Part shown: positions 1 to 11,584 of the stretch, one piece after another
Numbering within the stretch: position 1 is the stretch's first letter
Layout of the letters: every line of letters begins with the position of its first letter
From: a bacterium
GTDB lineage: Bacteria > SZUA-182 > DTGQ01
Assembly (NCBI GenBank): GCA_040752695.1
Contig: JBFMGO010000147.1
Coordinates: forward strand, 1-11,584
DNA length: 11,584 nucleotides
Direction of reading: 5' to 3'
Notes under the pieces: generated by a model
What the model saw: the letters and a program-made list of their open reading frames with translations, nothing else
Databases searched by the model: none
Told to the model about the DNA's origin: nothing
Program-made: the position numbers and the translations under genes

Positions 1-1
1 C

Positions 2-418
2 CACCATCATTGGATAGGTGTCATGGCCCAGGAGGAAGGGTATTATATCGACGTGAAGATCAGTACGACAAGCTACACCTCTATTCATGGTTATCAGGAA
101 GACAGCGTTGCCTGGTTTTATGCCAAAGCTGACAATACCTACAGCTCGCCTCCAGGAATTACCGCAGAATTAGTCAAAGAGGGCACTGCTTATACGCTGG
201 AAGAGCGTTTTGGCATCTCTCTTCAGTTTAACGCCGAAAACCGTATCGGTCAGTGGCAGGATGCAGATGATAATATGCTTGTCTTTAGCTACCTGGATGC
301 TAAGCTGCAAAGCGTTCAGGATGCCTTTGGCCGCACACTTACTTTTCACTATTCAGGGGATCTGATCGATTCGGTTTCAGATTCTGCCGGACGGTCTGTA
401 TCGTATTTTCTGCCTTGA
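2..418 (+). pseudogene. RHS/YD-repeat protein fragment, open off the left edge and apparently truncated at its 3' end
   Basis: The frame is open from base 2 (HHHWIGV precedes the ATG at 23). The translation has RHS-type repeats: QWQDADDNMLVFSY, LQSVQDAFGRTLTFHY, LIDSVSDSAGRSVSY. It stops abruptly (FLP*) after about 3 repeats, with no RHS core end motif or C-terminal toxin domain. Confidence 0.7.
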
Positions 419-444
419 CTGTTCTTTATAATTCGTGGTATCTT
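415..444 (+). promoter_or_regulatory. Putative sigma70 promoter for the sspB-like/ttcA pair
   Basis: TTGACT (415-420), 18-nt spacer, TATCTT (439-444) preceded by TGn (extended -10); about 80 nt upstream of the ATG at 525. Confidence 0.45.
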
Positions 445-524
445 GGCAATAGGTAAAAAAACCAATTTTTTCATTACCTTTAGCCTTTAACAACCTTACC
501 TTTTCGGTATGGAGAAAAAAATAT

Positions 525-1001
525 ATGGAAAGGGATGATCTTCAGCTCCAGCTTAATGAACTCAAGAAACACACCTTTTACGAATTGCTCAACCTGGCTG
601 GAAGAGTATACCTGTTGGTCAAATATTCCGAAAATGTGCAGGTGGGAACCAGGGGGTTTTCCCCTGAGGAAAAAGAGCAGGGACTGGTTCTGGTACTGAA
701 TACAAAAATGCGTTTTACCTGGGATGAGCTTGGAATTTCCGTCAAGCTTGTCTTCGGAGATACACCGCAAAAGTGCTTTATTCCGTCTGACGATATCCTG
801 GCAATCTACTCTCCTGAATTGAATTCGCAGCTCATCATAGGGCCGCAGCAGGTCGTGGAGGCCAATACGACTCCGGCCAAGAGCGAAGAGGCTGCCGGCA
901 GCAGCAGTACGACCAAAGAGATTGAGGAATCTCCGTTCAAGGAGGATGACAGCCAGAAAAACAAGGTCGTCCGAGTTGATTTCCAGAAAAAACGAAAATA
1001 A
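525..1001 (+). CDS. sspB: ClpXP protease specificity-enhancing factor, SspB-like
   Basis: SspB-like core (LVLVLN..FTWDELGISVKLVFGDTPQKCFIPSDDILAIYSPE), a low-complexity acidic linker, and a C-terminal tail KVVRVDFQKKRK resembling SspB ClpX-binding tails. GGAG RBS at 511-514. Confidence 0.75.
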   Translation: MERDDLQLQLNELKKHTFYELLNLAGRVYLLVKYSENVQVGTRGFSPEEKEQGLVLVLNTKMRFTWDELGISVKLVFGDTPQKCFIPSDDILAIYSPELNSQLIIGPQQVVEANTTPAKSEEAAGSSSTTKEIEESPFKEDDSQKNKVVRVDFQKKRK

Positions 1002-1716
1002 AATTATTCGTAAAATCGGGCAGGCTATCGCCGATTTTCAACTGATTCAAGACCAGGATAATATACTGCTGGCCCTTTCAGGAGGAAAGGACAGTCTGGC
1101 CCTGCTGGAAATATTACTTCATCTTCAGAAGCGGGCACCCATAAGGTTTTCCCTGACGGCCTGCACCATCGATGAAGGATTCGGCGGGTTTGAAACCGAG
1201 CGGATTGCCGATCATTGCAACCGGAAAAAGGTGCCCTTCATCCTGAAAAAGGAAAAAATCCTGCACATCATACAGGAAAAAAACCTGTCAGGCCCTCATT
1301 TTTGTTCCTTTTGTGCCCGCCTTCGGCGTGGCACCCTGTATACACTCGCCCGACAGCAGGGATTCAATAAAATCGCTCTTGCCCATCACGCCGATGATTT
1401 CATCGAAACCCTCCTTCTGGATCTTTTCTACGCTGGATCATTATGGAAGATGCCCGTACATCTCGTATCGGAACGCCGTAAAAACACAGTCATTCGGCCT
1501 CTTGTTTACGTATATGAAGAAGAAATCAAGCGCTTTTGCGAAACCAGAAATATCATACCCATCCCGCACTTGTGCCCTTTTCACGAAGGAAGCATCTCAC
1601 GGCGTTCTCAAATGAAGCAGTGGTTGAAGGACCTGGCCCAAACCAACCCGGCTATTAAGGGGAACCTGCTGAGAGCGGTCCTTAAGGGGCAGGGAATCAC
1701 CTGCCTGTATTCTTAA
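976..1716 (+). CDS. ttcA: tRNA 2-thiocytidine(32) synthetase TtcA family protein
   Basis: PP-loop LSGGKDS, CSFCARLRRG, KIALAHHADDFIETLLL, VIRPL and a later Cys (HLCP). The start is most plausibly TTG at 976, overlapping the end of sspB; the ORF track start at 922 is probably too long. Confidence 0.88.
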   Translation: MISRKNENKIIRKIGQAIADFQLIQDQDNILLALSGGKDSLALLEILLHLQKRAPIRFSLTACTIDEGFGGFETERIADHCNRKKVPFILKKEKILHIIQEKNLSGPHFCSFCARLRRGTLYTLARQQGFNKIALAHHADDFIETLLLDLFYAGSLWKMPVHLVSERRKNTVIRPLVYVYEEEIKRFCETRNIIPIPHLCPFHEGSISRRSQMKQWLKDLAQTNPAIKGNLLRAVLKGQGITCLYS

Positions 1717-1749
1717 CCCTTGCCGATATTCTTTTACCGGCACGAAGAT

Positions 1750-3615
1750 TCAGGAATAGTTACCATTATCGATAACAGGCAGCGAGAAGTCCCGGTGCCC
1801 TTTAAACTGGCTCATATATAAGCGGCAATAAAATCCTCGGAGGGCCAGCAGATTTTGATGATTGCCCTGCTCGATAATGCGGCCTCCATTGATGACCAGT
1901 ATCTGGTCGGCATTACGGATAGTGCTTAATCGATGGGCAATTACAAAGCAGGTTCGCCCCTGCATCAACCGCAGCAAGGCCTGTTGGATATGGATTTCAG
2001 TTCGGGTGTCAACGCTGCTGGTAGCTTCGTCAAGGATAAGAATACCAGGATCGGCCAATATGGCACGGGCAATGGCCAGTAATTGTCTTTGTCCCTGGCT
2101 CAAATTGCCGCCTCTTTCTGAGAGGATGGTATGATATCCTTTAGGCAGCCGGCGAATAAATTGATCCGCATTGGCCAATTCGGCAGCGGCGATAACTTCC
2201 TGATCATTGGCGTTAAGTTTTCCATAACGGATGTTTTCCATTACCGAATCGGAGATAAGAAAGGTGTCTTGCAGTACAATTCCCAGTTGACGGCGTAAAC
2301 TTGCCTTCTGAAGATTTCTGATGTCTTGTCCGTCAATAGTGATCTTGCCGGAGTCAATATCGTAGAAACGCATGAGCAGGTTCACAATGGTGGTTTTTCC
2401 TGCCCCTGTCGGCCCGACCAGTGCAAGGGTTTGTCCCGGCTTTGCCTGCATGGTAAAGCCCTGGATCACGGGAGTATCTTTCCGGTAGCCGAACCATACC
2501 TTGTTAAAAATAACCTCTCCACGGACCTTTTGTAATAGTGGTGCATCGGGAGCATCCGCTGGTTCCGATTTTTCATCAGTAATCTCGAAAACACGTTCTG
2601 CGCCGGCCAGGGCTGATTGGACAGCGTTATAGAGATGGGCTACCTGGTTCAAGGGACGTCCGAATTGTTGTGAATAGCTTAAAAAGCTGGCAATGGTACC
2701 AATAGTGGCCAGCCCCTTGACTGCCATCCATCCACCTGCACCGGCGACAGCGGCAAAGCCGAGGTTATTAACCAGGTTCGTAAGGGGCCCCAGAATCAAA
2801 GCATAGATCTGGGCTTTGCCAGCAGCGGCCTGCAAGTTTCGGTTTAACCTTTCAAAATCCTCAAGCATATCCTGTTCGCGGCCATAGGCCTTGACTACGC
2901 GTTCTCCGGTCACGGTTTCCTCAATGAATGAATTTAAAACTCCAAGCCTCTGCTGCTGGTCACGAAATCCTTCGAGGGTATGAGTAGATATCCATCTGGT
3001 AAGAAAGACCATGAGAGGAATCGTGAAAAGGCTTACTATGGCCAATCGAAGATTCAGGCACAGCATCGTCACGGTCACTCCGATCAGTGCCAGAACACCG
3101 GCGATCAACTGAGTGACGCTTTCGTTGAGAATAACGCTGATGTTTTCAACATCATTCGAAAGACGGCTCATCAACTCCCCATGGGGATGACGGTCGATAA
3201 AGCGAAGGGGCAAGGTGTGGACTTTGGCAAAAAGATCGTTTCGTATATCCCGAACAACGCGCTGTGCCACCCCGGCCATTACAGAGGTCTGAAGCCATGT
3301 TGTCAAGGCGGTGATTACAGAGACCAAGAGCATCAAAAGCGAAATCCGAGCCAACCCTTTCAAATTGCCGATGATGAAATATTCGTCAATTGCCCTGCCC
3401 ATAAGGAAGGGGCCAAGCAAGGCAAACCCTGTAGTGGCTCCCAAAAGAAAAACTACGGCCATAAGCCGGATTTGTTGCCTTTTTAAATATACCCCCACAC
3501 GGCGCATGGCAGCGCGAGTATCTTTTGCCTTCTGACCCCGGCCGATCATTCCATGAGCGCCCGGGCCGATAGGGAAACCGAAATTCCCTTGATGACTGGA
3601 TTTATTCCACGTCAT
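1750..3615 (-). CDS. ABC exporter, fused permease/ATP-binding subunit (TM288-like, carries the catalytic Glu and His)
   Basis: N-terminal transmembrane domain; Walker A GPTGAGKT, Q-loop VLQD, non-canonical signature LSQGQ, Walker B LILDEATSSVD, switch IAHR. Overlaps the upstream partner by 4 bp (ATGA, 3612-3615). Confidence 0.95.
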   Translation of the reverse strand: MTWNKSSHQGNFGFPIGPGAHGMIGRGQKAKDTRAAMRRVGVYLKRQQIRLMAVVFLLGATTGFALLGPFLMGRAIDEYFIIGNLKGLARISLLMLLVSVITALTTWLQTSVMAGVAQRVVRDIRNDLFAKVHTLPLRFIDRHPHGELMSRLSNDVENISVILNESVTQLIAGVLALIGVTVTMLCLNLRLAIVSLFTIPLMVFLTRWISTHTLEGFRDQQQRLGVLNSFIEETVTGERVVKAYGREQDMLEDFERLNRNLQAAAGKAQIYALILGPLTNLVNNLGFAAVAGAGGWMAVKGLATIGTIASFLSYSQQFGRPLNQVAHLYNAVQSALAGAERVFEITDEKSEPADAPDAPLLQKVRGEVIFNKVWFGYRKDTPVIQGFTMQAKPGQTLALVGPTGAGKTTIVNLLMRFYDIDSGKITIDGQDIRNLQKASLRRQLGIVLQDTFLISDSVMENIRYGKLNANDQEVIAAAELANADQFIRRLPKGYHTILSERGGNLSQGQRQLLAIARAILADPGILILDEATSSVDTRTEIHIQQALLRLMQGRTCFVIAHRLSTIRNADQILVINGGRIIEQGNHQNLLALRGFYCRLYMSQFKGHRDFSLPVIDNGNYS

Positions 3616-5348
3616 ACGAAATTTGCTCCGTTCCCTAATTGGGATTCATAAATTTCGCGGTAAATGGGACTAAGGATCAGTAATTCCTGATGCGTACCTT
3701 CATTCGTAACGGTGCCGTTGTCCAGCACCAAAATTTTATCAGCCCTCAGGACAGTGCCAAGTCGTTGGGTAATGATAAAACAGGTGCACCCTTTTATGAA
3801 TTTGATCAGGGCATCGTGGATATTCGCTTCGGTCTCAATATCTACTGCACTGGTGCTGTCGTCGAGGATAAGTATGGAGGGTTTGGTAATGATGGCCCGG
3901 GCAAGGGCCAGACGCTGTTTTTGCCCGCCGGAAAGATTTATTCCCCGCTCACCAAGAACCGTATCATAGCCTGCGGGAAATTCAGTGATGAATTCATGTG
4001 CCTGAGCGGCTCTGGCCGCTTCGATTATTTCTTCTTCCGTGGCTTCGGGCCTTCCATAGCAAATATTTTCCCGAATAGTCCCGGAAAAAAGGATAGCCTC
4101 CTGAAGTGTAATGCTGATATGTTTTCGTAAGGATTCCTGTTTTATGTCACGTACATCCACTCCGTCAATCATCACACGTCCTTCGGTTGCATCATAAAAG
4201 CGTGGAAGAAGGTGAACCAGGCTTGACTTGCCTGATCCGGTTGCGCCGATAATGGCCACCGTTTGTCCGGGTTCTACAGTAAAGTTAATATCCCGCAGCC
4301 CCTGGGAATTGCCGTTATAGTTGAAGCAAACGTGTTCGAAAACGACTTTCCCGCGCGGTGAGAAGATATCTACGGCATCGGGCCGGTCGGTTACTTCCGG
4401 TTCTTTATTCAGAATTTCCATAATGCGGCCTGCCGATGCTTCCGCCCGTGATACGCGTATCAAAAGCATACTTACCATGATCAAAGAGAAAAGCATGTGC
4501 AGGATATAGTTAACAAAGGCCATGATCTGTCCTGCCTTTAAAGTTCCCTTCATTACCTGCAGGCCGCCGAACCATATCACTCCGACTATTCCCAGGTTGA
4601 GTGCCAGCATCATGAAGGGCATGACCACTGCCAGTGTCCTGACAGCCCGGATAGTCTGATCCATCAGGTTATCATTTACTTCCCCAAAACGATGTATCTC
4701 ATGATCTTTGCGCACAAAAGCCCTGATGAGGCGAATGCCGGCCAGGTTTTCCTGCATTACCGTATTGAGCCTGTCAAGGCGGCTTTGTACACCGGTGAAA
4801 AGAGGATTCGCCCGCTTAAAAGCCCAGGCCAGTACCATTACCACCAAAGGTCCCAGGATGAGAAGCAGGAAAGACAGTTTGGGACTGGTAATGACCGCCA
4901 TAAATATACTGCCCGTCAGCATCAAGGGAGCCCTTACCAGGATCCTGAGCATGATGAGTACGGATTCTTGCACCTGAGTCACATCATTCGTAAGCCGGGT
5001 TACTAATTGTCCGGTTCCCAGATCGTCCAGATTGCCGAAGGAGAGGGACTGAACCTTGCGAAAGAGCTCACGCCGAAGATCCGCACCAAACCCCTGGGAC
5101 ACCTCAACTGCAAAAACCGTATTCCCCGCGCCCCCCAAAAAACCAACCAGGGCTAATCCAACCATAAGCAATCCCGTACGGACAACTACGGCCATATGAA
5201 GCCGGGCAATTCCCACATCAACGATTCGCTGCATGAGGCGCGGCTGCACAAGGTCCATGGCCACCTCGACCAGCATCAGCAAAGGGCTTAGAAGAATCAA
5301 CTTCCAATAGGGCTGTAAGAATCTGATTAATTTTCGTAGAGAACCCAT
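3612..5348 (-). CDS. ABC exporter, fused permease/ATP-binding subunit (TM287-like, degenerate site)
   Basis: Transmembrane domain plus NBD: Walker A GATGSGKS, signature LSGGQKQR, Walker B ILILDDSTSAVD (Glu replaced by Asp), switch ITQR (His replaced by Gln). ATG 5348 sits 6 nt after AGGA (5358-5355); ATG 5354 is an alternative start. Confidence 0.95.
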   Translation of the reverse strand: MGSLRKLIRFLQPYWKLILLSPLLMLVEVAMDLVQPRLMQRIVDVGIARLHMAVVVRTGLLMVGLALVGFLGGAGNTVFAVEVSQGFGADLRRELFRKVQSLSFGNLDDLGTGQLVTRLTNDVTQVQESVLIMLRILVRAPLMLTGSIFMAVITSPKLSFLLLILGPLVVMVLAWAFKRANPLFTGVQSRLDRLNTVMQENLAGIRLIRAFVRKDHEIHRFGEVNDNLMDQTIRAVRTLAVVMPFMMLALNLGIVGVIWFGGLQVMKGTLKAGQIMAFVNYILHMLFSLIMVSMLLIRVSRAEASAGRIMEILNKEPEVTDRPDAVDIFSPRGKVVFEHVCFNYNGNSQGLRDINFTVEPGQTVAIIGATGSGKSSLVHLLPRFYDATEGRVMIDGVDVRDIKQESLRKHISITLQEAILFSGTIRENICYGRPEATEEEIIEAARAAQAHEFITEFPAGYDTVLGERGINLSGGQKQRLALARAIITKPSILILDDSTSAVDIETEANIHDALIKFIKGCTCFIITQRLGTVLRADKILVLDNGTVTNEGTHQELLILSPIYREIYESQLGNGANFV

Positions 5349-5531
5349 ATGCATTCCTGTTATTGGTCAGGCTCGTGTCTGGATTCCGCAAGGAGCCAAA
5401 AGAGTTTGGATTAACGAATAGAAGACACAGAGGAGGCTCGTCGTTGAGCGAATGACTGTCAGCTTTCAGGCATACATGCAAATACATTATACCCCTCTCG
5501 TTTATGCATGTGCCGTTTACATACGCCCTTT

Positions 5532-7682
5532 TCAGTCCTGCCGGAAAAGCAGGATATAACGCTGTGGTATGAACTGCCGTGCATCGGCCAAGTGAAATCC
5601 ATAATATTTCAGTTGAGCGATAATAAGCTCTTTTGCAATACCTGATCCGAAATAGGGTATAGTTGGAGGATGCGTAATCGCATTATCGACAATCACCAGC
5701 CTTCCTCCCTTTCTGAGCGCTTTCTTCAGGCTGGCGATAAATTCGTCCTTTACAGATTCAATTGAAGCTATGTAGACCGCATGGTACAGGGAACACAAGA
5801 AAACCGTATCCACACTGCCGGCAGGAAGGCAGGCGTAATTTAAGCGTGCCAGCACAGTTTGTATGTTCAATCCGTATTTATCACTTATTTTTCTGACATA
5901 GGCAAGGGCTTCTTTATTGACTTCAAGAGAGTATACTCTGCCTGAAATGCCTACCATCCGGGAAAACTGGAAAGAGAAGAATCCATAACCGCATCCTACG
6001 TCTGCAACTGCCTCACCCTCCTGGATATTCAGATAATCGAGCATCTTGCCGGTTTTCTCCCAACTGTCGCGATTCGGATTATTAAATACAATGTATTCGT
6101 TCCAATCATTCAATTGATCGAAACTCACTTCATTTCCGGAATATTCATAAACAACCTCATGAATCCGTTTTGCAGCGAAATCATCATCAGCGCCAGGTTC
6201 CTCCGGGTCCGGCTTAGCCAGATCATACTTTATTCTGATATACTTTTTTAACAGCGCAAAGTCATTGCATGCCAGATGATGGTAGTATTCAGCACTGAAT
6301 TTATCTCCAAGGATCTCTTTGCACTCTTCTTCCGATGACATGAGAATCCGGCAGAACCATGCAAAAGCAGTGTATTCGTCACCGATTCTCTCCTTCGGTA
6401 TCAATTCCTCATATGCCGTCAGCGCAGCTTCGGCCGCATCCCTGTCTTTTTTCCGGAGTGCATCATAAAAAAGCCTGGCTGCCCTCTTCCCCAATAATGT
6501 ATAGCCTTGTGACGAAGTACCGATCATACGGTAGCGGACTAAGGAGGATCTGGATGTGATGTTGATAGCATCAGGAGTTTTTGGATCTGCAAAAATTACC
6601 GCTCTTGAATGCCCGGCGTCTGATTCCAGCGGCAGCCTGTCCGAGGGTTTGAATTCGAGGACATAACGCTGAGGGGTAAATTGATACTGGGCAGTGAGTT
6701 TAAAGCCGTAGTGCCATAACTGGCCGATAATCAGATGCCGTGATATGTATGGCCCGTGATATGGCAAGTTATCGCCTTCGACCAGATCGTTGTCCACGAT
6801 CACAAGGCGTCCGTCCTGTTTAAGGCTGTTCTTTATACTTTTGATGAAAAGATCCCTTTCCCCGTCGGTACAGGCAGCATAAATAATATGATATAATGAA
6901 CACATATAGACAAGGTCAACTTTGATTGAAGGCTCCATGCCCAGTCCGTCCGGCTGTGATTCAATTACATCGACATTATTGATTCCGTATTTTCTGATGT
7001 AGTCTTTCAGATAGTTCAGATGGCGCTTATTTGTTTCAATGGCATAGACATGCCCGCTTTCACCCACAATATCGGCAAATTTGAATGTGAAATATCCCGG
7101 ACCGCAACCGACATCAGCCACACTGTCCCCTTTGCGAAGATTGAGAGTTCTGATATTTTCAGAGGTCTTATCCCAGCGTGTACGGTCCGGATTATTGAAA
7201 AGAATAAAATCTTCCAGAAAGCGGAGTTTCACTTTAGCTTCAGGGTCGTTTTTCTCGTTTTCTATGAAGTGGTATTTTCTCTGAAGGTATTCCTTTAAAT
7301 TAGAAAAATTATCCTTCGACAACGTATCAAACCAACTGGTAACAAGAGAATGTGAAAAAAAATGGGGCCGTTCCTCTTCCATGGTCATTAAATACTTGCA
7401 TATCCAGAGCAGAGCGGTATATTCACCGCCGAAGTTTTCATTCGGGATAATATGGTCATAAATATCAATTGCTCGTAACAAAGATATTCGCTTTCCGCTT
7501 TCCAGGTAGTCCAGGATCAGTCCGGCAGATTCCTTTCCTCCCTCTGTAATATCGAATGAGTCAAGACTTCCTATATGTACAAGGGATACTTTTGAACCGA
7601 CATGAACGGTAACTGCGCAAGCTGGATTTACAGTCCCTGCGGACATTCGGGAACTTTCACGCTTGCAGGGTGTATTTTCCAT
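5532..7682 (-). CDS. Tandem two-module class I SAM-dependent methyltransferase (each module = helical N-terminal domain + Rossmann MTase)
   Basis: Two SAM-binding motif I copies (VADVGCGPG; VADVGCGYG), each followed by VY(A/S)xE, CSLYH, GRLVIVDN and PQRY. The start is uncertain: ATG 7682 follows a GGAGG, and the longest ORF starts at 7724. Confidence 0.88.
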   Translation of the reverse strand: MENTPCKRESSRMSAGTVNPACAVTVHVGSKVSLVHIGSLDSFDITEGGKESAGLILDYLESGKRISLLRAIDIYDHIIPNENFGGEYTALLWICKYLMTMEEERPHFFSHSLVTSWFDTLSKDNFSNLKEYLQRKYHFIENEKNDPEAKVKLRFLEDFILFNNPDRTRWDKTSENIRTLNLRKGDSVADVGCGPGYFTFKFADIVGESGHVYAIETNKRHLNYLKDYIRKYGINNVDVIESQPDGLGMEPSIKVDLVYMCSLYHIIYAACTDGERDLFIKSIKNSLKQDGRLVIVDNDLVEGDNLPYHGPYISRHLIIGQLWHYGFKLTAQYQFTPQRYVLEFKPSDRLPLESDAGHSRAVIFADPKTPDAINITSRSSLVRYRMIGTSSQGYTLLGKRAARLFYDALRKKDRDAAEAALTAYEELIPKERIGDEYTAFAWFCRILMSSEEECKEILGDKFSAEYYHHLACNDFALLKKYIRIKYDLAKPDPEEPGADDDFAAKRIHEVVYEYSGNEVSFDQLNDWNEYIVFNNPNRDSWEKTGKMLDYLNIQEGEAVADVGCGYGFFSFQFSRMVGISGRVYSLEVNKEALAYVRKISDKYGLNIQTVLARLNYACLPAGSVDTVFLCSLYHAVYIASIESVKDEFIASLKKALRKGGRLVIVDNAITHPPTIPYFGSGIAKELIIAQLKYYGFHLADARQFIPQRYILLFRQD

Positions 7683-8217
7683 TCTCTTCCATTCCTCCAT
7701 TGCGGTATATATGGATACACTCATGAGTTACTTCCAACAGTGACATCCCATCAATACGGATCATATAGTCACACGATCCCGCATAATATGGCTCACGCTC
7801 TTGCATAAGCTGTTCTATTCGCTTCGGCATATTGGCTGTTCTCAGTAAGGGCCTGTCAATCATAAGCGGCTTTTCTTTTTTCAGATGATGGAGAATAGTA
7901 TTGAACGATGCTTTCAGCCAAAGCACGGTTCCTCTTTCTCTTAATAAACGCATGTTATTGAAATTCAATACAATGCCGCCCCCTGTTGAAATCACATAAT
8001 TATCAAGGCTGAAAATTTCCCTGACCATATCCGATTCCAGTTTCCTGAAATATTTTTCGCCATAATTTTCAAAAATAGCGCTTATACTCATAGAGCACCG
8101 TTTTTTTATTTCTTCATCAATGTCGATAAAATCAAGATGCAGCATTTCAGCAATCAATTTGCCGGCAGATGTCTTTCCGGTACCCATAAAACCTGTAAGT
8201 ACAATACCTTCTTTCAC
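7657..8217 (-). CDS. aroK: Shikimate kinase family protein
   Basis: Walker A GFMGTGKT, DIDEEI, IFENYGEKYFRKLE, STGGG, RPLL, REPYY. GTG start with AGAGGAG upstream. Confidence 0.9.
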   Translation of the reverse strand: MKEGIVLTGFMGTGKTSAGKLIAEMLHLDFIDIDEEIKKRCSMSISAIFENYGEKYFRKLESDMVREIFSLDNYVISTGGGIVLNFNNMRLLRERGTVLWLKASFNTILHHLKKEKPLMIDRPLLRTANMPKRIEQLMQEREPYYAGSCDYMIRIDGMSLLEVTHECIHIYRNGGMEENGKYTLQA

Positions 8218-8286
8218 TATTAAATCGATCTCCTCTAAACACTCTCAACTCCTTCTGGCTATTCGAATAGTCTAAGGGTGTATTTT
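7667..8286. repeat. 12-bp direct repeat AGGGTGTATTTT (7667-7678 and 8275-8286) bracketing aroK
   Basis: Exact match read from the sequence; both copies are followed within 1-2 nt by CATT (an ATG on the minus strand). Confidence 0.6.
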
Positions 8287-8297
8287 TTCATTATCTT

Positions 8298-10793
8298 TTA
8301 CTTCTCCAGGCCTGCTTTTGGCAAAGTATCGATCCCCATCCGGAGGCCGGCCGCATGTGCTATGTTAGCTGCATGATTCAGATTTACAATAAACCGGTCT
8401 TCCGAGTAAATCCTGTAATTATTCCTGTATAGCCACGGTGTAAAGTTGACCGTTAACACATTCGCACCGGCATTGAGTCCCATGAGTTGCCCTCCGGAGT
8501 GAATGCATTCAAGGGCGCTGACTGCCGGAATAAGACAATCCTTCAATCCGATCCGCAGCAGGGCAATAATATTCAAGGCAAGATTGATGTCGCCGGGCGG
8601 ATTGCTCTGAAACGGCGTCCCCTTATTGGGTATAAATGGGGCAGTACTTGCGAAATCCGGGTGAAATCCGAAGATAAAACGAAGATCCGAAATAAGGTTT
8701 TCCCATGACTGACCGGGAAGCCCTGCAATATTTCCTGTCCCAATCCTCATTCCCGCTTGCCGTATCCACTGCATGCATTTGATTCTCAGATCCAGAGCCG
8801 TATGTACCATACGTTCGTACCCTCTGGCATCGGACGTCTCGAATTTCAGGATAAATGACCCGGCCCCAAACCGGGCAAACCGCTGATACGTTTCCTTATT
8901 ACGTTCTCCTACGCAGAGAATCACTTCTGCCCCCAGATTACGAACAACAGCCGGGACGACTTCCTCCAGGTACGGATCGCACAGGGGGTCCTGTCCCGCC
9001 TGTAAAAACACTGTCGTAATGCCCGTCTCGGTTATGCTCGCAGCAGCAGACAGGATGGTATCCGGATCGAGGCGGAACCTCTCCAGTGTGCTGTTGCAGC
9101 ATCGCATAGCACAATAATCGCAGTTTTTCCGGCAGATATTTGAAATCTCAATGACGCCCCGCAATTGAACCACATCCTTGAAATATCTCTTTCTGACCGC
9201 CCGTGCATGTACAAACAATTCCTGCTGACGATCTCCTCTGGCAGTTAACAGAAACAGGAGCTCTTGATCGTTCATATTCGGTAAATCCCAGTCATTACTG
9301 TCCGGCATGCTGCACTCGGTGGTTTGTCCTCTAAACATTTTCCATCCCAACGCATCTTCCGGTTTATTATCCGCATAGGGATGCAAAGGGCCCCTGGCAT
9401 AAGCATCGCTTGCAAAAGGCTTGAATTCATTGGAATAGAATTGTTCAGCCACTTCATCGGCAACAAAGGCGCCCAATCCGGTAAGGCAAACGCTGGTATC
9501 ATTCTCCTTTATCAGTCCGAACTGTTTCAATTTTCCAACCTTTTTACGGAACACGCTGTCAAAGGGAAGGCCCGTTACTTTCTCGAAGTATGCCTTTTTT
9601 ATCTCACTGTTTTTAAGAGGCAATATTACCGCCCACCGTACTTGCTGCTCCAGGTCACGGATATAGCCGCGGTTAACAGGCAGCCTGCCTGCTTCGATCA
9701 TTTCGTAATACTCGCTGAAATTCTGTGTATTAAGAGCAAACCTGTCCCTCAGACTGCTGAATGCGGTTAAGCCAAATCCAATCTGGTCATACAGCATGCA
9801 GCACTGGTTGTAGGCATAGTGGGAAAAGTGTTTCTTTTCTTTTGAATAAACGCGGCGGAGGTTCTCATGAAAACCATATGTTTGGAGGATTTCGGAAGCA
9901 ATGTGTTTCATCATCATGGTCTCGTCGAAGGAAGGAAAACTGGCCGGATTATCCTCCCGCAATTTGAGAATGTCCCCCTGCAGGTCTCCATAAGCCAGTA
10001 CTTTCAGACGGTAAAGCTGTATTTCATCGACAGGCAGGATAACCGCTTTCTCGATAACATCTATCCAATTTTCAATTGTCTCTTCGGGATGGCCGTAGAT
10101 GAATTCAATATTGAGCTGGTATCCGAACCGCCTGCTGTTCTCAACCGACTCGATCGCCGTTTGAACATCATGAGGCCGGTTCATCACCTTCAGTACGCTG
10201 TCATTCAATGACTGCACACCTATGGTCAGACGATTCACTCCATAGTCTTTCATAATTTGCAGTCTTTGCAGGCCCTTTTTCCCTACAAGTGATCCGGGGT
10301 CCACATCGTAATTGAATTGCCGGCAGAAGGTAAAGTCGATGCGCCTGCTGAAAAATTCGAGAAACCGGGTCAATTGCTCCGGGGTAAGATAGGTCGGTGT
10401 GCCTCCGCCGATAAGGATGGATCTGGGTTTGACCTTATCTACACCCAGCCGCCGCATATATATATCCATCTCTTTTTCCAATGCATCCAGGTAACGGTTC
10501 TTCTCTTCGTTCTGCAGGCCAAGCTTGCCGGGATAATGACAGAAGGTACAACGCTGCCTGCAAAAGGGAAAATGCACATATATATCAACCAATCCGTCGT
10601 ATGGGAGTGTATAACCGTTAAATAGTTCTTCTTCCAGGATCCTCGGATATCGGGTAATCGGAGGATAATGAACCGATGGTACAAAATCCCCGTTAAGACA
10701 GATTAAGCCCTCTGCCATCAGTCTTTTTATTTCATCCAGACGTTGTCTGGCCTTTATCAGTAATCCCGAATATCGAGCTTTTAGAGCAGCCAT
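8298..10793 (-). CDS. Double radical SAM protein: N-terminal HemN-like domain fused to a C-terminal HydE/PylB/BioB-like domain
   Basis: Domain 1: IYVHFPFCRQRCTFC (10562-10539), IGGGTPT, RLTIGVQS, IYGHP, IGFGLTAFS and a HemN_C-like tail (LTGLGAFVADEV). Domain 2: LRGVIEISNICRKNCDYC (9134-9111), TVFLQAGQDP, LKFETSD, GNIAGLPGQ, APFIPNKGTP, AGANVLTVNFTP, YRNNYRIY. AAGGAAGG RBS upstream of the ATG. Confidence 0.9.
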   Translation of the reverse strand: MAALKARYSGLLIKARQRLDEIKRLMAEGLICLNGDFVPSVHYPPITRYPRILEEELFNGYTLPYDGLVDIYVHFPFCRQRCTFCHYPGKLGLQNEEKNRYLDALEKEMDIYMRRLGVDKVKPRSILIGGGTPTYLTPEQLTRFLEFFSRRIDFTFCRQFNYDVDPGSLVGKKGLQRLQIMKDYGVNRLTIGVQSLNDSVLKVMNRPHDVQTAIESVENSRRFGYQLNIEFIYGHPEETIENWIDVIEKAVILPVDEIQLYRLKVLAYGDLQGDILKLREDNPASFPSFDETMMMKHIASEILQTYGFHENLRRVYSKEKKHFSHYAYNQCCMLYDQIGFGLTAFSSLRDRFALNTQNFSEYYEMIEAGRLPVNRGYIRDLEQQVRWAVILPLKNSEIKKAYFEKVTGLPFDSVFRKKVGKLKQFGLIKENDTSVCLTGLGAFVADEVAEQFYSNEFKPFASDAYARGPLHPYADNKPEDALGWKMFRGQTTECSMPDSNDWDLPNMNDQELLFLLTARGDRQQELFVHARAVRKRYFKDVVQLRGVIEISNICRKNCDYCAMRCCNSTLERFRLDPDTILSAAASITETGITTVFLQAGQDPLCDPYLEEVVPAVVRNLGAEVILCVGERNKETYQRFARFGAGSFILKFETSDARGYERMVHTALDLRIKCMQWIRQAGMRIGTGNIAGLPGQSWENLISDLRFIFGFHPDFASTAPFIPNKGTPFQSNPPGDINLALNIIALLRIGLKDCLIPAVSALECIHSGGQLMGLNAGANVLTVNFTPWLYRNNYRIYSEDRFIVNLNHAANIAHAAGLRMGIDTLPKAGLEK

Positions 10794-10852
10794 GCTAAAT
10801 CCCTTCCTTTCGCTACGGTCTTAGAGATTATGTCTCATATTTATTACTCAAA

Positions 10853-10881
10853 AAAGTAAATATCTTACATCCTAATTTCAA
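10853..10881 (-). promoter_or_regulatory. Candidate sigma70 promoter for the radical SAM operon
   Basis: Minus-strand TTGAAA (10881-10876), 17-nt spacer, TACTTT (10858-10853), about 60 nt upstream of the ATG. The region is AT-rich, so a chance match is possible. Confidence 0.3.
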
Positions 10882-10945
10882 CATGAAAAGCAATAATCAA
10901 TCGGTTATTTCAAAAAATATTGCCATATAATCTAAATTGATACTC

Positions 10946-10969
10946 AGTAATTAATGTACAATAATTACT
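10946..10969. promoter_or_regulatory. 24-bp near-perfect palindrome, candidate transcription factor operator
   Basis: AGTAATTAATGTACAATAATTACT: 11 of 12 pairs are complementary, centred on TGTACA. Confidence 0.45.
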
Positions 10970-11262
10970 CTTAATGTTAAATTAAACGACATGCATCCTC
11001 AAAGATAAAAGAGATTCCGTAGCTTTTGAAAAAAAGAGCTCATAATCTGAGGGGATTCCTCCTTGAGCCAAAAGAAAGAAAGGGGAGGAGAGGTGCTTGA
11101 AAAGAGCTTGAAAGAGTGCAAGATGCAGAAGGGAAAAGAGATCTCAGTAGCAAAAATCCAGAATAGTGCCGATTTTCTCCCTTGAGGGAGAAAGAAAATG
11201 TTACAGACAAGGAAAAGCGGGTACGATAACAATCGTCCGGTATAGTCCGAACCACATAAGTC

Positions 11263-11290
11263 TTGCACAGTGGCTTTTGAGCTGTATGCT
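11263..11290 (+). promoter_or_regulatory. Candidate sigma70 promoter for the DUF378 gene
   Basis: TTGCAC (11263-11268), 16-nt spacer, TATGCT (11285-11290). Confidence 0.35.
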
Positions 11291-11372
11291 CATATTTCGT
11301 GAATCGAAATAGATCAACAATTCTATGGGAAGCAGGTTTTTTCTCATAGAAATTTAAAGAGGAGGTAGGACG

Positions 11373-11582
11373 ATGAAAAGATTTACATGGTTCGACTGGC
11401 TGGCTTTAACCCTGGTCATTATCGGCGCCCTGAACTGGGGGCTGGTAGGGTTCTTTAACTATAACCTGGTCAACGCCCTGTTTGGTTCTGCGCTCGGACG
11501 AGTAATCTATTCAATTGTCGGATTGACCGGGCTCTATACCATATTCCTGGGACTGTCAAAAATCGCGCGAAAAGAACCGTAA
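11373..11582 (+). CDS. DUF378 family small membrane protein (YuzA-like)
   Basis: Family pattern LVIIGALNWGLVGFFNYNLVNALFG...RVIYSIVGLTGLY; GAGGAGGT RBS. The stop overlaps a following ATG (TAATG, 11580-11584), suggesting a coupled downstream gene outside the window. Confidence 0.92.
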   Translation: MKRFTWFDWLALTLVIIGALNWGLVGFFNYNLVNALFGSALGRVIYSIVGLTGLYTIFLGLSKIARKEP

Positions 11583-11584
11583 TG

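What the first reader, a model, noticed from the sequence alone, without database searches (positions are those of the whole stretch)
1750..10793. Uncharacterised biosynthetic-type operon: double radical SAM + kinase + double methyltransferase + heterodimeric ABC exporter
Seen: five co-oriented genes with gaps of 80 nt, an overlap, about 180 nt and an overlap, encoding four SAM-using catalytic domains in two polypeptides, a small-molecule kinase and an exporter. Known: HemN-like (class C) radical SAM enzymes methylate or cyclopropanate natural products (NosN, TbtI, YtkT, Jaw5), and in CC-1065 biosynthesis the HemN-like C10P works with a methyltransferase, C10Q. HydE/PylB-type enzymes act on amino-acid-derived substrates. 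Inference: this is a compact pathway that makes or modifies an exported metabolite, possibly with paired radical SAM/MTase steps. It has no NRPS, PKS or evident RiPP precursor, so rule-based cluster finders could miss it. I do not recognise this gene set as a described pathway.
Basis: partly seen in the sequence, partly recalled or inferred. Interest (0 to 1): 0.85.

Follow-up and report, generated by a model that had tools for sequence, protein, structure and literature searches.

The report
Mobile radical-SAM alkyl-transfer gene cassette
Five genes inserted as one block in this bacterium encode a fused pair of radical-SAM enzymes, a shikimate-kinase-like protein, a doubled methyltransferase and an exporter; the radical-SAM and methyltransferase genes travel together from methanogens to cyanobacteria, match no pathway found in print, and likely build a modified form of the methyl donor SAM that the methyltransferase would then use to make an exported or cell-surface product.

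Summary
The five co-oriented genes are real. They lie in a 9.5-kb insertion between ttcA and a DUF378 gene, where three relatives have the empty site. The HydE-like domain is optional (17 of 29) and is neither HydE nor PylB. The exporter is interchangeable, and the kinase follows only the fused form.

Most diverse MT relatives carry a signal peptide and sit beside an EamA/APC carrier. The window's copy belongs to a cytoplasmic clade that lacks both (one evolutionary split). In three genomes an unrelated membrane-anchored FkbM-like MT takes the MT's place. Best reading (0.4): the HemN-like domain makes a SAM-sulfonium adduct of a small, possibly shikimate-derived acceptor, and the MT releases SAH from it, as in C10P/C10Q or CmoA/CmoB. 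Substrate, product and co-transcription are untested. No describing paper was found. This scan noted the same cassette before on other DNA (six notes).

The parts
1717..11246 (.). Inserted block (about 9.5 kb) between ttcA and the DUF378 gene
   Evidence: ttcA stop to DUF378 start is 9656 nt here, 513 and 358 nt in two same-genus genomes; a same-family genome also has the empty site; homology resumes at 11247
8298..10793 (-). Fused radical SAM gene, 831 aa (HemN-like + HydE-like)
   Evidence: model pLDDT 92 with a low-confidence linker at 488-496; 10 other fused relatives among the 120 listed; split into two genes in most loci
9354..10793 (-). HemN-like (class C type) domain, residues 1-480; the constant core enzyme
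   Evidence: 1OLT match TM(target) 0.82; dual-SAM site residues Y72, R188, E230, Q259, K264 invariant in 27 sequences
10539..10562 (-). First CxxxCxxC motif (C78, C82, C85)
   Evidence: sequence; invariant in alignment A3
9798..9818 (-). Family-specific YAxNQCC motif (residues 326-332), with invariant basic residues R262, K264, K296, R313, R314, R351 elsewhere in the domain
   Evidence: role unknown, an anionic substrate is inferred
8394..9275 (-). HydE-like full TIM-barrel domain, residues about 507-800; optional in relatives
   Evidence: TIGR03956 236.5 bits against cut-off 254.6; HydE M224 and M291 are F714 and T781
9111..9134 (-). Second CxxxCxxC motif (C554, C558, C561)
   Evidence: sequence; invariant in 39 HydE-like sequences
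7657..8217 (-). Shikimate-kinase-like protein of a small subfamily tied to the fused form
   Evidence: PF01202; only 6 relatives at E<=1e-40, one seen in cassette L002, two sharing contig lengths with fused radical SAM proteins
5532..7682 (-). Tandem capped class I methyltransferase-fold protein (716 aa; two units of helical cap + Rossmann domain), no signal peptide in this copy
3612..5354 (-). ABC exporter half, TM287-like (Walker B reads DDSTS, switch reads ITQRL)
   Evidence: 601.7 bits to 3QF4 chain A; motifs read from the sequence, their meaning (degenerate site) recalled
1750..3615 (-). ABC exporter half, TM288-like partner (DEATS, IAHRL)
   Evidence: subunit label inferred from the pairing and the motifs
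10794..11246 (-). A+T-rich upstream region of the block; strong RBS (GGAAGGG) before the 10793 start
   Evidence: promoter-like sites in the window do not exceed shuffles
525..1716 (+). Host flank: SspB-like gene (525-1001) and ttcA (922-1716); not part of the cassette
   Evidence: conserved in relatives
11373..11582 (+). Host flank: DUF378 gene; not part of the cassette

Best explanation
This is a horizontally acquired five-gene block whose HemN-like domain likely uses two SAM molecules to attach a SAM-methylene radical to a small unsaturated acceptor, giving a predicted SAM-sulfonium adduct (an 'extended SAM') that the methyltransferase-fold protein would resolve by transferring the enlarged alkyl group and releasing SAH, with the ABC pair probably exporting the product. 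Shown: gene content, insertion, folds, retained SAM-binding residues, strict linkage of HemN-like and MT genes, export signals on most MT relatives. Inferred from class C chemistry: the methylene radical and its addition. Inferred from gene neighbourhoods: that the HydE-like domain makes the acceptor from a shikimate-pathway metabolite with help from the kinase, and that in the exported-MT clade an EamA/APC carrier moves the adduct out to the MT. Whether the transfer is intramolecular (ring closure, as C10Q) or to a second molecule (as CmoB) is not resolved.
For: (1) Linkage: HemN-like ortholog in 27 of 29 MT loci with >=3 kb on both sides, 18 of 18 groups at 80% identity; the two misses are broken copies. 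Reverse search by HemN-like profile in 1201 scored genomes gave 8 new ones: 4 have the family MT adjacent, 1 has it 135 kb away, 3 have a membrane-anchored FkbM-like MT instead. (2) The HemN-like domain keeps the NocN/HemN second-SAM residues Tyr34, Arg153, Asp196, Ser225, Arg230 as Y72, R188, E230, Q259, K264, all invariant in 27 sequences (PMC12871812 passages). (3) The MT keeps motif I (D204 in 77 of 78 units) and the acidic residue after beta2 (76 of 78) in diverse, mostly exported relatives. (4) 38 of 42 representatives with an intact N-terminus carry a hydrophobic signal stretch. In loci of >=7 kb, 15 of 16 with an exported MT have an EamA or APC carrier and 0 of 24 with a cytoplasmic MT do. 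Both carrier families include known SAM carriers (PMC3104491 passages). One molecule carrying both the SAM handle and the HemN-made group explains one carrier, an external MT and the strict linkage. (5) Precedents: C10P/C10Q (PMC6050322) and CmoA/CmoB (PMC10491745). (6) Shikimate link: the kinase subfamily follows the fused form; a DAHP synthase lies beside the cassette in 4 loci, 3 with HydE-like and 1 cut; DASS or Gate carriers occur in 8 loci, none with HydE-like in the DNA fetched.
Against: No substrate, product or activity is known. The signal-peptide/carrier match is one evolutionary event (1 independent pair, p = 1), and the window's own MT is cytoplasmic, where ordinary SAM is available. 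The C10Q catalytic His position holds His in only 54 of 78 MT units; the invariant residue is Tyr282/651. Replacement by an FkbM-like enzyme is hard to square with a specific ring closure and fits plain O-methylation equally well. NocN Tyr96 is Leu127 here. EamA and APC families carry many other solutes. The shikimate link is patchy: the archaeal loci have HydE-like but neither kinase nor DAHP synthase; many HydE-less loci (L026 group, L036, L037, L047, L050, L030) have no DASS or Gate carrier; the four DAHP loci come from one lineage. The C10P adduct is unstable, a problem for export.
Confidence: 0.4

Rival explanations
1. Two separate methylations with ordinary SAM: the HemN-like domain C-methylates a small precursor and releases it, and the MT then O-, N- or S-methylates it. 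In exported forms the carrier supplies SAM itself, or a SAM/SAH exchange, to the periplasm.
For: Class C enzymes NosN, TbtI and ChuW act without a partner MT. Each MT unit has a canonical SAM site and is closest to an ordinary small MT, 3DH0 (Z 20.5, rmsd 2.1 over 186 residues). EamA-type SAM/SAH antiporters exist. An FkbM-like replacement suggests plain methyl transfer.
Against: Exported forms would need both SAM and the HemN-like product outside, yet usually only one small-solute carrier gene is linked. It does not explain a 140-residue cap found only on this MT family (55 of 56 long hits).
Confidence: 0.3
2. The end target is the cell envelope (glycan, lipid or surface protein), not a secreted metabolite; the cassette supplies an alkyl donor to a membrane-anchored transferase. 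This overlaps with either chemistry above.
For: Anchored or exported MTs; FkbM-like replacements, three in tandem in L102; two further anchored MTs beside the family MT in L048; glycosyltransferase, acyltransferase, MBOAT, Spy-like, lipoprotein, CARDB-domain and FHA-ABC/kinase neighbours.
Against: The window has no glycan gene and a cytoplasmic MT. Hosts have very different envelopes (methanogens, Bacillota, cyanobacteria) yet HemN-like proteins stay 51-78% identical. Glycan loci are common insertion sites; no enrichment test was run.
Confidence: 0.17
3. Detoxification of a metalloid or other toxic compound by methylation and efflux (ArsM/ArsS-like logic).
For: Invariant vicinal cysteines C331-C332 in the HemN-like domain, frequent Cys in the MT (58 of 78 and 52 of 78 units), weak arsenite-methyltransferase hits (68.5 bits against cut-off 263), multidrug-type exporter.
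Against: No arsenic-, mercury- or tellurite-resistance gene among the 61 + 21 neighbours scanned against Pfam; MT cysteines are not invariant; the shikimate genes are unexplained.
Confidence: 0.06
4. Cofactor or amino-acid maturation by known enzymes (HydE for [FeFe]-hydrogenase, PylB for pyrrolysine, HemN/HemW/HutW for haem), or a chance run of unrelated genes.
For: Best family scores are to HydE, PylB and HemN; the HydE-like score is near the cut-off.
Against: All scores are below cut-off; the HydE iron-binding methionines are replaced; no HydG in the 96.6%-complete genome; strict linkage across domains of life and a clean insertion rule out chance.
Confidence: 0.03

Closest known systems
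C10P/C10Q two-component cyclopropanase of CC-1065 (also YtkT/YtkU); PMC6050322
   Same: A HemN-like dual-SAM radical enzyme linked to a class I MT with a DxGxGxG-type motif; the window's units have a His about 75 residues after motif I, similar in spacing to C10Q D61/H138.
   Different: No NRPS or pyrroloindole cluster; the MT has a unique helical cap, is often doubled and usually exported; the His is not invariant; an extra HydE-like enzyme. Host names searched in that paper's supplement gave no hit. Sequence likeness to C10P/C10Q was not tested.
Class C radical SAM methylases NocN/NosN, TbtI, ChuW, Jaw5 and HemN (PDB 9P2U, 1OLT)
   Same: Fold, HemN_C domain, second-SAM site residues.
   Different: About 22% identity to HemN; below all NCBIfam cut-offs; own motifs (PSVHYPP, YAxNQCC, many invariant Arg/Lys); no RiPP or haem context.
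CmoA/CmoB and TglE/TglF carboxy-SAM systems; PMC10491745
   Same: Proposed logic: one enzyme extends the SAM methyl group, an MT-fold enzyme transfers it; a shikimate-pathway metabolite (prephenate) feeds CmoA.
   Different: CmoA is a non-radical MT-fold enzyme; here the maker would be a radical SAM enzyme. The likeness is by logic only.
HydE (Thermotoga maritima, 3IIZ, 5FEW) and PylB (3T7V)
   Same: Full TIM-barrel radical SAM fold (TM target 0.86 and 0.82), about 33% and 26% identity; R54, E58, Q107, Y303, Y306 positions kept (numbering read off the alignment).
   Different: M224 and M291 replaced; R159 is Lys; no HydG in the genome; no pyl genes seen in the loci; fused to the HemN-like domain here.
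TM287/TM288 heterodimeric ABC exporter (3QF4)
   Same: 602 bits for the 580-aa half; one half with degenerate motifs.
   Different: Substrate unknown; only 25-40% identical to the ABC pairs in other cassettes, so a generic exporter recruited separately.
EamA-type SAM/SAH carriers of Chlamydia (CTL843) and Rickettsia (RP076); PMC3104491
   Same: Same family as the carrier beside exported MTs in relatives.
   Different: Not in the window; family membership only, no sequence comparison with those carriers was made.

Membership tests
Radical SAM superfamily (both domains) | CxxxCxxC motif and TIM-barrel fold | tested here: met
   C78/82/85 and C554/558/561 invariant; folds
HemN-like / class C radical SAM enzymes | HemN_C domain and second SAM site (HemN Tyr56 = NocN Tyr34; NocN Arg153, Asp196, Ser225, Arg230) | tested here: met
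   PF06969; Y72, R188, E230, Q259, K264 invariant; NocN Tyr96 is Leu127
HemN-like / class C radical SAM enzymes | SAM-methylene radical added to an sp2 carbon | not testable with these tools
   needs reconstituted enzyme and substrate
HemN, HemW, ChuW/HutW, HemZ, STM4012 equivalogs | NCBIfam curated cut-off | tested here: not met
   156/325, 144/205, 127/400, 118/321, 157/380 bits
HydE | TIGR03956 cut-off | tested here: not met
   236.5 against 254.6; relatives 242.5 and 203
HydE | Conserved M224 and M291 (PMC10114646) | tested here: not met
   F714 in 28 of 28 subtype A (Met in 11 of 11 subtype B); T781 in 38 of 39
HydE | HydG in the same genome | tested here: not met
   no TIGR03955 match in G000, 96.6% complete; control rang in 4 of 14. 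HydF not searched.
PylB | TIGR03910 cut-off | tested here: not met
   149 against 348 bits
C10P/C10Q cyclopropanase | Linked HemN-like enzyme and class I MT with SAM motif | tested here: met
C10P/C10Q cyclopropanase | Catalytic His of the MT (C10Q H138) | tested here: inconclusive
   H279 and H648 present, His in 54 of 78 units; equivalence rests on spacing only
C10P/C10Q cyclopropanase | CC-1065/yatakemycin-type cluster supplying the pyrroloindole substrate | tested here: not met
   no such genes in the window or among neighbours scanned
C10P/C10Q cyclopropanase | SAM-substrate adduct turned over by the MT | not testable with these tools
   biochemistry needed
Shikimate kinase (AroK type) | P-loop and shikimate-binding residues (D34, R58, GGG 79-81, late Arg; roles recalled) | tested here: met
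   invariant in 7 sequences and matched in PDB shikimate kinases
Shikimate kinase (AroK type) | NCBIfam cut-off / activity on shikimate | tested here: inconclusive
   best 174.8 against 204; activity untested
TM287/288-type heterodimeric ABC exporter | Two TMD-NBD halves, one degenerate site | tested here: met
   motifs read
RiPP cluster | Conserved precursor peptide | tested here: inconclusive
   1938 small ORFs compared across loci; only a 70-aa protein in 5 loci of the exported clade recurs, none in the window's clade; a distant precursor cannot be excluded
MADS defence system (mad2) | Specific match to mad2 and the other mad genes | tested here: not met
   152 bits over two domains, but unrelated small MTs score 52-88 bits per domain; no PADLOC hit for the radical SAM or kinase genes

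The most novel reading that the evidence does not exclude
Prokaryotes have an undescribed route to SAM-type alkylation outside the cytoplasm: a radical SAM enzyme converts SAM into an extended sulfonium donor, an EamA/APC carrier exports it, and interchangeable exported methyltransferase-fold enzymes use it. The window holds a derived, cytoplasmic, fused version that draws its precursor from the shikimate pathway and pumps out the product.
Probability: 0.25. Interest if true: 0.85.

Novelty: new variant of a known kind. Interest (0 to 1): 0.62.

Why it matters
Two uncharacterised radical SAM subfamilies and a capped MT family are shared at 50-75% identity by methanogens, gut Bacillota, cyanobacteria and a Bradyrhizobium plasmid, and no paper describing them was found. 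If the MT works on a radical-made SAM adduct, this extends C10P/C10Q and carboxy-SAM chemistry to a compact mobile pathway, and it would explain how signal-peptide-bearing methyltransferases get a donor outside the cytoplasm. The window's fused, cytoplasmic, self-contained version is a convenient one to express. Named carriers exist (Calothrix sp. 336/3, Bradyrhizobium sp. ISRA443, Methanoculleus).

Tried and rejected
Complex prediction of the HemN-like domain with MT unit 1: no answer, score 0.00 against mark 0.32; no evidence either way. Sequencing runs: none was listed, so expression is untested. Rfam on the window and six loci: no riboswitch, only a tRNA and intron pieces in other loci. 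Promoter scan: 21 sites against 18.4 +/- 4.1 in shuffles; no terminator-like site in the 177-nt gap. Repeats: no array and no clear boundary repeat. Viral contigs: no MT relative. PADLOC mad2 hit rejected as generic. HydE, PylB, HemN, HemW, HutW and STM4012 membership rejected. The MT hit in relative G018 is a generic 222-aa MT without the cap. Pfam did not recognise the FkbM-like proteins; that label rests on the Atlas and on recalled motifs. My recollection that plant Golgi SAM transporters are EamA proteins was wrong: the abstract calls them major facilitators, so it was dropped. Cluster-member look-up could not be made, so organism names come only. The structure search of the whole MT model tested only the Rossmann part; the fold of the cap was not tested alone. 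Literature searches with no hit; the library lacks most subscription journals.

Full report
OBSERVATION. The window is a whole contig (C147) of a 6.05-Mb genome, 96.6% complete, from a phylum with 20 genomes held. Five minus-strand ORFs lie as described: an 831-aa double radical SAM protein (10793-8298), a 186-aa kinase (8217-7657), a tandem methyltransferase (MT; 7682-5532 as the 716-aa database call, ORF open to 7724) and two ABC halves (5354-3612, 3615-1750). Pfam, NCBIfam, PDB and predicted folds agree on the domains.

IT IS ONE INSERTION. In two same-genus genomes ttcA is followed by the DUF378 gene after 513 and 358 nt; here the gap is 9656 nt. A same-family genome also has the empty site. 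The HemN-like ortholog was not found in the other 19 genomes of the phylum. The MT ortholog was not found in 60 other genomes; the one hit is a generic 222-aa MT. The ABC half has no match above 36% in the same-genus genomes; one same-family genome has a 50% match at another site. GC3 of the kinase (0.40) and MT (0.45) is below the genome mean of 0.55 +/- 0.06; the ABC genes (0.53) look host-like. Gain here is the simpler reading; loss in three relatives is not excluded.

WHAT IS CONSERVED. The MT has 778 hits and the HemN-like domain 1175 at the thresholds used; the best 120 of each are 50-70% and 59-78% identical. Named hosts include Methanoculleus, Methanothrix, Eisenbergiella, Roseburia, Calothrix sp. 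336/3, Desmonostoc, Methylomirabilis and Verrucomicrobiota. Of 87 MT loci, many short, 61 show the HemN-like and 36 the HydE-like gene. Among the 29 with at least 3 kb on both sides, HemN-like is in 27, HydE-like in 17, the kinase ortholog in 1 and a heterodimeric ABC pair in 4 (a looser threshold finds such pairs in 11 loci overall). The two misses, L005 and L006, are broken copies; grouped at 80% MT identity the counts are 18 of 18 and 12 of 18. The reverse search with a HemN-like profile rang in 8 of 401 genomes of the cyanobacterial phylum, 2 of 399 in the class of L002 and 1 of 401 in the phylum of L001, each count including the centre: the cassette is rare and patchy. Of the 8 new genomes, 4 have the family MT adjacent, 1 has the cassette split over 135 kb, and 3 lack the family MT. 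Transporters are interchangeable: ABC-2, MacB/HlyD, FHA-ABC, heterodimeric ABC, EamA, APC, DASS, Gate. The window's ABC pair is TM287/288-like (602 bits) and only 25-40% identical to pairs in other cassettes. No conserved precursor peptide was found.

TWO ARCHITECTURES. The MT unit is a roughly 140-residue helical cap plus a Rossmann domain closest to the uncharacterised 3DH0 (Z 20.5, rmsd 2.1). The cap hits 107 clusters among 1.84 billion representatives; 55 of the 56 hits of 330 aa or more carry the MT domain, and 38 of the 42 with an intact N-terminus have a hydrophobic signal stretch by a Kyte-Doolittle rule, not SignalP. In the loci the score is bimodal. On a tree of 51 HemN-like proteins (60 full-length, thinned at 90% identity), among the 40 rows with loci of 7 kb or more and an MT, 15 of 16 exported-type loci have an EamA or APC carrier and 0 of 24 cytoplasmic-type loci do. 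This is a single split: one independent pair, p = 1. The window falls in the cytoplasmic group, nearest to methanogen copies (75%) and Bacillota locus L002, with weak support, so no donor is named. The three genomes without the family MT keep HemN-like, HydE-like and EamA genes and carry membrane-anchored proteins that the Atlas places with FkbM-type MTs (score 0.96, TM 0.72/0.82; Pfam blank). All 5 copies in those genomes lie within 7 kb of the HemN-like gene, and 5 small genomes of the phylum without it have none (their kinship and completeness are not given). EamA and amino-acid-permease families both include SAM carriers (PMC3104491, passages).

THE ENZYMES. The HemN-like domain keeps the second-SAM site described for NocN and HemN: Tyr34, Arg153, Asp196, Ser225 and Arg230 map to Y72, R188, E230, Q259 and K264, invariant in 27 sequences; Tyr96 is Leu; the catalytic Tyr276 lies beyond the aligned part (PMC12871812, passages). 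It scores below every named family. Its own invariants, YAxNQCC and several Arg/Lys, suggest an anionic substrate (inference). The HydE-like domain misses the HydE cut-off, replaces M224 and M291 (PMC10114646, passages), and the genome has no HydG. Two subtypes (28 and 11 sequences) fill the same slot. In 78 diverse MT units motif I and the acidic residue after beta2 are kept, Tyr282/651 is invariant, and the His that might match C10Q H138 is in 54. The kinase keeps the shikimate-site residues (roles recalled). Only 6 relatives reach E <= 1e-40: one is the kinase of cassette L002, two share longest-contig lengths (12004, 85353) with fused radical SAM proteins, which is a proxy and not a view of the locus, and three are on short contigs. 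In the L002 genome it is an extra copy, another kinase lying beside aroC. In G000 the only other PF01202 hit scores best as Desulfovibrio-type homoserine kinase, below cut-off, so 'extra copy' is not shown here. A DAHP synthase adjoins the cassette in 4 loci of one lineage, 3 with HydE-like and 1 cut. DASS or Gate carriers occur in 8 loci, none with HydE-like in the DNA fetched, 3 of them cut on one side. Against this link, archaeal loci have HydE-like without either gene, and many HydE-less loci have no such carrier.

MECHANISM. Class C chemistry adds a SAM-derived methylene radical to an sp2 carbon; C10P stops at the SAM adduct and C10Q releases SAH (PMC6050322, passages; PMC10114718, part 1 of 6 and passages). 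CmoB transfers an extended group from carboxy-SAM (PMC10491745, passages). An MT that sits outside the cytoplasm, keeps its SAM site, is strictly linked to a cytoplasmic HemN-like enzyme and has one small-solute carrier is most simply served by a product that carries the SAM handle with it. I put this at 0.4, two independent methylations with plain SAM at 0.3, an envelope target as the main purpose at 0.17 (overlapping), detoxification at 0.06 and known cofactor maturation or chance at 0.03. All chemistry is inferred.

WHAT IS KNOWN. It works like C10P/C10Q or CmoA/CmoB, but is a member of neither; it is not HydE, PylB, HemN, HemW or MADS. Five searches for this gene set found no paper; one search listed 15 papers on HemN-like enzymes, none naming it in title or abstract start. 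The C10P/C10Q supplement was searched for five host names with no hit, and only the start of its Table 1 was seen. Subscription journals and preprint supplements are not covered. Six earlier AI notes of this scan describe the same cassette on other DNA; they are unchecked and not independent support. I had seen the linkage and the signal peptides before reading them. Not in their short texts: the empty-site insertion, the kinase subfamily and DAHP/DASS pattern, the FkbM-like replacement, the one-split caveat and the residue tests.

VERDICT. Real, mobile and undescribed; a new variant of radical SAM/MT pathways, with a bolder extracytoplasmic-donor reading at about 0.25. Interest 0.62.

Noticed in passing
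window 2-418 (+): Open-ended ORF that looks like a fragment of a YD/RHS-repeat protein (recalled likeness; no Pfam hit) and stops abruptly at 418; relatives have other genes upstream of the SspB-like gene, so this is a second variable site.
   Followed up: partly
L005 4426-14101 (Ca. Methanoperedens): Broken cassette (31-aa HemN-like remnant, MT cut at 235 aa) inside a cluster with squalene-hopene-cyclase-like genes, a PqqD-like small protein (by eye), TauE, a SPASM radical SAM, UbiA and a B12 radical SAM gene.
   Followed up: no
L039 17203-17421, L078 2520-2726, L083 3827-4033, L086 3052-3136: Conserved 70-aa protein (FRARVFYHWKKP...ERHGFAMG) beside the exported-type cassette; no convincing Pfam family.
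   Followed up: partly
L002, L021, L036, L055, L066, L067 (Bacillota-type) and L004, L098, L100, L101 (cyanobacterial): The cassette recurs beside an FHA-domain ABC transporter, Ser/Thr kinases and PP2C or PP2C-like genes in both clades, hinting at phosphorylation control of export.
   Followed up: no
G438 (L101 8993-10444 and L108 6585-9480): Cassette split by rearrangement into HemN-like + FHA-ABC and Spy-like + HydE-like + MT, 135 kb apart, all intact; rule-based cluster finders would miss it.
   Followed up: yes
L107 528-1145 (G000 C23) and L111 894-1391: A kinase type scoring best as Desulfovibrio homoserine kinase is the only other PF01202 hit in G000; each of three relatives has a single hit of similar score, and a similar-looking kinase lies beside aroC in G062; this type may serve as the housekeeping shikimate kinase.
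   Followed up: partly
L114 / L113 (G000 C62, G002 C13): Chorismate synthase of G000 and G002 is a long divergent form (about 450 aa) unlike that of the same-genus G001 (389 aa).
   Followed up: no
L103 3342-8816: Two B12-type radical SAM-like genes, each followed by a small ORF, next to the cassette in a low-GC genome of the cyanobacterial phylum.
   Followed up: no

Follow-up and report, generated by a model that had tools for sequence, protein, structure and literature searches.

Proteins that carry two radical SAM domains on a single chain are already known, and the fused form described here is a minority form. The closest example in general design is FbiC, in which, according to PMC8498797, both domains work independently and the intermediate is passed on by diffusion. 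For HemN and NocN, contacts to a second SAM molecule are given in PMC13266988, including Y34, Y96, R153 and D196 of NocN. The HemN-like and methyltransferase pair C10P/C10Q acts via a SAM adduct with use of a conserved His, and the C10P adduct is described as too unstable for isolation (PMC6050322). HydE has the conserved methionines M224 and M291 in its pocket (PMC10114646), and carriers with two EamA domains include known SAM/SAH transporters (PMC3104491).

Here we describe a fused gene in a bacterial window, i.e. the whole stretch of 11,584 nucleotides that was analyzed (Table 1). With a probability of roughly 0.4 we propose that its product represents a tethered two-enzyme core in the cytoplasm, and that the SAM-bearing product of the pair would be consumed by a methyltransferase partner.

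Table 1. Features of the window and the evidence for their assignment.
Feature	Position	Strand	Basis or remark
Fused gene	8298-10793	-	HemN-like half, linker and HydE-sister half in a single frame
HemN-like radical SAM domain, aa 1-475 (Radical_SAM + HemN_C)	9369..10793	-	Pfam, NCBIfam, alignment
First CxxxCxxC, C78/C82/C85	10539..10562	-	Kept in 131/131 HemN-half rows
Vicinal Cys pair C331-C332	9798..9803	-	130/131 and 129/131 rows
Linker, aa 476-506	9276..9368	-	Begins with N-x3-D-A-[FLMY]-G motif
Radical SAM domain of HydE-sister clade, aa 507-822	8328..9275	-	Profile, structure, tree
Second CxxxCxxC, C554/C558/C561	9111..9134	-	Kept in 102/102 rows retained
Shikimate-kinase-family gene within operon	7657..8217	-	Pfam
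Tandem class I methyltransferase-fold protein	5532..7724	-	Probable start 7679
ABC exporter half (membrane + ATPase), first heterodimer subunit	3612..5354	-	Pfam/NCBIfam
ABC exporter half, second subunit	1750..3615	-	Overlaps first subunit gene by 4 nt

The frame of the fused gene is free of stop codons and encodes 831 residues. An earlier reading of the DNA from its letters (sequence-only reading) had reported this uninterrupted frame with both cysteine motifs, which we confirm, and had suggested a search for the domain architecture. Pfam returned two Radical_SAM stretches and, at residues 393-444, HemN_C in the order Radical_SAM, HemN_C, Radical_SAM on one chain. Both halves belong to the radical SAM superfamily by their CxxxCxxC inside a Radical_SAM domain. 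The same architecture is found in 20 of 119 other proteins among the matches listed (P0004-P0021, P0028 and P0063; 46-69% identity), and the fusion is visible at the DNA level in four of 134 other loci (L002, L079, L106 and L107). One fused homologue (P0063) is missing the second CxxxCxxC; it was dropped by length and lies outside the set of 102 rows. The chance that an assembly error or a strain-specific read-through produces the fusion is practically negligible. That the closest relatives by identity (76-78%; L001 and L060) are split speaks for such an artefact, but the 20 other database proteins and four other loci are fused with the junction at the identical position, which effectively refutes it.

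The N-terminal half belongs to the HemN-like family by its HemN fold, i.e. a partial barrel with HemN_C (PF06969, 31.6 bits; cut-off 24), and Foldseek aligned it to HemN (1OLT) with a target TM of 0.77. The best NCBIfam matches for residues 66-457 are HemN-type models, every one of them under its cut-off. HemN itself was rejected with a score of 156.1 vs 324.95 (TIGR00538), as were HemW (144 vs 205), HutW (127 vs 400), HemZ (118 vs 321) and STM4012 (157 vs 380). A role in heme synthesis was rejected on these profile scores together with the gene context, as heme genes do not recur beside the cassette loci.

Retained in this half are Y72, GGGT129-132, R188, Q194, R206, E230 and Y261. The second-SAM contacts map to Y72 (131/131 rows) and to R188, R206 and E230 (130/131 each). 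Compared to NocN, Y72 and R188 are kept, D196 is conservatively replaced by E230, and Y96 corresponds to L127. Features specific to the family are HYPP at residues 42-45 and the near-invariant C331-C332; H42, H86 and H208 are nearly invariant as well. Judged by its sequence, the HemN-like half is an uncharacterised family which appears to retain most of the second-SAM contacts. With 50-78% identity from methanogens to cyanobacteria it is unusually conserved, and this points to one fixed, undescribed product.

For the C-terminal half (residues 507-799) the best NCBIfam match is HydE (TIGR03956) with 236.5 bits against a cut-off of 254.6, and two split homologues also stay under this cut-off with 235.6 and 227.6 bits. 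Foldseek superimposed it on HydE with an rmsd of 1.4 Å and a target TM of 0.87. PylB and BioB were rejected (149 vs 348 and 78 vs 225; BATS hit absent in Pfam). The family has a signature of R545, K650, S716, S759, Q769, T781, Y796 and R800. The position of HydE M224 is occupied by F714 and is Met in only 44 of the 102 rows, and that of M291 is T781, with Thr in all 102. HydG, HydF and [FeFe]-hydrogenase gave no hit over the cut-off (TIGR03955, TIGR03918, PF02906) in the 96.6% complete host genome, and hydrogenase maturation was rejected on this basis. The half is placed in a sister clade of HydE and is not HydE itself, given its different pocket and the absence of hits for these genes. The previous label “HydE-like” holds for fold and ancestry, and fails for function. 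Elsewhere in the sister clade, members carry a methyltransferase or an AMP-binding (adenylation) domain on the same chain and are located in biosynthetic clusters; the reaction, once known, would explain several such clusters together.

As the closest fold is that of HydE, an enzyme adenosylating an Fe-cysteinate sulfur, the pair might build a metal- or metalloid-containing cofactor or an organometal product, with the HydE-like domain attacking sulfur or a metalloid and C331-C332 binding the metal. The near-invariant Cys pair and the three His residues would suit such a product, and so would the metal-uptake and chelatase genes adjoining some methanogen loci and the DUF3641 radical SAM gene adjoining one locus. 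We consider this improbable, since the pocket methionines of HydE are replaced or poorly kept, its partner genes and the hydrogenase are missing from the host genome, and neither a client metal enzyme nor a family for metalloid resistance recurs among the neighbour clusters, which were listed if present in three or more loci and of which some were scanned against Pfam. A role in arsenic or other metalloid chemistry was rejected on the same clusters, none of which holds recurrent metalloid genes.

The methyltransferase-fold protein of the window consists of two repeats of approximately 325 residues and is without a signal peptide; a helical N-domain is present in both repeats, as are DxGxGxG and [C]SLYH. 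H242 is invariant in the partner and DxGxGxG is intact. A structure search led no further than generic enzymes of class I, with the uncharacterised 3DH0 as top match (Z 21.1, rmsd 2.0 Å, 183 aligned residues). The ABC exporter genes probably belong to the operon. The shikimate kinase is the second copy in the genome (28% identity to the other copy on C23) and is 54% identical to the copy near the fused gene of L002; as a core cassette gene it was rejected, being present in only five of 135 loci. Rfam gave no match at the gathering threshold, and scans for promoters (21 vs 18.4) and terminators (18 vs 11.8) were near chance.

The two halves make up the core of a cassette that is widespread but patchy. 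In 55 well-flanked loci the HydE-like gene is present in 53, the methyltransferase in 49 and an EamA carrier in 38; six loci are missing the usual methyltransferase. Exporters are frequent beside the cassette, with ABC systems in 33 of 55 loci as well as MacAB-type, ABC-2 and amino-acid permease proteins. Only five of the 99 loci with both domains are fused, and in the other 94 gene order and strand vary. The split pair co-occurs in cyanobacteria, methanogens, Verrucomicrobiota, Bacillota and others. A search of 60 relatives of the host did not turn up the cassette (best E 1.5e-54, identity at most 38%), nor did one of 400 further genomes from the phylum to which L002 belongs. The L048 genome (2.2 Mb assembly of unstated completeness) contains only a true HydE, located beside HydG, and this together with P0063 suggests that the HydE-like domain is sometimes dispensable. 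The functional link between the two activities that the sequence-only reading had proposed is supported by the 53 of 55 loci and by an unfused pair travelling across phyla, and the split homologues that it had asked about do occur together elsewhere; the methyltransferase and transporter partners had been overlooked. With the fusion, two uncharacterised families of radical SAM enzymes become linked to a single pathway, and the one chain can serve as a construct with which to identify the reaction. No account of the fusion or the cassette was found in the literature searched, which covered few subscription papers.

In the AlphaFold model both domains are confident and the linker between them drops to pLDDT <50 at residues 484-500 (nt 9344-9294), which falls within the stretch at about 9360-9270 regarded as linker before; the pTM of the whole chain is 0.58 despite the confident domains. 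Among the fused homologues the inter-domain stretch varies from 26 to 133 residues. In the tree of the HemN half all 24 fused rows lie inside one clade of 50 rows (SH-aLRT 98), with split descendants nested within it, and in the split members the linker motif persists as a C-terminal tail. It occurs in 30 of 31 split rows of the clade, 17 of 24 fused rows and none of 65 rows outside, the motif having been defined from the same sequences. In the tree of the HydE half (FastTree) the fused rows are not grouped together. The fusion probably arose once and was then split again several times. What is new here is that the fused forms are one HemN-half clade whose split descendants keep a relic of the linker.

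This history bears on the earlier suggestion that the fusion channels a reactive intermediate. In favour of a fixed interface between the active sites, the fusion persists in about 20 proteins with identities as low as 46%, and a short motif is conserved where the linker begins. The variable length of the linker, the 94 unfused loci, the nested split forms and the pTM speak against it, as does the diffusion in FbiC (PMC8498797), and we regard channelling as very unlikely. The linker seems to tether the two enzymes loosely and not to form a tunnel.

A further hint arises from the transport of the partner. At the 85 loci with an intact N-terminus of the methyltransferase, 48 possess both a signal peptide and EamA and 32, several of them short loci, neither; in four a signal occurs but EamA does not, each of these loci being truncated by a contig end on the EamA side, and one has EamA without a signal and is frameshifted. 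Most of the fused-form clade is without both, the window itself is without a cassette EamA, and the co-loss appears as one change on the tree, i.e. as a single event. The host has LpxC, and its only EamA protein scores 39.5 bits compared to at least 284 for cassette members, which argues that the loss of EamA follows the cassette and not the envelope type.

The pathway we propose takes up the co-occurrence of HydE-like gene and methyltransferase, the second-SAM contacts, the C10P/C10Q precedent and the co-loss of signal and EamA. By analogy, the HydE-sister barrel would use the 5'-deoxyadenosyl radical on a small anionic metabolite that resembles an amino acid or a carboxylate and is bound by R545/K650/S759/R800, and would thereby yield a precursor. 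The HemN-like domain would then bind two SAM molecules, form a SAM-methylene radical and attach it to the precursor, so that the product would still bear the sulfonium of SAM (a SAM adduct or altered SAM); the order of these two steps is a guess. The methyltransferase-fold partner would finally consume this product and release SAH. In most hosts the partner would be exported and EamA would pass the product across the inner membrane, and in the clade of the window the partner may have turned cytoplasmic with loss of EamA, the ABC exporter probably removing the end product. The fusion would only keep two independently working domains close together, with an intermediate that passes between them by diffusion. 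The instability of the C10P adduct (PMC6050322) counts against the export of such an adduct, and against the pathway as a whole speak the Leu at the position of NocN Y96, the occasional dispensability of the HydE-like domain and the six loci without the usual methyltransferase.

The co-loss fits equally well if EamA simply exchanges SAM and SAH and in this way supplies an ordinary methyltransferase outside the cytoplasm, and the radical SAM pair makes a small metabolite that is methylated last and exported. Here the HemN-like enzyme would be a C-methylase and the HydE-like one a mutase or C-S bond former. The canonical SAM-binding motif of the partner is intact, characterised EamA-type carriers move unmodified SAM/SAH (PMC3104491), and several kinds of exporters are common beside the cassette. 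Such an exchanger would require a second carrier for the radical SAM product, but EamA is the only constant transporter of the cassette while the others vary, and an enzyme tailored to a single metabolite would not be expected to be as exchangeable as the partner family seems to be. We judge it possible, but somewhat less probable than the pathway proposed above. Less probable again, the pair might make a non-standard SAM-type alkyl donor, i.e. a new cofactor exported by a dedicated EamA to interchangeable methyltransferase-fold enzymes outside the cytoplasm that alkylate envelope targets. Candidate users would be the CSLYH family, simpler signal-bearing class I enzymes and possibly FkbM-like enzymes of Gastranaerophilales; the partner of L018/L020 is FkbM-like by Atlas alone (0.94, 194-202 shared features), an assignment that profile searches of Pfam and PDB did not back. 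If true, this would open the periplasm to SAM-type chemistry, with the fused protein as the whole donor synthase.

Among known systems, the two-component cyclopropanase C10P/C10Q (CC-1065) also has a HemN-like enzyme beside a methyltransferase of class I in which DxGxGxG occurs together with a conserved His (H138 in C10Q and H242 here, compared by presence). The hallmark of class C radical SAM C1-transferases is that a SAM-derived CH2 is passed to an sp2 carbon while SAH is released. With the class C methylases (NosN/NocN, TbtI, YtkT, Jaw5, ChuW, MenK) the HemN-like half appears to share most of the second-SAM contacts, NocN Y96 excepted, whereas the HYPP and CC motifs are the family's own. 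Unlike both, the cassette has no recurrent scaffold-making genes, adds a HydE-sister enzyme, and has a partner that is usually exported and often tandem. HemN (CgdH, 1OLT) shares the fold, the HemN_C domain and equivalents of Y56, H58, GGGT, Q172 and R184, but its E145 is replaced by D and its D209 by E. T. maritima HydE (3IIZ/7O1O) has the same fold (rmsd 1.4-1.6 Å) and about 32% identity to the C-terminal half, which keeps equivalents of R54, E58, Q107, E161 and Y306 (numbering read from the alignment); R159, G226, R279 and M291 are changed to K, S, Q and T throughout, and the family branches separately from true HydE. The SAM transporters of Chlamydia (CTL843) and Rickettsia (EamA/DME) resemble the cassette EamA as two-EamA-domain carriers linked to SAM-dependent enzymes; they import SAM from the host, whereas the cassette carrier presumably works outward. 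FbiC (CofG+CofH, FO synthase) was rejected as an identity (CofH model 41.6 vs 374), and the fused protein nevertheless follows its general plan of two radical SAM domains per chain that occur split but linked elsewhere and serve one pathway (PMC8498797). FbiC consists of CofG and CofH, whose pathway is known; in the present protein a partial barrel of HemN type, followed by HemN_C, is joined to a HydE-type full barrel.

The 831-residue stop-free frame that the sequence-only reading had proposed for the fused gene was borne out, and both of its CxxxCxxC motifs lie where that reading had placed them. Pfam assigns two Radical_SAM domains and one HemN_C domain to the protein. All NCBIfam scores of both halves fall below the cut-offs, the best match of the C-half being HydE (236.5 bits versus a cut-off of 254.6) and those of the N-half being HemN-type models; HemN, HemW, HutW and HemZ were each rejected as identities of the N-half on score. 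An AlphaFold model built on an 18-row alignment (mean pLDDT 83.5, pTM 0.58) shows two domains predicted with confidence, joined by a linker of low confidence (residues 484-500), and in Foldseek the C-half matches HydE (rmsd 1.4 Å) and the N-half HemN (target TM 0.77).

The fusion is genuine: both domains occur in a single chain in 20 of the 119 other proteins listed (46-69% identity), the remaining listed homologues being stand-alone HemN-like proteins of approximately 480 residues (59-78% identity). The inter-domain stretch covers 26-133 residues across the 21 fused proteins. Since the same fusion recurs in other proteins, an assembly artefact is ruled out by recurrence, not by reads, and retains next to no probability; the window is the entire contig C147 of a 6.05 Mb host genome that is 96.6% complete. 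We further counted 135 loci (54 of the 59 from one search, all 80 of a second search and the window), with five distant HemN-type loci of 29-36% identity left out. Both domains occur in 99 of these and are fused in 5 of the 99, where one must keep in mind that the set contains near-duplicates and that the loci are not independent. The fusion is a minority form.

Coordinates of features in the window and in other genomic loci
Feature	Position	Strand or setting	Remark
Fused gene	8298-10793	(-)	Purine-rich stretch resembling a ribosome-binding site upstream
Shikimate-kinase-family gene, second genomic copy	7657-8217	Inside operon	Other copy on contig C23
SspB-like gene and TtcA-like tRNA thiolase	525-1716	(+)	Convergent with ABC pair
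Open frame at contig start	2-418		Ends after 138 residues; no Pfam match
DUF378 small membrane protein	11373-11582	Divergent from fusion	AT-rich gap between
Complete unfused cassette	L163:118-13443	Bradyrhizobium sp. ISRA443 plasmid, cultured strain	Adjoins surface-polysaccharide locus
FHA-FHA-ABC-ABC2 exporters	L002:6725-9070; L092:6067-8382; L014:604-3090	Beside cassette	Recurrent
DUF3641 radical SAM gene and homocysteine S-methyltransferase	L053:7015-9373	Immediately upstream of cassette	Single case
HydE-sister gene cluster	L164:359-25905	Streptomyces viridifaciens pKVP1	Radical SAM, epimerases, GT4, phosphatases, NUDIX, PIG-L, carrier protein, NRPS parts
HydE-sister gene cluster	L165:5177-18924	Bacillus mycoides p539	B12 radical SAM gene, adenylation enzyme, carrier protein, glycosyltransferase, spermidine-synthase-like gene
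HemN-like gene ending in linker relic	L048:9878-13861	Ruminococcus	Methyltransferase directly after
Membrane-anchored proteins, one to three, replacing the usual partner	L018:7007-8035; L020:6036-9137	Gastranaerophilales	No Pfam match

The surroundings of the gene are recurrent. Of 55 well-flanked loci (at least 5 kb upstream and at least 4 kb downstream), 53 have a HydE-like gene, 49 a class I methyltransferase-fold gene, 38 EamA, 33 an ABC ATPase and 17 a Spy/LTXXQ-like secreted protein. At L016, one of the two without a HydE-like gene, this gene sits elsewhere in the same genome, adjoining methyltransferase, EamA and Spy-like genes. In the window the fusion is followed by the shikimate-kinase-family gene, a tandem methyltransferase and a heterodimeric ABC exporter, all on the reverse strand. 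It is very probable that both halves serve one pathway, which is far more secure than any chemical detail. What we rate as new is the domain pairing, marking an undescribed pathway; two-radical-SAM fusions are already known as a kind. No description of the architecture or the cassette was found in the literature searched, mostly outside subscription journals.

Cassette hosts include methanogens, cyanobacteria, Verrucomicrobiota, Bacillota, Bacteroidota, Nitrospirota and Pseudomonadota, and the cassette also occurs on a conjugative Bradyrhizobium plasmid. It was not found in 60 relatives of the window's host or in 400 further genomes from the phylum to which locus L002 belongs, so its distribution is patchy, and it is probably mobile. 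The ISRA443 plasmid cassette represents a practical test system. Glycan-modifying genes surround several cassette loci as individual cases, and hosts of the cassette-adjacent FHA-FHA-ABC-ABC2 exporters are Bacillota, cyanobacteria and a metagenome group. The DUF3641 gene is presumably arsenosugar ArsS-like. In the window, the SspB-like and TtcA-like genes probably belong to the host's housekeeping set, at the edge of the cassette, and we take the frame at the contig start to have YD/RHS-repeat-like wording.

The cluster motif is kept in all 131 N-half rows. The NocN structure paper names contacts to a second SAM, including Tyr96 and Asp196 (PMC13266988). Transferred by alignment onto the N-half, the equivalents are Y72 (131/131 rows), R188 and, in place of Asp196, E230 (130/131 rows); the Tyr96 position is L127 and this contact is not kept. 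The residues fit, without proving, the two-SAM methylene-radical chemistry covered for HemN-like enzymes in a review (PMC10114718). The family is marked by an HYPP motif of its own, and its C331-C332 pair is nearly invariant.

In HydE numbering read off an alignment, the C-half retains equivalents of R54, E58, Q107, E161 and Y306, while R159, G226, R279 and M291 are replaced by K650, S716, Q769 and T781 in 102/102 rows; the M224 position holds Met in just 44 of the 102. M224 and M291 are described as conserved methionines in the iron handling of HydE (PMC10114646), and neither HydG, HydF nor an [FeFe]-hydrogenase was found in the host genome. A metal or metalloid product is improbable. Profile searching among representatives clustered at 50% identity, with a FastTree tree rooted at the midpoint, yielded a wider clade with the C-half signature that branches apart from true HydE. 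Among 150 listed proteins its members are fused to class I methyltransferases (7), AMP-binding (2) or HD (1) domains (P0152, P0155, P0157, P0161, P0186, P0199, P0242, P0160, P0239, P0226), and in Streptomyces viridifaciens and Bacillus mycoides its genes sit in clusters that also encode adenylation enzymes and carrier proteins. These fusions and clusters suggest a biosynthetic enzyme that may use or produce a small carboxylate, and an uncharacterised biosynthetic radical SAM family broader than the cassette. The Streptomyces gene set presumably recalls tunicamycin clusters. Natural fusions of HydE with a HydG-looking BATS-domain radical SAM protein (P0166, P0180, P0205), two of them with an additional N-terminal HupF/HypC domain, indicate that two-domain fusions are not rare in this branch.

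An IQ-TREE analysis of 78 N-half rows (all fused, all cytoplasmic-partner rows and 30 others hand-picked from the 131) placed all 24 fused rows in a single 50-row clade (SH-aLRT 98), which also includes split forms from methanogens and the metagenome group L089-L103; the fused-versus-split character needs 5 changes. The earliest branch, L107, is fused, but has a signal-bearing partner and EamA. A linker-start motif, defined from the very sequences scored, occurs in 30 of the 31 split rows inside the clade and in 17 of the 24 fused rows, but in none of the 65 rows outside it. Clade and motif favor a single fusion followed by several fissions, which we consider probable, although the C-half FastTree does not group the fused rows as one. 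The C-half of P0063 has no CxxxCxxC motif. No cassette HydE-like gene was found in the Ruminococcus assembly.

The methyltransferase repeat combines a helical N-domain with a Rossmann domain; DxGxGxG, S239, Y241 and H242 are invariant, C238 nearly so, and the closest solved structure, 3DH0, is uncharacterised. Simpler signal-bearing class I enzymes take its place at five loci (L036, L040, L041, L049, L050). The Gastranaerophilales partner proteins were placed with Methyltransf_22/FkbM by Atlas alone, other searches giving no support. With a signal defined as a 12-residue Kyte-Doolittle mean of at least 1.8 ahead of the domain, 85 loci with intact N-terminus divide into 48 with signal and EamA, 32 with neither, four with signal only (contigs ending on the EamA side) and one with EamA only (frameshifted). 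The co-loss maps to a single change on the N-half tree and thus counts as one informative event, not 80. LpxC is present in the host genome and a cassette-type EamA was not found there, so that EamA loss tracks the cassette.

The best-supported reading, with a probability of roughly 0.4 and drawn by analogy, is that the HemN-like and HydE-like domains would jointly yield a product carrying SAM, to be consumed by the methyltransferase-fold partner. An exported SAM-fold enzyme would then require a dedicated EamA, and signal and EamA would be lost jointly. The instability of the C10P adduct, from the CC-1065 cyclopropanase pair, is an argument against exporting such a product. The main rival regards EamA as a plain SAM/SAH exchanger and methylation as ordinary and late; EamA-type carriers moving SAM/SAH are known (PMC3104491), and we consider this rival rather unlikely. 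A new exported SAM-type cofactor is unlikely.

True channelling between the domains, contemplated in the sequence-only reading, is very improbable: FbiC, the closest architectural precedent, has independent domains linked by diffusion (PMC8498797). For the proposed step from a radical SAM product to a methyltransferase the analogue is C10P/C10Q, where C10Q consumes the SAM adduct from C10P (PMC6050322).
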